Below are positions 1 to 64,000 of a DNA stretch of 64,000 nucleotides, in pieces. The notes below the pieces were generated by a model. That model saw nothing but the letters and a program-made list of their open reading frames with translations, was not told where the DNA came from and made no database searches. The position numbers and the translations under genes are program-made. This DNA is from Candidatus Saccharimonadales bacterium (GTDB lineage Bacteria > Patescibacteriota > Saccharimonadia > UBA4664 > SCTI01), in contig DATIII010000001.1 in NCBI GenBank assembly GCA_035479795.1, positions 7,087 through 71,086 of the forward strand. The letters run 5' to 3'. How positions within the stretch are numbered: the stretch's first letter is position 1; each line of letters begins with the position of its first letter.

Positions 1-184
1 CTGAACCCAAGCCTGCTCAATTGGAGCCGATCCATAGGTCACCAATCCTGGCTTGGATCCGCTGCGCTTCAGTTGGACCAAGCGCACTGCGCTGGAACCA
101 ATATCTACGCCAAAATATTCCACCTCGCTACCAAACATACCCATTTGGTTTATTGTAGCAATACTGCTTACGCTTGCAAAGGCT

Positions 185-3100
185 TTAGTATCTTGGCAAC
201 GGCTCGATTAAGTATTTAGAAATTAAATAGGAGTTAACCAAGCTATTGAACCCGGGCGGCGTGGCGGTAAACAGCAGATTATTAAATGTCACTTTCTCGG
301 ACTGGCCGGACGCACTCGGCACAATCCGGTTAAAGCGGAAGGTATTGGCAAACAATGAGCCGTTCACAAATAGCTTATTGTTACACTGATCAACCGGTAA
401 TGTTCCGGGAGCGGTGCTGCCGTCTGCTCGCTGGTAGGATACAGTTGAGCCGTTGATATCGCTTGTACAGGTATTTAGAACCTTGGATGCCACGAAGAAA
501 CCATCAAGATTCTGGACATTTCTATCAATGTAGATATTTCCGTTCACGATCACACCGAAGGATGGATGGTTAGTCTCTTTGCTGACGCCATTAGTAGTGG
601 CGTGCTGGGCAGGACCGTATCGAACATTTGATTTGATATACAAATTGCCATTTATAAACAGTGTCCATCGCTTATTTATTTGCACATCGCCGCCACTACC
701 TAGCGTGTAGTTGGCATTACTCGTGACTACCTGACCTTCATTCACACCACCATCAATGCTGCCGCTCGCCCCGAGGACCGAGACGGCTGGACCGCTGGCT
801 CCAAGTCGCTGGGCCTCAGCGCACAGGTCGGGTCGATAAATTACACCAACCGACCCGGGCGTTGCCAAGTTTCGAGACCCGGTCCCCACGTATCCGCTCG
901 AGGTTACAAAGTAATCACCAATCGAAGTACCGCCGCCAATCACCGGAGTGCCAGAATTGGTATTGGTCCCAGAGTTAGAGCACAGACTCCCTCCGGTACC
1001 TCCGGCGTGGACATTTCCGCTGGCCGTATCCAGGTAAGGTGAATCTTTTTGGAAGCTGCGGAAGGTTAAGGTATTGGTTTGGCTGCACTGCCTGCCATGG
1101 CCTGGCTCCCAATATTTGATGATGCAGAATTGAGCGTAGTTGGAAGAGGTCTGGCCGGTTGGATTTGACTTTGATGAGTTAAATTGTACATCGAGAGAGA
1201 TGGCATTAATGTCGGATCCACCCGTGCCTGCCATGTGCGATTGAGTAGCGGCGTTTCCAAAATTGCCCCAACTGATATTACGGTTAGCTGGATTATAGGT
1301 GTAGTCGTGCCAATTCGAGCTAACTGGATCAATGGCTTGATCTATACCGATGGAATCTGTCTGATCTAGAAGCACATAATCAACCGGGCCCAGGGAGGTG
1401 TCCCGCGCCGCTTGCATCGTCATGGTGGCATGGTTGTAGTTACTATTGGCAGCATAACCGTAGTGATCTTTTTGCGCCGCGCCACCATCACAAGGACTCA
1501 TGGTGCTGGAAAAATCAGTATCTTCAAATGGGCCATTAGTGGCCTTGCTGACACAAGTTATCGCACCCGGGATGGGGTTATAGTTGATGTTTGAAGTATT
1601 TCCAAACCTACGTGGCGCTAAAGCCGGAGCCGGCCATTGGTTCGATGTACTCTGCGTGGTGCTAGCGCCAGCAAAGTTAGCTACTCCTTGATACCCACCA
1701 CTAAAGTCCTCACAGCCGGTGAGAATACCAGTGCTGCCATAGTCATCACTTCCGGCACAATAGCGAGTGTCCCCACTGTTTACTCCTGCCACATACCCTG
1801 GGTAAACGCCTACTTTGTCAGCCGCTTTGACTTTGCCATAAAAGCTCAGAGTTATCTTGGAGTAGGCGGGCATGGTGCCTAAATAGATATAAATACTGCG
1901 GGGCTGAGAACTACCGCTGGCCGCTGTGTACCCGCACCGAAACCATGATGGGGCTGGATTTTGCGGCGCAAAAAGCATGCCGTAGCCAAAATAGTTGAAG
2001 GTGCCGGCACAGGGCCCATTCACATTATTAACGCTGCCAGAGCTCCCAGTATCAGGCCCAATAACCCACCCCCCACCAGGGTCGCCATTACCTGTGTCGC
2101 GGGTAAGATTGGCTTGTCCATCTATGACCACCGTTGAAGGATCGAGATTAAGCGGGAAGAAGTTCTCAATAGACACTCCATTTTGGTTTGCGTCATACGG
2201 GTTTGAGGTCGTAAGGGTGTAATGAATCGTATCACCCGGTTTCAAAGGAGCGGTCGTGTCAGGAGTCACCGTTACATTGGGGTGGTTTGGATTTGGATCA
2301 TAAGTGAAGTCATTACTGATACTACAGTCATTTTCACAGGTCTTGCTGCGGTCTGTGTCTCCCGTTCGATAGAAAAGCAACGTGTGATTGTCCGGTGTAT
2401 CCGCTGGACTTGGCGGGTTTGGCATTAAAATTGTACTGTCGACCGATATAGTGACATTACGACCAGCCACAGTGTGAAAAGTATAATGGCCATTACTGTC
2501 CGTATTAACTGATGATTCGTCGCAGCGAGGGCAGCTTACTTTCAGGCCCTCAATACCCCGTCCAGTCGACGAAGTGTAACTGCGATGCACATTGCCAGAA
2601 ATAGTAACTCCACCAACCTTTATACAGACTTTGTTGCCTGACCTTGTTTTCAGGTGAGTAAATGCAGGTGCTGAATTGTTCGCAGACTGTCCATTTACTG
2701 CACTTCCATCAGACACCTGCGCCATAAAGCACATCCTACCTTTGTTTTTTGTATCGGGATTTACTTTAAAATCTGTGGAATATGTATAGGTATTGCCGGC
2801 CGTGGATCCGGCACTATGCCAGACCTTTGAAACTCCACTGTAGGCGCATGTACTTACATAAGCATTCGCTGGTGGTTGAGTACCTGGACTCGTTACCGAC
2901 CATGTGTATTGCCCTGGCGCAGGAAGTCCTCCAAGTCCATTAAGGTAGTTTGTTGGAGGCTGTACATAAAAGCTTGGGCAGTTGTTATCTTTCTCTACTG
3001 GATCGCTATTTGAATAGCCGTCTGATGGACAAGTGTCATGACTTGGCGCACTGGAATAAGGGGTGCCTGAAGAATTAGAGAACTTTCCGTTTTGACCACA

Positions 3101-3517
3101 GTTAGTCGGCGTATCAGTCGGGTAGTTATCTGCTCCCCCGTCTGTAGGCCAGGTGTTGGCGTTTGCAACTTCCCCATTTATCCAGGCAACTACGCTACTA
3201 CCATTGTGGTCAGGCTTATACTGCATTGTAAGACGAATCGTATCGCCAACAGAGACGGTATTAGCATCTCCACTAGAATCACTTCGTCGCACAGGCAACG
3301 CATCTTGGTGACTTGACCCTGACCCAGAAATGTTCTGCCCTGTGATCGTCACATTGCCGTCATAACGGAGAGGCTCACTATCCGGCCCTGTTGGACAGAA
3401 AAAGTCACTGGCATAACAAGTTCCGGCTGCTTTAGCTACAATCGGAGCAATTACAAAATAAGAGCCGATACAAGAAAAAATAATGACTGCCAACCAGGCA
3501 AACCACCTAGACTTCAT
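185..3517 (-). CDS. Large secreted surface protein (~1110 aa). It has an N-terminal signal/TM segment (start taken at internal Met MKSRWFAWLAVIIF), a G/S/T/N-rich body, a CarboxypepD_reg-like segment (VSCPRCDESSVNTDSNGHYTFH), and C-terminal NGN-x-YI repeats suggesting a parallel beta-helix.
   Basis: Long ORF in the six-frame track. Hydrophobic N-terminus after an internal ATG at 3517. The composition and repeat pattern are typical of bacterial adhesin/beta-helix surface proteins. Confidence 0.6.
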   Translation of the reverse strand: MKSRWFAWLAVIIFSCIGSYFVIAPIVAKAAGTCYASDFFCPTGPDSEPLRYDGNVTITGQNISGSGSSHQDALPVRRSDSSGDANTVSVGDTIRLTMQYKPDHNGSSVVAWINGEVANANTWPTDGGADNYPTDTPTNCGQNGKFSNSSGTPYSSAPSHDTCPSDGYSNSDPVEKDNNCPSFYVQPPTNYLNGLGGLPAPGQYTWSVTSPGTQPPANAYVSTCAYSGVSKVWHSAGSTAGNTYTYSTDFKVNPDTKNKGRMCFMAQVSDGSAVNGQSANNSAPAFTHLKTRSGNKVCIKVGGVTISGNVHRSYTSSTGRGIEGLKVSCPRCDESSVNTDSNGHYTFHTVAGRNVTISVDSTILMPNPPSPADTPDNHTLLFYRTGDTDRSKTCENDCSISNDFTYDPNPNHPNVTVTPDTTAPLKPGDTIHYTLTTSNPYDANQNGVSIENFFPLNLDPSTVVIDGQANLTRDTGNGDPGGGWVIGPDTGSSGSVNNVNGPCAGTFNYFGYGMLFAPQNPAPSWFRCGYTAASGSSQPRSIYIYLGTMPAYSKITLSFYGKVKAADKVGVYPGYVAGVNSGDTRYCAGSDDYGSTGILTGCEDFSGGYQGVANFAGASTTQSTSNQWPAPALAPRRFGNTSNINYNPIPGAITCVSKATNGPFEDTDFSSTMSPCDGGAAQKDHYGYAANSNYNHATMTMQAARDTSLGPVDYVLLDQTDSIGIDQAIDPVSSNWHDYTYNPANRNISWGNFGNAATQSHMAGTGGSDINAISLDVQFNSSKSNPTGQTSSNYAQFCIIKYWEPGHGRQCSQTNTLTFRSFQKDSPYLDTASGNVHAGGTGGSLCSNSGTNTNSGTPVIGGGTSIGDYFVTSSGYVGTGSRNLATPGSVGVIYRPDLCAEAQRLGASGPAVSVLGASGSIDGGVNEGQVVTSNANYTLGSGGDVQINKRWTLFINGNLYIKSNVRYGPAQHATTNGVSKETNHPSFGVIVNGNIYIDRNVQNLDGFFVASKVLNTCTSDINGSTVSYQRADGSTAPGTLPVDQCNNKLFVNGSLFANTFRFNRIVPSASGQSEKVTFNNLLFTATPPGFNSLVNSYLISKYLIEPLPRY

Positions 3518-3599
3518 ATGAATAGCATAACTGCTTTGGCCATCTTTTTGCAAACAAACACACTTCGGGCCCGGACTGGAGGTCCGGGCCCTGTGATGC

Positions 3600-4130
3600 T
3601 TAGCGGTGCCGCTTCCGTTGGCCGACAGCCGTGACGTAGTACAGCAAGTCGGAGTTGCCAAAGCTGCTGCGCAAACGCTTGGTCCGATAAACCCCGCGCT
3701 TGCCGGTGTAGTGGAAGCGATAGCTCCTAACGAAGCGCTGGCCATTGATACTCCACACCAGAAGTTTGCTCGCCTGCCAGCGCGCCATACCGGAGTCGAG
3801 CGGCTTGCTCACGTAGGCGCTATGGCAAATGCTCACACCCTTGGCAAGAGTGATCTGCCCGTACCAGCTCCCTCTGGGAAGCTCGCTGCCGTTCTTTGAG
3901 CTGTAGTAAGTCGTGTTGGCCACGATCTCGGTATGGACCTTGCTCTGCCGGCCGAACCCCGTGAAGTGCGAGGTGTAGCTGTAGTACGGACTCGAGCAGC
4001 TCGAGCCGACCTTGGCCGACTTCGTTGCGGGGTTGGCGGGGCGGGAGTACCCAGCTGTGGGGCCGATGACGAAGATGGAGGCCGTCAGCATGGCGGCCAG
4101 CACAATCACCCAACGCAGAATCCGCTGCAT
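3600..4130 (-). CDS. Small secreted protein (176 aa) of unknown function with an N-terminal signal peptide; Tyr/Ser-rich.
   Basis: ORF with a canonical SD (AGGAGGTGATCCGC-ATG) upstream of the ATG at 4130. Hydrophobic N-terminus (VIVLAAMLTASIFVIG). The segment is GC-richer than its flanks. Confidence 0.45.
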   Translation of the reverse strand: MQRILRWVIVLAAMLTASIFVIGPTAGYSRPANPATKSAKVGSSCSSPYYSYTSHFTGFGRQSKVHTEIVANTTYYSSKNGSELPRGSWYGQITLAKGVSICHSAYVSKPLDSGMARWQASKLLVWSINGQRFVRSYRFHYTGKRGVYRTKRLRSSFGNSDLLYYVTAVGQRKRHR

Positions 4131-4351
4131 GCGGATCACCTCCTGTTGTGTTCCGGCAGCCGCCAGGCGCCGGGTTGGTGCTGATGCGGATGGCTTTGCT
4201 AAGCCACTCGCTTCTAAGGCAAATTATACCCTATTTTTACAGAATTGTAAATACAATTTTAACCAACTCATGCGCTGCATTTTTGGAATTTTTTATAATG
4301 TCGGACTGCCTGGCGGCAAAGATCCGACCTAAATGCTATAATTTCCAGGTT

Positions 4352-5410
4352 ATGAAAATTGGAATTGTGGGGCTGCCGAACGTGGGTAAATCCACGCTTT
4401 TTAATGCCCTAACCAAGAACAATGTGCTGGCGGCCAACTACCCCTTTGCGACCATTGAGCCGAATGTGGGAATTGTTCCTGTACCCGATCCGCGACTGGA
4501 AAAGCTGGCGGCGCTATATGATGCCAAAAAGATTATCCCGGCCACGGTCACGTTTGTGGATATTGCCGGCCTGGTGCGCGGGGCCAGTGAAGGCCAAGGC
4601 CTGGGTAACCAATTCCTGGCCAATATCCGCGAGTGTAATGCCATTGTGCAAGTAGTGCGCGACTTTAAAGACGGCGATGTAACTCACGTGGAGGGCAAAA
4701 TCGATCCGCTCGATGATATTCAGACAATTAATACTGAGCTCATTCTGGCCGACATCCAAAGCATTGATAACCGCCTGAATAAAATCCGCAAAGATGCCAG
4801 CCAAAAGACCTTGGCTGCCGAACTAGAGAAGGCCCGGGCAGTGCTGGACAATGGCCAATTGCTGGGCAGTGTGTCCGGTCTTGATACCGAAATACTTCGT
4901 GAATTGCAGCTACTTACGCTTAAGCCATTTCTATTCGTTTTCAACCTTGATGAGCCGGATCTTAGCAATAAGGCCAAGCAGGCCGATTTAGCCAAGCTCG
5001 TCTCCCCCGCCCCCTGCGTCTTTCTATGCGCTAAAGTTGAGGCCGAGTTGATGGAACTGCCAAATGACGAAGCCGCCGAACTGCTAAAAGAGCTCGGCCA
5101 AGAAGAATCGGGCCTCGATCAACTGGCCGCCGCCGCCCAAAAAGCTTTGAGGCTACAAAGCTACCTAACGGCCGGCCCCAAGGAGGTTCGGGCCTGGACT
5201 GTGCCAATCGGCGCCACTGCCCCGCAGGCCGCTGGAGTCATCCATACCGATTTCGAAAAAGGCTTTATCCGCGCCGAAGTGGTTAGTTACGCCGACCTGA
5301 TTGCCGCGGGATCACTTACGAGCGCCCGCGCCGCTGGCAAGGCTCGGTTGGAAGGCAAAGATTACGTGATGAAGCCTGACGACGTAGTCGAATTTCGCTT
5401 TAACGTTTAG
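4352..5410 (+). CDS. ychF: Ribosome-binding ATPase YchF (Obg-family GTPase).
   Basis: [22 protein letters not shown]1 motif and a C-terminal TGS-like region. Start set at the internal ATG at 4352. Confidence 0.9.
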
Positions 5411-6116
5411 ACTTTAGTAAATAGAACCGCTCCAGATTACCCTGGGTGCCGGCCACGCCCGAGTCAGCAGAATTGATAATGGAAAAGTCAGGCTTAATTG
5501 CCGCCTCCAACTTGTCGAGGATTTCCTTGCGCACTGTTGGATCGGAAATAACACCTTTAAATCTATCGGCCGTCGGCTTGTCAGCCTCGAACTGTGGCTT
5601 AGCCATAGCAATAATCGGACCATCCACCAACTCGGCCACCCCCGGCAAAATCTTGGTGAGAGAAATAAAGGATACATCAATAACAGCCACATCCGACTTT
5701 TCCGACAACTCGGCCTCGCGGATGTCGGTCTGCTCCATTACCACCACCCGCTCGTCCTGCCGCAGCTTGTAGGCCAGCTGCGCAGTACCGACATCCACGG
5801 CGTAAACTTTGGCCGCACCGTGCTGCAGCGCGAAATCCGTAAAGCCGCCGGTGGATGAGCCGACATCCAAGACGGTTTTGCCAGCGAAATCCAATCCAAA
5901 CTTTTCGGCCACTGAGGCAAGTTTGTCGCCACCACGGGAGACGTACTTCGGCGAATCGATCACCGTTAATTCAATATCCGGGTCGACCTGCAGGCCTGCT
6001 TTGTCTAAAACCTTAGAGCCCGAACGAACCTTGCCGGCCATTATCATCCCTTGAGCAGCAGTCCGGCTCGAGGCCAAACCTCGTTCCGCGACTAGCTGGT
6101 CCAACCGCACCTTCAT
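5400..6116 (-). CDS. tlyA: TlyA-family rRNA 2'-O-methyltransferase (S4 domain plus FtsJ-like methyltransferase).
   Basis: N-terminal S4-like RNA-binding motif, then VLDVGSSTGGFTD SAM-binding motif. Confidence 0.8.
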   Translation of the reverse strand: MKVRLDQLVAERGLASSRTAAQGMIMAGKVRSGSKVLDKAGLQVDPDIELTVIDSPKYVSRGGDKLASVAEKFGLDFAGKTVLDVGSSTGGFTDFALQHGAAKVYAVDVGTAQLAYKLRQDERVVVMEQTDIREAELSEKSDVAVIDVSFISLTKILPGVAELVDGPIIAMAKPQFEADKPTADRFKGVISDPTVRKEILDKLEAAIKPDFSIINSADSGVAGTQGNLERFYLLKSKR

Positions 6117-6676
6117 TATTTCTTGCGTTCGAGGTATTTGCCGTCGCGGGTGTCGACCTTAATCACGTCATCCTCATTTACAAACAGCGGAACCATAACC
6201 TCGAGGCCGGTTTCCATAACGGCCGGCTTCAATGCAGCCGTCGCGGTGTCACCCTTGGCACCGGGTTCGGCATGAGAAACTTTTAAATATACATTGTTGC
6301 CATAATCAAGCCCCATTGGTTTGCCATCAAAGCTCATGACAATAGCCTTAGATCCTTCGGTCAAATACTTCTCAGCCTCACCAGCTAACCCTTTATCAAT
6401 CGCTGTCTGCTCGTAGGTTTCGCTGTTCATAAAGTGCAGTGCATCGCCATCGGTATACAAAAACTGCATGGTTTCCTTGGTGACATCCGCGGCCGGAATC
6501 TTGTCGGACGACCGGAAGGACTTGTCGTAAACCGCGCCAGTCTTGAGGTTTTTGAGCTTAGTACGCATAACCGCACCGCCTCGACCCATCGCAATATGCG
6601 AGGATTCAATTACCTGATGAGGCGCGCCGTCAATTTGAATCAGCACACCCTTCTTTAAATCAGTATGTCCGTACAA
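6116..6676 (-). CDS. efp: Elongation factor P.
   Basis: ~186 aa with a KPGKG-like loop region and typical EF-P length and composition. Overlaps tlyA by 1 nt. Confidence 0.85.
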   Translation of the reverse strand: MYGHTDLKKGVLIQIDGAPHQVIESSHIAMGRGGAVMRTKLKNLKTGAVYDKSFRSSDKIPAADVTKETMQFLYTDGDALHFMNSETYEQTAIDKGLAGEAEKYLTEGSKAIVMSFDGKPMGLDYGNNVYLKVSHAEPGAKGDTATAALKPAVMETGLEVMVPLFVNEDDVIKVDTRDGKYLERKK

Positions 6677-6685
6677 GATATTCTC

Positions 6686-6904
6686 CTACCGGACAACAAA
6701 CGGTAATAGAGCTAAGTGACGCGAGCGCTTCAGGGCCACGGCCACACGGCGCTGGTGCTTCAGGCAGGTACCGGTGCGCTTGCGATTTTCGATCTTGCCG
6801 TAGCTTGAAAGATAGCGCTGCAGGAGCTTAACGTCTTTATAGTCGACATCATCAACCCTTTCGGCACAGAATCGACAGACTTTTTTACTGTAAAAATTTG
6901 CCAT
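6686..6904 (-). CDS. rpsR: 30S ribosomal protein S18.
   Basis: 72 aa, basic, with the conserved S18 core ([27 protein letters not shown]). Confidence 0.9.
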
Positions 6905-7362
6905 TAGAATGGAATCTCATCTAGGTTAACTGGTTCGTCGTCCTTGAGGTCTTCAATCACGACGTCCTTTGATTTGTTTTCAGCTGGGGCTGACTGCGAA
7001 GGGCTAAAGTCACCACCACCGCTTGCCTCGCCCGGGCGATCCAAGAAGTTGATGTCATTGGCCACAATCTCGGTTCGCTGGCGCTTGACGCCATCCTTTT
7101 CCCAGCTTTGGGTCTGCAGTCGACCGACCACCATGACTTTGCGGCCCTTGGACAGATACTGGCTGGCCAGTTCGCCCAACTTGCCCCAGGCCACGATCTC
7201 GTGATATTCCACTGCTTCCTTACGCTCACCGCTGGCGTCTACCCAGCTGCGGTTGGTGGCAACGGCAAATGAGGCTACCGGCTGGCCACCTGGAGTGGTT
7301 CGCAGTTCCGGGTCTCGAGTTAGGTTGCCCATGACTATTGCTTGGTTAAAACTTTTGGCCAT
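6904..7362 (-). CDS. ssb: Single-stranded DNA-binding protein.
   Basis: OB-fold N-terminus, Gly-rich linker and the acidic C-terminal tail DEIPF. Lies between rpsF and rpsR as in the classic operon. Confidence 0.9.
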
Positions 7363-7721
7363 TATTTATCCTCCTCATTGGAATCGACCGCCACCGCGGC
7401 AGGCTTAGCTTTTCCGGCCTTCTCAGGCTTTTGTTTAATATCAACTTTATTAACCATCAAAAAGCGCATTACCTCTTCCGTAATCAAAAGAGCCGCTTCT
7501 AGCTGACGCACCTTTGCCGGCTCCATGTCGACCTCAAAATAAACATAGACCGCAAAGTTTTGCTTGCTTATAGGATAAGCTAGGCGCTTTTTGCCCCAAT
7601 TATCCTTTTTGGTTAATTTTCCGCCGGCATTCCCTACCAGCTTTTCGATTTTGGCAATCGGCGTATCAACGTCGATTTCCAGATCGGGGTGCAGCAGCAC
7701 CACTAACTCATAATTCTTCAC
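7362..7721 (-). CDS. rpsF: 30S ribosomal protein S6.
   Basis: MKNYELVVLLHPDL N-terminus typical of S6. Order rpsF-ssb-rpsR. Confidence 0.9.
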   Translation of the reverse strand: MKNYELVVLLHPDLEIDVDTPIAKIEKLVGNAGGKLTKKDNWGKKRLAYPISKQNFAVYVYFEVDMEPAKVRQLEAALLITEEVMRFLMVNKVDIKQKPEKAGKAKPAAVAVDSNEEDK

Positions 7722-7879
7722 ACATTTCCTTTCTATGGGTCCTTACGGAGCCGTCCACTTAACGCAGAGGGCAAAAAGGTTATTGCTAACTGGGCCTGAG
7801 TTTAACAGATTCAACAGATGTGGTCAACCTGCCCAGCCTCCCCCTAAATTCTGAACCCTGAATCCTGTATTCTAGTAGC

Positions 7880-8410
7880 ATGTATGTGCTCGCGACTCAG
7901 CTAAAAGGCCTGCCAGTTCTCAGCCTGCAAACCGGCCAGCCAATTGCTTCCGTAGATCGACCGATCATGCAGGGGTCCGACCTGGAAATCATGGCGCTGC
8001 ACTGCCGCATGGGTCGGCTGCGCAATCAAGAGGGTGTGATATTAATGCGCGACATTCGCCAGGTAGCCGCCGATTGCATTATCATCGACTCCTTTGACGA
8101 AATCGAGGATGTTAACGAGATTGTTCGGCTGAAAGAAATTGCCGAAAAAAACTTCGACCCGATTGGCAAGATGGTGGTCAGTGAGTCGGGCCAGAAACTG
8201 GGCAAAGTTGAGGACTACACAATCAATTTGAAGACCTTTTTACTGCAAAAGCTGTATGTTCATCAGTCGGTTATGAAGAGCATATTATTTAACAACTTGG
8301 TGGTGGACCGCACCCAGATAATTGAAATCAGCCCTAGGCAATTTGTGGTTCGCGACGCCACCGTCAAACAGCCCTCCCTGGCACCGGTCGTGCCAAAATC
8401 CACAAGCTAA
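7880..8410 (+). CDS. PRC-barrel-like domain protein, hypothetical.
   Basis: 176-aa ORF with a PRC-barrel-like N-terminus (GLPVLSLQTGQPIASVDRPI). Followed by a terminator. Confidence 0.45.
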   Translation: MYVLATQLKGLPVLSLQTGQPIASVDRPIMQGSDLEIMALHCRMGRLRNQEGVILMRDIRQVAADCIIIDSFDEIEDVNEIVRLKEIAEKNFDPIGKMVVSESGQKLGKVEDYTINLKTFLLQKLYVHQSVMKSILFNNLVVDRTQIIEISPRQFVVRDATVKQPSLAPVVPKSTS

Positions 8411-8530
8411 GCATTGCCGTTTCAAAATGCTTGCGCTACGATTAGGTTAGCTTTAAGAAAGTGTGAGTGTGACAATTCTATTGCTATGGTTGGCAGCCTT
8501 TGCTCTCGCTTACCGAGTGCTGGCCTCCGA

Positions 8531-9139
8531 CTAATCCGAAAACCGCCGCAAGGCGGTTTTTATATCCCCGTAGCTAAAGCCCTTGCCGGCCAAATAAGCC
8601 ATTAGCTTACGCTCATCATCATATTTATTAAGTAAATTCCGCGTATTAACTAGCTGCGTGATGGTCTCAACCTCGTCTGCCAAACTTGTCATCGATTGTT
8701 CTATCGCTTCCCTATCTACGCCCTTTTTTATCAGCTCAGCCTGCAGCTGACGACGACTCCGGAGCTGATAGGTTTGTCGATCCTGAGACCAATTTGTCGC
8801 AAACTGGGCGTCATTTATCAGCCCCTCATTCTCCAGCTGCTTGATAACCTGCTCAGCTGTTTCTGGTTCATACTTTTTACGGCGCAGGTAATCCTCAATC
8901 TCACGACGACTCCGGGCTCGGTAGGATAGAAAGTTATAAGCCTTTTCGATAGCCTTACCGGCATCCGAACGCCTTTGCCAAAGAATCATATCCTCGTCCG
9001 AGACCTCAGTCCCCACTCTCAGCCCGCTGCCGGTAATCTCCAGCTCGCTTAATGAGAAGTTAAACTTCCCGTCAACAAATATGCTGTAGCGATGCTGCCT
9101 TTTAACTTGCTGGGCAATTTTGGTGACTTTAGGCATCAA
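8531..9139 (-). CDS. recX: Regulatory protein RecX.
   Basis: ~200 aa helical-repeat protein immediately downstream of recA in the same operon. Contains the three-repeat RecX-like layout. Confidence 0.75.
   Translation of the reverse strand: MMPKVTKIAQQVKRQHRYSIFVDGKFNFSLSELEITGSGLRVGTEVSDEDMILWQRRSDAGKAIEKAYNFLSYRARSRREIEDYLRRKKYEPETAEQVIKQLENEGLINDAQFATNWSQDRQTYQLRSRRQLQAELIKKGVDREAIEQSMTSLADEVETITQLVNTRNLLNKYDDERKLMAYLAGKGFSYGDIKTALRRFSD
8537..8562. terminator. Bidirectional rho-independent terminator (AAAACCGCCGCAAGGCGGTTTTTAT). It also encodes the last codons of recX on the other strand.
   Basis: GC stem CCGCC/GGCGG with A-run and T-run flanks. Confidence 0.6.
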
Positions 9140-9512
9140 TATAAGATGCTAACTTTTGAACCGAGACAGCGCCCATATCGAGAGTACCGGCACTCAAAGC
9201 TTTGAAGGCATCTTCCGCTGGCTCTTCGGAGAAAATTATTGGCAAGCCTAACGCGGCTGCAAAGCCAACTTCAACAGCAACGCTTAGGCCCACATAGCCA
9301 CCCGTTGCCACTACATATACGACATCGGATTGCTTAAGATTTTTTAAAAATCGATGAGTCAGTTCTGCTTTTTTATCAGCGCTAACCGTCACCATAGTTT
9401 CATCGTGGACGAAGCTGGGAGTAAAAACCCTTGCGCCATCGGCAATAAGCTTTTCATTAACTTGCTTGGCAGCCTCGTAAAACTTACTACTTGAAGCAAT
9501 TGCGACAATCAT
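9129..9512 (-). CDS. Hypothetical small Rossmann-like protein, possibly nucleoside 2-deoxyribosyltransferase-like fold.
   Basis: 127-aa ORF between recA and recX, overlapping recX start by 11 nt. Motif VVATGGYVGLSVAVEVGFAAALGLPII. The assignment is tentative. Confidence 0.45.
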   Translation of the reverse strand: MIVAIASSSKFYEAAKQVNEKLIADGARVFTPSFVHDETMVTVSADKKAELTHRFLKNLKQSDVVYVVATGGYVGLSVAVEVGFAAALGLPIIFSEEPAEDAFKALSAGTLDMGAVSVQKLASYIDA

Positions 9513-9517
9513 CTGTT

Positions 9518-10552
9518 TTAAACGGCGACTTTGCGAACAGCGGTATCGAGTTCCTTCAAAACCTTGGGGTTTTCTTCCAAATACGCCTTGGCGGCTTCCC
9601 GACCCTGACCAATCTTCTCGCCCTTGTAGGCGTACCAGGCACCGCTCTTTTCCACCAACTCATGCTTCACGGCCAGATCAAGTACGTCACCCTCGGTCGA
9701 AATACCCTTGTTGTACATGACATCAAATTCGGCAATCCGAAATGGAGGCGCAATCTTGTTCTTCACCACTTTAACTTTGACCCGGTTACCCATCACCTTA
9801 TCACCGTCCTTAATCTGCTCACTGCGGCGAATGTCCAGGCGCACCGATGAATAATACTTCAGCGCGTTACCACCAGCCGTTACTTCTGGATTACCAAACA
9901 TCACGCCGATCTTCATCCTCAACTGATTGATAAAGATTACGGTGGTGTTCGACTTAGAAATCACACCGGTCAGCTTACGCAGGGCCTGACTCATCAGTCG
10001 AGCCTGCAAGCCCATCTGGGCATCGCCCATATTGCCTTCGATCTCAGCCCGCGGCACCAGGGCTGCTACGGAGTCGACAACAACTAAGTCGACTGCGTTG
10101 GAGCGGACGAGCGTCTCGGTAATCTCCAGTGCCTGCTCACCCGTATCTGGCTGGGAAACCAACAAATCGGCCAATTTAACACCGATCTTAGCGGCATATT
10201 CGGGATCTAAGGCGTGCTCGGCATCCACAAAGGCGGCCAGGCCGCCGCGCTTCTGCACCTCGGCCACAGCATGCAGGGCCAAAGTGGTCTTACCACTCGA
10301 TTCTGGACCATAAATCTCCACGATCCGCCCCTGAGGGATTCCCCCGCCCAAAGCCAAATCCAAACTGAGGCTGCCAGTCGGAATCGTTTTAACATCAATC
10401 TTGTGGGCCTCGCCCAACTTCATAATGGCGCCACTGCCGAACTGCTTTTCGATTTGGCTGACAGCTAGATCTACAGCTCGCCGGCGCGATTCGCGCTCGT
10501 TATTTGATACCTCATCCACTTTGGTTGGTTTCTCTTTAACTGCTTGAGTCAT
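9518..10552 (-). CDS. recA: Recombinase RecA.
   Basis: Walker [14 protein letters not shown] and the conserved RecA core. Confidence 0.95.
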
Positions 10553-10631
10553 TATATATCATTCCTGTTAGATAATATTTGAGGCTTTCATATTTGAGTA
10601 GAGTCCAAGGAATCACGAGTACCGCCGCGAG

Positions 10632-10648
10632 ACGTACCAATTGTACGT
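10632..10648. promoter_or_regulatory. Inverted repeat ACGTAC-N5-GTACGT, 80-96 nt upstream of the recA start; candidate operator (SOS-box-like).
   Basis: Perfect 6-bp arms read in the sequence. Position matches the recA promoter region. The function is inferred. Confidence 0.3.
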
Positions 10649-10715
10649 TGAGCGAGGAGCGCAAATGATGACGAAGGAATCTGCCAAAGATGCAAGCCGA
10701 TCTGGGTCAGGAGAT

Positions 10716-10747
10716 GGGACGTGTCTTAAGCACCAGCGACACGTCCC
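10716..10747. other. GC-rich hairpin (GGGACGTGTC...GACACGTCCC, 10-bp perfect stem, 12-nt loop) in the recA/thpR divergent intergenic region.
   Basis: Read directly in the sequence. A U-rich tract follows 12-20 nt later on the + strand. Confidence 0.4.
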
Positions 10748-10821
10748 ATGGGTTGGAAGCTCTTTTTATTTGTGCCTGACCTACCATCAGCATAACCGAA
10801 CAAAAACCGAACTGTCAATAA

Positions 10822-10830
10822 TTTTGTATA
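10822..10830 (+). promoter_or_regulatory. Extended -10 element TGTATAAT, 8 nt upstream of the thpR ATG; a leaderless or short-leader transcript is likely.
   Basis: Exact TGnTATAAT match. Confidence 0.35.
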
Positions 10831-10838
10831 ATCCAGGT

Positions 10839-11369
10839 ATGCGAGTCTTCATTGCCATCCCAGTAGCCAATCAACTGAATTCAAAAATCGAGGTCTTCCA
10901 TGCCCAGCCCTTATTCCAGCAAAATATGCGGCCTTCGCACGTCGAACCGCACATTACCCTTAAGGCTCCCCAAATTGTGGACGATGTGCAGCAATGGATG
11001 GCAACAGCAACTGAGGCGATTCGCGGCCATGCCCCTCTTTCCATCAAAGGGATTAAAATCGATTTTATTACTCCGCACACTCTCGCGCTGTTTCTTGAGC
11101 CCGATCCATTGCAAGACCTTCAGAGGTCGCTGGCAACTGCTCTGGCCGCTTATAATTCCGCCGGGATCGATCGTCATGAGGTCAACTTCCATCCCCATGT
11201 CACTATCGGACGCAGCGACCATCGGTTTAATACCCCCCAGCAGGGCGAACTAATCCGCTTGGCAGAATCTTTCCTGGAGCCTTATCCCACACTTCAGCTT
11301 AACCTCGTGCGGCTTTACGCCCACGATGGCCACCGTTACTACGGCATTAAGGATATTAAGCTGCCTTAA
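10839..11369 (+). CDS. thpR: RNA 2',3'-cyclic phosphodiesterase / 2'-5' RNA ligase (2H phosphoesterase family).
   Basis: Two H-x-T/S-x motifs (HITL, HVTI) at the expected spacing. Start taken at the internal ATG at 10839. Confidence 0.75.
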   Translation: MRVFIAIPVANQLNSKIEVFHAQPLFQQNMRPSHVEPHITLKAPQIVDDVQQWMATATEAIRGHAPLSIKGIKIDFITPHTLALFLEPDPLQDLQRSLATALAAYNSAGIDRHEVNFHPHVTIGRSDHRFNTPQQGELIRLAESFLEPYPTLQLNLVRLYAHDGHRYYGIKDIKLP

Positions 11370-11863
11370 CGGTAATTATTAAAGTCGAGCGGAAAATCGA
11401 GGTCTTGAGCCTTTAAGTGAACAATAATTCCCTGCAGCTCGTCACGGCTGGAGCTAGAAACCCGCACACTCTCGCCTTGGACCTGGGCCTTGGCCTTGGG
11501 ATAGGCTTCACGAATCAGCTTGGTGATCTTTTTTGCCTTTTCCTGATCTAGACCCTTTTTAAACTTAATTGCCCAACGCATGGTCATACCACCTTGCACC
11601 GGCTCGGACGATAAATCGAGAACTTTAATGGATATGTCGCGGCGTAGCAGCTTGGTCTGCAGCATGTCGACAATTGAATCTAGCTGATTTTTGCTGTCAC
11701 CCTCAATCTGCACACCGACTTTGTCCGCCATAAACTCAATTTTGGCGCTGGTACCCTTAAAGTCGTAACGGGTGGCCAGCTCCCGCTGAGCCTGGTCGAC
11801 CGCGTTGGTCATTTCGCCCGGGTCATAATCACTGACGACATCGAATGATGAATCTTTAGCCAT
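11366..11863 (-). CDS. yajQ: YajQ-family nucleotide-binding protein (UPF0234).
   Basis: MAKDSSFDVVSDYD N-terminus and C-terminal FNNYR, typical of YajQ. Confidence 0.8.
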   Translation of the reverse strand: MAKDSSFDVVSDYDPGEMTNAVDQAQRELATRYDFKGTSAKIEFMADKVGVQIEGDSKNQLDSIVDMLQTKLLRRDISIKVLDLSSEPVQGGMTMRWAIKFKKGLDQEKAKKITKLIREAYPKAKAQVQGESVRVSSSSRDELQGIIVHLKAQDLDFPLDFNNYR

Positions 11864-11919
11864 GCAGACAGGATAGCAGCAAGGGTCCGACCTGGAAAGT
11901 CGGACCCTCTGGTCGGGTC

Positions 11920-12216
11920 TCAGTCCGTATCTTCTGGTTCCGTTAGGCGAACTCGCAAACGGTTATTGAGCTCGAAGACGCCGTCTTCAATCAGCTCACA
12001 AAGCGCAATCATCTTGATAGGCCCCTCTTCATCCAGAATTCGATTAGCCTGAGCTCGCAGCTCATCAGCCGCCAGCCAGCCGTCCCCCGGCTTATCAATT
12101 GGCGCACCGCACTTAGTACACGCCCAACCAGTCTCTGGATCCGCTGCTGCGATCAAGTGCCACTTGTAGGCATCGACTCTGACCTTCAGCTCAGCCAGTC
12201 CGGGCTCGTCTTCCAT
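11920..12216 (-). CDS. Small CxxC protein (98 aa), paralog A of a tandem pair; unknown function.
   Basis: Aligns with the adjacent ORF: DP..C..CG.....W....M.L.ELIEDGVFELNN.LRVRL versus ...DLIDEGIVEVNKKSLKVRL. GC-rich. Confidence 0.5.
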   Translation of the reverse strand: MEDEPGLAELKVRVDAYKWHLIAAADPETGWACTKCGAPIDKPGDGWLAADELRAQANRILDEEGPIKMIALCELIEDGVFELNNRLRVRLTEPEDTD

Positions 12217-12493
12217 ACTGCCCCTTTCGTTTGAGTCGCACCTTCAGCGACTTCTTATTGACCTCAACGATCCCCTCGTCGATCAGATCGTGCATTGCCA
12301 GGCCCATGGAGCCGGCACTCTGTCGGTCGCGAGCGATGGTCCGGATATCCCAAGAGGTATACCACCGCTTGCCTCGTCGGTAGGTACTGCCACAGTCGGG
12401 GCAGAGTCGTTCGACCAAGGGATCAAGTTCGGCCACAATGGCCCGCTTGGCTGACTCAATCTCCCGCTGTAGCGCCAAACTTGTGGCGTCCAT
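12191..12493 (-). CDS. Small CxxC protein (100 aa), paralog B of the tandem pair; unknown function.
   Basis: Homologous to 11920-12216 (CPDCGSTY versus CTKCGAPI; shared C-terminal LIDEG-VE-N---L-VRL). Confidence 0.5.
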   Translation of the reverse strand: MDATSLALQREIESAKRAIVAELDPLVERLCPDCGSTYRRGKRWYTSWDIRTIARDRQSAGSMGLAMHDLIDEGIVEVNKKSLKVRLKRKGQYGRRARTG

Positions 12494-12618
12494 ATTGTCC
12501 TTTCAAGGTTCAGGGTGAACTTACAGCCTAATAATTGCGCTTCTACATGAGCGAAAAAAGTCGAAAGACTTTGACTCAAAAGAGGTTTGAGTTAATGGCT
12601 CTGGTTGACAGTTAGGGG

Positions 12619-13587
12619 CTACTGAAACTGGGTGTCTTTGGCGAATTCAAGGTCGTTTTTTGGCTTATCAGAGCTACCGAGCGAACCAAAGTCCTTATTT
12701 GCAACTACCGAATTGGTGATAGTCAGCTGGGTGGCCTTGGCGTTGCCAGTCGAGATAACTAGCTTGGTTTTGCCGCGAAAAACCTGGATCGTACCTGGCA
12801 GCATGGTGCCATGGAAGGTGTTGCCGCCATCAGTGGTCACCGTAATGGACGTCGCCACATCCTTGATCTGGATACTAACCGCCACGCCATCAAAAACCTC
12901 AGTCGGTAGAGTCTGCGACGCATCGAGCTTGGGCACATGCGCCAGAATATTACGAGTCACAACTGTAGTTTTACCCAAACGATTCTTAGCCGTGACCTTA
13001 ATGGCATTCACGCCGTCCTGCAGGGCAATAGAATCGGTAAAATTACCCCCAGCGTCAGTTAGAATCGGCGAATCGTTGACATAAACATCGGCCCCGCTGC
13101 CAACATGACCACTGACTTCAATCAAGCTACCATAGAGCTCTTGGTCTTTGGTTGGAGCTTTGACGTTCAAATCAGGAGCCGCTGTTAGGGCGCTAAATTG
13201 CCAGATTAAATACCCTACAATGCCGATCAAGGCGACAGCCGACCCTAACCCTGTTAGCAGCCTGGGAGTCAGCAAAATCCGGGGTCGCACCAAGCGGGTA
13301 GCCTGGCGACGCAGTTGCACCTCGGCCTGCCCCCGCTCCTGATCATAGGTCGCTAATATTTCTTCTGGATCCAGCCCGACAGCCCGAGCATAGGAACTAA
13401 TAAATCCGCGCGAATAGACATCATGGGGCAGCTCTTCATATTTAGCGGCCTCAATCGCCCGCAGATATTTACCACGAACCCTCGTAGACAACTCAATCTC
13501 ACGCAGGCTCAGGTCCTTTTCGACCCTAGCCGCCGCCAGCTTTTGCCCAATGTTTTGGGTCTCGTGCGCTGCTTTCTTCTTTGCCAT
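12619..13587 (-). CDS. RodZ-like membrane protein: N-terminal XRE-type HTH, one TM helix and a C-terminal DUF4115-like beta domain.
   Basis: HTH motif (IGQKLAAARVEKDLSLREIE), a hydrophobic segment (LLTGLGSAVALIGIVGYLIW) and a Ser/Thr-rich C-terminus. Confidence 0.65.
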   Translation of the reverse strand: MAKKKAAHETQNIGQKLAAARVEKDLSLREIELSTRVRGKYLRAIEAAKYEELPHDVYSRGFISSYARAVGLDPEEILATYDQERGQAEVQLRRQATRLVRPRILLTPRLLTGLGSAVALIGIVGYLIWQFSALTAAPDLNVKAPTKDQELYGSLIEVSGHVGSGADVYVNDSPILTDAGGNFTDSIALQDGVNAIKVTAKNRLGKTTVVTRNILAHVPKLDASQTLPTEVFDGVAVSIQIKDVATSITVTTDGGNTFHGTMLPGTIQVFRGKTKLVISTGNAKATQLTITNSVVANKDFGSLGSSDKPKNDLEFAKDTQFQ

Positions 13588-13618
13588 AACTACCAGGTTA
13601 GCACACCTGATAAGTTAA

Positions 13619-15712
13619 TTATTCGAAATCTTCGGCTTCGCCGCTGGTTTCGCTCAAACTTGAGACCAGAACATTACGCGGCCTGGCGCCGTCGGCCGGC
13701 CCCACAATCCCCCGCTCCTCCAGCAAGTCGAGTAGCCGAGCCGCGCGGGCGTAACCAACCCGTAGTCGACGCTGTAGCAAGCTGGCTGAGGCCTTGCCGG
13801 TACGAATAACTTCTTCGGCTGCTTGCTCGAACATGTCGTCGTCGGCATCACCAAAGTCGCCAATGCCACCGCTGCGACCACCGACATTAACCGGCTGGGC
13901 CAGCACTTCTTCGTTATACTGCGGCTGACGGGCTCCGCGCAGATAATCCGTGATTGGCTTGGTTTCTTTTTCATTAGTTAACACACCTTGAATCCGCCGT
14001 GGCTTGGGCGATTCGGCACTGGCAAACAGCATGTCGCCCTTGCCCAGCAGCTTTTCGGCCCCACCTTGGTCCAAAATGGTCCGCGAATCAACGTTTGACG
14101 CCACCCGGAAGGCAATGCGGGCCGGAATATTGGCCTTAATCAGGCCGGTAATAACATTGACGCTGGGACGCTGGGTCGCCAGCACCAAGTGAATTCCGGC
14201 AGCGCGAGCTAGTTGAGCTAGCCGGACGATTAGAGCCTCAACATCGCCGGCTGCCAGCATCATCAAGTCGGCCATTTCATCGATGACGATGACGATGTAG
14301 GGCATGCTCTCTTCCTTATGAGAAGTGTTGTACTCATGAATATTGCGATTGCCAACCTCGGCAAACAGCTTCAGTCGGCGCTCCATCTCCGCCACCGCCC
14401 ACTTCAGAGCCGAAATACACTTTTCCGGATCTACAATCACCGGAGTAAGTAGATGCGGCACATCGTTATAGAGGTTTAGCTCGACTCGCTTTGGGTCCAC
14501 TAGAATGAGCTTGAGCTGGGCCGGTGAATTTCGATATAGCAAGCTGGTGAGGAACGAATTAATCATCACCGACTTACCCGCGCCGGTCGCACCAGCGATT
14601 AAAAGGTGCGGCATGCTGGCCAAATCGGCCACCGCCGGATGACCGGAAACATCGCGCCCAAGCACAAAGGTTAGGGGCGACTTGACGTCGGTAAACTCAT
14701 CACTCTTAAATATCTCCTTCATGCGGACTGAAGCGGCCGCCTTATTCGGAATCTCCACGCCCACGGCGCTCTTGCCGGGAATTGGCGCCTCCACGCGAAT
14801 GGCCGGAGCAGCCAGCGCCAGCGCCAGGTTATGCTCTAGGCCGGTAATTTTATTCAGTTTCACCCCACTCGATGGCTTCAGGGTGTACTGAGTGACCGTA
14901 GGGCCGACATTAACCTCGCCCATGGCCACATCGATACCGAAGCTTGAAAGCGTATTTTGAATAATGGCGGCGTTTTCTTTGACGTTGCCGGCATTGGGCT
15001 TGGTAGTAGAATCATCCAGCAGGTCGAGCGAGGGCGGCGTCCAGTCTGGATCCGCCACCGCCACCAGGGCGGCTTCGTCCACCTTTTTCGGCTCCTTGCG
15101 ATTACCACCAAGCGTGCCGCGGATCTCTAGGGCTGGGGCGCCAGCCGGTTCGTTAATCTGTATTTCTTCCTTAGGCCCGCGGACAAAGAAGGCCTTGATC
15201 CGCGCCATGAGATCACTTAAACGAGTATTAGCCGCCACAATTACGCAGATTATTAGCAGAGCAAACAAGATAATTGTGGAGGCCGCCACGTTCAGAATGG
15301 TCAGGAATAAACTATCCAGCCCGTACCCGACTAGTCCCCCACCCAAGCCCTGATTGGCCACATTCATGGCATCTGTCTTGTCGACACCAATGTGTAGCAA
15401 GCCGCTTAAGAAAATGACAAAGCCAGTGAAGCCAACGTAGTTATGAGCCTGGACTTCATATTTGGCGGGCTGGAATAACATGAAGGCAATCAGCAGGAAG
15501 ATCAGTGGCAGCAAGTAGGCACTGAAGCCAATTAGAAACTTTAGTCCGCCGAACAACCCCGTAGCCAAGACTCCACCAAAGCTAAACATGGCAAAGATTA
15601 AGAGCAATGAAAATGCTACGAGCAGCACGGCCACGATCTCACGTGCCACACCCTCATTTAGATTGGGCTTGAGGCTGATTGTTGGAACTTTGCTTTTTTT
15701 ACGCCGGGCCAT
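13619..15712 (-). CDS. ftsK: DNA translocase FtsK/SpoIIIE.
   Basis: N-terminal TM helices. Walker A LIAGATGAGKSVMINS. C-terminal gamma (winged-helix) domain. Confidence 0.9.
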   Translation of the reverse strand: MARRKKSKVPTISLKPNLNEGVAREIVAVLLVAFSLLLIFAMFSFGGVLATGLFGGLKFLIGFSAYLLPLIFLLIAFMLFQPAKYEVQAHNYVGFTGFVIFLSGLLHIGVDKTDAMNVANQGLGGGLVGYGLDSLFLTILNVAASTIILFALLIICVIVAANTRLSDLMARIKAFFVRGPKEEIQINEPAGAPALEIRGTLGGNRKEPKKVDEAALVAVADPDWTPPSLDLLDDSTTKPNAGNVKENAAIIQNTLSSFGIDVAMGEVNVGPTVTQYTLKPSSGVKLNKITGLEHNLALALAAPAIRVEAPIPGKSAVGVEIPNKAAASVRMKEIFKSDEFTDVKSPLTFVLGRDVSGHPAVADLASMPHLLIAGATGAGKSVMINSFLTSLLYRNSPAQLKLILVDPKRVELNLYNDVPHLLTPVIVDPEKCISALKWAVAEMERRLKLFAEVGNRNIHEYNTSHKEESMPYIVIVIDEMADLMMLAAGDVEALIVRLAQLARAAGIHLVLATQRPSVNVITGLIKANIPARIAFRVASNVDSRTILDQGGAEKLLGKGDMLFASAESPKPRRIQGVLTNEKETKPITDYLRGARQPQYNEEVLAQPVNVGGRSGGIGDFGDADDDMFEQAAEEVIRTGKASASLLQRRLRVGYARAARLLDLLEERGIVGPADGARPRNVLVSSLSETSGEAEDFE

Positions 15713-15747
15713 ATCTGTTACATTATACCGCTTTTGCTACACGACTG

Positions 15748-17712
15748 CTATGCGGCGGGCGAGGGGCTTTTGCCAGAATCGACTTCGTTGACCACTGGCA
15801 GGATCATTGGGTTGCGCTTGGTCTTGGAGTACAGGAAGTCACCAATGTCATCACGCAGGCTGAGTTTAAAGCGCTGCCAGTCGGTCGGCTGGTTCTTGTT
15901 GCGACGCTCAAAGGACTTACGGATTTCTAGCCGCACTCGGCCAATCAGCTCCTCGCTCTCCTTCATATGCACAAATCCGCGGCTGATAATATCAGGGCTG
16001 GTCAGCAACCGGCCAGTCTTTTTATCAACGGTGGCAATAATCACCACCATGCCGTCGGATCCGAGCGCCAAACGATCGCGTAGTACCAAGTTTTCGACGT
16101 CTCCAATACCGGAACCATCGATTAGTACAATGCCGCTTTCCACCCTATCTCCCTTTTTGGCAGATGTTGCGGAGATCTCCAACACATCGCCGTTGTCCAT
16201 CACGAAGGAATTGGCCGAGGCCACGCCACTCTTCACCCCTAACTCGGCATGGCGCACTAACATATGGAACTCACCGTGAACTGGCATAAAGTATTTAGGC
16301 TTCGTTAGAGTAATTAGCTTAGCCAGGTCGTCCTGAGGAGCGTGACCAGAAACATGAAGGATGCCAATACCATCAAGATCGCGCAGAGAATGTTGATAAA
16401 CCCGAGCGCCTTCGCGCATCAGCGCGTCGATGCTGCCAACCACGGCCTTCTCATTGCCCGGAATTGGATTGGAGCTTAAGACTATGGCATCACCCGGCTT
16501 GATTTTGACATGGGGGTGGTCGCCAGTGCTCATTCGAGACAGAGCGGAGTTAACCTCGCCCTGAGAACCGGTGCAGAGAATGGCAATTTTGTCGTCTTTT
16601 AACTTAACGCCATCTTGTACTCGCATAATCAATCCGGGCGGGACTTTAATATAGCCAAGCTTAACTGCCAGCTCGACATTGGCCAGCATAGAGCGGCCAA
16701 TAAAGGCCAGCTTACGGCCGGATTTCTGAGCTGAGTTAATAATCAGCTGCACGCGAGTCAGTGAGCTGGAAAAAGTCGAAATAATCACCCGTCCGCCGCT
16801 GCGCTTAAAGATCTCATCGAAGGTGGCTTCGATGTCTTTCTCGACCGGAGTCGCACCCAAACGCTCGGAAGCCGTTGAGTCGCTCATGAGCAGCAGCACA
16901 TTCTCTTTCCCAATCTCTTCAAACCGATCAAGGTCCATAAATTTACCATCAATCGGAGCGGTATCGAGCCTCCAGTCGCCGGTGTGAATCAATGTGCCAA
17001 TCGGCGTGCGAATTATTGCCGCCGCCGCATCTGGGATGGAGTGCGTGACCCGTACCAGTTCAACATTGAAGACCCCAACCTGCACTCGCTCATGCTTATC
17101 TGGGTCCATTACGCGAAACTGTGGCTGGCTTTTAAGCCGAAACTCCTCAATCTGCTTTTCAACCATGGCCAAGCTGAGCCGGGTACCATAAATCGGCACC
17201 TGCATCTTTGGGAGCACATAGCCGGCGGCACCAATATGGTCCATGTGACCATGGGTAATGATAACGCCACGTAGCTTGTGCATATTTTTCTCGATGTAGG
17301 TTATATCGGGAATAATGTAGTCGATCCCTGGCTGATTTTCATCAGGGAAGGCAAACCCGAAATCAACAATAATCATGTCGTTTTCGTACTCTATCGCCAT
17401 CATGTTTTTACCAACTTCGCCCAGTCCGCCCAGCGGAATTACCCGCAGCTTGGGCTCTCGGGTAACTTGGTTGGCCTTACGCGCCTGGACCTGAGTGGTT
17501 TGCTCGCCGCCAGCACCGTTGTAAACCGATTTATTAACCGGCACGGTTGGCGCCTGCATTAGCTTAGCAGCCTGCGGGTTCGCCTGGCGCTGACGCCGTT
17601 GGCGCGCACCATTTGAGTTACGAGGACCCGATTTGGCATTGCCATTCGACCCACCTGCCGGGCGAGCCGGCTTATCGTTTGTCACTTGTGGCTTATTTTC
17701 TTTTGGTTGCAT
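15748..17712 (-). CDS. rnj: Ribonuclease J (metallo-beta-lactamase, beta-CASP and C-terminal domain) with an ~85-aa basic/Gln-rich N-terminal extension.
   Basis: HxHxDH motif (ITHGHMDHIGAAGY) and RNase J architecture. Confidence 0.9.
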   Translation of the reverse strand: MQPKENKPQVTNDKPARPAGGSNGNAKSGPRNSNGARQRRQRQANPQAAKLMQAPTVPVNKSVYNGAGGEQTTQVQARKANQVTREPKLRVIPLGGLGEVGKNMMAIEYENDMIIVDFGFAFPDENQPGIDYIIPDITYIEKNMHKLRGVIITHGHMDHIGAAGYVLPKMQVPIYGTRLSLAMVEKQIEEFRLKSQPQFRVMDPDKHERVQVGVFNVELVRVTHSIPDAAAAIIRTPIGTLIHTGDWRLDTAPIDGKFMDLDRFEEIGKENVLLLMSDSTASERLGATPVEKDIEATFDEIFKRSGGRVIISTFSSSLTRVQLIINSAQKSGRKLAFIGRSMLANVELAVKLGYIKVPPGLIMRVQDGVKLKDDKIAILCTGSQGEVNSALSRMSTGDHPHVKIKPGDAIVLSSNPIPGNEKAVVGSIDALMREGARVYQHSLRDLDGIGILHVSGHAPQDDLAKLITLTKPKYFMPVHGEFHMLVRHAELGVKSGVASANSFVMDNGDVLEISATSAKKGDRVESGIVLIDGSGIGDVENLVLRDRLALGSDGMVVIIATVDKKTGRLLTSPDIISRGFVHMKESEELIGRVRLEIRKSFERRNKNQPTDWQRFKLSLRDDIGDFLYSKTKRNPMILPVVNEVDSGKSPSPAA

Positions 17713-17763
17713 TAATTAATATTCCTTTCGTTAATATTTGTTCGGCAATCGCCGAATAATTGC

Positions 17764-18324
17764 TTAGATTTTTTCCAAGATCTTAGGGATGTTGGCAAAA
17801 TCATCCATTAATTGCTGCCTCATGCCCCCGTTATAAAGGGCAGCTGCCGGGTGATAAAGCGGTAAAAACACTTTGCCATCCTTGCGGAACGCCCGACCGT
17901 GAGCCTGGCTGATCCGCAGCTCGGGCAGGAAGACGTTCATGGAATGTCGGCCCAGGAAAACGATCAGCTTTGGCTGAATGATCTCCAGTTGAGTCTCCAG
18001 AAACGGCATAAAGGCCGCCTTCTCCTCCGGCAGTGGATCGCGGTTACCGGGCGGGCGGTATTTCACAATATTAGTGATATAAATGTCGCTCCGCTCCAGT
18101 CCGATACTGGCCAGCATTTCGTTCAAGAATTTGCCGGCTGCCCCCACAAAGGGAATGCCTTGCTCATCCTCTTTGGCCCCAGGGGCCTCGCCGATGAAAA
18201 CAATGTCTGCATCGGGATTGCCGTCCCCCATCACCAATTGCTTGGCCCCAGCCGCCAACTCGGGAGTGATTTTCTTGTCGATAATCTCCCGCGCTAGCTG
18301 GTCGAGCTGGTCCTGCTTGTTCAT
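17764..18324 (-). CDS. Uracil-DNA glycosylase, family 4 (UdgA-type).
   Basis: GEAPG motif (FIGEAPGAKEDEQGIPFVGAAG) and a C-terminal HPAA-like motif. Confidence 0.8.
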   Translation of the reverse strand: MNKQDQLDQLAREIIDKKITPELAAGAKQLVMGDGNPDADIVFIGEAPGAKEDEQGIPFVGAAGKFLNEMLASIGLERSDIYITNIVKYRPPGNRDPLPEEKAAFMPFLETQLEIIQPKLIVFLGRHSMNVFLPELRISQAHGRAFRKDGKVFLPLYHPAAALYNGGMRQQLMDDFANIPKILEKI

Positions 18325-18409
18325 CTAATTCAATGTACTCCCACAATGTCATCTCGAACGCTAGTCGAGAGATCTTTCAACAGATGCCTCGAGTCCCTCG
18401 ACATGACAA

Positions 18410-20554
18410 TTAGGCTTTGGCGGCCTTGATACTCAAATTGGCTCTACCCTTATCATCAATCTCCATCAGCTTCACAGCCACCTCGTCACCCTCTTTCAGT
18501 TCATCAGAAACTCTCTCTACCCGATGATCAGCAATCTGCGAAACATGAACTAAGCCGTCTTTACCAGGCATAAACTGCACAAAGGCGCCAAACTCCATAA
18601 TCTTCACCACCCGGCCTTTATAGATCTTGCCGACTTCCGGCCGGGCAGTCAGCCGCTCAATCCAAGCCATGGCCTCCTTGGCCGCCTCGCCACTGGTGCT
18701 GGCAATCATCACCAAACCGCTGTCTTCGATATCAATCTCCACCCCGGTTTCGGCAATAATCTTATTGATCGTCTCGCCGCCCTTTCCGATCACATCCTTA
18801 ATTGAATCTGGGCTGATCATCATCTTCGAAATACGCGGCGCATGGTCCGCCAACTCGGCCCGCGGCTTATCGATGACTCCCAACATCTTGCTCATAATGT
18901 GAGCGCGGCCGTCCTTGGCCTGAGCCAAGGCCTGCTTCATAACTTCGGGGGTAATCCCTTTGACTTTAATATCCATTTGCAGCGCCGTAATGCCGTCCTC
19001 GGTACCGGCTACCTTAAAGTCCATGTCACCGGCAAAGTCCTCGGCACCCTGAATGTCAGAGAGGATAACGTACTTACCGTCATCGCCCAGTACCAAGCCC
19101 ATGGCAATACCGGCCACCGGCTTTTTAATAGGCACACCGGCATCCATCAAACTCATGGTCGAGCCGCAAACGCTGGCCATGGAGGTGGAGCCGTTGGAGG
19201 CGATGGCCTCGGAAACGGTCCGGATGGTGTATGGAAAGTCTTCCACCTCAGGTATTACTGGCAGCAAGGCCCGTTCAGCCAAAGCCCCGTGGCCAATTTC
19301 GCGCCGACCTGGGCTGCGCATGGGTCGCACCTCACCAGTCGAATAGCCCGGAAAGTTGTAGTGGTGCATGTAGCGCTTCTGGGTATCCTGCTCCATGGTA
19401 TCAATCAACTGAGCATAGCTGGTCGAAGCCAGCGTAGTAATGTTTAGCACCTGGGTGGTACCGCGGGTAAACAAACCCGATCCGTGAGCTCGGGGAATCA
19501 GCCCTACCTCACCACTAATCGGCCGGATCTGCACCGGATCACGACCGTCTGGACGCGCATTGTCATCCAGAATGGCTCGTCGAATCTCTTTATCAATCAC
19601 TTTGCCGAAGGCCGTTTCGATATCATCAGGGCTAAACTGCCCACCCTCGGCACCATGATCACCTTCTTCTATCCCCGCGCCATATTTGTCCATTACCTCG
19701 CGCCGCAGGTTTTTAATGGCATCATGACGCAAATACTGGTTTTCGTGGCGAATGGCCTGGCCGAGCCGGTCTTTTAGATAGCCATTGATCAGCGCCTCAG
19801 CATCCTTATTGTGATGGTGCAGCTCATATTCTTTAGGTTGGACATCAAGCTCTTGCTTTATCTGCTCTTGCAATTCAATGACTGGCTGAATCGATTTATG
19901 GGCCAGCTCAATAGCCTCAACCATGGTGGCTTCGTCCACTTGGTCGGCGCCGGCTTCGACCATCATGATGGCGTCCTTGGTACCGGCCACCACAAGGTCT
20001 AGATCGCTCTTCTCCATCTCCTCGTAGGTTGGGTAGGCAATCAACTTGCCGCCGACGCGAGCCACATGAACACCAGCCACGGGGCCGTCAAACGGAGCGC
20101 CGGAAATCATCAGAGCGCTGGAGGCGGCAATCATGCCGATGACGTCAGGGCTGTGCACCATGTCGACACTCAAGACGGTCGCCACGGCCTGGATATCATT
20201 ACGATAGCCCTTCGGAAACAGTGGACGGATTGGCCGATCAATTAAGCGAGCCGTTAAGGTAGCCTGCTCACTGGCCCGACCCTCGCGCTTGAGAAAGCGA
20301 CTTCCAGAAATCTTACCGGCTGCATACATTCTTTCTTCGTAATCGATTAGTAGCGGAAAGAAGTCGATGCCATCACGCGGGCTATTGGCCACCACGGCCG
20401 TTCCAAGCACCATGGTGTCGCCATAAGTTACCGTTACGGCGCCATCGGCTAGAAAGGCCATTTTGCCAGTTTCAATCTTTAACTTGCGTCCGCAGAACTC
20501 CGTCTCGAACACACGGGTTTTACCACCAAACGGGTGGATTATTTGTTGACTCAT
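18410..20554 (-). CDS. pnp: Polynucleotide phosphorylase.
   Basis: Two RNase PH domains, then KH and S1 domains. 714 aa. Confidence 0.95.
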   Translation of the reverse strand: MSQQIIHPFGGKTRVFETEFCGRKLKIETGKMAFLADGAVTVTYGDTMVLGTAVVANSPRDGIDFFPLLIDYEERMYAAGKISGSRFLKREGRASEQATLTARLIDRPIRPLFPKGYRNDIQAVATVLSVDMVHSPDVIGMIAASSALMISGAPFDGPVAGVHVARVGGKLIAYPTYEEMEKSDLDLVVAGTKDAIMMVEAGADQVDEATMVEAIELAHKSIQPVIELQEQIKQELDVQPKEYELHHHNKDAEALINGYLKDRLGQAIRHENQYLRHDAIKNLRREVMDKYGAGIEEGDHGAEGGQFSPDDIETAFGKVIDKEIRRAILDDNARPDGRDPVQIRPISGEVGLIPRAHGSGLFTRGTTQVLNITTLASTSYAQLIDTMEQDTQKRYMHHYNFPGYSTGEVRPMRSPGRREIGHGALAERALLPVIPEVEDFPYTIRTVSEAIASNGSTSMASVCGSTMSLMDAGVPIKKPVAGIAMGLVLGDDGKYVILSDIQGAEDFAGDMDFKVAGTEDGITALQMDIKVKGITPEVMKQALAQAKDGRAHIMSKMLGVIDKPRAELADHAPRISKMMISPDSIKDVIGKGGETINKIIAETGVEIDIEDSGLVMIASTSGEAAKEAMAWIERLTARPEVGKIYKGRVVKIMEFGAFVQFMPGKDGLVHVSQIADHRVERVSDELKEGDEVAVKLMEIDDKGRANLSIKAAKA

Positions 20555-20652
20555 AGTCTCCTATTCTTGGGTGCGAATCAGGGGCAAGAGATTAAATTTT
20601 AATCCCAAAACTCTAACCCGTACCCACCTATTAATTACTCTCAGTGACTAAT

Positions 20653-20714
20653 GTCATTCTGAGCGAAGTCGAAGAATCTTTGGCTTAAGATCCCTCCACC
20701 CCATTCGGGATGAC
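20653..20714. repeat. Palindromic dispersed repeat, copy A (GTCATTCTGAGCGAAGTCGAAGAATC ... GATCCCTCCACCCCATTCGGGATGAC) in the rpsO-pnp intergenic region.
   Basis: Inverted arms GTCATYC/GRATGAC. The core recurs at 28638 and 63849. Confidence 0.6.
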
Positions 20715-20716
20715 AG

Positions 20717-20983
20717 TTACCTTCGGAGGTTCAATTTCTTAAGTATACCTTCGTAACGCTTCTGGTCGTTTTTCGAGAGGTAATCTAGCAAGCGGCGGCG
20801 CTTACCTACCATTTTCAGCAATCCACGGCGTGAATGCTCATCCTTTTTGTGGATCTGCAAGTGCTTGGTCAGCTCGGTAATTTTAGTCGTAAAAATACCG
20901 ATCTGCACCTCTGGTGAGCCGGTGTCTTTCTTATGTGTTTGATTAGCCGTAATAACTTTTTTCTTGGCTTCAGCTTTTAACAT
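20717..20983 (-). CDS. rpsO: 30S ribosomal protein S15.
   Basis: 88-aa S15 signature ([35 protein letters not shown]). Upstream of pnp as usual. Confidence 0.9.
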
Positions 20984-21067
20984 AACGGGATAATACTAAC
21001 ATTTCTCCAGGTTAGGCGCAACTATTTTGCGACGGATTTGAACAATATTTTTATTCAAATTTCTTAT

Positions 21068-21142
21068 GCTTCTAACCTGATCAAACAGCCAAAATGGGAT
21101 CGCGGAGGCTCTTTCGAGCCCCCGCTCCCCACTACAACTAGC
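21068..21142. repeat. Conserved ~72-bp cassette tail, copy 1 (TTCTAACCTGA...GGCTCTTTCGAGCCCCCGCTCCCCACTACAACTA). It contains a GGGGGCTC-GAAA-GAGCCCCC hairpin (minus-strand sense) and supplies the stop codon of ORF 21138-21527.
   Basis: Near-identical to 21603-21674. Read in the sequence. Confidence 0.7.
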
Positions 21143-21527
21143 CGGCCATGGCGGTGTGGCGCTCGAACCGGATGAGACTGCGAGATGGATCGATCTCCCC
21201 CTCCTGGTTGCAGGCAAGGTCGATGACCACGAAGAGCTCGTGGTCGAGGCGGGCCCGCGCGGCCACGCGGTAGAGAGTCCAGTTCTGAGTCCAGGTGGCC
21301 TTCTTGACCTCGATCTTCTCGATGTCATACGGCCCAACGTCAGAACTGGGGGCAGCCTTGCCGGGCTTGACCTCGAACTCAGCAAGGCGGAGGATTCCGA
21401 CGGCCCAGCTGAATGCCAGGTGATCGAAAGCCACCACCAGCTCAGTGTCGAACTCCCTGGGCTCCACTTGCCGAAAGTCGGCAAAGGTGACAGCAACTGT
21501 CTTTGCTGCAACTGCGGTTCCCGTCAT
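21138..21527 (-). CDS. Cassette ORF 1 (129 aa), unknown function.
   Basis: ATG preceded by AAGGAG at 7-nt spacing. The stop TAG lies inside the conserved repeat. GC-rich. Confidence 0.5.
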   Translation of the reverse strand: MTGTAVAAKTVAVTFADFRQVEPREFDTELVVAFDHLAFSWAVGILRLAEFEVKPGKAAPSSDVGPYDIEKIEVKKATWTQNWTLYRVAARARLDHELFVVIDLACNQEGEIDPSRSLIRFERHTAMAG

Positions 21528-21562
21528 GTCTTACTCCTTGTCGCAATGGACCGGCGGTGGTT

Positions 21563-21586
21563 GTAGTGGGCTGATTAATCGGGTTA
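21563..21586. repeat. Left inverted-repeat box of cassette unit 1 (GTAGTGGGCTGATTAATCGGGTTA). It is the reverse complement of the distal end of the 72-bp tail (GGCTGATTGGTCAGGTTA).
   Basis: Sequence comparison by eye. Second copy at 22071-22094. Confidence 0.55.
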
Positions 21587-21602
21587 AGGTGCTTGGGTTA
21601 TC

Positions 21603-21674
21603 ATTCTAACCTGACCAATCAGCCGATATGGGATTTACGGGGGCTCTTTCGAGCCCCCGCTCCCCACTGCAACT
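21603..21674. repeat. Conserved ~72-bp cassette tail, copy 2; supplies the stop codon of ORF 21673-22044.
   Basis: Direct repeat of 21068-21142. Confidence 0.7.
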
Positions 21675-22044
21675 ACCGAAAATCGATGGTGGCCTCTTCG
21701 AGCTCCTTGTCATCCTCTGAGAAAGTGAGGCGAAGCCGAATGGAGCCACGCGGGCCGGCGGCGTGAACGACGTAGTAGATCTTGGTTCCGGCATTGAGCC
21801 AATCGGTGACCTGCACCTGAACCGAGACCACGCAATATGCGTTCTGCTCGTGATAGGGGTACTGTTCCCGTGGAGCGTTGCCGTGAATGACGGTGAAGTT
21901 GTCCGCCCGCCGAAGGCGGCCGATGAACTGGCCAAAGGCCTGCCGGTTGAACTTCACCAAGATGGGCTCCTCGCCAATCCTGAATTCCCTACCAGATTCA
22001 GCGAACTGAACCGGTACTTCTACCTGCTCTTTGATCTGGGACAA
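21673..22044 (-). CDS. Cassette ORF 2 (123 aa), unknown function; TTG start.
   Basis: GAGGAG SD 5 nt upstream of the TTG start. No internal Met. Stop inside the conserved repeat. Confidence 0.45.
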   Translation of the reverse strand: MSQIKEQVEVPVQFAESGREFRIGEEPILVKFNRQAFGQFIGRLRRADNFTVIHGNAPREQYPYHEQNAYCVVSVQVQVTDWLNAGTKIYYVVHAAGPRGSIRLRLTFSEDDKELEEATIDFR

Positions 22045-22070
22045 GACAGCTCCTCGACTGTCGGGTGTTT

Positions 22071-22094
22071 ACAGTGGGCTGATTAATCGGGTTA
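22071..22094. repeat. Left inverted-repeat box of cassette unit 2 (ACAGTGGGCTGATTAATCGGGTTA).
   Basis: Copy of 21563-21586. Confidence 0.55.
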
Positions 22095-22168
22095 TTTAAG
22101 GTTCTAAATGCAGTTTCGCTGTTTCCAGCTCATCAGATAAGATACCACATCTTATGACTGCACCGGGA

Positions 22169-22453
22169 TTAAGGCTCCCGGCGGCCTGTTGGGGTTCGAA
22201 CCCGCCTGGAAAGTGAGCCGCTGTACATCACGATTGCGAACAGCAACCAACTCACCACGAAGGGTGCGATGTTGTTGATCGCCGCCGTGAGCAGCGCGGC
22301 CAGTGCGAGCAGCATCCAAGCGATCACCTCATGCGAGGCGGCGAAGAATGCGTGGCCCGCTCGGTGTGCCCTGATAGCGGCCGGAATGAGTGTCATCACC
22401 CATATCCCAAGACCGAGGGCTACATCCAGTGCCAGAGTCTGCAAAGTTCTCAA
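22169..22453 (-). CDS. Small hydrophobic membrane protein (94 aa), hypothetical.
   Basis: Three predicted TM stretches. TTG start immediately after a TAGGAG motif. An 8-bp hairpin (22462-22483) precedes the start. Weak support. Confidence 0.3.
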   Translation of the reverse strand: MRTLQTLALDVALGLGIWVMTLIPAAIRAHRAGHAFFAASHEVIAWMLLALAALLTAAINNIAPFVVSWLLFAIVMYSGSLSRRVRTPTGRREP

Positions 22454-22570
22454 CTCCTAGGTGCTTCGACAGTTGAGCTGTCGAACCTCACCAGCCATTT
22501 GGCCAGCTGCTACACCTTTCGGTGCCTCCACCCTATCTGAGGGTATGATGAATATAATAGCATAAGTGCT

Positions 22571-23257
22571 TTAAATTGTCAATAGGTGATCAGGTAGAGA
22601 TACGGTTGTCATGTCTGGTAAGTTCTGAGCGTTTTTAACGTCAAAATCACCTATTTTTGTGCGTCGCAGATTAGATAGATAGGCCCCTACTTTTAGGGAT
22701 TCACCAATATCCTCAGCCAGGGTACGGATGTATGTTCCAGATGACACATGGGCCGTAAACCTAACCACGGGGTACTTGTAACTCGTGACTTGCAACTTAT
22801 GAACAAACACATTCCGACTGGGCATATGAAAACTCTGGCCCCTGCGCGCCAGCTTATAGGCTTCCACGCCACCAATTTTGATAGCCGAGTATTTAGAAGG
22901 GGTTTGACGAATTTCACCCACGAATTGGGCTGCAGCCAGTTCTATCGCTCCTTGAGACGGCTGATTATCAGACACAGCTGTAATCTCCCCCTCGGCGTCT
23001 CCAGTGGTGCTGACGGCACCTAAGGTCATCTCGGCTTCGTAAACCTTATCTAGCCCCACAAATTCCGGGGCTTTCTTGGTATAGCTGCCGAAAAGCATCA
23101 GCATTAACCCTGTCGCCATCGGATCAAGTGTGCCGGTGTGGCCGATTTTTCGCACACCCGTAGATTTGCGCAGCCGGCGGATAATATCAAAGGAGGTAAT
23201 GTCGGTCGGCTTATCTATCAGCAGCAGGCCGTTATGTGTTTCCATACTGCCTATCAT
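22571..23257 (-). CDS. truB: tRNA pseudouridine(55) synthase TruB.
   Basis: TruB N-terminal motif (LLLIDKPTDITSFDIIRRL), HTGTLD catalytic Asp motif. Confidence 0.85.
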   Translation of the reverse strand: MIGSMETHNGLLLIDKPTDITSFDIIRRLRKSTGVRKIGHTGTLDPMATGLMLMLFGSYTKKAPEFVGLDKVYEAEMTLGAVSTTGDAEGEITAVSDNQPSQGAIELAAAQFVGEIRQTPSKYSAIKIGGVEAYKLARRGQSFHMPSRNVFVHKLQVTSYKYPVVRFTAHVSSGTYIRTLAEDIGESLKVGAYLSNLRRTKIGDFDVKNAQNLPDMTTVSLPDHLLTI

Positions 23258-23324
23258 GTCATGCTGAACTCGTTTCGGCATCTTCAAAGATCCTTCGACT
23301 CCGCTCAGGATGACGGTTGCGGGG

Positions 23325-24701
23325 TTACTCCAGGCGCATGGCGAACAGCGGGTTGTTAGCCGGGTTGGACGCCTTGCGTTGGACGATGCGGCCCTCGGAG
23401 GTGGGGCTTTCTAATGGGTTGCGAACCTTGGTCTGTCGGCTGGCGGATTCTTCGGCTGGAGCGTCATTAATCAGAGGTTCTGGGTCATCAGAAAGCGCGA
23501 TTTGCTCAGGATGAACCTGTGGAGTCTCAGGCTCATCATCCATTTCAATATGAGTTGGGGGCAATAACTGCTCCATAACCGGCTCAGTGGAAACCACTGC
23601 GGTCTCACGCTGATCAACTTCTGGAAACTGTAGTTCGGCAACAGGTTCAGCAACCGATGAAGCTTCGTCATTGCGAAGAACCTGGGACGAAGCAATCTCA
23701 GAGATTGCCGCGCTATGCTCGCGGGTGACAGGATTAGTTATTGGTTCTGGTACTGGAGCAATTTCAGGAACCTGAGAGATAACTTCAGTCACTGGTTCTG
23801 CCTGCTTAACAGGTTCGGGAGTGGCTTCGCTTCTTCGCATCTCCTGCTTAGGAGCCTCTTTCTTGGCTTCATGCTGCTGAGGCTTATCTGATTTTTGAGA
23901 TTTATTATCGCGGTACAGACCCCTTATCACTTGTTGCTGATCGGCGCCCATGGCCATCATTTGAGCAGCCACGGTCAGTGCCTTGGGTGTGGTGTGTGCG
24001 GCAGTAAAACGATCAGTGGAAGCAATAATGCCAGCGAGCATGGCAGTGGCAATTGGGCCGTCAACCAAGCCGGTCTGCAATGATTCGCTAAGCGCAATCA
24101 GGATCTCGCTCAGTGAAGCCGCCGTGGTTTCTACTAGGTTAATAGCGCCATACTGCTCGTTGGAGCGATGGAAGTCGATATTAATAATTGGCACATTAGT
24201 AAGCACCTGCTGATTCTGAGCAAGCACCCTATCAACCCGGCTGTAAGAAGCCACACCGAGCACAATTACCAGGTCAAAGTGGAAGTCACCATAAGCAAAG
24301 CTGACGTCACTATTCCTGAAGCCACCTGAAAACGGCGTCACATGAACATTTAGCTTGTTGTTTTCTATGGTGTACTTGATCTTGTCGACTTCGCTGCGGC
24401 TCAAATCAACCTGCATGATGAAGTCACGCAGGCCATCTAGCTTAGGCTCGATCAGGTCGGTGGGCAGGAACTTAACCCCGGCTGGCAGGTCGTCGGTAAT
24501 AACTGCAGTCGTCTTTTTGCCAAACTTGTGCAGAATGGCGCTAAGAGCAATAGTCGAAGCCACCTGGTCGACACTGGGGTGCTGACCGGTGAGAATGAGG
24601 ATGGATTCGGCTTGGCGAATGGCCTCAGACGTCTGTTGTTTTGGGGTTAATTCTCTATCCATATTGGTGTCCACCTTTGGGCGAATGGATAATCGTAGCA
24701 A
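23325..24701 (-). CDS. DHH-family phosphoesterase (NrnA-like) with a ~200-aa Glu/Pro-rich disordered C-terminal tail.
   Basis: DHH/DHHA1-like N-terminal ~270 aa. Low-complexity tail. Confidence 0.65.
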   Translation of the reverse strand: MLRLSIRPKVDTNMDRELTPKQQTSEAIRQAESILILTGQHPSVDQVASTIALSAILHKFGKKTTAVITDDLPAGVKFLPTDLIEPKLDGLRDFIMQVDLSRSEVDKIKYTIENNKLNVHVTPFSGGFRNSDVSFAYGDFHFDLVIVLGVASYSRVDRVLAQNQQVLTNVPIINIDFHRSNEQYGAINLVETTAASLSEILIALSESLQTGLVDGPIATAMLAGIIASTDRFTAAHTTPKALTVAAQMMAMGADQQQVIRGLYRDNKSQKSDKPQQHEAKKEAPKQEMRRSEATPEPVKQAEPVTEVISQVPEIAPVPEPITNPVTREHSAAISEIASSQVLRNDEASSVAEPVAELQFPEVDQRETAVVSTEPVMEQLLPPTHIEMDDEPETPQVHPEQIALSDDPEPLINDAPAEESASRQTKVRNPLESPTSEGRIVQRKASNPANNPLFAMRLE

Positions 24702-24829
24702 AAACTGCCAGATCTGTCAAGGTGATTTGACAATGCTTATGTTTTGGCGGAGCCAAAACACGGCCGGAGGAATGCTCACCTCCTCACTGCTTTACAAACC
24801 TGGTGGCGTCCTGTATAGTCTCTTTCGTT

Positions 24830-25162
24830 ATGCCGATTATTAAATCCGCAATTAAACGGGTGCGCCAAGCGGCCAAACGCCGTAGTCGTAACCTACAAAT
24901 TAAGCGAGCCATCCACCGCGATGTGCGCGCCTTTACCGATGCTGTAGCTGCCGGTGACGCCAAATCCGTCAACACTACCCTCAGCGAGGCGGTTTCGGAA
25001 ATTGACCGCGCGGTAAAGAAGGGTACGATGCACAAAAATACTGCCGGGCGCCGTAAATCAGCTCTACAAAAGCAAGCCAATACCGTATCTGCCCCCAAGA
25101 AGTCCGCTTCCAAGCCCAAAGCTGCTGCTAAACCGGCTGCCAAGAAAACTTCCACAAAGTAA
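24830..25162 (+). CDS. rpsT: 30S ribosomal protein S20.
   Basis: MPIIKSAIKRVRQAAKRRSRN signature. Short or no leader (TATAGT 12 nt upstream). Confidence 0.85.
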   Translation: MPIIKSAIKRVRQAAKRRSRNLQIKRAIHRDVRAFTDAVAAGDAKSVNTTLSEAVSEIDRAVKKGTMHKNTAGRRKSALQKQANTVSAPKKSASKPKAAAKPAAKKTSTK

Positions 25163-25196
25163 CCCGCCAACCGGCGGGTCTTTTGTTTCGCAATAC
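25163..25196 (+). terminator. Rho-independent terminator after rpsT (CCCGCCAACCGGCGGGTCTTTTGTTT).
   Basis: Stem CCCGCC/GGCGGG plus a T-tract. Confidence 0.65.
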
Positions 25197-25226
25197 TGGT
25201 AGCTGGCCACTGGAACCTGGTAACTT

Positions 25227-25421
25227 ATGTATATGACTCCCTCAGATCCCCAGGCTAAACTCCACGACGTCGCCTCCGAGCTAGCTGAGCACGTCAGCCT
25301 GCTGCGCGATTATGCCACCACTCCTGGAAATGTCTGGCTGGCACGCGGCGAGCTCGGCCGAATTCAAGAATTGGCCGTTGAGATCGAGAAACTTCTGGAA
25401 CAAATTAAAACCGAATCTTAG
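25227..25421 (+). CDS. Hypothetical small helical protein (64 aa).
   Basis: ORF only. Overlaps the holA stop convergently. Confidence 0.3.
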   Translation: MYMTPSDPQAKLHDVASELAEHVSLLRDYATTPGNVWLARGELGRIQELAVEIEKLLEQIKTES

Positions 25422-26365
25422 CGGGTCGCTTGCTGGTTCGCCGACTGACTAGTTTTTAAAATTAGCTGCTCCACCAGGGGTTCTGCAGCGCCCTCGCCAC
25501 TTTTAATCTTATATTCGGTATCAACCGCGGCCACAAAGGCAGCTTTAAGGGTTTCTTCGCTGAACAAATGCCGCTTATTTAACATTTTGCCAGCCACGAA
25601 TGGTGACATCCCCGCGTCCCGGGCCAGCTGTGGAGCGGTAATTTTACCGGCCACCTTAGCGACAAGCAGATTGCGGAGCTGCCATTGGATCATCGAGAGC
25701 ATATACATCTCGCTGACCTTGGCGATAAGCAGATCTCGATAAACCCCAATGGCTTTTTCGGCCTGGCCGGCCGTCATGGCTTCCACCAGGTCAAAAATTG
25801 TCTCATTATGTCCTTGCTCTACCATCTCAGCAACTGACTGGACATTGATGTGCTGGCTATAATCCACTAGCTTGGCAATCTCATTGGACAGCCGCCACTG
25901 ATCTTCGCCGGCTCGATCCAATAACGATTCAATGGCTGCCGGATCAATCTCCCCTCCCTGTCGCGATACCTCAGCTTTAATCCATTGATGCAACTTTGTG
26001 CTGGAAAGCGGTTCAAACTTCACTGTGCGGGCGGCCGTCGATAGATTTTTAAAATAGGTGGTGCGCTGATCGACACTGGGGTCATAAAAAACCGCAACGG
26101 TTGTCTCAGGTATGTTGTCTATAAATTGCTCCGCCTTTGGAGCCAAAGATTTGTTGGTACCCAGATCTTCAATGATCACCAGCCGGCTGGTTGCTAAAAA
26201 AGGTGCAGCTTGCAAGCTAGCTTTAAGATCTGCGGCGGCTGCAGAGGGTCCGTCGATTCGCTCGAGCCCGGTGTCACCTCCGGTTTTTTTGATATACCCC
26301 GCGCGCATTTTAGCCAGCTGCTGCCGCGCTTCATAGGTGTTGGGGCCGTAAAAGAAAAAGATCAT
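25418..26365 (-). CDS. holA: DNA polymerase III delta subunit.
   Basis: Length and motifs of HolA (MIFFFYGPNTY...). Confidence 0.8.
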   Translation of the reverse strand: MIFFFYGPNTYEARQQLAKMRAGYIKKTGGDTGLERIDGPSAAAADLKASLQAAPFLATSRLVIIEDLGTNKSLAPKAEQFIDNIPETTVAVFYDPSVDQRTTYFKNLSTAARTVKFEPLSSTKLHQWIKAEVSRQGGEIDPAAIESLLDRAGEDQWRLSNEIAKLVDYSQHINVQSVAEMVEQGHNETIFDLVEAMTAGQAEKAIGVYRDLLIAKVSEMYMLSMIQWQLRNLLVAKVAGKITAPQLARDAGMSPFVAGKMLNKRHLFSEETLKAAFVAAVDTEYKIKSGEGAAEPLVEQLILKTSQSANQQATR

Positions 26366-26697
26366 TTCTCGTAATGATCATACTTATGATGCTTACCCTT
26401 CACCTTTTCGACGGGGTACTTGGCCGCATTCTTATCTAGCTTCGATCTAAGCTCGGCGGCAATATCAAACCCGGCGTCATGAGCGAACAGCAGCAGGGCG
26501 TACAACACATCAGCCGCCTCTTCACGCATGGCTACCGGATTGTCTGGATGCTCAGACCAGCGAAAGTGCTCCAGCAACTCCCCGGCTTCAACGCTAATAT
26601 TGGCGGCCATATTCTTTGGGGTATGGAACTGCTTCCAATCTCGCTCATCACGATAGCTTATGATCTCCTCAGTCAGTTTTTGGATTGAATCCGACAT
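26362..26697 (-). CDS. MazG-like nucleotide pyrophosphohydrolase (small single-domain type).
   Basis: EExxE-type motif (EAGELLEHFRW...REEAADVLY). Confidence 0.7.
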   Translation of the reverse strand: MSDSIQKLTEEIISYRDERDWKQFHTPKNMAANISVEAGELLEHFRWSEHPDNPVAMREEAADVLYALLLFAHDAGFDIAAELRSKLDKNAAKYPVEKVKGKHHKYDHYEK

Positions 26698-26701
26698 GGC
26701 T

Positions 26702-27592
26702 TTATTTTACTCCAGCCTGCGGGGCCTTCTGGCATTTGGGGCACAGATGCGTGCCCCGTCCAGCCACCCGGGTTTTTATAATTACGGTCCCGCAAACTGG
26801 ACAGGTCAGCCCCTGCCGGCGAAACACCCGAGCTGACCTGAGATAATCACCTTTGCCGCCCAGAGCATTCACATAGTGCGTAAAGCTCGTGCCGCCATGT
26901 TCAACGCCGAGAGCAATGATGGTCTTAATAGCCTCATACAAGCTCTTTACCTCAGCTGGCTTCAAGCTGCCAGCGAGCCGAGCGGGATGAATTTTCGCCA
27001 AATGCAGAGACTCATCAGCATAGATGTTACCGACACCGGAAACCGTCGATTGATCGAGAATAACGGCCTTAATTGGTGAACCGCCACGACGCTTTAAAAT
27101 TGCTGCAAAGGGTTTAAGCTCAAAAGCTTCGGTCAGTGGCTCTGGACCCAGTCTAGCGATTAGTGAGTCGCGGATAACATCCTGCGTTTCAACTAATTTA
27201 ACCCAACCAAACTTGCGCTGGTCGTTAAAAAATATTCGGCTTCCGTCACTTAGGCTAAAAACCGCGCGAGTGGAATTATCAGGTAGCTCCCGCGCCATAC
27301 TCTCACTGGGGTGGCCACCGGCGAAGCGCGGTCCGCTCTTGGGCGCCCAGACGATCTGGCCAGTCATTTTCAAATGAAAAAGCAGGCTGTGGTCGCTGCT
27401 GAGATTGATGATTAATACCTTGGCCCGACGTTCCAGCGATTCAATCTTTGCCCCGATTACATATTTGTCGATATCCTCACCCGGATACGGAAACGACTTG
27501 CCGAAGAGAACTTCGACATCGGTAATTTTTAGGCCTACAACTTTTTGCTGCAGACCCGCCCGAATAGTCTCAACTTCTGGCAACTCCGGCAT
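26702..27592 (-). CDS. mutM: Formamidopyrimidine-DNA glycosylase (Fpg/MutM).
   Basis: N-terminal MPELPEVE. C-terminal zinc finger CPVCGTVI...CPKC. Confidence 0.9.
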   Translation of the reverse strand: MPELPEVETIRAGLQQKVVGLKITDVEVLFGKSFPYPGEDIDKYVIGAKIESLERRAKVLIINLSSDHSLLFHLKMTGQIVWAPKSGPRFAGGHPSESMARELPDNSTRAVFSLSDGSRIFFNDQRKFGWVKLVETQDVIRDSLIARLGPEPLTEAFELKPFAAILKRRGGSPIKAVILDQSTVSGVGNIYADESLHLAKIHPARLAGSLKPAEVKSLYEAIKTIIALGVEHGGTSFTHYVNALGGKGDYLRSARVFRRQGLTCPVCGTVIIKTRVAGRGTHLCPKCQKAPQAGVK

Positions 27593-27595
27593 AGG

Positions 27596-28567
27596 CTACT
27601 CCTTGGCTAGGATGTCGTGGTAAACATTGAAGGCCGCCGTCAGAATCAGCACAACCGGAATGGCCAGCAGAATCCCAATGAAGCCGGCCAGTTTGGCACC
27701 GATCATGAAACTTAAGATCACGGCCAGCGGATGCAGATTGACAGCCTCGCTCATTATCTTCGGTGCCAGCAGGTTCGATTCAGCAGTTTGGACTATGGCG
27801 TAGGTGATGAAAACGGCCAAACCCATGCCGGGAGAAATACTCATACCAAGTACGAAGGCTGGAATGGCCGCTAGAATTGGTCCGAGGAACGGAACTATTT
27901 CCAGTAGGCCGGCCAGGACACCTAGCACCACTGCGAAAGGCAGCCCAATAAAGCTGTAGGCAGAGGCCACCACAACGCCGACCACCAGCGAGAGAATAAT
28001 CTGGCCGCGGACCCACGCCTGTACCTGATGCTCGGCCTTGGTGCTAAGCTCGCGGACGTGCTTACGGTGCTTTTTCTCCAGGAAATTTATGAGCGAATGC
28101 TTGATCTTGTGGTAGTCGATCAGCCAATACAGGCTAAAGAACAGGACAACGGCTAAGAATCCCAGGAATGAAGCGGCACCAAAGGTGGCTGTAATAATAG
28201 CTTGGCCGGAATTTGTGGCTATCTCCTGAGTATTGGCGTGCAAGTGATACTTTTGCGAGAGCTGATGAGCCACATCTGGAGCAGCCGCTAGTAACGCCTC
28301 AGCCTGCTGCAGCAGCTTTGGCATGACCAGACTGATCAGCCAGGCGATGGACAGAACTGAGACGGTGAGCGGTGTGACAGCCGCCAGCCAACGGCGCACG
28401 CCCTGCTGCTCCAGCCAGTCCACCACTGGAAGTAGTGATAAGGTCAGCAGCATGGCCAACAAGATGACCAGGATAACATCACGGAAGAACCATGCCAGTG
28501 CAAAGCTGATTATAATCAGGGCCAAGGCTGATACGGGATGCCCGGTTATTTTTCGTAAAGCCACCAT
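27596..28567 (-). CDS. AI-2E family transporter (UPF0118/PerM-like) membrane protein.
   Basis: Multiple TM helices. Typical ~320-aa length and conserved C-terminal LLAIPV motif. Confidence 0.75.
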   Translation of the reverse strand: MVALRKITGHPVSALALIIISFALAWFFRDVILVILLAMLLTLSLLPVVDWLEQQGVRRWLAAVTPLTVSVLSIAWLISLVMPKLLQQAEALLAAAPDVAHQLSQKYHLHANTQEIATNSGQAIITATFGAASFLGFLAVVLFFSLYWLIDYHKIKHSLINFLEKKHRKHVRELSTKAEHQVQAWVRGQIILSLVVGVVVASAYSFIGLPFAVVLGVLAGLLEIVPFLGPILAAIPAFVLGMSISPGMGLAVFITYAIVQTAESNLLAPKIMSEAVNLHPLAVILSFMIGAKLAGFIGILLAIPVVLILTAAFNVYHDILAKE

Positions 28568-28637
28568 TACTTTTATAGGATACAGAATCTATAACGTCAT
28601 TGCGAGGAGCGGTAGCGACGCGGCAATCCACCAAGTT

Positions 28638-28700
28638 GTCATCCTGAGCGAAGTCGAAGGATCCTTAGAGCCACCCGCTCTCCGGACGCGCCATCCCTAC
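28638..28700. repeat. Palindromic dispersed repeat, copy B (GTCATCCTGAGCGAAGTCGAAGGATC...); the second arm is degenerate.
   Basis: 26-nt core identical to copy A apart from two transitions. Confidence 0.55.
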
Positions 28701-28905
28701 CTACCATCGGTATTTCTGCCGTACGCACCTAGCCTTTCCCTCTGGCATAGGCGCTCTATTGTATTTTAATCAAGCTGCTACAGAGGCAGTGTTGTGTAGC
28801 CGCTATTTCAATAACTGCTATCACGCGCTAGCTTACCTATGACCAGTGGGTAAGGCTCTTTGGTTTTGATTTCCTGATCCTCAATTCCGAATCCTGGATC
28901 CTGTT

Positions 28906-29622
28906 CTAAAATTCATCCTTGGTATAGCGATGGATTTCTTCCACAAAGAGCTCGGGGCGGTTGCCGAGCAACATGTCCAGCTCGGTTTCAAAGCTGGTGT
29001 AGCGCTTTTCGAGCGCCCGAGCTTCATCGGCCGTCATCCACTTGTTAATTCCGCCTTCAAACTTCTCCATCAGCTCACCTCTTGGATTCGTACAGTGCAC
29101 CACAAAGAACATTTTGTCCTCCACCGCTTCGTCTTCGCCCTCTAAAAAGGTGTGTTCATGATAGAGGCCGGCGATCCGGTAATCGGCGCTCAAACCCGTC
29201 TCCTCTTCCAGTTCGCGATCGGCTGTTTCGGTAATGGTCTCACCCCAGCGGATCTTACCCGATGGGAAGCCCCAGTAGCCAAAGTAGGGGTTCTTGGTTC
29301 GTTGCTGAAACAATATCTCGGTGCGGCCATCAATCTCACGCTCAATCGCCAGCAACACCGCTACCTTGGGCTGCCGTTCAATTTTGCGCTCATCAGTATC
29401 GAGCTTGTTGGCATACTCCTTGCCCTTGTGCGTTAGGCGATATTTACCCCTCTCAACCTTTTCCACCAGGTTTAAGTCAACCAGCCGCTGGATATGGAAA
29501 TTAAAATGATCGCTAGACAGTCCCGTGGGCTTTTGCAGCTCGGCGTAGCCAGCATGCAAGACGAATAAGAGCTCCCGCAAAATGCTGGTTTGGGCTTCGT
29601 GAATTTTGGATTCGTGGCTCAT
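28906..29622 (-). CDS. Winged-HTH plus NUDIX hydrolase fusion protein.
   Basis: Nudix box GYWGFPSGKIRWGETITETADRELEEETGL. N-terminal wHTH. Confidence 0.75.
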   Translation of the reverse strand: MSHESKIHEAQTSILRELLFVLHAGYAELQKPTGLSSDHFNFHIQRLVDLNLVEKVERGKYRLTHKGKEYANKLDTDERKIERQPKVAVLLAIEREIDGRTEILFQQRTKNPYFGYWGFPSGKIRWGETITETADRELEEETGLSADYRIAGLYHEHTFLEGEDEAVEDKMFFVVHCTNPRGELMEKFEGGINKWMTADEARALEKRYTSFETELDMLLGNRPELFVEEIHRYTKDEF

Positions 29623-29699
29623 GAGGCAAAAACTCCGTTCTCACCTCGAATGTACTTAAGTTTAGCTACCTAAAAAAGTAAAGTCGACTTTAGTTGGGT

Positions 29700-32438
29700 T
29701 TACAGCTCGCCCCAGTTTTTACCAATGGAGGTATCGGCCACTAGTGGCACGCCCAGATCATATACATTCTCCATGGTGTCTTTCAGTAGCTTAGTGACGC
29801 GGTCTGCATCCTTTTCGTCGGCCTCAAGAATCAACTGGTCGTGGACTTGCAACAGCATTTTGGCATTCGATCCTTCAAGTTTTTTAGCGACTTCAATCAT
29901 GGCTATTTTCATAATGTCGGCGGCCGTACCTTGAATTGGCACATTTACGGCAATCCTCTCTGTAGAATTGCGAATCACAAAGTTACTACTTTTTATCTCT
30001 GGGCAGGGCCGGCGGCGGCCCAGAAGAGTTTCGGTGTATTCATTTTCCCGAGCAAACTTCTTTACATTCTCAATATAGGCCCGCAGATCTTTGCGAACCT
30101 CAAAATAACGGTCAATAAAGCCGGTAGCCTCTTCGCGATTCATACCAGTTGCCACGCTCAAACCATGCGGACTCATGCCGTAGAGCACACCGAAATTAAT
30201 GGTTTTGGCGCTGTAACGCTGCTCCTTGGTAACCTCATTTAGCGGGACACCGAACATTTCGCTGGCGGTTTGTTGATGCAAGTCGATGCCTTTTTTGAAA
30301 GTCTCAATCATGCCCTGGTCTTTGCTCAGAGCCGCTGCCACCCGCAGCTCAATCTGTGAATAATCAGCGCTGACCAGCACTCGTCCTTTCGGCGCCACAA
30401 AGGCTTTGCGAATCTGCCGGCCAATCTCGGTGCGAACCGGAATGTTTTGCAGGTTCGGATTGGTCGAATTCAGTCGACCGGTCTGAGCAATGGTTTGGTT
30501 AAAACTCGTATGGACCCGAGAATTTTCATCGACATACTGCGGCAATGCCTCCACGTAGGTACTGCGCAGCTTGGTCAGCTCGCGGTATTCGCTAATCAAA
30601 TTGATGATTGGGTGAGCATCACGCAGCTTTTCGAGCTCGCTGGCGGCCGTCGAAAAACCGGTCTTACCCTTCTTCACCCCAACCTTTTGCAAATCCAGCT
30701 TTTCATACAGAATCTTGGCCAGCTGGGCCGGGCTGGAGATGTTAAACTCCTCGCCCGCCGCCTTCCAAATTTGCTGCTCTAGCTTCGCAATGTCCGTCGA
30801 AATGACTTCGTTAAACTTGCGTAAAAACTCTACATCCAGCTCGATCCCAGCAATCTCCATATTGCCGAGCACTTCAATCAGCGGCCATTCCGTGGCCTCG
30901 GCCAACTTATTAAAACCTGTCTCTGACATCTGTTTTTTAAGCGACTGGTAAAGGCGCCAGGCAATATCAGCGTCTTCAGCGGCGTAGGTTATGGCCTCCT
31001 CAATCGGCACACCGTCGAAAGTAATCTGTTTTTTGCCGACTCCCAGTAACTCCGTGATCGGAATCAGCTCAATCCCAAACTCCTTATAGGCCAGGTCATC
31101 CAGCGATTGACTGCGCCCAAGCGGATTAACAATAAAGGCGGCGATCATCGTATCAAAAATGATTGGACTAGGAGCGATCCCGTGCCGCACCAGCACCTTA
31201 TAATCAAACTTTGCATTATGACCTACTTTGCCGACCTTCGGATCTTCAAATACGGCTTTTAACGCTTGGCAGACTGCTTCTTTGCTCAGCTGCGTTCCCT
31301 CACGATGCCCCACGGGGATGTAAAAACCTTCCATTTCTTTCATACTGACGGAGATACCGACCAGGTTGGCACTCATTTCGTCGATGCTATCGGTTTCAGT
31401 ATCAAAGGCAAAGGCCTCGGCGGATTTAAGGCGCTTGACCAGATCGTCCAACTGGTTCTCGGTGGTAATGGCATGGTACTCGGCGCCTTCCAGATGCTTC
31501 CGCGAGCGCTTAGCAACCTCGCTGGCCTCTTCATCAGGCTTATCGAAGAGAGTCAGCGGACCGACCTCCATTTCCGGCGGCAATTTGGCCAACAAGGTCT
31601 TAAATTCCAATTTACGAAACAAATCATGAATCGCTTGGCGGTCAAATTTGCCAACCGTCGCGCCTTTTAGATCCAGCTCCACCGGAGCGTCACAAGCGAT
31701 TTCGGATAGTTTGTGGCTTAGATAAGCGATATCCTTGTTATCGCGCAATCGCTCCCCGAGCTTGCCGGGGATCTCGTCGACGCTTTCATATATACCCTCC
31801 AGACTGCCATATTGCTGGACTAGGCTGGTGGCAGTCTTTTCCCCGACGCCCTCCACGCCGGGAATATTGTCACTGGAATCGCCCATTAAGGCTTTGACAT
31901 CCACGAATTGCCGTGGCGTCACTCCATAGCGCTCGCGCAAAGCCTCCAGGTCGTAAATGACTGTGTCGGTAAAACCGCGCCGCATCGTATAAACCCGAGT
32001 GTTTTCATCGATTAACTGGAATTCGTCCTTATCACCGGTAACGATAATCGTCTCCAAGCCCTCTTTTTCGGCCTTGCGAGCCAGGGTACCGATAATGTCA
32101 TCAGCCTCATATTTATCCAGCTCAATCCACGGCAGACCGAGCGATTCGGTCACTTGGCGAGTATATGGAATCTGGGCATACAGATCATCCGGCTGCTTTT
32201 TGCGATGGGCTTTGTACTGCGGGTACATGTCCTTGCGGAAGGTGTCGCTGGACTTGTCCCAGGTAATAATGGTGTATTTGGGTTTGAGGTCGGCCAGTAC
32301 CTTGAGCAGCATCATGGTGAAACCATAGGTAGCATTGGTTGGAATACCTTCAGCCGTCGACAGCGGCGGGATCCCATGGTACCCGCGGTGAAACACCGCG
32401 CTGCCGTCTATTAGTACTAATCGTTCTCTTTTGGCCAT
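29700..32438 (-). CDS. polA: DNA polymerase I (5'-3' exonuclease, 3'-5' exonuclease and polymerase domains).
   Basis: 912 aa with PolA motifs (RRxxKxxNFGxxYG, QVHDEL). Confidence 0.95.
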   Translation of the reverse strand: MAKRERLVLIDGSAVFHRGYHGIPPLSTAEGIPTNATYGFTMMLLKVLADLKPKYTIITWDKSSDTFRKDMYPQYKAHRKKQPDDLYAQIPYTRQVTESLGLPWIELDKYEADDIIGTLARKAEKEGLETIIVTGDKDEFQLIDENTRVYTMRRGFTDTVIYDLEALRERYGVTPRQFVDVKALMGDSSDNIPGVEGVGEKTATSLVQQYGSLEGIYESVDEIPGKLGERLRDNKDIAYLSHKLSEIACDAPVELDLKGATVGKFDRQAIHDLFRKLEFKTLLAKLPPEMEVGPLTLFDKPDEEASEVAKRSRKHLEGAEYHAITTENQLDDLVKRLKSAEAFAFDTETDSIDEMSANLVGISVSMKEMEGFYIPVGHREGTQLSKEAVCQALKAVFEDPKVGKVGHNAKFDYKVLVRHGIAPSPIIFDTMIAAFIVNPLGRSQSLDDLAYKEFGIELIPITELLGVGKKQITFDGVPIEEAITYAAEDADIAWRLYQSLKKQMSETGFNKLAEATEWPLIEVLGNMEIAGIELDVEFLRKFNEVISTDIAKLEQQIWKAAGEEFNISSPAQLAKILYEKLDLQKVGVKKGKTGFSTAASELEKLRDAHPIINLISEYRELTKLRSTYVEALPQYVDENSRVHTSFNQTIAQTGRLNSTNPNLQNIPVRTEIGRQIRKAFVAPKGRVLVSADYSQIELRVAAALSKDQGMIETFKKGIDLHQQTASEMFGVPLNEVTKEQRYSAKTINFGVLYGMSPHGLSVATGMNREEATGFIDRYFEVRKDLRAYIENVKKFARENEYTETLLGRRRPCPEIKSSNFVIRNSTERIAVNVPIQGTAADIMKIAMIEVAKKLEGSNAKMLLQVHDQLILEADEKDADRVTKLLKDTMENVYDLGVPLVADTSIGKNWGEL

Positions 32439-32498
32439 CTGGAGCCTATTATAGCGAACCTTAGCAGAGTATTATTAATATATAAACCGGCGGCTGTC

Positions 32499-33137
32499 AT
32501 GAAAGACGACATCAGCGAAGCATTGGGAATTGTCCTAGAAACCGTGTTTTCTGATATGCCGATTATCCTAGCCGCCTATGGCCCCAACGGTCTAATCAGT
32601 CTTTGGAGCAAAGGGGCCGAACTCATTACGGGCTACACTGCTGCGGAAATGATTAACAATCCGAAGGGGGCGGAACTGCTCTATCCAAATCCGCTCGAAA
32701 GAAACGAGGCCATCAAGCTCGCGAATGGCAGCGCTGGACGCATCTTTGAAATTCGCTGCAAAAATGGGAAGAGGAAAATGATTTCCTGGTACAACCCGAG
32801 GGATACGCTGCCCGAGCTTAGCCTCAAGCGTCTTATCCTGGGCATTGACGTGACCTCATACCAAACCACCATTTCAGGTATTCTAGAAGAAAAGAAGCGC
32901 CAAGCCATTGAAAATAATCGGCTGAGCGAGCTTTTGGATAAGCTACTCCAGCTAGATGCACATGAGGGCATCGACGGCAGCCGCTACAGCCGCCGCGAAG
33001 CCGACCGTATTGGCGGGGCCAGCCATCTGGGGCGCCGACAGGCCGACACCGAAGAAGACGATACCAGGCATGGTCGCCGTTGGTACGACCCACCTATTAA
33101 ACCCATAGCCAAGAAGAAGCCTCGACCAAAAAAATGA
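32499..33137 (+). CDS. PAS-domain protein, hypothetical sensor/regulator.
   Basis: PAS-like N-terminus (ILAAYGPNGLISLWSKGAELITGYTAAEMI). Basic C-terminus. Confidence 0.5.
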   Translation: MKDDISEALGIVLETVFSDMPIILAAYGPNGLISLWSKGAELITGYTAAEMINNPKGAELLYPNPLERNEAIKLANGSAGRIFEIRCKNGKRKMISWYNPRDTLPELSLKRLILGIDVTSYQTTISGILEEKKRQAIENNRLSELLDKLLQLDAHEGIDGSRYSRREADRIGGASHLGRRQADTEEDDTRHGRRWYDPPIKPIAKKKPRPKK

Positions 33138-33139
33138 AG

Positions 33140-33178
33140 GAACCCCGAGGGGCACGGGGCCCTTCGGGGTTTTGAAGT
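33140..33178. terminator. Bidirectional terminator between convergent genes (CCCCGAGGGGCACGGGGCCCTTCGGGGTTTTG; T7 run on the minus strand).
   Basis: Long GC palindrome with T-tracts on both strands. Confidence 0.6.
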
Positions 33179-33937
33179 TTAGGCGTGGTCGGTGGCATAC
33201 AGAACCACTGGATTGTCAGCCCGATTAGACTCGAGTCCATTATCCAGGAGCCCCCACAGGAACTTGGCGGTGCGCCTGAGAGCCGGCAGACCGAGATCGT
33301 TCACCACTATCACGTCGGGCCTAATATCGATTAGGCCAGCCTCGGTGGGGTTTTTCTTTACCTCTTTGCGGGGGTTGAAAACCTTGACGACGGCTCCACC
33401 GTGTTCGCGAATCAGGGCCGCATTGGATGGCATGCGAATACTGACACTGACGAAGTCGTGGCTCTCGACCGCGATACGCAGGTCCGGATCGAGGTAAAGG
33501 TCCCAGAAATCTTCGGCCACAAACTCGACGAGAAAGACCCCCAAGAACTCCAGCAGTTCACGATGCTCGGCCCGGTTAGCCATGGATATATTACGCGGGA
33601 ACTTGTCTTTTTTCAGATATCGCTCGAGCGCTGAAAGCCCGCCACTCTTGGCCATAGCTTCCTTGACTAATGCCTTAGTCAGCTTCCTACCGGAATTGTT
33701 GCTGACCAGTCGATTTAGCACTAGCGTCAAGGCATCGCCGATGTCATGAAAGCGCTTCATCGAGTAGCCAGATTGCGCAGACCAGTGAATGCCCCACTCA
33801 TTGGCGAGGGCAATCACGTAGGTGCTGTACTCCAGAGTGGTCGCCTTACCAGCCAGTTCTCCCAGCATATTGCCAAGAGTTGTCTTGCCATGGCCGCTGC
33901 CACCGGCCAAGCCGGCCAGCTTAACTGGGCTGCTCAT
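33179..33937 (-). CDS. P-loop NTPase / kinase-like protein (252 aa), family unassigned.
   Basis: Walker A (LAGLAGGSGHGKTTLG). ATG at 33937 preceded by AGGAG. The longer track ORF is rejected because its extension overlaps the upstream gene. GC-rich block. Confidence 0.55.
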   Translation of the reverse strand: MSSPVKLAGLAGGSGHGKTTLGNMLGELAGKATTLEYSTYVIALANEWGIHWSAQSGYSMKRFHDIGDALTLVLNRLVSNNSGRKLTKALVKEAMAKSGGLSALERYLKKDKFPRNISMANRAEHRELLEFLGVFLVEFVAEDFWDLYLDPDLRIAVESHDFVSVSIRMPSNAALIREHGGAVVKVFNPRKEVKKNPTEAGLIDIRPDVIVVNDLGLPALRRTAKFLWGLLDNGLESNRADNPVVLYATDHA

Positions 33938-34038
33938 TAGGAACTCCTGACCTCGAATTTTCAGGTGGTGATAGATTAGCGCAAACTTTGGCGAATTAAA
34001 AGCCCTGGAGGACATCCGTGTCCTCCAGGGAATTGGGC

Positions 34039-34512
34039 TTAAACCGCCCAGGCCGACTTCCAGCCGTGCTTCCACATCCACATCGCCGCCAGGGCCGCCC
34101 ACCTGGGTTGGTAGGGCGAATGGTGGCGATACGGCGTGTAGGCCCACGTGCGGGGCATGAACTGGTAGAGGCCGGCCGCGCCGGAGCTGGAGTTGGTAAC
34201 CCTCCAGTTGTAGCGCGACTCGCGGTGGGCGATGTAATACGCCTCGTAGCGGCTCTGGCCATAGTGACGGGCCGCCCGCGCAATAAAGCATCGGGCAATC
34301 CGCTCTCGGCTCGAAAGCCGCCAGCAGCTCGGTGTCCCCCGCTGGTAGCGGGTGCACAGCCGATTGGCGCAATGATCGGGCCAGCGAACCGTACGGTGCT
34401 GGCTATGGTTGGTGGCAGCCTGAGCCGGCTGCCCGGACGTTTCAGTCCGCCCGAAAGCGGGTGTGTTCAGCGCAAAGAAAAGCGCGAGAACTGTTGCGGT
34501 TGATCGTCGCAC
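34039..34512 (-). CDS. Small secreted lytic transglycosylase-like protein (SLT domain), 157 aa.
   Basis: Signal peptide (MRRSTATVLALFFALNTPAFG). SLT catalytic motif (E-S...GAAGLYQFMPRTW). GTG start preceded by AAGGAG. Confidence 0.55.
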   Translation of the reverse strand: MRRSTATVLALFFALNTPAFGRTETSGQPAQAATNHSQHRTVRWPDHCANRLCTRYQRGTPSCWRLSSRERIARCFIARAARHYGQSRYEAYYIAHRESRYNWRVTNSSSGAAGLYQFMPRTWAYTPYRHHSPYQPRWAALAAMWMWKHGWKSAWAV

Positions 34513-34795
34513 GGTGATTACTCCTTGATTTGAGGTTATCTCTTCAGGTGGTTCCTGTGCGGCAATCGCTCGTATCAGTCTCTCGCGGCCTCCGCTTCCG
34601 CCGGCTGGCGGCCAGCGGATTTGCGGCCGGGATAATTACAATCCGTACGAGATCTAACAGCGATCACCTAGTGCCGAATGATTATTCGGTCTATGGAGCA
34701 ACTTCAGGTGAAATAAATTCTCCTTGGTTGTGGACAATCTGTACTCATTTTAACAGCTGACCGAATTTGACTCAAGTTTAACAGGATTCGTAAAT

Positions 34796-35122
34796 TCAGG
34801 ATGCGGGATTCAAGTGCTCGTAATCATCAGGTTCGACGGTGTCTCCCTCTGGAATTGTTTTGTCACGAACGTCGTCTACGCGCCGGGCCTCCTCGGCCTC
34901 GATAATCGCCCGTCGCTCAGCTATATCTTCCCTGATCTCGGACAGTGGTCGACGAGACCCATCTCCCGCCTCATACTGCTGACTTCCCTTTTGATTAGGC
35001 ACAGAGTCGTATTTATCGGCCAACTCCTCCAAACTGCGTGCCTCTAAAGTCTCGGCCTCCTCTTTTTCTAAGCGGCCAAGCTTGGCTTCATTAGACATTG
35101 GCCCCGGTCCGGTTTCACTCAT
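34796..35122 (-). CDS. Acidic hypothetical protein (108 aa).
   Basis: AGGAGAG SD 6 nt upstream of the ATG. Lies 2 nt downstream of the kinase-like gene in the sigA operon region. Confidence 0.5.
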   Translation of the reverse strand: MSETGPGPMSNEAKLGRLEKEEAETLEARSLEELADKYDSVPNQKGSQQYEAGDGSRRPLSEIREDIAERRAIIEAEEARRVDDVRDKTIPEGDTVEPDDYEHLNPAS

Positions 35123-35123
35123 A

Positions 35124-35723
35124 TTACTCTCCTGTATAAAAACGTCTTAAATTTTCGGGATAATCGGTGGCCAGCGCCTTGGCGCACTCTTCGAATTGGT
35201 GTAAGGTGCCGGCGTTTTCAATGACCGTATCGGACATTTCAATTACTTTATCTACCTGGTGGCTGGGGCTGTTACGCTCGGCCTGCTCCTGGGCCGCAAA
35301 GGTCTCAAAATCGGTGGCATCGCCCGCACGCTTACGCGCTAGCACACGCTCGAACCGCACCTTTTGCGGGGCATCTACGGTGATAACAACTCCATTATGT
35401 ATTCGAACCACGCCTACCTCGGTGGCATGACGCATGCCTGGGTACAAAAGTAGATCAACCCCTTCCCCCGCCTTTGCAATGGCGGCCTCAATCCAATAGT
35501 TGCTGCCCTTTTCCTGGCGCACTGCCTCTGCCGCATGCTTGTCGACGCTACGATCGCCGGGATTACCCAAATGGTGCTCTTCCACATAGGCGCGAACCAG
35601 ATCACCAGGGGGCACAATGGCGCATTTTAAGCCCTTGGCAGTTAGGTATTTCGATAGTAGCTGGGCCAGCGTATCCTTACCTGCGCCCGGCTGACCAGTA
35701 ATCCCAATAATCGTCGGTTGCAT
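35124..35723 (-). CDS. P-loop nucleoside/nucleotide kinase-like protein (AAA_33-like).
   Basis: Walker A (IIGITGQPGAGKDTLAQ). ~200 aa. Confidence 0.6.
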   Translation of the reverse strand: MQPTIIGITGQPGAGKDTLAQLLSKYLTAKGLKCAIVPPGDLVRAYVEEHHLGNPGDRSVDKHAAEAVRQEKGSNYWIEAAIAKAGEGVDLLLYPGMRHATEVGVVRIHNGVVITVDAPQKVRFERVLARKRAGDATDFETFAAQEQAERNSPSHQVDKVIEMSDTVIENAGTLHQFEECAKALATDYPENLRRFYTGE

Positions 35724-35783
35724 AGGAGTAAGTATAACAAAACCGCCCTGGCTGGGCGGCTTGTTGTTAAATACTGAAATTTC

Positions 35784-36902
35784 TTACTGCAGGTAGTCTT
35801 TGAGCTTCTTACTCTCGCGATGCTTGCGCAGCTTGGCCAGGGCCTTGGCTTCAATCTGCCGAATCCGCTCACGAGTCACACCGAACTCCAAGCCAACTTC
35901 TTCGAGGGTGTGCTGACGGCCGTCTTCCAAACCAAAGCGCATGCGTAGAATCTTCTGCTCACGCGGAGTCAGCAGGGCTAAAACCTCGTTAACATCCTCT
36001 TTGAGTAACTGGTTGGTGGCGTTTTCTAGCGGCGTCTTACCGTCTTCATCTTCGATGAACTCGCCCAGGTTAGAGTCGCCATCATCCCCCACTGGCTGCT
36101 CCAGCGACACAATGTCCTGTTTAATCTTAAGGATGTGATTGACCTTATCAACGTCAATTTCCATCTCGGCCGCAATTTCCTCCGGCAGCGGCTCGCGGCC
36201 AAGCTCTTGCACCAAGCGTCGCTGGGTGCGAATCAGCTTGTTAATCGTCTCCACCATGTGGACTGGAATACGAATGGTTCGGGCTTGGTCAGCGATGGCG
36301 CGGGTAATAGCCTGGCGGATCCACCAAGTGGCATAGGTCGAAAACTTAAATCCCTTGGTGTAATCGAACTTCTCGACGGCGCGCAGCAGGCCCGCCGAAC
36401 CCTCTTGAATCAGGTCCAGCAGGTCCAGGCCGCGACCAATATATTTCTTGGCAATCGAAACCACCAGGCGCAGGTTGGCCTCGACCATTTTGTCTTTGGC
36501 CGACTTGTCACCTTTGGCAATCCGCTTGGCCAATTCAACTTCTTCCTGAGCCGTCAGTAGCGGTACCCGGCCGATTTCACGCAGATACAGCCGTACGCTG
36601 TCGTCGGCAATATCTTTGGTATAGTCCTCTTCCTTTTCCTCTTCCTCGGCCGTATCCCAGATGAGCCGTTCCTTTTGGTCAGTCAATTCCACGCCATTTT
36701 CGAGTAGCGCAGCATACAGCTCATCGAGCTCCTCAATATTGTCTTCGGCGTCTGGGATAGCCTGGGCAACTTCCTGCTGAGTAACGAACCCTTGCTCCTT
36801 GCCCTTGGCAATCAGGCGCTCAATCTCGGCGCTATAAGTAGTGCCCTCTTTTTCCTCAGTCTTGTCTGCTTCAACTTCTGGTGCTTTTGCTTTACGTGCC
36901 AT
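35784..36902 (-). CDS. rpoD: RNA polymerase sigma-70 factor RpoD/SigA.
   Basis: Regions 2-4 present ([42 protein letters not shown]). Confidence 0.95.
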
Positions 36903-37048
36903 TTTTCTCCTGTTGTCTTAAAACCCTAATTTCTAATATCTAAATCCTAAATAAATCCAAAATCATAAATCCAAACCTTTTGGGCATTTGAATTTGGTGC
37001 TTGGCAATTATTTAGAAATTAGGATTTAGATATTCGTGCTTCTGCTAA
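36903..37048. repeat. AT-rich imperfect palindrome of ~145 bp between the sigA start and the dnaG stop (CTAATTTCTAATATCTAAATCCTAAAT ... ATTTAGAAATTAGGATTTAGATATT).
   Basis: Inverted-repeat arms read in the sequence. Contains AGGATTTAG-type motifs. Confidence 0.5.
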
Positions 37049-38812
37049 CTAATCTTCGTTAGTTAGCAGCGCTTGATACTGTGCCAATAGCCGGCGGACC
37101 AAATCATGGTCGCCACTAGCCTCAGCCTCCTTCAATTTGTGGCTGAGTTTGGACTTAGTATCTTTGTTCGAACTCGTTTGCAGTCTTCTCACCAGCTCGA
37201 ATGCCTCGAGGCTGCGATCTGCTGGAGCAAAGGATCCGTATTCTTCCTCGCCCCGTAGTGCCAGTATTTTCACATAATCTGCGTGGTTTGGCAAGGCTCC
37301 AGCCAATTGCGCCAAAGTCATTTGCGGATCGCGTTGTAAGGTTTCGAGAATCATTTGATTGTCCGGCTCGCCAAAGTGGGCCGGCGTCAGATCCTCAAGG
37401 CTGAGGCGAACCTCTGGGTAGGCCAGGTTAACGGCCAGAACTGATTCCTCTAGCAACTTCTTAGATGGCTTGGGCGGGATAACCCGCGTCTTCGGTGGCG
37501 GGGCTACCTCAACCCTAGGCTGAGACTTTGTCGGCACGTCTTTGGGGGCCTGCTCAATCTTTTCATTAATCGCGGCTTCGGAGATACCTAGCTTTTCGGC
37601 CAGCAGCTTCACATAATGATCACGCTCCACCGGATCACCGAGGCGGCGCAGGTTGGCCGCCAGTCGATCACTGTACTGCCGCTTACCGGTGGCGGTGGTG
37701 ATGTCGTATTCCGTCGCCAGTTGATCAAAGAGGTAGTCAATGGCATATTGCGAATCAGTAATAGCTTGCCGCCACTTGCCGACGTCCTGCTGGATTAACT
37801 CGTCGGGATCTTTGGCGCCGCCCAGCCGGACCATCGAAAGCGTAATTCCAAGGTTTTGGCTAAGTTCAATGGCTCGCTCGGTAGCCTTTAGGCCTGCAGC
37901 ATCGGCATCAAAACAAATTTTAATATTTTTGGTAAGTCGTCCCAGGATTTTTAGCTGATCAATCGTCAATGCTGTCCCGCTGGCGGCCACCACCTGCTTT
38001 ACACCAGCTTGGTGGCTGGCTACCACATCCATATTTCCTTCGACCAACACTACTTCGTCATGCTCGCGAATAGCTGGTTTGGCCAAATGTAAACCAAAGA
38101 TCACCCGACTTTTGTCATATAACGGCGTTTGTGGAGTATTGAGATACTTGGGCACTTGCTCGGGATCTAGCACTCGGCCAGTGAAGCCGACAGGCCGTCC
38201 ATTGACATCACAAATCGTAAACATCAGCCGGCCGCGATATAGATCGTAAACCGTACTTCGTCCTTCCCGCTGGCCGACCAGACCAGCCTTCTTCAGCTCG
38301 GCAGCCGTAAAGTCTTTCTTAACTAAAAAATGGCTGAGGGCGTTCCAGTCATCAGGGGCATAGCCAATTTGAAAGTCCTTGATGGTCTGCTTCGATAATT
38401 TCCGGGTAACGGTAGCATACTTTAGAGCCGCCGGATTTTTAACCAATGAAGCCTGAAAGTACTTCACCGCCAGCGCCACGGCGGCGGCCAGTCGCTCGCC
38501 TTCCTTTTTGTCTTTGGCGGCACTGGCACTGCGCGGCTTGAGCTCCACACCAGCCTGGCGCGCTAATTTTTCTAAGGCTTCGGGGAAACCAATGCCCTCG
38601 TACTTCATGACAAAGCTCAGCACATCCCCGCCTTCACCACAACCAAAGCAATGCCAAATCCCCTTTTCGGGGCTGACCATAAAGCTAGCCGACTTTTCCT
38701 GGTGGAAGGGGCAGGGTGACTTCAAATTACGACCCGCCTGCTTTAGCGGCACATAGGCATTTATCACCTCAGCGATGTCCAGCCGCTCCTTAACCTCTTC
38801 CACTTCGTTCAT
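37049..38812 (-). CDS. dnaG: DNA primase DnaG.
   Basis: Zinc finger (CPFHQEKSASF...CFGCG). TOPRIM domain. Start chosen at MNEVEEVKERLDIAEVI. Confidence 0.9.
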   Translation of the reverse strand: MNEVEEVKERLDIAEVINAYVPLKQAGRNLKSPCPFHQEKSASFMVSPEKGIWHCFGCGEGGDVLSFVMKYEGIGFPEALEKLARQAGVELKPRSASAAKDKKEGERLAAAVALAVKYFQASLVKNPAALKYATVTRKLSKQTIKDFQIGYAPDDWNALSHFLVKKDFTAAELKKAGLVGQREGRSTVYDLYRGRLMFTICDVNGRPVGFTGRVLDPEQVPKYLNTPQTPLYDKSRVIFGLHLAKPAIREHDEVVLVEGNMDVVASHQAGVKQVVAASGTALTIDQLKILGRLTKNIKICFDADAAGLKATERAIELSQNLGITLSMVRLGGAKDPDELIQQDVGKWRQAITDSQYAIDYLFDQLATEYDITTATGKRQYSDRLAANLRRLGDPVERDHYVKLLAEKLGISEAAINEKIEQAPKDVPTKSQPRVEVAPPPKTRVIPPKPSKKLLEESVLAVNLAYPEVRLSLEDLTPAHFGEPDNQMILETLQRDPQMTLAQLAGALPNHADYVKILALRGEEEYGSFAPADRSLEAFELVRRLQTSSNKDTKSKLSHKLKEAEASGDHDLVRRLLAQYQALLTNED

Positions 38813-39067
38813 GTAAGTATTATACAGATAAGAGCGTACAAAAGGCGAAAGCCCCGACATCATGTCGAGGCTTCCAGCCAACTTCTACTGCATAGGGCGC
38901 CCAAACGGCCCCGGTATGTGGCCTTGGCGGTTCACAACGTACTGCAAGCCTCGGCCTATTTATGTGCACCACAAGAGAGCTGCGATAGGTGGCGCACTGG
39001 CGCTGGCGGGTCATACGGAGAGCCGGGCTAAGACCAGGCTGCACGCAGAGCTTTCGCCAGTCGCAGT

Positions 39068-39829
39068 CTAGAAAGGGAGTACGTCCAGTGACCGAGCCTT
39101 CTTGACGAACGGATTCTTGAACTTCACCACCATGTCTGGTGGCCGACGCTTCGGCCGCTCGAAGTACTTGAACCTGTCCGGCCAGGAGCGCAGATGAATC
39201 TCCGCCCTCGAAGTCCGGAAACAAACGACCACCAACCCCGCTGCTGGCACCAAGCCGTTTTCGAGCACGTAGGCGGTCTTGGCTTCCTTTTCGGCAGCGC
39301 TCAGGTTGAAGGCGTGGTTGAGATTGACTGCGTTAACCGTCTTGCTCTCCAAGCCGAATCCCAGATCCGTAACGAAGTCGATCGGATGGTGGTACGGGGT
39401 GCGCTCGATGATCTTGCCAAAGCGGCCCAGCCGCACCTGCCGCTCGATGATGTCCTCGCCGAGCAAGCCCATGGCCGTCAGGCTCAAGCCTGCGTGGGTG
39501 TAACCGCCAGGCGTCTGGGACTCAAAGCGTTCGGCTTCCTCACGGGGCGAGTGCGCATGCCCCTTAGAACAGACTGCGTAATCATCCTCCACCTCAGCCA
39601 ACGGAATTGGCACTCCGCAGGTTGGGTTGGGGCACTTTATGTGCCCGGCTGGGGCATTCCAGATCGAATCTCGGTTGACCCGAATCCTCGACCGCAAGCG
39701 CTTGGGGGTAGTCTGGACTGCGCGGCCACCTTCGATGACCTTCAGCGGTGTCCGCTTGATCCGCAGATGCTTGGCCGCCTCTAGGGCAGCCGACTCTTCC
39801 GCCGGAAGGCGGGCTGCCAGAGTGACCAT
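39068..39829 (-). CDS. PD-(D/E)XK nuclease-like protein with an N-terminal zinc ribbon (253 aa), unassigned family.
   Basis: CPNPTCGV...CSKGH zinc ribbon. Putative D...E-S-K motif (HPIDFVTDLGFGLESK). GC-rich block. Confidence 0.4.
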   Translation of the reverse strand: MVTLAARLPAEESAALEAAKHLRIKRTPLKVIEGGRAVQTTPKRLRSRIRVNRDSIWNAPAGHIKCPNPTCGVPIPLAEVEDDYAVCSKGHAHSPREEAERFESQTPGGYTHAGLSLTAMGLLGEDIIERQVRLGRFGKIIERTPYHHPIDFVTDLGFGLESKTVNAVNLNHAFNLSAAEKEAKTAYVLENGLVPAAGLVVVCFRTSRAEIHLRSWPDRFKYFERPKRRPPDMVVKFKNPFVKKARSLDVLPF

Positions 39830-40008
39830 TAGTCGTCCCCTTGCTCGATTTGCAGAAGTTTGGCTGTCGAATTACGCTCGGTAAGTCCACCTCACCATAA
39901 GCACTTTCATTATGCTCCCGCTTATTGATAAGCTCAAGCTTTATAATTGCGGTTTGCCCCGCCACTTGAGCGGGGCCGGTAGCGACCTGACGGTCGAAAC
40001 CTAGTTGG

Positions 40009-40143
40009 CTACTTCTTCGGGACCTTGCCGTCCTTGCACTCCGGGTTGGAGCAGGAATTTGGGCCACCAGGGCCAAGCATGCTATGCCGACGGCCAGTGC
40101 CGTTGCAGGTCGGGCACTTCTCAGTTTCTTGAGTGAAGCCCAT
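40009..40143 (-). CDS. Mini zinc-ribbon ORF (44 aa; CPTCNGTG...CSNPEC, i.e. DnaJ-like CxxCxGxG plus CxxxxC); speculative.
   Basis: Found by hand translation; below the ORF-track length cutoff. No SD. Confidence 0.25.
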   Translation of the reverse strand: MGFTQETEKCPTCNGTGRRHSMLGPGGPNSCSNPECKDGKVPKK

Positions 40144-40489
40144 GGTGCCTACTTCTTGCTCGAAGGGGTGGGTGTCGGCAGCTGCTGCTTAGCCGCCTTG
40201 AGAGCACGATCGCCTTCTGTCTTGAGATGGCGAATAAACCGACGTACGGTCTCCTCGCCTGGCCGGCCGAGGCCGCTGGCCGGAGAGACCGGCACCCGCT
40301 TTTTCACCGCGGTCACGGTGCTGGATAGGTGTAGAAACGGCGAAAACCATCGGTCTTCATTGCAGTCCTCTCGTCCTTCGGGTTTGAAACCGACCGTCCA
40401 TTTATACGCGAGTCGGCCCTTTCTTGCAAGTCGCCATGAAGCCGCAAAGAAGGCTGCCAAAATAGCAAATTATTGGCAGATTGCTAAAA

Positions 40490-40789
40490 TTATGAGTTCA
40501 GACGATCAACATACTCCATGCCAGCGCGAGCCAGATCCAGCCAATCTTCGGCATGCTCGGGGCTAACCTGCACCCATTGTTTCATCGGTCGACCAGCCAT
40601 TGGCTCGAACAAGTGACTGTCCTCCAGCGCCATGGCGCGAGCGTGATCCGGCTCGTCGAGCTTGATCACAATGTCGTCGTGATAATCGACAGCAAAGCCC
40701 TTGCCGCTCACCATTAAGCAGCGATGGCCAAACATTTTACGAGCGGTGGCACCTTCGGCCTCCAGAGTCTGGGCAACTTCCTCGAACAT
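40490..40789 (-). CDS. TfoX N-terminal-domain-like protein (99 aa).
   Basis: KMFGHRCLMVSGKGFAV...IVIKLD resembles the TfoX_N fold. Start overlaps the upstream gene stop (ATGA). Confidence 0.45.
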   Translation of the reverse strand: MFEEVAQTLEAEGATARKMFGHRCLMVSGKGFAVDYHDDIVIKLDEPDHARAMALEDSHLFEPMAGRPMKQWVQVSPEHAEDWLDLARAGMEYVDRLNS

Positions 40790-41184
40790 TAAAGCGCTCC
40801 GGGGGGTCGATTGTAGCCCGACGGGCCGGGATGCGGCTCCAGGTGCAGGGCTACCACTGGGTGAGATCCAACAGCTTCGGCACCCACATGAGCGCCGTGA
40901 ATACCGCGAAAGTTATTAGCCAGCTGGATTTTATCGCGAGCCGACAGGTTAGAATGCTGGATACTCGAAACGGCCGAGGCAATGTCCGGGTGATCCATTT
41001 TAGCCACCACCCGAAACTTCTGCCGGTCCATAAAGGTGTTGTGGCCGCTCATGTGAACGAGGTCACCAACATTAATGCTTTGATGATGGGCATCGGCCAG
41101 TCGCAGCGCGGTAAAGCCCTTGGCATGAGGCACGCCATGGAGCATGACATCATAGGGCTGATGCGAAAGGGTGTGAGGCTGCAT
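40789..41184 (-). CDS. His-rich hypothetical protein (131 aa).
   Basis: Translationally coupled (1-nt overlaps) to the SDR gene upstream and the TfoX-N gene downstream. Confidence 0.4.
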   Translation of the reverse strand: MQPHTLSHQPYDVMLHGVPHAKGFTALRLADAHHQSINVGDLVHMSGHNTFMDRQKFRVVAKMDHPDIASAVSSIQHSNLSARDKIQLANNFRGIHGAHVGAEAVGSHPVVALHLEPHPGPSGYNRPPGAL

Positions 41185-41969
41185 TAGCGACCCCTGCGCC
41201 AGCTAAAATTTTTCAGCGCCACTCCCGTCGGTACAAACCGCAGGAGGCCAATGCGCCACTTATTTTTACCCCCGGCTATAACAACCCTCCGGCCGGCCAT
41301 CATGGCGCCATATCCTTCCTTGGCTACTTCATGGGCCGACATGGCCCGGGCATTGAACTTAGCGACATTAACACCGGCCGAGGCGGCCCAATGAGTCACC
41401 GTTGGGCCTGGGCACAGTGCCGTGACAATTACGCCGCTGCCCTTTAATTCTTGATGAATCGCCTGTGAAAATGACAGCACGTAAGCTTTGGTGGCGTGGT
41501 AAACCGCCATAAATGGGCCCGGTGCAAAGGCCGCTGTCGAGGCTACATTGAGCACCCGACCATTGCCGCGCTTAACCATGCCTGATACAACCAGCGCGGT
41601 CAGTTCGGTTAGCACAGCCGCATTAACCTGAATCATGTCCAGGCCACGCTTAATATCGGCATCGGCAATGGCCTCGCGATGGCCGAATCCGGCATTGTTT
41701 ATTAATATCTCGAGCTCAATTTTGTTATCCTCAAGCTCCTGCATAATCTTGGCCGCTGCCCCCTTTTTGGCCAAATCCTGCTCGATTGAGAGAACATTGA
41801 TGTTATAAACGTGCCTTAAATCCGCAGCAATAGCGCCTAGCCGCTCATGACTGCGCGCCACCAACACCAGATCATGACCGTGCTCAGCGCAGATGGTCGC
41901 TAGCTCCAGACCGATGCCCCCGGAGGCCCCGGTAATTAATGCGGTTTTGTTCCAACCCCGACTCGTCAT
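41184..41969 (-). CDS. Short-chain dehydrogenase/reductase (SDR).
   Basis: TGASGGIG cofactor motif. YxxxK (YHATKAY). Confidence 0.85.
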   Translation of the reverse strand: MTSRGWNKTALITGASGGIGLELATICAEHGHDLVLVARSHERLGAIAADLRHVYNINVLSIEQDLAKKGAAAKIMQELEDNKIELEILINNAGFGHREAIADADIKRGLDMIQVNAAVLTELTALVVSGMVKRGNGRVLNVASTAAFAPGPFMAVYHATKAYVLSFSQAIHQELKGSGVIVTALCPGPTVTHWAASAGVNVAKFNARAMSAHEVAKEGYGAMMAGRRVVIAGGKNKWRIGLLRFVPTGVALKNFSWRRGR

Positions 41970-42049
41970 AAGAGCAGTTTACAGCTAACGGCAGGCAGTT
42001 TACAGTTTTTGAATCTGTCAGCTGTATACTGTAGGCTGTCGGTCTTTAT

Positions 42050-42139
42050 GGAGAGGTGGCCGAGTGGTCGAAGGCGCACGCTTGGAAAGCGTGTATACGG
42101 GAAACCGTATCCAGGGTTCGAATCCCTGTCTCTCCGCCA
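42050..42139 (+). tRNA. tRNA-Ser (anticodon GGA), CCA encoded.
   Basis: Manual fold: acceptor GGAGAGG/TCTCTCC, anticodon loop TTGGAAA, long variable arm, T-arm GGTTCGAATCC. Confidence 0.85.
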
Positions 42140-42200
42140 AATACAGCTAGTTCGAACCGCCAGATTGTAAACGGTCTAGTATTCGCTGTAAACTTGAGCT

Positions 42201-42965
42201 ATGGCCTTAATAGAGCTAAAAAACATAAGCAAGGTTTTTAAAACCGGCGACAGCCAAACGGTCGCCTTGCGTAATGTTGATCTAGAGATAAATAGCGGCG
42301 AGTTTATTGCCATCGTTGGCCCGTCGGGGTCTGGAAAATCAACTCTCATGCACATCCTTGGCCTGCTCGACTCCCCCACCGAGGGGTCGTATAGCCTAAA
42401 CGGCCGCAGTGTCTTGCGGCGTCATGACAGCCAACTGGCCAAACTGCGCCGCTCAGACATCGGCTTTGTATTTCAGTCTTTCAACCTATTGCCACGACTC
42501 TCCGTGATACAAAACGTTATCTTGCCCATGGTATATGCTGGTGTTCCAGCCAGCCAGCGCAAGGGACGAGCCTTTGAATTGCTGACCAAGGTCGGCGTGC
42601 AGCACCGGGCAGCGTATAAAATCAGCCAAATTAGTGGTGGCGAAACCCAACGGGTGGCCGTCGCCCGAGCCCTAGCCAATAACCCAAGTCTCATCCTGGC
42701 CGACGAACCGACGGGTAACCTCGATTCCAAGAGTAGTCAGGCCATTATTGATCTCCTAAAAGCCCTGAATCGCGACGGTAATACCGTAATTATTGTGACG
42801 CACAACCCAGAAATCGCCGAGCAGGCCGATCGAGTGATTGAACTACGTGACGGCGAAATAACCAAGGCCCGGGCGACCGTACCAAAAAGACGAATGCGCG
42901 AACTCGACCCGGAATCGACCCTGCATGGCTCCGGCAAGCGCACTGAACAAAGGAAAAGGCAATGA
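42201..42965 (+). CDS. ABC transporter ATP-binding protein (MacB/LolD/FtsE-like).
   Basis: Walker A GPSGSGKST. Signature LSGGETQRVAVARAL. Walker B LILADEPT. Confidence 0.9.
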   Translation: MALIELKNISKVFKTGDSQTVALRNVDLEINSGEFIAIVGPSGSGKSTLMHILGLLDSPTEGSYSLNGRSVLRRHDSQLAKLRRSDIGFVFQSFNLLPRLSVIQNVILPMVYAGVPASQRKGRAFELLTKVGVQHRAAYKISQISGGETQRVAVARALANNPSLILADEPTGNLDSKSSQAIIDLLKALNRDGNTVIIVTHNPEIAEQADRVIELRDGEITKARATVPKRRMRELDPESTLHGSGKRTEQRKRQ

Positions 42966-44191
42966 TGCGAGAAAACGTCAAAATGGCATTCAGATCGATT
43001 GCCGGAGCCAAAATGCGCACCTTCCTGACCATGCTCGGCATGATCATTGGTGTCAGCGCCGTGGTGGCCATTAATTCGATTGGCCAGGGACTAAAGAGCC
43101 AGATTACCGGCCAGGTTAATGATCTTGGGGCTAATTTAATTTTTGTGTTGCCGGGACAGGTCGTATCCACCAATAATGGCAAGCAGAGCTTTAACCCGAC
43201 GGCCAGTATTGGCACATCTACCCTGACGACCAAAGACGTTACCACGATCGAAGATACCAAGGGCGTGCAGAAAACGACCATTCTGTCGCTAATGTCGGGG
43301 GTAGTCGAGCACAGCGGCACCACCGCACCCGGTGCACTGCTGATTGCCACCACAGCTTCATATAACCAGGTAGTGGAGAGCCCGAAAATAGATAAAGGTC
43401 GGTTTCTAAAAAGCAGCGATGACGACGCCTATGTGGCGGTAATCGGTCCCGGCGCTCGCGACACCTTGTTTGGCAAGGACTCAGGTCCGGTAGGCGGCAA
43501 AATCAGCATCCGCGGTAGCGAGTTCGAGGTGGTTGGCGTGCTGGGTTCCAGCGGTAGCAATGGCTCTTCGGTGAGCGGCCCAAGTCTGGACGATGCCATC
43601 TTTGTAAGTGTGGGTGCTGCCCGGAAATTAACCGGCGTCGAACCCTCAATTTTCCGCGTAGGAGTGAAGGCCGATAATCAAGACGATGTCAGCCCCACCG
43701 TCGACCGCATAAAATCAGCGCTTAAAAAGAACCATGGCGGCCAGGAAGACTTTAGTGTATTAACTCAAAAGGACCTACTCTCGACCGTATCGACCATTCT
43801 AAACGCGCTAACCAGTGGCATTGCCGCAATTGCCGCGATTGCGCTACTGGTGGGCGGAATCGGCATCATGAACATCATGCTGGTTTCGGTAACCGAACGA
43901 ACTCGTGAAGTCGGCTTGCGCAAAGCCCTTGGCGCGACTAGTCGGATGGTACTTTCGCAGTTCCTAATCGAAGCCATTGTGCTGAGCGTACTCGGAGGTG
44001 GGCTAGGTGTTGGCCTAGCCTTTATCGGAGGAAATCTGGCAGGGCGACTTATAAAAATCACACCCGTCTTTACCCCGCAAATCATTGCCGTAGCCTTCGG
44101 GATATCAGTGGCCGTTGGCGTCATCTTCGGTATCGCGCCGGCAATAAAAGCCGCCCGCATGCGCCCCATCACCGCCTTGCGTTATGAGTAG
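42962..44191 (+). CDS. ABC transporter permease (FtsX/MacB-like, with a large periplasmic loop).
   Basis: N-terminal TM, long extracytoplasmic domain, then three C-terminal TM helices. Overlaps the ATPase gene by 4 nt. Confidence 0.85.
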   Translation: MMRENVKMAFRSIAGAKMRTFLTMLGMIIGVSAVVAINSIGQGLKSQITGQVNDLGANLIFVLPGQVVSTNNGKQSFNPTASIGTSTLTTKDVTTIEDTKGVQKTTILSLMSGVVEHSGTTAPGALLIATTASYNQVVESPKIDKGRFLKSSDDDAYVAVIGPGARDTLFGKDSGPVGGKISIRGSEFEVVGVLGSSGSNGSSVSGPSLDDAIFVSVGAARKLTGVEPSIFRVGVKADNQDDVSPTVDRIKSALKKNHGGQEDFSVLTQKDLLSTVSTILNALTSGIAAIAAIALLVGGIGIMNIMLVSVTERTREVGLRKALGATSRMVLSQFLIEAIVLSVLGGGLGVGLAFIGGNLAGRLIKITPVFTPQIIAVAFGISVAVGVIFGIAPAIKAARMRPITALRYE

Positions 44192-44822
44192 CCAGAGCGT
44201 CTTACACCCCGATCACAACATGCCTAGGTCGGAGCTGGCTGTCGTCTTTGCCAGGCAGTTAAAGAGGCTCGAGGAGCTCGGCTACACAGCCAAGCTTTCA
44301 CTCGCCCACCACGATGCGCTGATGGGGTTGGAAAAGAAGGTGTTGGCCATCAACCCTTTGGAAGTTGATGAGGCTATGCCCTTCGCAATTGTCATCCCTG
44401 AATCGGTGATACCTCTAACCGCCCAACTAAAATTGGCCGGGGCTTATTCCTTTCTTCCCGCCAATGAAATGCATGACCGGTTCGACGAACCGGAGATTGA
44501 TCAACCCTATCTGATAAAAGATATTTCGGCGGGCAAGGATACTGCTCGCTCGAGCAGTGACAACGCCGTCAAGAAAATCACCTCGGCGGGGCGGCTGCCG
44601 CTCGACATTTACGAGACCTTAGCGGTGATCCTGCACTACTCTGTGATGAATGAGGACATTCGCGGTCTGCACGCGGCCCGCACCATCCACCGACGGGCAG
44701 GTGATGAAGATACGGTAATCGATTTGTATCGCTTTGCGGACTCACTTAAGGTTAAGCGCGACACCGGCGATAAAAATGACCCTCAGTGGGTCACCCCCTC
44801 GTGCAAAGAGCGAGTAATTTAG
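44184..44822 (+). CDS. Hypothetical protein (212 aa) co-transcribed with the ABC transporter.
   Basis: 8-nt overlap with the permease gene. Confidence 0.45.
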   Translation: MSSQSVLHPDHNMPRSELAVVFARQLKRLEELGYTAKLSLAHHDALMGLEKKVLAINPLEVDEAMPFAIVIPESVIPLTAQLKLAGAYSFLPANEMHDRFDEPEIDQPYLIKDISAGKDTARSSSDNAVKKITSAGRLPLDIYETLAVILHYSVMNEDIRGLHAARTIHRRAGDEDTVIDLYRFADSLKVKRDTGDKNDPQWVTPSCKERVI

Positions 44823-45850
44823 CCTAGTTCTTTTTTGAGCTTTTCGATCAGCTCGACGGGTATCGGATCAATCTTGTTCAAGAAGGCTAGGTAGGCGCTG
44901 ATAAAGTCGCCGAGCAGCAAGGTCCAGAGCATCTGCTGCAGCTTGGTTTGCCCATGAGCCTCGACAATAATCGGGGCTGGCATAGTGCCGCTGAGTAATT
45001 TATTAGAAACTTCAAAGCGCTTTTTTACCCGCTCGCCGTCGAGGCTGGATTGCAGCTGGACAACCTGCAGCAGGGTGTCTTTAGGATGGGCCCAGCCAAT
45101 AAATTCATTATGGTTATATTCGGGAACTTGATTCCAGAAGGCCACATTCTTAGCATTCTCATTGATATCAATCTTCCACTTCATGGCTGGGAAGGCCAAG
45201 CTCGGACCGCCGTAAACCACTATCGGGTGGCCCACTAATCGCTTAGCTACTTGCTTGGCGATGTTATCGGCCTCGGGAACGGTCGCAATGAAACTATTTA
45301 TCTCCTCTAGCAGCCATTCGGCATTGGTTTCCAGCTCATCGGTGATGCCATCGACGAGACCGAGATGCTCAATCACCGTAGCCAAGGCCTTAACACTGTA
45401 AAAAACCGCTAGCCGGGGCTGCAGGCCAGTTGGCACCGTCATTAGCGCATGGCCTCGCGACTCAGCCAACTCGCTTAGCTTGCCGCCAGAGGTGATAATT
45501 ATAATATGACTCTTAAACTTCTCGGCCTGGTCTAGGAAGCTCAGTGTTTCTTCGGTGTTGCCCGAGTAGCTCGAAGCAATGATCAAGGTATGTTCGCCCA
45601 CGTAGGCTGGCATGGTGTAATCGCGGACTATTTCAAATGGGATCGGCAGGCGATCCCCAAGCCAGGAGCGAATGAATTCGGCTGCCAGGGCCGAGCCGCC
45701 CATTCCGGCGAGAACAATATTGCGCAAATCGGCTACCACTGGCGCTTCCACCTCAAACTGGTGTCGCAGCTGGTCGGCCTGCCCGGCAATCATTCCAAGG
45801 CCATTAGAACGGTCAAACTGGGCAATGTAGTTGGGTTCGTCTAGCATCAA
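44819..45850 (-). CDS. Bifunctional phosphoglucose/phosphomannose isomerase-like SIS-domain protein.
   Basis: SIS motif (VLAGMGGSALAAEF...IIASSYSGNTEETL). Confidence 0.75.
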   Translation of the reverse strand: MMLDEPNYIAQFDRSNGLGMIAGQADQLRHQFEVEAPVVADLRNIVLAGMGGSALAAEFIRSWLGDRLPIPFEIVRDYTMPAYVGEHTLIIASSYSGNTEETLSFLDQAEKFKSHIIIITSGGKLSELAESRGHALMTVPTGLQPRLAVFYSVKALATVIEHLGLVDGITDELETNAEWLLEEINSFIATVPEADNIAKQVAKRLVGHPIVVYGGPSLAFPAMKWKIDINENAKNVAFWNQVPEYNHNEFIGWAHPKDTLLQVVQLQSSLDGERVKKRFEVSNKLLSGTMPAPIIVEAHGQTKLQQMLWTLLLGDFISAYLAFLNKIDPIPVELIEKLKKELG

Positions 45851-45953
45851 AACTCCTTTGCCCTATTGTGCCACAGCTGTCCCAAGGCAACAAAAAAGCC
45901 CTTACGGGCGGTAAAGTTTAAGTTTATGACAAGACGGCAAATGGTTTCCACCA

Positions 45954-45977
45954 GGCGGGGGCTTAGAAGCCCCCGCT
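45954..45977. other. GC-rich hairpin GCGGGGGCTTAGAAGCCCCCGC, related to the hairpin in the cassette repeats.
   Basis: Read in the sequence. Confidence 0.4.
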
Positions 45978-46023
45978 CGGCGGATGTCCGATCCCTCCGG
46001 ATCAGTTTGAGAAGCCCTTTAAG

Positions 46024-46094
46024 CGGCGAGAGTGGGATTCGAACCCACGTCTCCGGCTTGTGGCCGGCATCTTGGTCCACTAGACGAGCCCGCC
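46024..46094 (-). tRNA. tRNA-like gene (71 nt), aberrant. Good acceptor and T-arm (GTGGGTTCGAATCCCAC), 3-4 bp D-stem, anticodon arm ambiguous (loop CCACAAG or 5-nt CACAA). Possible pseudogene or unusual tRNA.
   Basis: Manual fold. No U33. Anticodon cannot be assigned confidently. Confidence 0.4.
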
Positions 46095-46095
46095 A

Positions 46096-46169
46096 AGCGG
46101 CCCGAGGGACTCGAACCCTCGATCCTCCCGATTACGTGTCGGGTGCTCTACCAACTGAGCTAGGGCCGC
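46096..46169 (-). tRNA. tRNA-Thr (anticodon CGT as folded); no encoded CCA.
   Basis: Acceptor GCGGCCC/GGGCCGC. D-arm GCTCAGTTGGTAGAGC. Anticodon arm CCCGA-CACGTAA-TCGGG. T-arm GAGGGTTCGAGTCCCTC. Confidence 0.75.
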
Positions 46170-46185
46170 GCTGACTAAAAAGTAG

Positions 46186-46290
46186 CGGCTAGGGCGGGAT
46201 TCGAATCCACTTCGTGAGAAGACCCGCCAGAGTTGGACTGGCCCTCTCCGTCTTACGGGAGCGCTCTCCCACGTGAGCTACAGGCCCCAC
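46186..46290 (-). other. Chimeric tRNA-like sequence. It has a canonical tRNA 5' half (GGGGCCTGTAGCTCACGTGGGAGAGCGC), then a disrupted anticodon region, a GCCAG-TCCAACT-CTGGC hairpin, and a displaced T-arm/3'-end fragment (GGATTCGAATCCCGCC) that resembles the 3' end of the 46024-46094 element.
   Basis: Manual inspection. No consistent cloverleaf could be built. Confidence 0.3.
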
Positions 46291-47063
46291 GAAGTGCATT
46301 ACGTTGCGGCTATGAAGCCGCGAGGACGGATTCGTCGGCCTGTGCTCTTATCGAGCCCGGCGGATCTTGTTGTCCGCGCTACGCCAACGCCTGTCTCATC
46401 CCCGCGGCTTCGCCGCACTACATCAAGGAATCCTGCTATCTTTGGGTACTGCGCCCGCCGGAATTCTCCTGCTCGTCGCCCTCTTCTAAGGAACGACCCT
46501 TTACGCCGTTTTCAGCGGAGAACTTAATCCGACGGGCTTACCTAACGCGAGCAAAGACTCTCCTTCCTCGCATTGGTGGCAGAACGAAGACACGGCCGAA
46601 GCCGGATCTCCTCCTTTCCTTGGTGGTTAAGCTTTGGAGAACGGGAACGATCACCGTAAGTGCTGCTTGGACGGGGCCAAATAGCTCCGCGTCGGCGAGC
46701 GAAGGTAGGTGATCGCGGCCTTAGCCGTTAATCGCGTTCTCGCAGGATAATCCCTTCCTCAGTCAGGACCAGGATCAGCCTCAGTTGACAGGCTCTACCA
46801 CGAAATAGAACCTCGCAACTGAGGCTGAAATGCCATCTTGTCAAAGTAAGTTGCGAACTAGTGCTTATCCAAACTCACAACTTATAGTCGTAAAAACTAC
46901 TCCTTATTGTCAGATATGTCAACAGTTATTGTCTCGGAGGGTAAATTTATCCTTGATTGGTGCCAAGACAAGAAACGAAGATGCCCGCAAGCGAGGCGTA
47001 CAAATAGTACGTCGAGTGCGGACTGCAAGTCGTGACGCCGTATTGCGCCGAGCAGGGATAAAT

Positions 47064-48722
47064 TTAGTACATTCCGCCCATGCCACCCATATCGGGTGTA
47101 CCGCCTACCGGCTTTTCTTCTGGAATATCAACGATCAGCGCACCCATGGTCATGGCCGTACCGGCGATAGAAGCCGCGTTCTGGACGGCCTCACGCGTCA
47201 CCTTGGCCGGATCCACAATGCCTTCGGCCTTAAGATCAATCAACTTTTCTGGGCTATTAACGTCAAAGCCATGGCCGCCAGACTTCGACTCCAGCACCTT
47301 GGGTAGCTTCTCGTCGGGATTAAGTCCGGCATTATTCATCAGCTGCTTAAATGGCTGAACCAAAGCATTCTTTAAAATCAGCTTGCCAGCATCCGCCGAA
47401 TTACTGACCCGCGTCGAATCAATATCGAGCTGCTTCGAAAGATCCACCAGCGTCACGCCACCGCCGGGCACGATCCCTTCGGCCACGGCTGCTTTGGTGG
47501 CTGCTACCGCATCGTCAACCCGGTACTTCTTTTCTTCAATCTCGGTTTCAGTGGCGCCGCCGACTTTAATTACCGCCACTTTGCCAGCCATGGCCGCCAG
47601 ACGCTCATCCAGCTTTTCCTTATCAAATTCACTGCTAGCATTGTCGGCCTGGGCTTTGATTTGCGTCATGCGGGAATCGACTTCGGCCGAGTTGCCACCA
47701 CCTTCAATAATCGTGGCGTCATCCTTCGTGGCAATAATCTTCCTGGCACTACCCAGCATATCCAGGGTGGCGTTTTCAAAGCTGGTACCTTGATCGTCAC
47801 TGATTACGGTCGCGCCGGTTAGAACAGCCAAGTCCTCTAGGATGGCCTTGCGCCGGTCGCCAAAGCTCGGAGCCTTAATGGCCAGGGCGCTAAACACACC
47901 CTTGAGCCGGTTAAGCACCAGGGTGGCCAATGCCTCGCCGTCGACATCCTCGGCAATAATCACCAGCTCTTTCTTGCCGCCCTGCGCCACCTTTTCTAGC
48001 ACCGGCAGAATGTCTTGAATCGAACTAATCTTCTTATCGGTAATCAAAATGGCCGGACTGTCGTAAACCGCCTCCATCCGCGCCGTATCAGTCACCATGT
48101 AGGCCGATACATAGCCCTTATCGAGCTTATAGCCTTCAACCACTTCTTTTTCCAGGCCTAGGGTCTGCGACTGCTCAACAGTCACGCTGCCCTCTTCGCC
48201 CACAGCTTCGATAACATCGGCAATCAAGCTGCCAATTTCAGCATCCCCCGCGGAAACGGTGGCCACCTGGGCAATCTTTTCTTTGTTGCCAGCAATCTTT
48301 TCCGATATGCCACTGATCTTCCCTAATACCTCGGCCGCAGCTGAATCGAGGCCCTTCCTCAAATCCATTGGATTGTGGCCAGCCTCAATCAGCCGATTAG
48401 CCTCATCTAAGATGTGATAAGTCAGCACGGTAGCGGTGGTGGTGCCATCGCCCACGGTGTCGTTGGTCTTCGAAGCCGCTTGCTTGACCAGCTCGGCACC
48501 AACTCCGCGACCCAGGGTGTCATCATCCTTCTTCTGCTCGATATCCACCGCCTTGGCCACGGTTACGCCGTCGTGCGTCACGCTGGGTCCGCCATAGCTT
48601 TTACCAATCACCACATTGCGACCCTTCGGCCCCATCGTGACCTTGACGGCCTCGTATAATTCCCGCGCGCCTTCGAGCACACGCTTGCGGGCTTCACTTT
48701 CGGATACAATTCGTTTTGCCAT
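47064..48722 (-). CDS. groL: Chaperonin GroEL.
   Basis: 552 aa, C-terminal GGM repeats, canonical GroEL motifs. Confidence 0.97.
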   Translation of the reverse strand: MAKRIVSESEARKRVLEGARELYEAVKVTMGPKGRNVVIGKSYGGPSVTHDGVTVAKAVDIEQKKDDDTLGRGVGAELVKQAASKTNDTVGDGTTTATVLTYHILDEANRLIEAGHNPMDLRKGLDSAAAEVLGKISGISEKIAGNKEKIAQVATVSAGDAEIGSLIADVIEAVGEEGSVTVEQSQTLGLEKEVVEGYKLDKGYVSAYMVTDTARMEAVYDSPAILITDKKISSIQDILPVLEKVAQGGKKELVIIAEDVDGEALATLVLNRLKGVFSALAIKAPSFGDRRKAILEDLAVLTGATVISDDQGTSFENATLDMLGSARKIIATKDDATIIEGGGNSAEVDSRMTQIKAQADNASSEFDKEKLDERLAAMAGKVAVIKVGGATETEIEEKKYRVDDAVAATKAAVAEGIVPGGGVTLVDLSKQLDIDSTRVSNSADAGKLILKNALVQPFKQLMNNAGLNPDEKLPKVLESKSGGHGFDVNSPEKLIDLKAEGIVDPAKVTREAVQNAASIAGTAMTMGALIVDIPEEKPVGGTPDMGGMGGMY

Positions 48723-48731
48723 AAAATACTC

Positions 48732-48992
48732 CTACTTAACGACCGCTAGGACGTCTTCTTCTTTCATAATCATCATTTCATCGCCATCAACTTTGACGTT
48801 GTCAGGCTTGTATTGGCTGTAAACGATCTGATCGCCCACCTTAATTTCCTTAACATCCTTGCCCACTGCCACGACTTCACCAATCTGCGGCTTTTCCTTG
48901 GCGGCATCAGGTACATAAAAACCGGATGATGTTTTAGCCTGGGCTTCTAGGGGTTTGGCCACCAAGCGGTCGGCCAACGGCTGTAGTTTCAT
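48732..48992 (-). CDS. groS: Co-chaperonin GroES.
   Basis: 86 aa. Strong SD (AAGGAGGAATT-ATG). Confidence 0.95.
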   Translation of the reverse strand: MKLQPLADRLVAKPLEAQAKTSSGFYVPDAAKEKPQIGEVVAVGKDVKEIKVGDQIVYSQYKPDNVKVDGDEMMIMKEEDVLAVVK

Positions 48993-49128
48993 AATTCCTC
49001 CTTACACTGTGACAAAATTTGGCACTCTCGCGCTTCGACTGCCAAAATATTATTATTTATCAACCAAGCACTGTCAATGTCAGTACGCGCAATCGTAAAA
49101 CGCAACAGAGTCGGTATAATTAATCCCA

Positions 49129-49926
49129 ATGGCCAAAAAAACTGTACTCATGTGCCCTCCGACTTATTTCGAGGTCAGCTACGAAATCAACGACTGGATG
49201 CACGTTAATAATCCTGTCGATGTCGACCTAGCCAAACGCCAGTGGCAGGCCGTGCATGATACCTACGAGCAGCTGAGTTACGATATCCACTTGATGGAGC
49301 CGATCAAAGGCCTACCCGATCTGGTTTTTACGGCCAATGGCGGTCTGGTGATAGACGGCAAGGTTATGCTGCCGCGCTTTAAATATCCGGAGCGCCAGCC
49401 AGAAACCGCCCACGACGAACATTGGTTTGCAACCAATGGCTTCAGCGATATCTTAATGCCGGAGCACGACTTTGAAGGTGAGGGCGACTGCTTACTGGGT
49501 AACGACATTATTTTCTCCGGTTACGGTTTCCGCTCCGATCCAGGCATTCGAACCGAACTTCAAGATTTTTTTGATAAGCAGGTCGTCAGTCTAAAAATGA
49601 TCGACCCACGATTCTATCATCTGGATACGTGCTTTTGCCCGCTCGACGACAAAACCGTAATGTACTATCCAGCCGCCTTTGACGCGTCCAGCCGCCAGGC
49701 TATTGAAATGCACTTTCCGCGCCGCATCGAGGCAAACGAAGGCGATGCCGCCGGCTTTGGTCTGAACGCTGTCAGCGACGGAGAAAATGTTGTTGTATCA
49801 GCAGCTGCCAAGGGTATCCATGAGCAGCTGCAAAGCAAGGGCTTTAAACCCATTGGTCTCGACATGACCGAGTTCCGCAAATCTGGCGGTGCTGTGAAGT
49901 GCTGCACGCTTGAGCTACGAAATTAG
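49129..49926 (+). CDS. Amidinotransferase-superfamily enzyme (DDAH/arginine-deiminase-like) with a C-terminal catalytic Cys.
   Basis: C-terminal SGGAVKCCTLEL resembles the catalytic Cys motif of the guanidino-group-modifying enzyme fold. Confidence 0.6.
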   Translation: MAKKTVLMCPPTYFEVSYEINDWMHVNNPVDVDLAKRQWQAVHDTYEQLSYDIHLMEPIKGLPDLVFTANGGLVIDGKVMLPRFKYPERQPETAHDEHWFATNGFSDILMPEHDFEGEGDCLLGNDIIFSGYGFRSDPGIRTELQDFFDKQVVSLKMIDPRFYHLDTCFCPLDDKTVMYYPAAFDASSRQAIEMHFPRRIEANEGDAAGFGLNAVSDGENVVVSAAAKGIHEQLQSKGFKPIGLDMTEFRKSGGAVKCCTLELRN

Positions 49927-49991
49927 GATTCAGGGTAAAACTCGTACGAAGCGATGTTGATCCAACCTAGCATAAGCGGTATCTTGGACTC

Positions 49992-50555
49992 ATGAAGTGG
50001 AAACTAGCTCTTGCCCTACTTGGACTGATTATTATTGCCACAGCGGCCTGGTGGCTTTACTTTTACGGTGAAGCCTACGCCGTAAATTCAGTCGCTTCAG
50101 CCTGCCAGAAAAATGACGGCCGCACCTACGGGAACCTGGCTGTGGCTTTTAATGGCAAAGAGACGATTAAGCTTAGTAAGGAGCAGGTCGACGGGTTGGA
50201 TAAAACGCCAGCTGCTGCGGTGACCAAGTTACCCAACGGTAAGCCTGTGGCAGCCGGCCCCACACCCAAAAAATGCGGCTTCACAACTATCAATCGGAGC
50301 GGGCGCAAGTCCATGGATAAGTCACGAATCCAGAGATTAGGAGTCCAGGACGGCGCCGTTTACAAAGTCACCGGAGGTTTGTCGACCGAAGTAAGTTTTG
50401 TTCGCTGGCATGGGAGCTGGCATGTGCTGATGCCCGGTTCCGAGCCCACCGCGTCAACCAACTCGTCTCTATCACCCAATCCATCATCATCTTCATCGAC
50501 CAGCCCAACCGCCGCCCCGATAGCCGCTCCTGCGCCGCCACCATCACAGAATTAA
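49992..50555 (+). CDS. Membrane-anchored hypothetical protein with a Ser/Pro-rich C-terminal tail.
   Basis: N-terminal TM helix (LALALLGLIIIATAAWWLYFY). Confidence 0.5.
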   Translation: MKWKLALALLGLIIIATAAWWLYFYGEAYAVNSVASACQKNDGRTYGNLAVAFNGKETIKLSKEQVDGLDKTPAAAVTKLPNGKPVAAGPTPKKCGFTTINRSGRKSMDKSRIQRLGVQDGAVYKVTGGLSTEVSFVRWHGSWHVLMPGSEPTASTNSSLSPNPSSSSSTSPTAAPIAAPAPPPSQN

Positions 50556-50587
50556 GAATTTAGAATTCAGGATTTAGGCTAAAAAGC

Positions 50588-50616
50588 GAAACCGCCCCAG
50601 ATGGGGCGGCGTATCA
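50588..50616 (-). terminator. Rho-independent terminator for the minus-strand operon (CCGCCCCATCTGGGGCGG followed by TTTCGCTTTTT on the minus strand).
   Basis: 8-bp GC stem plus a T-tract. Confidence 0.6.
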
Positions 50617-50632
50617 CTGTATGAAGTTGTGG

Positions 50633-50815
50633 CTACCGACCGTCCCACATGATGTGGAACCCGAAGAGCTTGATCGCCGCATAGCCGACCACTATCACAA
50701 TGCCCAGGCAATAGGCGAAGACAATGACAGCGAGGAGACCGAAGATCAGCTTCTGCCCGAAGCCCCTTGGGCCCGGTGGCACGTGATCGGGAAGACCGTA
50801 GTCGTTGGTTAGCAT
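50633..50815 (-). CDS. Possible small membrane protein (60 aa; single TM helix); uncertain.
   Basis: Hydrophobic helix (LIFGLLAVIVFAYCLGIVIVVGYAAI). No SD. GC-rich region with competing frames. Confidence 0.25.
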   Translation of the reverse strand: MLTNDYGLPDHVPPGPRGFGQKLIFGLLAVIVFAYCLGIVIVVGYAAIKLFGFHIMWDGR

Positions 50816-50912
50816 CACGGCCCCTGGAAAAGCGTGATCGCGAGATAACCGACGACACCTAGAAGCCAGATGCAAACGCCAGCGATTGCGAGCTTGTGTG
50901 CGAGTTGCTTCA

Positions 50913-51200
50913 TCATGCCGGCACCTGGACTTCTTCGTAGATCTCTGAGAGCCGACGGCACAGGTCACGCCGCTGCTCGTACAGCTGGTTGAGATTTTTG
51001 ACGATCACATCGGCCTCGGCCACTAGCCGCCTAAATACCGGCCTTGACCCGTGCGAGTCCCGCCGGTGCAGCTCGACCTCGAGATGCAGATCCTTACGAA
51101 CACCATCGAGCCGCTTCTCCATGATTTCACGGTCGACATCGCTCAGATCGACCATGATCCGGGCCATTTCGCCAAGCAACTGCTTAACCTGCGGGGACAT
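50913..51200 (-). CDS. Small coiled-coil hypothetical protein (95 aa).
   Basis: GAGGAG SD 6 nt upstream of the ATG. Downstream of the Mur ligase gene in the same orientation. Confidence 0.5.
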   Translation of the reverse strand: MSPQVKQLLGEMARIMVDLSDVDREIMEKRLDGVRKDLHLEVELHRRDSHGSRPVFRRLVAEADVIVKNLNQLYEQRRDLCRRLSEIYEEVQVPA

Positions 51201-51258
51201 CCTATCTCCTCTGTTGGAAGGGTACTTCTTACAGCGGGAGCATTATGGGCTTATTGGT

Positions 51259-52551
51259 TTATTTTTGCAAATGGAGGGCTTTTTTGGCTTCGCCTATTTC
51301 ATCCCAGGGATGCTCGCCGTCAGCGCGCTCAATCGTCTTTTCGTGCCCTTTTCCTAGCAGCATTACCGTATCGCCGGGCTTGGCCAACTTCATGGCCTCA
51401 GCAATAGCCTTTGGGCGGTTTAAGATTAGGAACAGATTCTTATCGCGCTTTTTACCCGACTTTTCGGCCCCACCGGCAATTGCCTCCAGAATCTTCTGCC
51501 CATCCTCTTCACGATCATCTTCTTCGGTGGCAATCACCACATCGGCGTATTTGCCGGCAATCTCACCCTGCGCTGCCCGCTTAGCTGGGTCACGCCGGCC
51601 GGCGGAACCAAATACCACAATCAGTCGACCCTTGGCGCTCTGCTTAGCACCCGGCAGTACCGCTTCAAACCCCGCCGGGGTCGAGGCAAAGTCGACAATC
51701 ACATCAAATTTTTGGCCCTCATCAATCCGCGTCATCCGGCCCTCAACGTTTTTCAGAGCCGCTACCCCCTGCTCAATCTCGTCGTCGGTCAACTCCAGCG
51801 TTAGGCCTACACAGACGGCAGCCAGAGAGTTGTAAACGTTAAAGTCGCCGGGAATATTCACGATCATATTCAGAGCGGAAGAACCGCGCCGCACAATGTA
51901 GCGGCTGCCGGTTGCCGTAGTGGTAGCATCCTCAGCCTTGATGTCACCGTACTTAAGGCCGTAGCTCAACGGATGAGTGACCTCACGAGCAAACAGCGCG
52001 CTGGCTGGGTCGTCGGCATTCACCACCCCCTCCTGCATGCCCCTCGAATTGGCGCCGACCATGGTAAACAGCTTGCGCTTAGCGTCCCGATAGCGTTCGA
52101 AGGTGCCGTGATAGTCCAGATGGTCACCAGTCACATTGGTCATAACCGCAATCTGGTACGGGATGCCCCAAACGCGATTCTGAGCCAGTGCATGACTGCT
52201 AGTTTCAAGCACCAGCCACTCAATGCCATCGGCTTTTAGTTCCTTGATACGCTTTAAGAGTTGGCGAGTCTGCATGGTAGTCATATGCACAAAGCTTTGA
52301 TGCTGCCCCAGGTGCGTGCCGTAACCAACCGTGCTCATGTAACCCACTTTGTAGCCAGAATTTTTGAGCATTTGCCAAATAAAACTGGTGGTCGTGGTTT
52401 TGCCATCGGTACCGGTCACGCCAATCACCTTGAGATCACTTGCCGGGAATCCATAAACCACCTGCCACAACACTGACTCGAGCAGGTGTCCATAAGGCTC
52501 AATGGCCTTAAATAATCGCTGAGGAATTAGAGCTTTAACAATCCGGCGCAT
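51259..52551 (-). CDS. Mur ligase family protein (MurE/MurF-like core; could be a MurT-type amidating-complex ligase).
   Basis: Central Mur ligase domain (GVTGTDGKTTTTSF, DHLDYHGT). C-terminal domain with GKGHE. Confidence 0.75.
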   Translation of the reverse strand: MRRIVKALIPQRLFKAIEPYGHLLESVLWQVVYGFPASDLKVIGVTGTDGKTTTTSFIWQMLKNSGYKVGYMSTVGYGTHLGQHQSFVHMTTMQTRQLLKRIKELKADGIEWLVLETSSHALAQNRVWGIPYQIAVMTNVTGDHLDYHGTFERYRDAKRKLFTMVGANSRGMQEGVVNADDPASALFAREVTHPLSYGLKYGDIKAEDATTTATGSRYIVRRGSSALNMIVNIPGDFNVYNSLAAVCVGLTLELTDDEIEQGVAALKNVEGRMTRIDEGQKFDVIVDFASTPAGFEAVLPGAKQSAKGRLIVVFGSAGRRDPAKRAAQGEIAGKYADVVIATEEDDREEDGQKILEAIAGGAEKSGKKRDKNLFLILNRPKAIAEAMKLAKPGDTVMLLGKGHEKTIERADGEHPWDEIGEAKKALHLQK

Positions 52552-52560
52552 AGAGCAATC

Positions 52561-53586
52561 TTAATAGAAAAGGCGCTTTTTCACACGGTGCGCGTAAGCC
52601 ATGGCTAGCCGCTGGCCAAACTTGGCCCAAATTTGGTAACGGCGCTTGTGAACCGGCAGGTCGTAGGTGCCAATAAACTCCGTAACCTCGGCGTTAAAGC
52701 CAGTTTTGAACCGCGCCAATCCGGCCAATGGATGCTCAGAATTTTCGATGTCCTCAGCCGGCGGCGTGCCATGCAGGTCGTATTCTTTAATGCCCTTAGC
52801 CTTCAGCCACTTCATAATCTCCCATTGCAACAGGTACGGCGCTTGAACATCACTGTGCTCACGGACCGAACCACCATCCTTATACAGAGCCTTTTCACCG
52901 AGGTAGGTAATAAAGGCTCCAGCCAAAATCTGACCTTCATACTTGGCAAAAAACATCTGGCCGCTCCCCGCCTCGCTGTGCAAACGCCAGAAGTCGGCAA
53001 AATATTGGCGGTCGCGCAAATACACCCCGGCGCGATCAACAGTGGCCTGCATTAGAGCATACATTTGGTCGATAGACTCCTCAGTCACACCTGCCGGCTC
53101 GACGCTAACGCCTTTCTTAGCGGCCAGACGAACGTTATAACGCGTCTTTTGCTTGAATCCGCTTATGATCTCATCTTCGCTGGGCTCGAGGCTGACAATG
53201 ACTGTGGAGACGTTGTACTGGATATCACGTACCTTCTCGAAGCCAAAAGCGTTAAGCTCGGCCGGCCCAATCTGGCCTTTGGCAATCTCGGGTTCAATCT
53301 TCACCATAAACGGCGGCGGATATGGCAGCTGCTTTGATAGATACTCCAGGCCCTCCTTCACCGTCACGCCCGGACCTTTACAGATATACCAAATCTCACC
53401 CAGCAATGGCACCTCGCGGCTGAGCACCAGCACGGCCACCTCACCGAGCATGAAGTAGAGCGGTTCCCAGCCATGCAGCGCCTTGGTTTCGGCAAAGGCC
53501 TTGGATTGCAGAACGTTGCCGCCATCTGGGTTAGCCGCCACCAGTTTATCCCAGCCGGCAATTTCTTCGGGTGTAGCCGGCCTCAT
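52561..53586 (-). CDS. FemAB-family peptidoglycan aminoacyltransferase (paralog 1).
   Basis: FemABX/GNAT-like architecture. Tandem with a second copy. Confidence 0.75.
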   Translation of the reverse strand: MRPATPEEIAGWDKLVAANPDGGNVLQSKAFAETKALHGWEPLYFMLGEVAVLVLSREVPLLGEIWYICKGPGVTVKEGLEYLSKQLPYPPPFMVKIEPEIAKGQIGPAELNAFGFEKVRDIQYNVSTVIVSLEPSEDEIISGFKQKTRYNVRLAAKKGVSVEPAGVTEESIDQMYALMQATVDRAGVYLRDRQYFADFWRLHSEAGSGQMFFAKYEGQILAGAFITYLGEKALYKDGGSVREHSDVQAPYLLQWEIMKWLKAKGIKEYDLHGTPPAEDIENSEHPLAGLARFKTGFNAEVTEFIGTYDLPVHKRRYQIWAKFGQRLAMAYAHRVKKRLFY

Positions 53587-54575
53587 TTACGGCCTCCTAT
53601 AATCTTGCGACCAATCGGCTTTAGTATTGGGAACAGCTTTGACCACACGGCGTAGGCAGTTTTATCAATCGGCGCGTGATAGGTGCCGACCCAATCTGTC
53701 TCATCCGGGCCAAAGCCCTCTTTAAACTGGCTCACACCTTCGTTCAGTCGGCCATTAAAGTCATACAGCTTCAGGCCAGCCGCCTTCGCATCGCGAATAG
53801 CCTGCATCTTTAAGGCATAATTTGCTTTATTATCCTGGCCCTTCTCGGTCACGCCTCCATACAGCTCAAAGGCCACCGTGCCTGCGGTAGCCACCCATAA
53901 AACCGCCTCCGGCTGGCCATCAATTTCGGCGTAATAAATATGATTGCTATCCCCCAGCTGGATTGAGAGCTCATCATAGTAATCCTTGGCATGAATGCTA
54001 AACCCAGCCCGCTTGGCCGTCTGGCTGTAAATCCGCCCGAAGCGCCCCAGATGCTCACGCTGGTGGCGGCATTCGACAACCTTTACTCCCTCGCGCTCAG
54101 CTTTACGGATATACTGGCGGTGCTTGCGGCTCATTTTTTCCAGCATCTCATCCTCGCTCTGGCTGAGATCAATAGTGAAGGTCTCGGGCAATAATACGTG
54201 GTCTTCCGTTTTCTCCCAGCGGCTGCCAAAGGCAAACTCGCGCCAAGCCGGCTCGAGCTTAAGGTACAGCGCCCGGTGACCTTTAGCTGCCTGCCTCAAA
54301 TGATCAATAAAGGCATGAGCAGCCGCATCTACCGGATCAATCACCGGACCGCGCGGCACATAGGCCACCATTTTGCCCAGCCGCGGGATGGGCCACAGTA
54401 ACATCTGGGCCGCAGCCTTAATCTGGCCGTCTTCCACCCACGCCAGCCGCAGCGGCGTCCAGCCATTGAGCCGTTTAACTTCACCCCAGCCCCACAGCTG
54501 CAATGGGTGCCCAAATGGATGGCCGGCCACCCAATCGTCCCACTGAGCGCGGTTGGTTATTTCCTCGAGTTGCAT
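53583..54575 (-). CDS. FemAB-family peptidoglycan aminoacyltransferase (paralog 2).
   Basis: Homologous to 52561-53586. 4-nt overlap. Confidence 0.75.
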   Translation of the reverse strand: MQLEEITNRAQWDDWVAGHPFGHPLQLWGWGEVKRLNGWTPLRLAWVEDGQIKAAAQMLLWPIPRLGKMVAYVPRGPVIDPVDAAAHAFIDHLRQAAKGHRALYLKLEPAWREFAFGSRWEKTEDHVLLPETFTIDLSQSEDEMLEKMSRKHRQYIRKAEREGVKVVECRHQREHLGRFGRIYSQTAKRAGFSIHAKDYYDELSIQLGDSNHIYYAEIDGQPEAVLWVATAGTVAFELYGGVTEKGQDNKANYALKMQAIRDAKAAGLKLYDFNGRLNEGVSQFKEGFGPDETDWVGTYHAPIDKTAYAVWSKLFPILKPIGRKIIGGRK

Positions 54576-54660
54576 AAGCGCATTGTACCTTATCTGGGGC
54601 CAACCTGGTATACTTCGCTAAGAATTGAAAAGTCAAGATTGAGGATTCAGGAACAAAATA

Positions 54661-55686
54661 ATGAAGATATTAGGCGTTGAAACCAGTTGCGATGAAACGG
54701 CTGCTGCGGTGGTGGAAGATGGCATTAAGCTGCTATCAAGCGTTGTGGCTTCGCAGATCGACATTCATGCCGAGTTCGGCGGAGTCGTGCCGGAAGTCGC
54801 TGCCCGTAGCCACATTGAAGTCATGCTCCCAGTCGTTGAAAAAGCCCTTTCTGAAGCCAAAATTGACTGGGGCGACATCGACGCCGTGGCGGTTACCGAA
54901 GGCCCTGGTCTGATCGGCTCTTTGCTAATTGGTACTTTAACCGCTAGGACCTTGGCTGATCTTAAGAACAAGCCCTTAATCCCAATCAATCACGTTGAAG
55001 CCCATATTTACGCCAACTTCTTGATTGATGAGCGTCCTAGTTTTCCCCTTCTGGCGCTGATTGTCTCCGGTGGGCACACCCAACTTGTGCTGATGCGGGA
55101 TCATGCCGATTACGAGCTACTCGGGCAAACTGGGGACGATGCGGCCGGTGAGGCATTTGATAAAGTCGCCAAAATTCTCGGCCTCCCCTACCCCGGTGGA
55201 CCTTCAGTGGCCAAAGCAGCCGAATCGGGAGATCCCAAAGCTTTTGCCTTACCTAAGCCAAAACTTGGCAAAGATAGTTTGGACTTTAGCTTCAGTGGAT
55301 TAAAAACTGCCGTGCTGCGGACTGCCCAAACAGCAGTCGGCAAGGACTTTCGCACTCCTTCCTATGAGCTGCCTTACCTCCTTACCGAGCACCAGAAAAA
55401 CGATCTAGCCGCCTCATTCCAAAAGACTGCCATCGATATCTTGGTCGAGCGAGTACTCCAAGCCAACGAACGCTACTCCCCTACCTCCGTAATAATTGCG
55501 GGCGGAGTCGCCGCCAGCCAGCCACTGCGGACTGAGCTTACCAAGCGACTACCTATTCCGGTGAACTACGCCCCAATGAATCTGTGTACCGATAACGCCG
55601 CCATGATTGCCTCCCTGGCCTATTTCCGCCGGGAGCAAACCATCGCACCCGCCAAACTCCGCCCCAATCCAATTCTATCGATGTAG
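54661..55686 (+). CDS. tsaD: tRNA N6-adenosine threonylcarbamoyltransferase TsaD (Kae1/YgjD family).
   Basis: MKILGVETSCDETAAAV N-terminus. HxxxH metal site (NHVEAHIY). Confidence 0.9.
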   Translation: MKILGVETSCDETAAAVVEDGIKLLSSVVASQIDIHAEFGGVVPEVAARSHIEVMLPVVEKALSEAKIDWGDIDAVAVTEGPGLIGSLLIGTLTARTLADLKNKPLIPINHVEAHIYANFLIDERPSFPLLALIVSGGHTQLVLMRDHADYELLGQTGDDAAGEAFDKVAKILGLPYPGGPSVAKAAESGDPKAFALPKPKLGKDSLDFSFSGLKTAVLRTAQTAVGKDFRTPSYELPYLLTEHQKNDLAASFQKTAIDILVERVLQANERYSPTSVIIAGGVAASQPLRTELTKRLPIPVNYAPMNLCTDNAAMIASLAYFRREQTIAPAKLRPNPILSM

Positions 55687-55706
55687 CTTGTGCTAAAATT
55701 CCACCT

Positions 55707-58241
55707 ATGAGCAGGATGGAGAAAGCCTACGACCCGTCTAAGCACGAGGCCCGCATTTATAAGTTGTGGGAAGAGTCTGGCGCCTTCAAGCCAGCTGGCG
55801 ATCCCAAAAAGCCCCCATTTTCTATCATCATGCCTCCACCAAATGCCAACGGCAATCTCCATATGGGGCACGCCATGTACGCCCTGGAAGACACTATGGC
55901 CCGCTACGCCCGGATGCAAGGCCGCCCGACTCTTTGGCTACCGGGCACCGACCATGCTGGCATTGAGACTCAAGTGGTTTTTGAAAAGGAGCTGGCCAAA
56001 GCAGGTAAAAGCCGGTTCGACTTCTCCCCTGCTGAGTTTTACGATGCTACCTATAAGTTTGTGATGGAAAATGAGCACAATATGCTAGCCCAGATGCGTT
56101 CACTGGGCCTCAGCGCCGACTGGAGCCGTAAAAAGTTTACACTCGACCCCGACATTATTGAGATTGTTTACGACACCTTCAAGCAGCTGCATGACGACGG
56201 CTTGGTTTACCGAGCCAACCGGATCGTGAACTGGTGCCCTCGTTGTAATGCCGCCTTTGCCGATCTGGAAATTAAATACCGAGAGCAGATCGATCCGCTT
56301 TACTACATCAAATACGGACCCTTTGTGCTGGCTACGGTGCGCCCGGAAACTAAGTTTGGCGACACTGCCTTAGCGGTTCATCCCAAGGACGAGCGCTACA
56401 CGCAGTACATTGGCGAAGCAATTGAGGCCGACGACGTGTTGGGCAAAATTAAACTTAAAGTTATTGCCGATGAGCACGTAAATCCCGACTTTGGCACTGG
56501 CGTTATAAAGGTTACTCCCGCTCACGATCCCAACGACTGGGAGATTGGCCAGCGCCATAAACTAGACGTTAAACAAGCTGTCGGAACCGACGGCCGCTTA
56601 ACGGAGATTGCCGGAAAATACGCTGGCATGAAGGTGCTGGACGCCCGCCAACAGGTGGCACAGGATCTGGAAGAGCAAGGTTTGATTGAGCATATCGACA
56701 TGAATTATACCCACAGCGTTGGCTACCATGATCGCTGCGGCACCCAGATTGAGCCGCTGGTGACTGAGCAATGGTGGCTGGATGTTCAGGAGCTGAAGAA
56801 GCCAGCCATAAAGGCCATAAAAAGCGGTGAAATCACCTTTGTCCCCTCACGATTTAAGAAGCAGGCTCTAGACTGGCTGGAAGGCCTGCGCGACTGGAAT
56901 ATAAGCCGCCAAATCTGGTGGGGCATTCGTATTCCGGTTTACTACAACGCCAAGAACGACTCTAAGAAACCTTACATCATAGCTTCACATGAAACCGAGG
57001 CTGAAAAATACTACGGCAAAGGTAATTACGAGGTTGAGACCGATACCTTTGACACCTGGTTTTCATCTGGACAATGGCCTTTTGCCACTATTCAGACGAC
57101 TGGCGATTTCGACCGCTTCTACCCCACCACCGTCATGGGCACCATGCGTGACATACTCTACCAATGGGTTTCGCGCATGATTATGCTCGGGCTGTATCGA
57201 ACCGGTAAAATTCCCTTCCAAACAGTTTATCTGTGGGGTGCGGTTAATGACGCTCAGGGTAAAAAAATGAGTAAGAGCAAGGGCAACGTCATTAACCCCC
57301 TGGAGATGACCACGCGTTTCGGGACCGATGCGCTGCGCCTTGCTTTGACCATCGGTGTGACTCCTGGAACAGGCGGCACTATTTCAGAAAAGAAGATTGA
57401 AGGCTACCGCAACTTCAATAACAAGCTCTGGAATGTGGCTCGGTTTATTCTGGAAAAAGCGGACGACTATTCCCCTATCAACCCAGACCCGCAGACTCCG
57501 GCCGATCACTGGATCTTAGCCAGAGTTTCACGAGAAACAGTGGCCATTTCAAAAGCTATTGAAGCCTATCGCTTCAGCGAAGCCGGCGAAAGAGTCTACT
57601 CTCTTCTCTGGAATGACTTTGCCGACTGGTACCTCGAAGCCTCAAAGTCAGAAACTAACCTACCAGTCTTGGTTAACTGTCTCGAATCTATCCTCAAGCT
57701 AGCCCACCCATTTGCCCCATTTGTAACCGAAGTAATATGGCAGGAAATGGCTTGGCAAAAGCAAAATTTGATAATTTCACCTTGGCCTGATAATTTCAAA
57801 ACCAGCTCAGCTAAAGCAGGTGAATTTACGCAAATTATGGCTTTAGTAAGCCAAATTCGTTCAATTTCAGTCGATATTGGCCTGCAAAAACCCGCCCTGC
57901 TGGCCGACTCCAATCTGGTATTAGCCAATACTGGCCTGATTAAGCACTTGGCTCGATTGAGCGGAATAGAAAAAGGGGAGGGGAGCGGCCTGGCTATCCC
58001 CGGAGTATCTGCCGTCTGGCTGAAAGTATCACCCGAACAGATCCAGAGCTACGTATCCAAGCTTAAGCGGCGCCGCGGTGAAGCGGGGGAGTACGCGGCG
58101 CGCCTCAAATCGCAACTCGATAACAAAGCCTACGTAAAATCTGCCCCCGCCGAGCTTGTGCAGCAAACTAAAGATCGTCTAGTCGAAGCAAAGGAATTGG
58201 CAGGTGAGTTAGATGCCCAAATCAAAGCTGTCGAAGCCTAA
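55707..58241 (+). CDS. valS: Valyl-tRNA synthetase.
   Basis: HIGH motif (PNANGNLHMGHA). KMSKS. C-terminal coiled coil. Confidence 0.95.
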   Translation: MSRMEKAYDPSKHEARIYKLWEESGAFKPAGDPKKPPFSIIMPPPNANGNLHMGHAMYALEDTMARYARMQGRPTLWLPGTDHAGIETQVVFEKELAKAGKSRFDFSPAEFYDATYKFVMENEHNMLAQMRSLGLSADWSRKKFTLDPDIIEIVYDTFKQLHDDGLVYRANRIVNWCPRCNAAFADLEIKYREQIDPLYYIKYGPFVLATVRPETKFGDTALAVHPKDERYTQYIGEAIEADDVLGKIKLKVIADEHVNPDFGTGVIKVTPAHDPNDWEIGQRHKLDVKQAVGTDGRLTEIAGKYAGMKVLDARQQVAQDLEEQGLIEHIDMNYTHSVGYHDRCGTQIEPLVTEQWWLDVQELKKPAIKAIKSGEITFVPSRFKKQALDWLEGLRDWNISRQIWWGIRIPVYYNAKNDSKKPYIIASHETEAEKYYGKGNYEVETDTFDTWFSSGQWPFATIQTTGDFDRFYPTTVMGTMRDILYQWVSRMIMLGLYRTGKIPFQTVYLWGAVNDAQGKKMSKSKGNVINPLEMTTRFGTDALRLALTIGVTPGTGGTISEKKIEGYRNFNNKLWNVARFILEKADDYSPINPDPQTPADHWILARVSRETVAISKAIEAYRFSEAGERVYSLLWNDFADWYLEASKSETNLPVLVNCLESILKLAHPFAPFVTEVIWQEMAWQKQNLIISPWPDNFKTSSAKAGEFTQIMALVSQIRSISVDIGLQKPALLADSNLVLANTGLIKHLARLSGIEKGEGSGLAIPGVSAVWLKVSPEQIQSYVSKLKRRRGEAGEYAARLKSQLDNKAYVKSAPAELVQQTKDRLVEAKELAGELDAQIKAVEA

Positions 58242-59103
58242 GCTTGTTTTAGCATCGCTGGGCGGATTGATTATTGCCTTCGGGGTTGGCTTTGCCATCT
58301 GGCTACAGACACCTTGGGCGCATGACAAAGCCAAAACCCTGGCTGCCCAAGCCAAGGTGCTTGAGAAGACCAACGAATATGATGCATTGGTGAAATACCA
58401 GATGGCTACCTTTCTGGATCCCGCAAATGCAAGCTATGAAAATGCCATTGCCGACCTGTACCTCCAGCGCCATCGCCCCGATGCCGCTATCTTAGCTTTA
58501 GGGCATCTGCCAAAAGGGGAGGGGAGACAACGGATTGCTGAGATTCAGTTCCGGCAAGGCAAGTATGATGAAGCCGTTCGAACTCTGATTGACGATCGCA
58601 GCGGGCCGGCCATTGAGCTGACCGCCAAGTGCCTGATGGAGAAAGGGCAGGGGAGTGCCGCCGTTGAGCTGTTAACACGAGCCGATACTGATGAAGCAGC
58701 GCTGCTAATGGCGCTGGCGCAGGCCAGCCTCAGCCAGCCGGTTACTAAGCGTAGTGTCAGCTCACCTGAAGCCGCCCAAGCCTTGCAGCGGGCGGAAGCC
58801 GGCAAACTGCCATTAGCGCAAGAACTTTACACCAGAGGGCTTCTGCACAGCTCTCAGCGCGTTCTAGAATCTGTACCCAACGACAATGTTGAGAAATTCA
58901 AGCTTTTAGCTAACATCAATCTGTCAATCCAGCCGGTTACATCAGCCGGGCTTAAGCAAGCTCAATCGGTCGCCCAGGCGGGTTTAAACCTCAACCCGGG
59001 CGACCTACCACTTAGAAAGCTGCTACGAGACGTCGATATAAAGCTTGGCCTAAGTCAGGAAGCCAGTCGGCAAACCAACCTAATAAATGAGCTGAGCCAC
59101 TAG
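58213..59103 (+). CDS. Membrane-anchored TPR-like repeat protein, hypothetical.
   Basis: N-terminal TM helix, helical repeats. Overlaps the valS 3' end by 29 nt. Confidence 0.5.
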   Translation: MPKSKLSKPKLVLASLGGLIIAFGVGFAIWLQTPWAHDKAKTLAAQAKVLEKTNEYDALVKYQMATFLDPANASYENAIADLYLQRHRPDAAILALGHLPKGEGRQRIAEIQFRQGKYDEAVRTLIDDRSGPAIELTAKCLMEKGQGSAAVELLTRADTDEAALLMALAQASLSQPVTKRSVSSPEAAQALQRAEAGKLPLAQELYTRGLLHSSQRVLESVPNDNVEKFKLLANINLSIQPVTSAGLKQAQSVAQAGLNLNPGDLPLRKLLRDVDIKLGLSQEASRQTNLINELSH

Positions 59104-59363
59104 GTTTCGGCCAGCTTTAGCTCGACCATTGGTCGATCCCCAGCTATAACGGCCTGGGCCCGCCAAAAACCGGTTCTGTCCTTGTTGCGCCGGACAAACA
59201 GCGGGCAGCCTGGCTGGATGTGACGCTCCGACGGGCTAAAGCAAGCTCGCAGTCTGAGACAGGGAAGTCGACCGTTCAGTTCGGCTGACAGGTGCCACAG
59301 CTTCATTCGGCCAGTTCCTGGCTCCGGCGCGATCACCATGGCCGTCTGGCAAATGTCAGTCAC
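59100..59363 (-). CDS. Hypothetical ORF (87 aa, GTG start); weak.
   Basis: ORF only, in a GC-rich block. Confidence 0.2.
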   Translation of the reverse strand: MTDICQTAMVIAPEPGTGRMKLWHLSAELNGRLPCLRLRACFSPSERHIQPGCPLFVRRNKDRTGFWRAQAVIAGDRPMVELKLAET

Positions 59364-59440
59364 GACTACCTCACTTTTTGGGTACTAACGTTAGAGTTTT
59401 AGTTTAGGCCGGTACCGAACAAAAAGCAAACATAGTATTA

Positions 59441-59482
59441 ATAATTGCGTCATACGGACGGACGCATTCCGTTGCGTCCGTC
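59441..59482. other. 13-bp perfect hairpin ACGGACGGACGCA-TTCCGT-TGCGTCCGTCCGT followed by TTTT.
   Basis: Read in the sequence. Lies ~40 nt downstream of the stop of 59521-59820 on the minus strand and has a + strand T-tract. Confidence 0.5.
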
Positions 59483-59520
59483 CGTTTTCCCCGGCCAAGT
59501 AAGGCTAGGAAAGCGGGTGG

Positions 59521-59820
59521 TCAGGCCGAAACCGGACCGAAGTAGGAGATGAACAGCACATTGCACTGGGCGCTGATGGCCAGGTCGCACAGGAACAGAT
59601 CCCATTCGTCGTCCAGGTCCTCGCGCTTGTCGAGCAGTTGGTCGCGGCGCTCGGCGGCTTCACCCATCAGCATCTGGACACAGTCCGGCCAGGGCAGATC
59701 CCGCAACGACTGGATGTCACCCGACTGCACCTTGGTCGGTTCTGGACGATGGAACCTACTCGTGTCATCCGTCCCCTCATCGGTGCTCGGATCACGTACT
59801 GGATGCGTAACTGCGGGCAT
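59521..59820 (-). CDS. Hypothetical protein (99 aa), acidic; island gene 2.
   Basis: ATG at 59820 preceded by AGAGGAGAGAT. The longer track ORF is rejected. GC-rich. Confidence 0.45.
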   Translation of the reverse strand: MPAVTHPVRDPSTDEGTDDTSRFHRPEPTKVQSGDIQSLRDLPWPDCVQMLMGEAAERRDQLLDKREDLDDEWDLFLCDLAISAQCNVLFISYFGPVSA

Positions 59821-60017
59821 ATCTCTCCTCTTGGTGGGTCGATGTTCTGGGCGACAATGTTCGGACAAACCGATCATCGCGCTCTTCGGTGTCCTGCATT
59901 CTGGCCGAAACGGGGATGGAGGCCACCAGCAGCGCCGTTTGCACAGCATTGCCAGCCTGCGTACCCATCCACACTCCAGCCTTCAGCCAACCCTTGGCAG
60001 CTTCTACAACCATGGTT

Positions 60018-60539
60018 CTACCTCGAGACGAGCTTGAGGCCGGCTGTCTCCTGGCCAGTGCGAACAAATCGCGCCTGGCTGCCGATGCGCGTCAGCGGAG
60101 CCAGCCCTGGGATTGGGCGGTCGGCCAGACTGTCCGGCATCAGCGGTACCCAGAAGCGATCGGCGTACTGGCCGTCCTTCTGAGCCAGCGCTTCATGCAC
60201 CGGTTCGAGCTGGATGCAGACGGTTGGCCGCAAGGGGTCAAATGCCACCTTGTCGTCGCGAGTTGTGGCGTCGTGTCGCCAAGGCAGTACCTGGGCGTAA
60301 GGCTCTTCGCACAGCGCAAAGTCGCCTTCCTCAGTCTCGATGTAGGGCAGCCAGGTAGGCCAGGGTCGCTTGGACCCAGCCATGCCGCGGTCGAGTCTTT
60401 CGACCGTCCGGCGCACCAAATTGGCCGCCTCGATCATCATCACTCCACCCGGGAGCATGCCCAGCATTAGCTTGGGCAGCCCACCGGAACTTTCCTGACG
60501 CGCCAGTTCCACATAGGAACCACCGATCAAATCCAGCAT
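60018..60539 (-). CDS. Hypothetical protein (173 aa); island gene 1.
   Basis: ATG at 60539 preceded by AAAGAGGAGAGA, almost the same SD 10-mer as the downstream gene. GC-rich. Confidence 0.5.
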   Translation of the reverse strand: MLDLIGGSYVELARQESSGGLPKLMLGMLPGGVMMIEAANLVRRTVERLDRGMAGSKRPWPTWLPYIETEEGDFALCEEPYAQVLPWRHDATTRDDKVAFDPLRPTVCIQLEPVHEALAQKDGQYADRFWVPLMPDSLADRPIPGLAPLTRIGSQARFVRTGQETAGLKLVSR

Positions 60540-60822
60540 GTGGCAGTCTCTCCTCTTTCGTTTTACTCCGCCTCTATGAACTCGCCGTGCAGACATCGTG
60601 AATGCAATGAGCCAGAGTAAAGATTTAAATGTGCACGTTGGCCATCTTAACAGTCTGGTCGTAGTCGCTCATCAGCACGCCTACAAAAATGCGCAGACGG
60701 TGCCTGACGTAATTGTTGGATCTGACTATAGGCACTAAAAAAGCGCCTTACCAAGCGCCTAGTTGTATTTGATGCCCTGCGACTAATGAAATGATAACAG
60801 AAATTGACAAAAATAACAAACC

Positions 60823-60840
60823 TTGGCGGAGAGGGTGGGA
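60823..60840. repeat. 18-nt direct repeat of the 3' end of tRNA-Ser(CGA) (TGGCGGAGAGGGTGGGAT on the + strand); att-like scar.
   Basis: Exact 18/18 match to 60941-60958, ~100 bp beyond the tRNA 3' end. Confidence 0.65.
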
Positions 60841-60939
60841 TAGCTACGCATGTCTCCTCGCCTAATCTTGTGCAAGATTAGCACAATCCGGCTTGTCGGC
60901 AACGAACCCAGACGTGGGTTCGAATCGTTGAATAAATCC

Positions 60940-61030
<91 letters not shown>

Positions 61031-61101
61031 GCGTCCGGATTATTCTATCTTAATCCAATCCGTAAAGAAAATTGCCATAAGCGGAATGGGAATGTCATAA
61101 T

Positions 61102-61638
61102 GTGACCAAAGAGGTGCGCATGGAACTGCAAGAAGGCCAGCCAGTAGAAGTGGCCGACAATGGAACTGAAGTAATCCAGCCTGAACACAGCTATTCATGG
61201 CAAGCTTCCGAGTTTATTTTCCATCAGAAAACGAACAGTTGGTATGTCACACTTTGGCTGGTGACCGCGGCAATCTGCCTGGTTCTCGGCTTGCTCGCAC
61301 AGTGGCTGGCTGTAGCCATGGTGGTAGTGATGGCGCTAGCGGTAGTTGTTTACTCGCGCAAAGAGCCACGTACTCTCGGGTATGCGGTGGACGATCATGG
61401 CGTTAGCGTCGAGGGCAAGGTGACTGCTTATAAACTATTCCGCTCATACAGTATTCACCAAGATCTCTCCTGGCAGACCATTGATCTTGAGCCGACCCAA
61501 CGTTTTGTCCCCCGCCTGACCTTGCTTTGTGAGAATGAGAATATTGAGCAGATTGCATCCATTTTGGCCCAGCACCTACCACGCGTTCAGCGTAGTCCTG
61601 ACTTAGTCGAACGGCTGACACGCTACCTAAAATTCTAG
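61102..61638 (+). CDS. Hypothetical membrane protein (two TM helices, ~178 aa); start uncertain (GTG at 61102 or ATG at 61120).
   Basis: ORF plus hydrophobic segment (WYVTLWLVTAAICLVLGLLAQWLAVAMVVVMALAVVVY). Confidence 0.45.
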   Translation: MTKEVRMELQEGQPVEVADNGTEVIQPEHSYSWQASEFIFHQKTNSWYVTLWLVTAAICLVLGLLAQWLAVAMVVVMALAVVVYSRKEPRTLGYAVDDHGVSVEGKVTAYKLFRSYSIHQDLSWQTIDLEPTQRFVPRLTLLCENENIEQIASILAQHLPRVQRSPDLVERLTRYLKF

Positions 61639-61690
61639 ATTTTAACCTGATAATGTGCTAATTTAGCGAGGTTCTTTGAGAACCAATTGT

Positions 61691-61767
61691 GCGCTCGTAG
61701 CTCAGCTGGATAGAGCATCAGCTTGCGGTGCTGGAGGTCGGGGGTTCGAATCCCTCCGAGCGCGCCA
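61691..61767 (+). tRNA. tRNA-Arg (anticodon GCG as read), CCA encoded.
   Basis: Acceptor GCGCTCG/CGAGCGC. D-arm GCTCAGCTGGATAGAGC. Anticodon arm TCAGC-TTGCGGT-GCTGG. T-arm GGGGGTTCGAATCCCTC. Confidence 0.8.
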
Positions 61768-61800
61768 TGTCATTATTGCCCGCAAATTGCGGGCTCTTTA

Positions 61801-61889
<89 letters not shown>

Positions 61890-61909
61890 AATGATAAAAT
61901 CCCAATCAC

Positions 61910-62002
61910 GGAGAGGTACCCAAGTGGCTGAAGGGGCTGGTTTGCTAAACCGGTAGGGGGGCGAAAGTTCCCGCGAGGGTTCGAATCCCTCCCTCTCCGC
62001 CA
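61910..62002 (+). tRNA. tRNA-Ser (anticodon GCT), CCA encoded.
   Basis: Acceptor GGAGAGG/CCTCTCC. Anticodon arm CTGGT-TTGCTAA-ACCGG. Long variable arm. Confidence 0.85.
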
Positions 62003-62026
62003 GCAATTATCGATATAATCATAAGC

Positions 62027-62599
62027 ATGAAGCATTATTTGGCCTGGGCCGCTGTCATTCTGACCTTCGTCGCCTACATCCCATACTTTCGCGACATCTT
62101 AAGGCGCAAAACCCACCCGCATCTTTATAGCTGGAGTATTTGGGGTCTGCTGACGGTAATTATTTTTGCTCTGCAGCTTATCGGTGGTGCCGGGCCGGGA
62201 GCCTTTGTAACATTGATGGCAGGGTCCATGTGCTTTATTGTCATCATACTTTCGCTTAGGTACGGCAAGCGCGATATCACGCTCTCCGATACCATTGTTT
62301 TAATCCTGACCTTAATAACCATCGCACTCTGGTTGGTGGCCAAACAACCGGTAGCCTCGATAATTCTGGCAACTCTGGCCGACCTGCTGGCCTTTGTGCC
62401 TACGGTCCGCAAATCTTGGAACAAACCTAGAAGCGAAACATTGTCTCTATATGCCACCAACGCCGCCCGCTTCGGTATTACCGCCCTGGCCCTAGATACC
62501 TACAGTCTGCTGACGGCTTTGTGGCCGATTGCCTGGGCAGTTGTAAACGGGCTTTTTGCATTAATGCTGGTGTATCGCAGAAGGCGAGTGCGCGGCTAG
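62027..62599 (+). CDS. Integral membrane protein (190 aa, ~6 TM), hypothetical.
   Basis: Hydrophobic throughout. Follows the tRNA cluster. Confidence 0.5.
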   Translation: MKHYLAWAAVILTFVAYIPYFRDILRRKTHPHLYSWSIWGLLTVIIFALQLIGGAGPGAFVTLMAGSMCFIVIILSLRYGKRDITLSDTIVLILTLITIALWLVAKQPVASIILATLADLLAFVPTVRKSWNKPRSETLSLYATNAARFGITALALDTYSLLTALWPIAWAVVNGLFALMLVYRRRRVRG

Positions 62600-63249
62600 T
62601 GTTTGGCGGCCACGGCGGCCCAGACTGACTTAGCCCCAGCGGCTTTTAATTCGGATGTGCAGGCCGCCAAAGTAGCCCCGGTAGTCACAACATCATCAAT
62701 AATAAGTACTCTTTGGTCATTTAATGGCTTGCGATAGGTAAAAACTCCTCTGGCTTGAGCCAGTCTCTGCTCACGGCTCTTACCCACTTGCTGGATATTG
62801 GCGGCCCGACGCAACAAAGGGCGGTAGGGGATTTGGCTGGCCGCGGCCACAGCCCGAGCAATCAGTGCACCGTGGTCAAAACCGCGCTGGCGCAAGCGAT
62901 TAGTAGCCGGCGGCACTGAGGTGATGACGTCATACTCGCCGGAAAGTAGAGGAGTGACTAGCTTGGCCAGTGAGCCAGCGGCGGCGCGCAAGTTCTCATA
63001 TTTGAGTTTGGTAATAGCTTGTTTTACCGGACCCTCGTAATGAGATGCGACGAGGACACCGGATAATTTAGATGACGAGCGGCAACTATTACAGGTCCGA
63101 CCATCGCTACTGAGTCGATTACAGCGATAGCAGGTCGGCGTCTTTACAGCCACCGCCCTAGGCAGGCATGTTGCGCAAATTACATCACCTTCGTTGCCAC
63201 AAATAAGGCATTCTAATGGGGCAATTAGGTTAACTAACGAAGCTAGCAT
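62596..63249 (-). CDS. comF: ComF-family protein (competence; N-terminal zinc ribbon plus phosphoribosyltransferase domain).
   Basis: CLICG...CATC zinc ribbon. PRTase motif VLIIDDVVTTGATL. Confidence 0.8.
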   Translation of the reverse strand: MLASLVNLIAPLECLICGNEGDVICATCLPRAVAVKTPTCYRCNRLSSDGRTCNSCRSSSKLSGVLVASHYEGPVKQAITKLKYENLRAAAGSLAKLVTPLLSGEYDVITSVPPATNRLRQRGFDHGALIARAVAAASQIPYRPLLRRAANIQQVGKSREQRLAQARGVFTYRKPLNDQRVLIIDDVVTTGATLAACTSELKAAGAKSVWAAVAAKH

Positions 63250-63366
63250 AAGGCTTTTCTTGATTAAATTCGAAATGTCTGGCTATAATAGGCAAAAGGC
63301 ATTGGGTGTGCAACCGTGGGTGGGTTGAGCCGGGGCCTGGTGAACAATAAACGGAGGTCACTTGGA

Positions 63367-63798
63367 GTGGCAAAGAAGATCCCAACCAACGACGAAAGCG
63401 TTTTGCAAGACGAGTTTCTAAATGATGAAGAGGCCAGCCAAAACTGGCTCGAAGACGACGATCAGGTAGAAGGCCAGCTGGCTGTTGATGTCTACCAGAC
63501 CAAGGATAGTGTGGTTATTAAAGCGCCTATTGCTGGTGTTGACCCTAAAAATCTAGAGGTGGCCATCGCTGAAGATGTGGTGACGATCCGCGGTGAGCGC
63601 GTAGAAGACACGGCCATTGAGCGCGAAGATTATTACGTAATGGAATGCTACTGGGGAGCCTTTAGCCGCTCAATTATCATGCCGGTCAGCGTGAATGCCG
63701 ATAAGGCTGAGGCTAGCCTCAAAAACGGTGTGCTTTCCATCGCCATTCCTAAGGTTATTCAAGACAAGGTTAAGAAGATTAAGGTCGTCGCGACTTAA
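63367..63798 (+). CDS. Hsp20/alpha-crystallin small heat-shock protein.
   Basis: ACD motifs (VDVYQTKDSVVIKAPIAGV...GVLSIAIPK). GTG at 63367 preceded by GGAGG; the track ORF starts further upstream at 63316. Confidence 0.8.
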   Translation: MAKKIPTNDESVLQDEFLNDEEASQNWLEDDDQVEGQLAVDVYQTKDSVVIKAPIAGVDPKNLEVAIAEDVVTIRGERVEDTAIEREDYYVMECYWGAFSRSIIMPVSVNADKAEASLKNGVLSIAIPKVIQDKVKKIKVVAT

Positions 63799-63822
63799 GA
63801 ACACAATCGTTATTCAAAAAGA

Positions 63823-63852
63823 AGCGCCCCTACGGGGCCTTTTTTTTATCTA
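63823..63852 (+). terminator. Rho-independent terminator after the Hsp20 gene (GCGCCCCTACGGGGCCTTTTTTTT).
   Basis: GC stem plus T8. Confidence 0.7.
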
Positions 63853-63900
63853 AAATTGTCATCCTCGAGCGCAGCGAAGGATCTTTCGAGCCAAAGACTC
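63849..63900. repeat. Palindromic dispersed repeat, copy C (GTCATCCTCGAGCGCAGCGAAGGATCTTTCGAGCC...).
   Basis: Core similar to copies at 20653 and 28638; also shares the CTTTCGAGCC motif with the cassette repeats. Confidence 0.5.
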
Positions 63901-64000
63901 CAATGCCATTATCTTCCCAGGCAGCCAGAGCCTGGGGATTCTTTCGTACCTTTTGAATCAGCAAAAGGTACCCCAAACTGACCGCGTAGAAGTTCACAGC

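Follow-up and report, generated by a model that had tools for sequence, protein, structure and literature searches.

When a gene for a secreted, cell-wall-cleaving enzyme lies directly beside a P-loop kinase gene, do the two form one functional module or are they neighbours with separate histories? We assessed this at a locus within a 64,000-nt stretch of DNA from a MAG of a soil Saccharimonadales (TM7) bacterium (hereafter the window) whose flanking genes match GenBank records of RpoD (HSX41060.1) and PolA (HSX41055.1) labelled 'Candidatus Saccharimonadales bacterium', as expected for the episymbiont that a first-pass annotation of the letters alone had proposed. The block is flanked by sigA, dnaG and polA and consists of two co-oriented minus-strand genes, one for an SLT-type lytic transglycosylase and one for the P-loop protein (Table 1). 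Both carry the strong Shine-Dalgarno sequences described earlier, AAGGAG 8 nt before the GTG start of the SLT gene and AGGAG 7 nt before the ATG of the kinase gene, and the bidirectional terminator previously placed beside the block was recovered with folding energies of −22 kcal/mol for the minus transcript and −30.3 kcal/mol (z −4.4) for the plus transcript. The suspicion that the larger overlapping reading frames are artefacts was also correct: the SLT frame, which a 161-aa antisense frame (34018..34503) overlaps, matched 308 homologues bearing the Pfam SLT domain, and all kinase homologues begin at the same methionine, against a 397-aa reading in which the kinase frame is lengthened upstream. 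Between the two genes we found an intrinsic terminator hairpin of 12 bp with 8 GC pairs and a CUUUU tail (−24.8 kcal/mol, z −4.1), equalled in stability by 0 of 200 shuffles and present in a repeat scan as the perfect 12-nt inverted repeat I5. This hairpin and the structured leader of the SLT gene were both overlooked in the first reading. A consensus scan of the 100-nt gap between the SLT and kinase genes found no matching promoter.

Table 1 Features of the two-gene block, in window positions.
Feature	Position	Strand	Remarks
Bidirectional terminator	33140..33172	both	kinase gene (−) and convergent PAS-like ORF (+) end there
P-loop kinase gene, 252 aa, ATG start	33179..33937	−	T4 gp1 dNMP-kinase (DNMK) family, predicted; cytoplasmic
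Intrinsic terminator hairpin	34003..34030	−	just past SLT stop codon; between SLT and kinase genes
SLT gene, 157 aa, GTG start	34039..34512	−	mini lytic transglycosylase, secreted (predicted); predicted lysozyme fold resembling SLT/Rpf
Sec signal peptide (predicted), MRRSTATVLALFFALNTPAFG followed by RTE	34450..34512	−	read by eye from sequence
Structured 5' leader of lytic-enzyme cassette, ~235 nt	34513..34746	−	modelled core 34534-34702
Sigma-70-like promoter candidate, TTGAGT-17-TAAAAT with TG	34747..34775	−	consensus scan; would start leader transcript

The 157-aa protein passed the threshold of Pfam SLT (PF01464; 30.8 bits against a gathering cut-off of 21.3, E = 2.4e-7) in a partial alignment covering model positions 3-52 of 117, and matched a PHROG endolysin family (phrog_669, E = 1.5e-9); sequence E-values against the PDB were 0.02-0.05 only. 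It keeps 42 invariant columns, including C48/C53/C63/C75, R97-E98-S99, G114-L115-Q117-F118 and T122-W123, of which R97-E98-S99 and G114-L115-Y-Q117-F118 are unchanged across 37 homologues. Alignment of the catalytic motif between the family profile, phiKZ gp144 and Slt70 predicts Glu98 of the R-E-S motif (codon 34221-34219) as the catalytic residue. The AF2 model has a core pLDDT of ~90 (71 for the whole model), and its top Foldseek matches were all lytic transglycosylases (MltF, MltE, Slt and the phi6 lysin), with probabilities up to 0.98 and an rmsd of ~2 Å over 75-82 residues, but E-values of 0.65 or worse.

Like the family-1 lytic transglycosylases Slt70 and MltE of E. coli, MltF of P. aeruginosa and phiKZ gp144, the protein carries Glu-Ser and then G-L-x-Q-F...T-W, and MltF/MltE/Slt are the nearest structures to its model at the E-values given above. 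It is, however, much smaller, with a core of ~110 residues, four conserved cysteines predicted to form two disulfides and a W-rich C-terminal helix, and the third family-1 motif, A-Y-N-x-G, was not found after T122-W123 in the homologue alignment. It also resembles the actinobacterial Rpf proteins (PF06737; M. tuberculosis RpfB/C/E) in being a small secreted protein with a lysozyme/SLT-hybrid muralytic domain, and true Rpf-domain genes occupy the same slot in relatives, but it lacks the C-E-S-G-G-N motif, scores 23.3 bits against PF06737 (cut-off 27 bits) and is part of a distinct family whose native lineage is Solirubrobacterales. A weak c-type-lysozyme-like motif was also noted. The signal peptide, which was judged directly from the sequence without a predictor, has no lipobox, and the N-terminus is unlike the longer MRSTRRAA...-type leader of actinobacterial homologues. 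These features agree with the earlier call of a secreted family-1 enzyme and indicate a putative, secreted-looking family-1-type lytic transglycosylase or Rpf-like muramidase, whose SLT domain is, by alignment, a shortened, Rpf-sized version. The GenBank annotation omits the gene.

We found that the SLT gene differs strongly in composition from its surroundings, with GC of 0.650 and GC3 of 0.772 against 0.532 ± 0.028 and 0.591 ± 0.048 across 50 window ORFs (~+4 SD), while the kinase gene (GC 0.555, GC3 0.660) lies at ~+1 SD, such that the earlier description of both genes as GC-rich holds strongly for the SLT gene only (65% against 53% GC), which is foreign in composition, the kinase being mildly raised. 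The closest SLT relatives (up to 86% identity) all come from Solirubrobacterales-type Actinobacteria, the database matches bearing names are Thermoleophilaceae or Solirubrobacteraceae, and the only GTDB species-representative genomes matched were three Solirubrobacteraceae and one Actinomycetota. For the close homologues whose DNA was examined (ten loci, 71-83% identity), every contig has 67-73% GC and gene GC3 is 0.87-1.0, and those contigs that bear a name are Solirubrobacteraceae; an 82% identical homologue (P0009), for example, has TetR, acyl-CoA dehydrogenase and peptidase genes as neighbours on a contig of 71% GC. Neighbours at the actinobacterial SLT loci were pentapeptide-repeat and SGNH-like proteins, with no kinase, on which ground we rejected a joint transfer of kinase and SLT gene. 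The distribution and composition of these homologues show the SLT family to be native to high-GC Solirubrobacterales-type Actinobacteria and the window copy to be intermediate in composition. Relative to actinobacterial orthologues, dN/dS was 0.10-0.16 (dS ~1), indicating that the gene has been kept intact by selection. We infer that it moved from Actinobacteria into the Saccharimonadales lineage, was then ameliorated in part and has remained under purifying selection. The neighbour-joining tree of 125 homologues (112 columns) does not separate one acquisition from several, with backbone bootstraps of 0-18% and the window and L005 copies grouping in ~10% of replicates.

Upstream of the SLT gene, the leader folds with a minimum free energy of −84.4 kcal/mol (z −5.7), and blocks of it are conserved in the window and the related loci L006 and L014 despite their differing downstream lytic transglycosylase genes. 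RNAalifold on three leader sequences from related genomes gave 29 pairs, eight with compensatory changes, and paired cells made up 89.7% of the alignment against 33-44% in slid controls. The promoter candidate is weak when taken alone (two sites in the scan against 1.1 expected in shuffles). In the predicted structure, GUUGCUCC (34702-34695) forms the closing helix with GGAGUAAU, the Shine-Dalgarno region of the SLT gene; as modelled, this helix can sequester the ribosome-binding site, which would place the SLT gene under conditional, translational control. Structured RNA leaders precede rpf genes in Actinobacteria, namely the c-di-AMP ydaO riboswitch before rpfA and, in M. tuberculosis, an RNA switch upstream of rpfB. 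The window leader resembles these in being long, structured and 5' of a secreted muralytic gene, with a ribosome-binding site able to pair in. It differs from them in having no match in Rfam 15, ydaO included (E ≤ 5, positions 33900-34900, both strands), on which ground we rejected a known riboswitch, and a covariance-model search of the window and 30 other loci, actinobacterial SLT loci among them, returned no further copies. The single weak match, at L024 (E 0.02-0.13), lies within coding sequence and probably arose by chance.

For the kinase, the 252-aa protein alone scored 19.9 bits against Pfam DNMK (PF21448), under the 27.1 cut-off, and matched the PHROG dNMP kinase family (phrog_139, E = 6.2e-8). 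DNMK was matched by 49 of the 51 aligned family members at E ≤ 0.01 (best 2.2e-12), and the family profile matched PDB 1DEK (E = 7.5e-12) over profile positions 126-232. The AF2 model (pLDDT 93.1, pTM 0.89) had 1DEK_A as its top Foldseek match (E = 9.7e-7, TM 0.63-0.65); CoaE structures came next (E = 2.6e-3 or worse, TM 0.4-0.5), and we rejected CoaE as an identity because it scored weakly, and after DNMK, both in that search and with other members of the family. The Walker A motif GGSGHGKTT (33878-33904) and the residues invariant across 51 sequences (G12, G17, K18, E36, R168 and E199) are kept, and the protein has no signal peptide. Judged by family profile and structural model, it is a divergent dNMP kinase of the T4 gp1 type, comparable to T4 gp1 (1DEK/1DEL) in length (252 vs 241 aa), N-terminal Walker A and an alignable C-terminal half, but only 14-17% identical to it and from a cellular (Saccharibacteria) rather than a phage lineage. 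Both the SLT protein and the kinase are further members of known families. GenBank carries the kinase in a form over-extended to 322 aa.

Records of the wider kinase family bear the name Candidatus Saccharibacteria, with contigs reaching 1 Mb, and the family is common there amid genes of dNTP metabolism: other copies follow secE-nusG-rplK-rplA, have DCD and Tmk-ThyX nearby, or lie close to ThyA and dCMP deaminase. The window kinase is ~25% identical to these canonical proteins, and the secE-nusG-rplK-rplA region, where a second, canonical copy might lie, falls outside the 64-kb window. Such neighbourhoods come close to the housekeeping match (CoaE or Udk) that the first-pass annotation had set against its own reading.

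Among relatives, polA comes immediately after the kinase gene in the same orientation, and it is the real partner of the kinase. The order is Rpf, SLT, kinase and polA at L005/L006 and Rpf, Rpf, kinase and polA at L014, with the kinase beside an SLT of another type at L015; the Rpf genes of L005 and L014 pass PF06737 at 67-86 bits (RpfE, E = 2.4e-19). The guess that an upstream fragment at L032 encodes a kin199-type kinase received no support from BLASTP or Pfam. Kinase identity to relatives was 51% and 36% where PolA identity was 78% and 73%, a rate two to three times that of the neighbours, and kinase GC3 in relatives was 0.75-0.83 against 0.63-0.65 for polA; a plain housekeeping role leaves this raised GC3 unexplained.

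Taken together, we favour, with confidence only a little above even, a reading in which the two genes are separately terminated neighbours, an acquired, host-directed SLT and a dNMP kinase paired with polA. A functional link between them is also conceivable, as a lytic cassette adjoins the kinase in all four known members of the kinase clade. Such a link could be an effector or toxin pair of a zeta-toxin-like UNAG kinase and a wall hydrolase, as first proposed, or a salvage pair phosphorylating wall-derived amino sugars or muropeptides, and the fast evolution of the kinase, its ~25% identity only to canonical proteins and the raised GC3 that it shares with the lytic genes in relatives would fit either. 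We nevertheless consider a single module improbable. All four genomes are closely related, with PolA 70-78% identical, such that synteny is expected from descent alone; donor-type actinobacterial SLT loci have no such kinase; and with a strong terminator between the genes, a module is not shown. The kinase lacks a signal peptide, keeps the DNMK-like invariants and has a dNMP kinase as its best match in both sequence and fold. It does recall the Zeta/PezT toxins (PF06414) as a P-loop kinase of similar size near a cell-wall gene, but it has no antitoxin-like partner and its fold is closest to that of dNMP kinase, with CoaE second; Zeta_toxin, AAA_33 and Udk (PRK) had no Pfam match at E ≤ 1, and PADLOC returned no defence system. 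We read the pairing as a neighbourhood and not as a toxin/effector module, and the proposed zeta-toxin or UNAG-kinase-like identity falls away. A phage derivation, the other origin first suggested, fared no better: although both domains are known in phages (the phrog_669 and phrog_139 matches), we regard a prophage or mobile-element remnant, with an endolysin-type transglycosylase and a phage dNMP kinase, as very unlikely, because tblastn of both proteins against 50,697 phage genomes gave no match, IMG/VR contained no kinase relative and for the SLT only short 40-65% matches to the transglycosylase motif, and no plasmid matched. Flanking repeats, integrase and phage genes are absent around the block and the only repeats present are short chance ones, the flanks are sigA, dnaG and polA, and SLT relatives occupy ordinary chromosomal contexts. 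Least probable of all is a mis-joined actinobacterial fragment in a Saccharimonadales contig. The GC of the SLT gene above that of its flanks and a MAG contig of GCA_964594805.1 that stops 35 bp past the gene would be consistent with an assembly or binning error, but the same junctions on both sides recur in independent assemblies (two NCBI MAGs and three separate SRA runs), SLT GC3 (0.77) is below that of the actinobacterial genes, the N-terminal signal peptide is remodelled, and the syntenic copies of relatives stand behind the same conserved leader.

The most serious competitor, less probable than the favoured reading yet far from negligible, holds that the SLT is a housekeeping autolysin for the cell's own wall, acting in division or in the insertion of type IV pili or type IV secretion systems, and that its actinobacterial origin is incidental. 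Small SLT/Rpf proteins reshape the producer's own wall in Actinobacteria, and Saccharibacteria, which possess peptidoglycan, also build envelope-spanning machines for which space-making enzymes are needed. Purifying selection on the SLT gene is compatible with either role, and the Rpf KOs reported as enriched in oral Patescibacteria come without a demonstrated host-directed role (10.1101/2025.03.10.642329). Against the autolysin stands the content of the slot, which is swapped among close relatives (SLT, a different SLT, Rpf and SLT, or two Rpf genes) while PolA stays 73-78% identical, a pattern that one would sooner expect of an interaction locus than of an enzyme whose self substrate does not change. 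The donor lineage also lies within the phylum Actinobacteria, in which, to our knowledge, all cultured Saccharibacteria have their hosts.

Under the favoured reading, a small, single-domain, Sec-exported SLT would be made behind a lineage-conserved promoter and the ~235-nt structured leader. Action on host peptidoglycan is plausible, and the most likely job of the enzyme would be to cleave glycan strands of an actinobacterial host's wall at the attachment site, which would ease access to host material; an enzyme acquired from the host lineage would already suit the wall chemistry of the host. The kinase would turn salvaged dNMPs into dNDPs for DNA synthesis. A bolder extension, which we hold as tentative and rather doubtful, is that the lineage keeps a slot dedicated to expression, placed after the sigA operon and before kinase-polA. 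There, a promoter would be followed by an undescribed, riboswitch-like leader that gates the ribosome-binding site, muralytic genes captured from hosts among the Actinobacteria (Solirubrobacterales-type SLT or Rpf) would replace one another time and again, and the adjacent fast-evolving DNMK-like kinase may have been recruited to process the products of the enzyme. If true, the slot cassette would serve as a weapon that opens the host wall and would at the same time record host range in the genome.

These results correct the public annotation, adding the missing SLT gene and shortening the 322-aa kinase, and remove a tempting 'toxin kinase' reading as unsupported. Confirmation in more genomes would make the leader a new cis-regulatory RNA of Patescibacteria, a group with very few known to us. 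Lytic transglycosylases have been proposed, without demonstration, to serve the epibiotic lifestyle (PMC11665869), and the SLT described here is a candidate tool of that lifestyle. Its origin, taken alone, would point to Solirubrobacterales as host of the lineage. For the hosts of soil Saccharimonadales, an enzyme whose nearest relatives are all Solirubrobacterales-type gives a concrete, testable clue.

The lytic transglycosylase (SLT) gene was compositionally foreign in the window, with a GC of 0.650 and a GC3 of 0.772 compared to means of 0.532 ± 0.028 and 0.591 ± 0.048 across 50 window ORFs, in line with the elevated GC described in the first-pass annotation. The closest proteins were 79–86% identical across the mature domain, and all that carry names belong to Thermoleophilaceae or Solirubrobacteraceae. 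Among GTDB genomes, scanned at one per species, SLT loci turned up in only three Solirubrobacteraceae and one Actinomycetota, and a scan of JGI metagenomes added 7 further close loci. Flanks were 67–73% GC and the gene's GC3 0.87–1.0 in all close loci with DNA examined (10/10); an 82% identical homologue (P0009), on a contig of 71% GC, had genes for TetR, acyl-CoA dehydrogenase and peptidase around it. Since the composition is native in these Solirubrobacterales-type Actinobacteria and intermediate here, we infer that the gene was transferred from Actinobacteria to Saccharimonadales. Such a transfer is not very recent, judging from dS of ~0.9–1.2 to two actinobacterial orthologues (L016 and L013), and purifying selection acts on the gene (dN/dS 0.10–0.16). 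The window copy and the syntenic one in relative L005 were 73% identical and both nearer to actinobacterial sequences than to each other, with a neighbor-joining tree too poorly resolved to separate one acquisition from two. Relatives in phages, IMG/VR and plasmids did not extend past short motif matches, which lends no support to the phage-derived module suggested earlier.

A second MAG (GCA_964594805.1), together with 3 SRA-run assemblies, contained this locus with the same junctions, which argues against a chimera. The second MAG's contig (CAZQMU010000007.1, 53 kb) ends 35 bp past the SLT gene, at a terminator hairpin and GC step, which suggests that this spot is hard to assemble. Exact look-up matched the window's RpoD and PolA to HSX41060.1 and HSX41055.1 of ‘Candidatus Saccharimonadales bacterium’. 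The GenBank call for the neighboring kinase (HSX41057.1, VLF21_00225; 322 aa) is over-extended into the SLT gene, which is itself absent from that annotation, where the acidic protein follows as HSX41058.1. Elsewhere in the window, another compositional outlier (GC 0.61, GC3 0.75) encodes a hypothetical protein of 253 aa (HSX41062.1) that matched no Pfam family; other gene callers divide this stretch otherwise in the second MAG's gene list. ARAGORN also called a tRNA-Cys with an unusual ACA anticodon (Rfam tRNA score just 42.9 bits) beside a tRNA-like element with no assigned anticodon and no entry in the Rfam list.

Coordinates of features in the window and in loci of related genomes
Feature	Sequence	Position	Strand	Details
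SLT-type ORF, 157 aa	window	34512..34039	-	GTG start; AAGGAG 8 nt upstream
P-loop kinase ORF, 252 aa	window	33937..33179	-	ATG start; AGGAG 7 nt upstream; Walker A GGSGHGKTT
Hairpin terminator between SLT gene and kinase	window	34030-34003	-	12 bp; -24.8 kcal/mol; z -4.1
Bidirectional terminator	window	~33140-33172	both	terminator scan and folding
Leader region	window	34513-34775	-	conserved, strongly folding, precedes lytic cassette
Leader region	L006	842-1106		as above
Leader region	L014	2911-3181		as above
Sigma-70-like site, putative leader transcript start	window	34775-34747	-	consensus scan
AAA_18-type kinase, 199 aa	window	35124-35723	-	sigA operon
PAS-like ORF, 212 aa	window	32499..33137	+	convergent
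polA	window	32438..29700	-	
Kinase	L005	1180-1938		
Kinase	L015	363-1136		
Kinase	L014	4477-5238		
Rpf-domain gene	L005	28-630		PF06737
Rpf-domain genes	L014	3182-3757, 3772-4266		PF06737
HSX41062.1	window	39068-39829	-	
tRNA-Cys	window	within 46023-46288	-	ARAGORN
tRNA-like element	window	46218-46288		ARAGORN

The encoded protein passed the Pfam SLT cut-off (30.8 vs. 21.3 bits) and retained the E-S, GLxQF and TW motifs, bearing out the earlier family-1 assignment, although the match spans only positions 3–52 of 117 and the third family-1 motif is absent. All 42 invariant positions of a 37-sequence alignment are kept, including four cysteines, R97-E98-S99, G114-L115-x-Q117-F118 and T122-W123. 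The Rpf-type profile PF06737 scored slightly under its cut-off, PHROG matches were endolysin and transglycosylase families, and phiKZ gp144 and Slt70 aligned with the family profile at their catalytic motif (E 0.02–0.03). The AF2 model (core pLDDT ~90) had only lytic transglycosylases among its best fold matches, with weak E-values. The protein belongs to the lysozyme-like/SLT kind in a shortened form of Rpf size, and is probably exported by Sec, as its N-terminus (MRRSTATVLALFFALNTPAFG followed by RTE) reads by eye as a signal peptide, unlike the longer leader of its actinobacterial homologues.

The two genes are preceded on their own strand by dnaG, sigA, the 199-aa kinase and an acidic 108-aa ORF, and have the PAS-like ORF and polA downstream. 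Both co-oriented genes with strong Shine-Dalgarno sequences, the GTG start and the bidirectional terminator were recovered as previously described. A 161-aa antisense ORF was rejected as an artefact of the GC-rich stretch, again as previously judged, with 308 homologues backing the SLT frame instead; so was a 397-aa extension of the kinase frame, every kinase homologue beginning at the same methionine. The convergent PAS-like ORF (E 3e-4, below cut-off) has a basic, low-complexity tail; missing from L005 and L014, it is an insertion between kinase and polA in the window.

Gene order in relatives showed that the lytic cassette varies behind a conserved leader. L005 and L006, which share an arrangement, carry the 199-aa kinase, an acidic ORF, an Rpf-domain gene, an SLT gene sharing 73% identity with that of the window, the kinase and polA; L014 carries an acidic ORF, two Rpf-domain genes, kinase and polA; and in L015 a different SLT-like gene (39% identical) precedes the kinase. 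These Rpf genes are genuine (PF06737 67–86 bits; M. tuberculosis RpfE E 2.4e-19) and of the actinobacterial resuscitation-promoting factor type; that of L005 has a GC of 0.65 compared to 0.53 for polA. The ~280-nt spacer before the cassette showed block conservation across the window, L006 and L014 despite the differing downstream genes. Its consensus structure has 29 pairs, 8 with compensatory changes, and 89.7% of leader cells were paired compared to 33–44% in slid controls; the two inner hairpins differ in sequence in each of the three genomes. Folding of the leader in the window gave -84.4 kcal/mol (z -5.7), and in the predicted closing helix GUUGCUCC (34702-34695) is paired to the Shine-Dalgarno region of the SLT gene, GGAGUAAU, such that the leader may gate SLT translation. 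No Rfam family matched at E ≤ 5, and searching with a covariance model turned up no further copy, whether in the window, among the actinobacterial loci or in other Saccharibacteria loci. With only three related sequences, the leader is a candidate new cis-regulatory RNA rather than an established class.

The kinase belongs to the T4 gp1-type dNMP kinase family (DNMK). As a single sequence it matched phrog_139 ‘dNMP kinase’ (E 6.2e-8) and scored under the Pfam DNMK cut-off (19.9 vs. 27.1 bits), whereas 49 of 51 aligned family members matched DNMK and the family profile matched T4 gp1 (1DEK; E 7.5e-12). Its AF2 model (pLDDT 93.1, pTM 0.89) had 1DEK as top fold match (E 9.7e-7, TM 0.63–0.65), ahead of dephospho-CoA kinases. 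The zeta-toxin or UNAG-kinase-like identity suggested by the first-pass annotation did not hold: Pfam searches gave no match to Zeta_toxin, AAA_33 or Udk, and PADLOC returned nothing. The 199-aa kinase is a second small P-loop nucleotide-kinase-like gene (PRK08356-like), weakly matching the DNMK-like family profile (E 2.7e-12). Only three close homologues of the window kinase occurred in 5.8 billion clustered proteins, forming with it a clade of four (58% identity for P0002, in L015; 51% for P0003, in L005/L006; 32–36% for P0124, in L014), and exhaustive profile searching found 293 relatives, mostly 245–260 aa. The wider family, ~25% identical and on contigs up to 1 Mb, had ‘Candidatus Saccharibacteria’ as its only named members. 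In 2 unrelated genomes it follows secE-nusG-rplK-rplA and lies close to dCTP deaminase and Tmk-ThyX, or ThyA and dCMP deaminase, a housekeeping dNTP-metabolism setting. This setting fits the lifestyle of organisms that cannot make nucleotides and depend on salvage (PMC11665869), where the kinase would supply DNA synthesis by phosphorylating salvaged dNMPs.

A match to a housekeeping kinase had been named as what would refute the earlier reading, and the result comes close to it, with no Udk match but a dNMP kinase family in housekeeping neighborhoods in other Saccharibacteria. In relatives the kinase is linked to polA, ~80 nt apart on the same strand in L005 and L014. A plain housekeeping role accounts for neither its fast evolution nor its raised GC3: between these genomes, identity was 78% and 73% for PolA, 77% for the 199-aa kinase (to its L006 counterpart) and just 51% and 36% for the kinase itself, a divergence two to three times that of PolA, and in the relatives GC3 was 0.75–0.83 for the kinase and 0.70–0.83 for the entire lytic-gene-plus-kinase stretch, compared to 0.63–0.65 for polA. 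The lytic cassette and the kinase are neighbors in all four members of the clade; because these genomes are close relatives, conserved adjacency by itself does not establish a functional link. A strong hairpin terminator separates the genes, no such kinase adjoins SLT in the donor-type actinobacterial loci, and the toxin/effector pairing proposed earlier is not supported. There is a small chance that salvage links them.

For the enzyme itself, we give roughly even chances that it acts on the wall of an actinobacterial host, and consider a self-directed autolysin a distinctly less probable reading. Lytic transglycosylases of Patescibacteria have been published before, as has the proposal that they act against host envelopes (PMC11665869), and Rpf KOs are reported to be enriched in oral Patescibacteria (10.1101/2025.03.10.642329); our full-text literature search found no paper that ties Saccharibacteria to Solirubrobacterales via gene transfer or describes Rpf-type cassettes such as these. 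Both genes belong to known kinds, and what lends the locus interest is the clue to host lineage together with the candidate leader RNA.

Follow-up and report, generated by a model that had tools for sequence, protein, structure and literature searches.

Here, we describe a putative "large RNA" gene that lies upstream of pgi, usually after groESL, in a clade of Candidatus Saccharimonadales. In the window (the whole stretch of 64,000 nucleotides analysed, from a Candidatus Saccharimonadales MAG), this gene forms a single predicted transcription unit at about 46922-45892 on the minus strand, the strand of all parts of the unit described below. Inside the unit, ARAGORN and the Rfam tRNA model placed a cluster of three tRNA-like elements at 46024-46288. 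This agrees with the first-pass annotation, which had packed three minus-strand elements into 46024-46290, and the two programs together gave no clean set of standard-anticodon tRNAs for all three. We somewhat favour the explanation that these elements are tRNA-derived, non-decoding modules in the 3' third of a structured RNA of ~1 kb without Rfam match, and they probably offer a grip to enzymes that process tRNAs. Neither of the two outer elements can work as a standard decoder.

The gene order in the window is FemAB, Mur ligase, groES and groEL, followed by the unit, pgi and MacB/ABC, and this flanking housekeeping order is kept in relatives. Two FemAB paralogues are encoded 6-8 kb upstream of the cluster, and the Mur ligase also belongs to the conserved upstream synteny. 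Within 10 kb on either side of the cluster, the gene list contained no integrase or other mobile-element gene and no Rsr/Ro or RtcB genes. A blastn search for a phage or plasmid origin returned generic tRNA matches to the middle (Thr) element only. The promoter and ribosome binding site of pgi come after the terminator of the unit. Besides the cluster, the window contains five ordinary tRNA genes, all of which (5/5) encode CCA and have U33.

Next, we looked at the distribution of the unit. Eleven relatives carry it upstream of pgi, resulting in a family of 12 members including the window; in this group of Saccharibacteria, it usually lies right after groEL/groESL. In a genome scan, eight Saccharimonadales loci (L002-L009) were examined and a ninth, archaeal locus was left out; L002-L009 showed no tRNA upstream of pgi, and their intergenic similarity was limited to T-arm matches. 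The closest pgi among 5.8 billion proteins is 74% identical, so the databases hold no close relatives. Pattern scans for the family gave one true member (L023) and six chance matches in metagenomes, and 14 chance matches but no member in viral contigs.

The anatomy of the unit is conserved at both ends. It opens with a promoter at 46894-46922 (-35 TTGACA at 46922-46917, a 17-nt spacer and -10 TAGTTT at 46899-46894) that is conserved in the family alignment, the arrangement TTGAC(A/T/G)-17 nt-TAnnnT being found in 12/12 members. RNAalifold places a 5'-terminal transcript hairpin at 46847-46884, with core pairs between 46881-46872 and 46859-46850; six of its 10 pairs show compensatory changes across 11 members. 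At one position a U.G pair occurs in 8/11 sequences, which makes sense on the strand of the unit only. A long-range closing helix then connects UGACAAGAUGGCA (46831-46843) with UGCCGUCUUGUCA (45927-45939), a repeat pair of 13 nt that is 92% complementary, contains one U.G pair and is separated by 891 nt. RNAduplex supported this helix in 8/9 loci, and none of 500 shuffles was as good. In an alignment trimmed by hand, it comprises 18 pairs, 10 of them compensatory, with 90% of cells paired compared to 33-47% in slid controls. The unit ends with an intrinsic terminator read from the sequence (GCCC-GUAA-GGGC, then UUUUUU; 45892-45909), and all relatives have an equivalent. Together, the conserved promoter and terminator suggest that the unit is transcribed.

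Between the two strands of the closing helix, the unit is filled with further structure. The first long hairpin (46775-46828) has 23-nt arms that are 87% complementary and appears in the minimum-energy fold; relatives carry an analogous long hairpin at the same place. An inverted repeat forms a 13-bp stalk (46411-46399 with 46326-46314) that encloses a 72-nt multibranch module with the motif GCGCGGACAAC. This module (46314-46411) shares an exact 11-nt match with L023 and L042 and gave no match to the Rfam tRNA model at E ≤ 10. Immediately ahead of the closing helix's 3' strand, another inverted repeat forms a G+C-rich hairpin (45947-45984), with equivalents in L014, L023, L042, L004 and L043. 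The 994-nt RNA of the window folds far better than its shuffles (z = -12.5), and the units of the six relatives tested gave z values of -5.6 to -13.4, compared to +1.2 to -1.8 for four coding controls from the window. In addition, the interior 3' domain of L014, L023 and L042 contains 16 compensatory pairs. As a general trend, the interior shows fast sequence turnover and stays heavily base-paired.

Comparison with Rfam at permissive thresholds (E ≤ 10 for the window region, E ≤ 1 for nine relatives) returned no family match for the unit. The candidates tmRNA, RNase P RNA, SRP RNA and 6S were rejected, with no corresponding Rfam or ARAGORN match in the unit and their motifs absent. Reading the closing helix as terminal inverted repeats at the DNA level, as in a MITE or an invertible segment, is less likely because the site is fixed and syntenic, promoter and terminator bracket the unit, and the helix and the 5' hairpin contain U.G/G.U pairs. 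We also considered whether the unit serves to encode a small conserved protein. An ORF of 58-80 aa is common to L014, L023 and L042 (GC3 0.93-0.96 in L014 and L023). This candidate was rejected: the ORF is absent from the unit of the window, and the peptides matched no Pfam family and no plasmid sequence. In some relatives, the interior contains a small ORF with a good ribosome binding site, so that the unit may be, or also be, an mRNA.

Among the three elements, the middle one (46096-46169) is a tRNA-Thr(CGU)-type module, called Thr(cgt) by ARAGORN and scoring 60.1 bits (E 3.3e-12) against the Rfam tRNA model. It forms a perfect cloverleaf, which is also its minimum-energy fold, with a 6-nt variable loop and U73, and does not encode CCA. 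The anticodon loop reads CACGUAA, with A at position 33; both this loop and the Thr(CGU) fold had been recognized in the first-pass annotation. The element aligns with modules of L013, L041, L043 and L044 and represents a module type common to relatives.

Element 1 (46024-46094; 46023-46094 according to ARAGORN) was reported as "Cys(aca)" and scored 42.9 bits (E 1.8e-7) with the Rfam tRNA model. Its D arm, T arm and elbow nucleotides are intact, position 73 is G, and CCA is not encoded. The best alignment gives a perfect 5-bp anticodon stem (CCGGC/GCCGG) closed by a 5-nt loop, CACAA, which corresponds to a 2-nt deletion relative to the Rfam model; an alternative anticodon fold gives C33. Thus, the earlier observation that this element has no standard anticodon and can fold with a 5-nt loop is confirmed, and the Rfam alignment favours that fold. 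Its acceptor and T arms had both been described as perfect, but the acceptor stem contains G5.U68 and a C7xU66 mismatch. In energy, the cloverleaf lies very close to the minimum-energy fold (-27.5 vs -28.1 kcal/mol).

The third element proved to be organized differently from the first description, in which a tRNA 5' half was followed by a replaced 3' portion. Since both a T arm (GCCAG-UCCAACU-CUGGC) and the 3' strand of the acceptor (CGGGUCU) belong to it, element 3 is a complete but degenerate cloverleaf. ARAGORN reports it at 46218-46288 as "tRNA-???" with a 2-nt anticodon, and its Rfam score of 22.6 bits (E 0.07) does not reach the gathering score of 29. The cloverleaf (46287-46219) is weak and tRNA-Ala-like, with three G.U pairs in the acceptor stem including G3.U70, a non-canonical T loop (UCCAACU) and an anticodon loop of 8 nt, or of 5 nt with a bulge. 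CCA is again not encoded. An inverted repeat of 13 nt (46300-46288 with 46216-46204; 92% complementary) exactly brackets this cloverleaf and lengthens its acceptor stem into a stalk, so that element and stalk together span 46204-46300. What had been taken for a hairpin downstream of the element is better read as the 3' strand of this repeat. The stalk appears in minimum-energy folds; the cloverleaf itself is 5.6 kcal/mol above the minimum-energy fold.

The displaced fragment next to element 3 had been noted to resemble the 3' end of element 1, and here the 3' end of a tRNA has indeed been duplicated in part. At 46184-46213, a partial copy of an element-1-type T arm and acceptor 3' strand is identical to 46022-46051 at 25/30 positions, and its 5' part at the same time provides the 3' strand of the stalk. 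The two copies form a 30-nt direct repeat (83% identical), lie 162 bp apart and enclose only the Thr element. Combining element 3 and the fragment into one type-II, intron-containing or permuted tRNA was rejected because the acceptor strand of the fragment, CCUAGCC, cannot pair with GGGGCCU.

Modules of this kind recur within the family. In four relatives (L013, L041, L043, L044), a tRNA module without CCA occupies the relative position that the cluster has in the window, giving modules in 5/12 members at 0.72-0.78 of the unit length, none of which encodes CCA. The remaining 7/12 units have no tRNA module, and hence the modules are not essential to the family. Across the whole family, only 2/7 embedded modules have a canonical anticodon loop, while the acceptor, D and T stems are 98.8% paired and include five covarying pairs. 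The modules evolve fast: between the orthologous units of L041 and L044 they are only 64% identical and differ in their anticodon loops (AAAACAC in L041, Thr-UGU in L044), although the pgi proteins are 83% identical, the module flanks are conserved and the tRNA-Ser(GGA) orthologues of the two genomes are 87-100% identical. The Gly-GCC module of L013 and the Thr-UGU module of L044 look fully functional except for CCA and might be ordinary tRNA genes residing in the transcript. No homologue of element 1 or element 3 was found in the other units of the family, which can be attributed to the distance of the nearest relative, whose pgi shows no more than 74% identity. Scanning viral contigs for exact patterns gave no match for element 1 and just two unrelated phage tRNA-like sequences for element 3.

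In the favoured explanation, the unit is headed by a sigma-70-type promoter of its own and by a 5' hairpin that protects the RNA, the long-range helix ties the 5' region to the 3' region, and the intrinsic terminator closes the unit. The Thr(CGU) element with A33 is the family-typical module of the window. Two extra tRNA-derived modules, element 1 with its 5-nt loop and the stalked element 3, have joined it, and the partial 3'-end duplicate has been recruited into the stalk. As the most likely mechanism, the minihelix of acceptor and T arm and the D/T elbow would be kept because RNase P, RNase Z and other tRNA-binding factors recognize them. As free-standing modules, the Thr element and element 1 would then serve as processing or recognition handles at which the large RNA is cut or marked; the anticodon loop would be irrelevant to such a role and could drift. 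Element 3, without free ends, may be a purely structural four-way junction.

The strongest competing explanation sees in the elements tRNA pseudogenes in decay and the debris of recombination, without function of their own. Ordinary tRNA genes in a fast-evolving intergenic transcript would have become redundant and would now be degenerating, as seen in U33A, the loss of 2 nt from a loop, the partial duplication and the chimeric make-up of element 3. Several observations would fit this scenario, namely the uncompensated changes in the T stem of the partial duplicate, the low Rfam score and non-canonical T loop of element 3, the units lacking a module and the rapid turnover of the interior. Moreover, following the wobble rules, a CGU isoacceptor for threonine is dispensable if a UGU isoacceptor exists. 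Nevertheless, we consider this scenario rather unlikely. In the Thr element and element 1, the defects are confined to the anticodon loop: 41/42 stem pairs of the two together are standard (two G.U), with one mismatch, and the elbow nucleotides are intact throughout. Compensatory changes hold the stems across the family while the module sequences diverge to 64-73% identity, and the precise bracketing of element 3 by its 13-nt stalk looks built rather than decayed.

A second scenario assigns the elements to non-ribosomal amino-acid transfer. Here, they would be excised, CCA-tailed and charged (with alanine via G3.U70 of element 3, with threonine via the CGU anticodon) and feed the two FemAB-family peptidoglycan transferases, in analogy to the non-proteinogenic tRNA-Gly of Staphylococcus (FemXAB), a known non-ribosomal specialization. 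The two FemAB paralogues and the Mur ligase in the conserved upstream synteny, the intact acceptor and T arms, and a Thr element that retains the anticodon determinants of ThrRS, with an A33 that would disfavour ribosomal use, are in line with this idea. However, L011 shows the same FemAB synteny and yet carries no tRNA module in its unit; the FemAB link is therefore not specific and represents generic synteny. Furthermore, the ends of element 3 are buried in the stalk, which means that it cannot be aminoacylated, CCA is not encoded, and module "identities" switch between orthologous units, as seen for L044 and L041. The Staphylococcus tRNAs, in contrast, are free-standing and keep 7-nt anticodon loops with U33. 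Altogether, such carriers appear improbable.

Disruption of a tRNA gene, with att-site remnants, had been proposed in the first-pass annotation, and tRNA 3' ends are classic integration sites. A mobile element that entered and later left a tRNA gene could account for a duplicated 3' end, and the 30-nt direct repeat resembles known att sites in tRNA genes in this respect. Unlike these, there is no island: the 10 kb on either side contain no integrase, excisionase or cargo genes, the short interval between the repeats is occupied by the Thr element alone, and the flanking housekeeping genes are syntenic in relatives. Phage and plasmid similarity did not go beyond generic tRNA matches, and the recurrent modules in the units of relatives would be left unexplained. 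We therefore regard this origin as very improbable. The other suggestion of the same annotation, genuinely unusual tRNAs, comes closer to the truth insofar as the elements are unusual, but they are rather tRNA-shaped RNA modules in a conserved unit than adaptors in translation. Loop-size-altered tRNAs are known as suppressors, mostly with 8-nt loops, and the Thr element and element 1 have an intact cloverleaf and elbow; yet functional decoders, for example frameshift or recoding tRNAs with an altered anticodon loop, are the least probable explanation of all, since a loop of 5 nt is unable to display an anticodon with a U-turn, CCA is not encoded, unlike in every ordinary tRNA gene seen in the clade, orthologous modules change too fast to be compatible with decoding, and element 3 has no free ends. 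None of the three elements shows the canonical anticodon loop of 7 nt with U33 and a purine at position 37.

Coming back to the preferred explanation of non-decoding modules in a structured RNA, parallels exist among known systems. In the bacterial Y-RNA-like YrlA, a tRNA-like fold has an "acceptor" helix that continues into a longer stem; it therefore lacks a free 3' end and does not decode. The stalked element 3 resembles this domain, whereas the unit has no Rfam match, the host RNA is much larger, and Rsr/Ro or RtcB genes are missing nearby. In MALAT1/mascRNA, in Arabidopsis GUT15, whose tRNA-like is a processing module in a long non-coding RNA (PMC6152437), and in mitochondrial "tRNA punctuation", a non-decoding tRNA shape sits in a longer transcript, RNase P and RNase Z set the RNA ends, and the anticodon loop is unconstrained, as is proposed for the modules of the unit. 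These cases are eukaryotic or organellar, whereas in the unit cleavage would be expected by analogy and the modules lie upstream of a 3' strand whose pairing partner is in the 5' region.

The closest analogue is the GOLLD RNA with its tRNAs, which are carried in the linker region, sometimes embedded in this internal linker and sometimes adjacent (PMC12286853, PMC12990946). Both are large (800 nt or more), heavily structured bacterial RNAs that combine a conserved with a variable part and have no assigned function, and the unit likewise embeds its modules. However, the Rfam models of GOLLD, ROOL and OLE gave no match in the window region (E ≤ 10) or in nine relatives (E ≤ 1). The unit is chromosomal, located beside housekeeping genes in Saccharimonadales and, according to the pattern scans, without members in viral contigs, whereas GOLLD occurs in prophages or tRNA arrays. 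In addition, the unit conserves its two ends and the closing helix while GOLLD conserves a 3' domain, and the tRNAs embedded in it are CCA-less, many of them with a defective anticodon loop.

Large structured RNAs without an assigned function are rare and at present intensively studied, as GOLLD and ROOL assemble into nanocages and OLE into homodimers (PMC12286853). A full-text literature search retrieved no description of such an RNA for Saccharibacteria or other candidate-phyla-radiation bacteria. We tentatively suggest, as a possibility of slightly less than even weight, that the family is a new class of giant (0.5-1.1 kb) structured RNA specific to a Saccharimonadales clade, with a covarying closing helix, a hypervariable yet always strongly folded interior and recurrent tRNA mimics in which the anticodon loop can freely decay, and that it is the chromosomal candidate-phyla-radiation counterpart of the tRNA-carrying phage GOLLD. 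The family would then be a second and independent case of a giant RNA with built-in tRNAs. For annotation, the elements should be excluded from the counts of tRNA-Cys, tRNA-Thr and "undetermined" tRNAs in estimates of how much a reduced genome can decode. If true, the family would also represent a natural experiment on which parts of a tRNA are kept without decoding, in which acceptor, T arm and elbow persist and the anticodon loop is lost. In these host-dependent epibionts, the RNA may use tRNA mimicry to recruit tRNA-binding enzymes and factors.

Both ARAGORN and the Rfam tRNA model (gathering score 29 bits) recovered the three minus-strand tRNA-like elements that had been noticed in the first-pass annotation. 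The Thr element in the middle (46096-46169), called tRNA-Thr(cgt) and scoring 60.1 bits, has a perfect cloverleaf as its own minimum-energy fold, a 6-nt variable loop and, as read before, the anticodon loop CACGUAA with A33. Element 1 (46023-46094; 'tRNA-Cys(aca)', 42.9 bits) has an intact D arm, T arm and set of elbow nucleotides. The absence of a standard anticodon arm suspected earlier was also seen in the Infernal alignment, where a 2-nt loop deletion leaves a perfect 5-bp stem (CCGGC/GCCGG) and the 5-nt loop CACAA. For element 3 (46218-46288; 22.6 bits), ARAGORN reported a tRNA whose anticodon would be 2 nt long, which is impossible. Its 5' half does resemble tRNA, namely tRNA-Ala, including G3.U70, but the 3' part is not truncated or replaced as had been proposed: the element has a T arm of its own (whose loop, UCCAACU, is odd), an acceptor stem rich in G.U pairs, and a 4-bp anticodon stem enclosing 8 nt, and is thus a degenerate yet complete cloverleaf. 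The displaced fragment said to resemble the 3' end of element 1 is real, with 25 of 30 positions identical at 46184-46213.

None of the three elements encodes CCA, whereas all five ordinary tRNA genes of the window (four Ser, one Arg) encode a 3' CCA and have U33. The tRNA-Arg gene (61691-61767, plus strand) carries the anticodon GCG instead of the usual bacterial ACG, and the tRNA-Ser genes CGA, UGA and GCU are grouped around it (60941-62002); the fourth, tRNA-Ser(GGA), lies at 42050-42139. In the loci of two relatives, an odd tRNA-like element is found directly upstream of tRNA-Ser(GGA) (L004, 9475-9546; L023, 9450-9519), which is absent in the window. ARAGORN called the L004 element 'Arg(gcg)' with the anticodon placed at position 31, and the sole Rfam match of both was a partial tmRNA-clan hit below threshold. 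Two phage contigs (L026, 3560-3660, plus strand; L025, ~1-90, minus strand) contain the tRNA-Ala-like 5' half of element 3 (GTAGCTCACGTGGGAGAGCGC) followed by an enlarged, aberrant anticodon region; these sequences adjoin a normal tRNA and were not called as tRNA by ARAGORN.

The cluster lies in a 1.2-kb gap within a housekeeping gene order (IleRS, TsaD, two FemAB, Mur ligase, DDAH/ADI-like, groES, groEL, gap, pgi, MacB/ABC, with DnaG and RpoD farther on). A contig of a Candidatus Saccharimonadales MAG (GCA_964594805.1) carries the flanking pgi gene, all of whose relatives belong to Saccharimonadales or Saccharimonadia. As the closest homologue among 5.8 billion proteins is only 74% identical, close relatives were unavailable. 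In relatives, too, pgi is preceded by 0.75-1.2 kb of non-coding DNA, usually with groEL directly before this gap, and a single architecture is common to twelve such gaps, including that of the window (unit at ~46922-45892, minus strand); this family of only 12 members consists entirely of metagenome-assembled sequence. All 12 units start with a promoter of the form TTGAC(A/T/G), exactly 17 nt, TAnnnT. At the predicted 5' end, a hairpin shows compensatory changes in 6/10 pairs and one U.G pair in 8/11 sequences, which places the RNA on the same strand as groEL and pgi. The stretch following it (46843-46831) pairs with a stretch ~0.9 kb downstream (45939-45927), a long-range helix recovered independently by an inverted-repeat search and by RNAduplex in eight of nine loci tested. 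In a hand-trimmed alignment, its 18 pairs were 90% paired compared with 33-47% when slid, 10 of them were compensatory, and none of 500 shuffles was as good. The unit closes with a hairpin rich in G+C and with an intrinsic terminator, just ahead of the pgi promoter. This conserved extended -10 promoter (TGTGGCACAATAG; 45855-45875, minus strand) lies directly downstream of the terminator and has equivalents in relatives, so transcription of pgi is not merely a matter of read-through out of the unit.

For the window's 994-nt RNA, the folding energy is -470.6 kcal/mol, whereas its dinucleotide-shuffled versions give -376 +/- 7.5 (z = -12.5). Six relatives' units gave z values of -5.6 to -13.4, and four 1-kb coding stretches of the window +1.2 to -1.8. 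Unit interiors are almost unalignable between genera; L014, L023 and L042 are closer to one another, and their 3' domain is predicted to form 110 pairs, of which 16 are compensatory. No unit matched any Rfam family, even at permissive thresholds, and phage and plasmid searches returned nothing beyond generic tRNA matches. On another relative's contig (L015, 4820-4874, minus strand), a hammerhead type III ribozyme match remained below threshold (38.5 bits, gathering score 48.5, E 2.9e-5).

Within the window's unit, the two arms of a 13-nt inverted repeat (46300-46288 with 46216-46204, 92% complementary) flank element 3 exactly and extend its acceptor stem, so that the element is left without free ends. 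The displaced T-arm fragment overlaps this stalk's 3' strand and appears to have been recruited into the stalk. Another 13-nt stalk (46411-46399 with 46326-46314, minus strand) surrounds a tRNA-sized, 72-nt multibranch module that the tRNA model does not recognise and that carries the 11-nt motif GCGCGGACAAC, which recurs unchanged in L023 and L042. The hairpin loop of the module, CAACAAG, is similar to CCACAAG, the aberrant loop in element 1.

Counterparts of elements 1 and 3 were not found in other units. Four units besides the window's contain one tRNA(-like) element each: Gly-GCC (L013) and Thr-UGU (L044), both with canonical loops, an element with a 4-bp anticodon stem and the loop AAAACAC with A33 (L041), and a Gly-like element with a ~10-nt insertion in the anticodon arm, assigned a '4-nt anticodon' by ARAGORN (L043). 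All four are positioned at 0.72-0.78 of the unit length, none encodes CCA, and each starts with GCGG and ends with CCGC plus U or A, as does the Thr element. In the acceptor, D and T stems of the modules, pairing reaches 98.8% and five pairs covary. Between L041 and L044, the pgi proteins are 83% identical and the module flanks are conserved, but the modules are only 64% identical and differ in their anticodon loops; in the same genomes, orthologues of tRNA-Ser(GGA) are 87-100% identical. The modules therefore evolve fast and keep the tRNA shape but not the anticodon, a pattern that fits selection on shape rather than decoding.

The best-supported reading treats the three elements as non-decoding, tRNA-derived modules belonging to a new large structured RNA. 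Its main rival, plain pseudogene decay within a fast-evolving spacer, accounts for the T-arm fragment and the weak element 3, but fits poorly with damage limited to anticodon loops, compensatory stem evolution and precise stalk placement. Specific tests disfavour exotic decoder tRNAs and also amino-acid carriers that would serve the FemAB enzymes encoded nearby. The two neighbouring FemAB-family genes and the Mur-ligase gene (51259-54575, minus strand) belong to a gene order, conserved in L011 and L013, that also includes groESL and the RNA unit; this suggests tRNA-dependent branching of peptidoglycan peptides in Saccharimonadales of this type. The att remnants considered in the first-pass annotation are likewise disfavoured, as the 10 kb to each side contain no integrase or mobile-element gene.

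tRNA-binding factors, among them RNase P, RNase Z and the CCA-adding enzyme, recognise the acceptor/T minihelix and the D/T elbow. These are the parts conserved in the modules, while the anticodon loop is free to vary, which favours a role of the Thr element and element 1 as putative processing or recognition handles; element 3 would be a purely structural junction. Functional analogues are the tRNA-like processing modules of eukaryotic long non-coding RNAs such as mascRNA and GUT15; element 3 resembles the tRNA-like domain that YrlA carries on a stalk.

Small ORFs (47-109 aa) with good or strong ribosome-binding sites occur in relatives' units (L014, 2319-2495; L023, 5249-5491; L042, ~1730-1960; L016, ~2365-2694; L043, ~1714-1857). 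Their third-codon-position G+C is extreme in L014, L016 and L023 (0.85-0.96, with a genomic G+C of roughly 50-55%), and L014, L023 and L042 share the conserved peptide ...ALEHER..ATNI...AG.VAGDGGG...RGAPEV.PLT, which has no Pfam or plasmid match. No such ORF is present in the window's unit. Given such interior ORFs, the unit may be dual-function.

Full-text literature searches yielded no account of an RNA of this kind from Saccharibacteria or Patescibacteria. The nearest analogue is GOLLD RNA, whose linker region is able to carry tRNAs (PMC12286853, PMC12990946). The window's unit matches none of the GOLLD, ROOL and OLE covariance models, differs from these RNAs in layout and is not prophage-borne. 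By analogy, it would work like an RNA of the GOLLD kind while standing outside the GOLLD, ROOL and OLE families.
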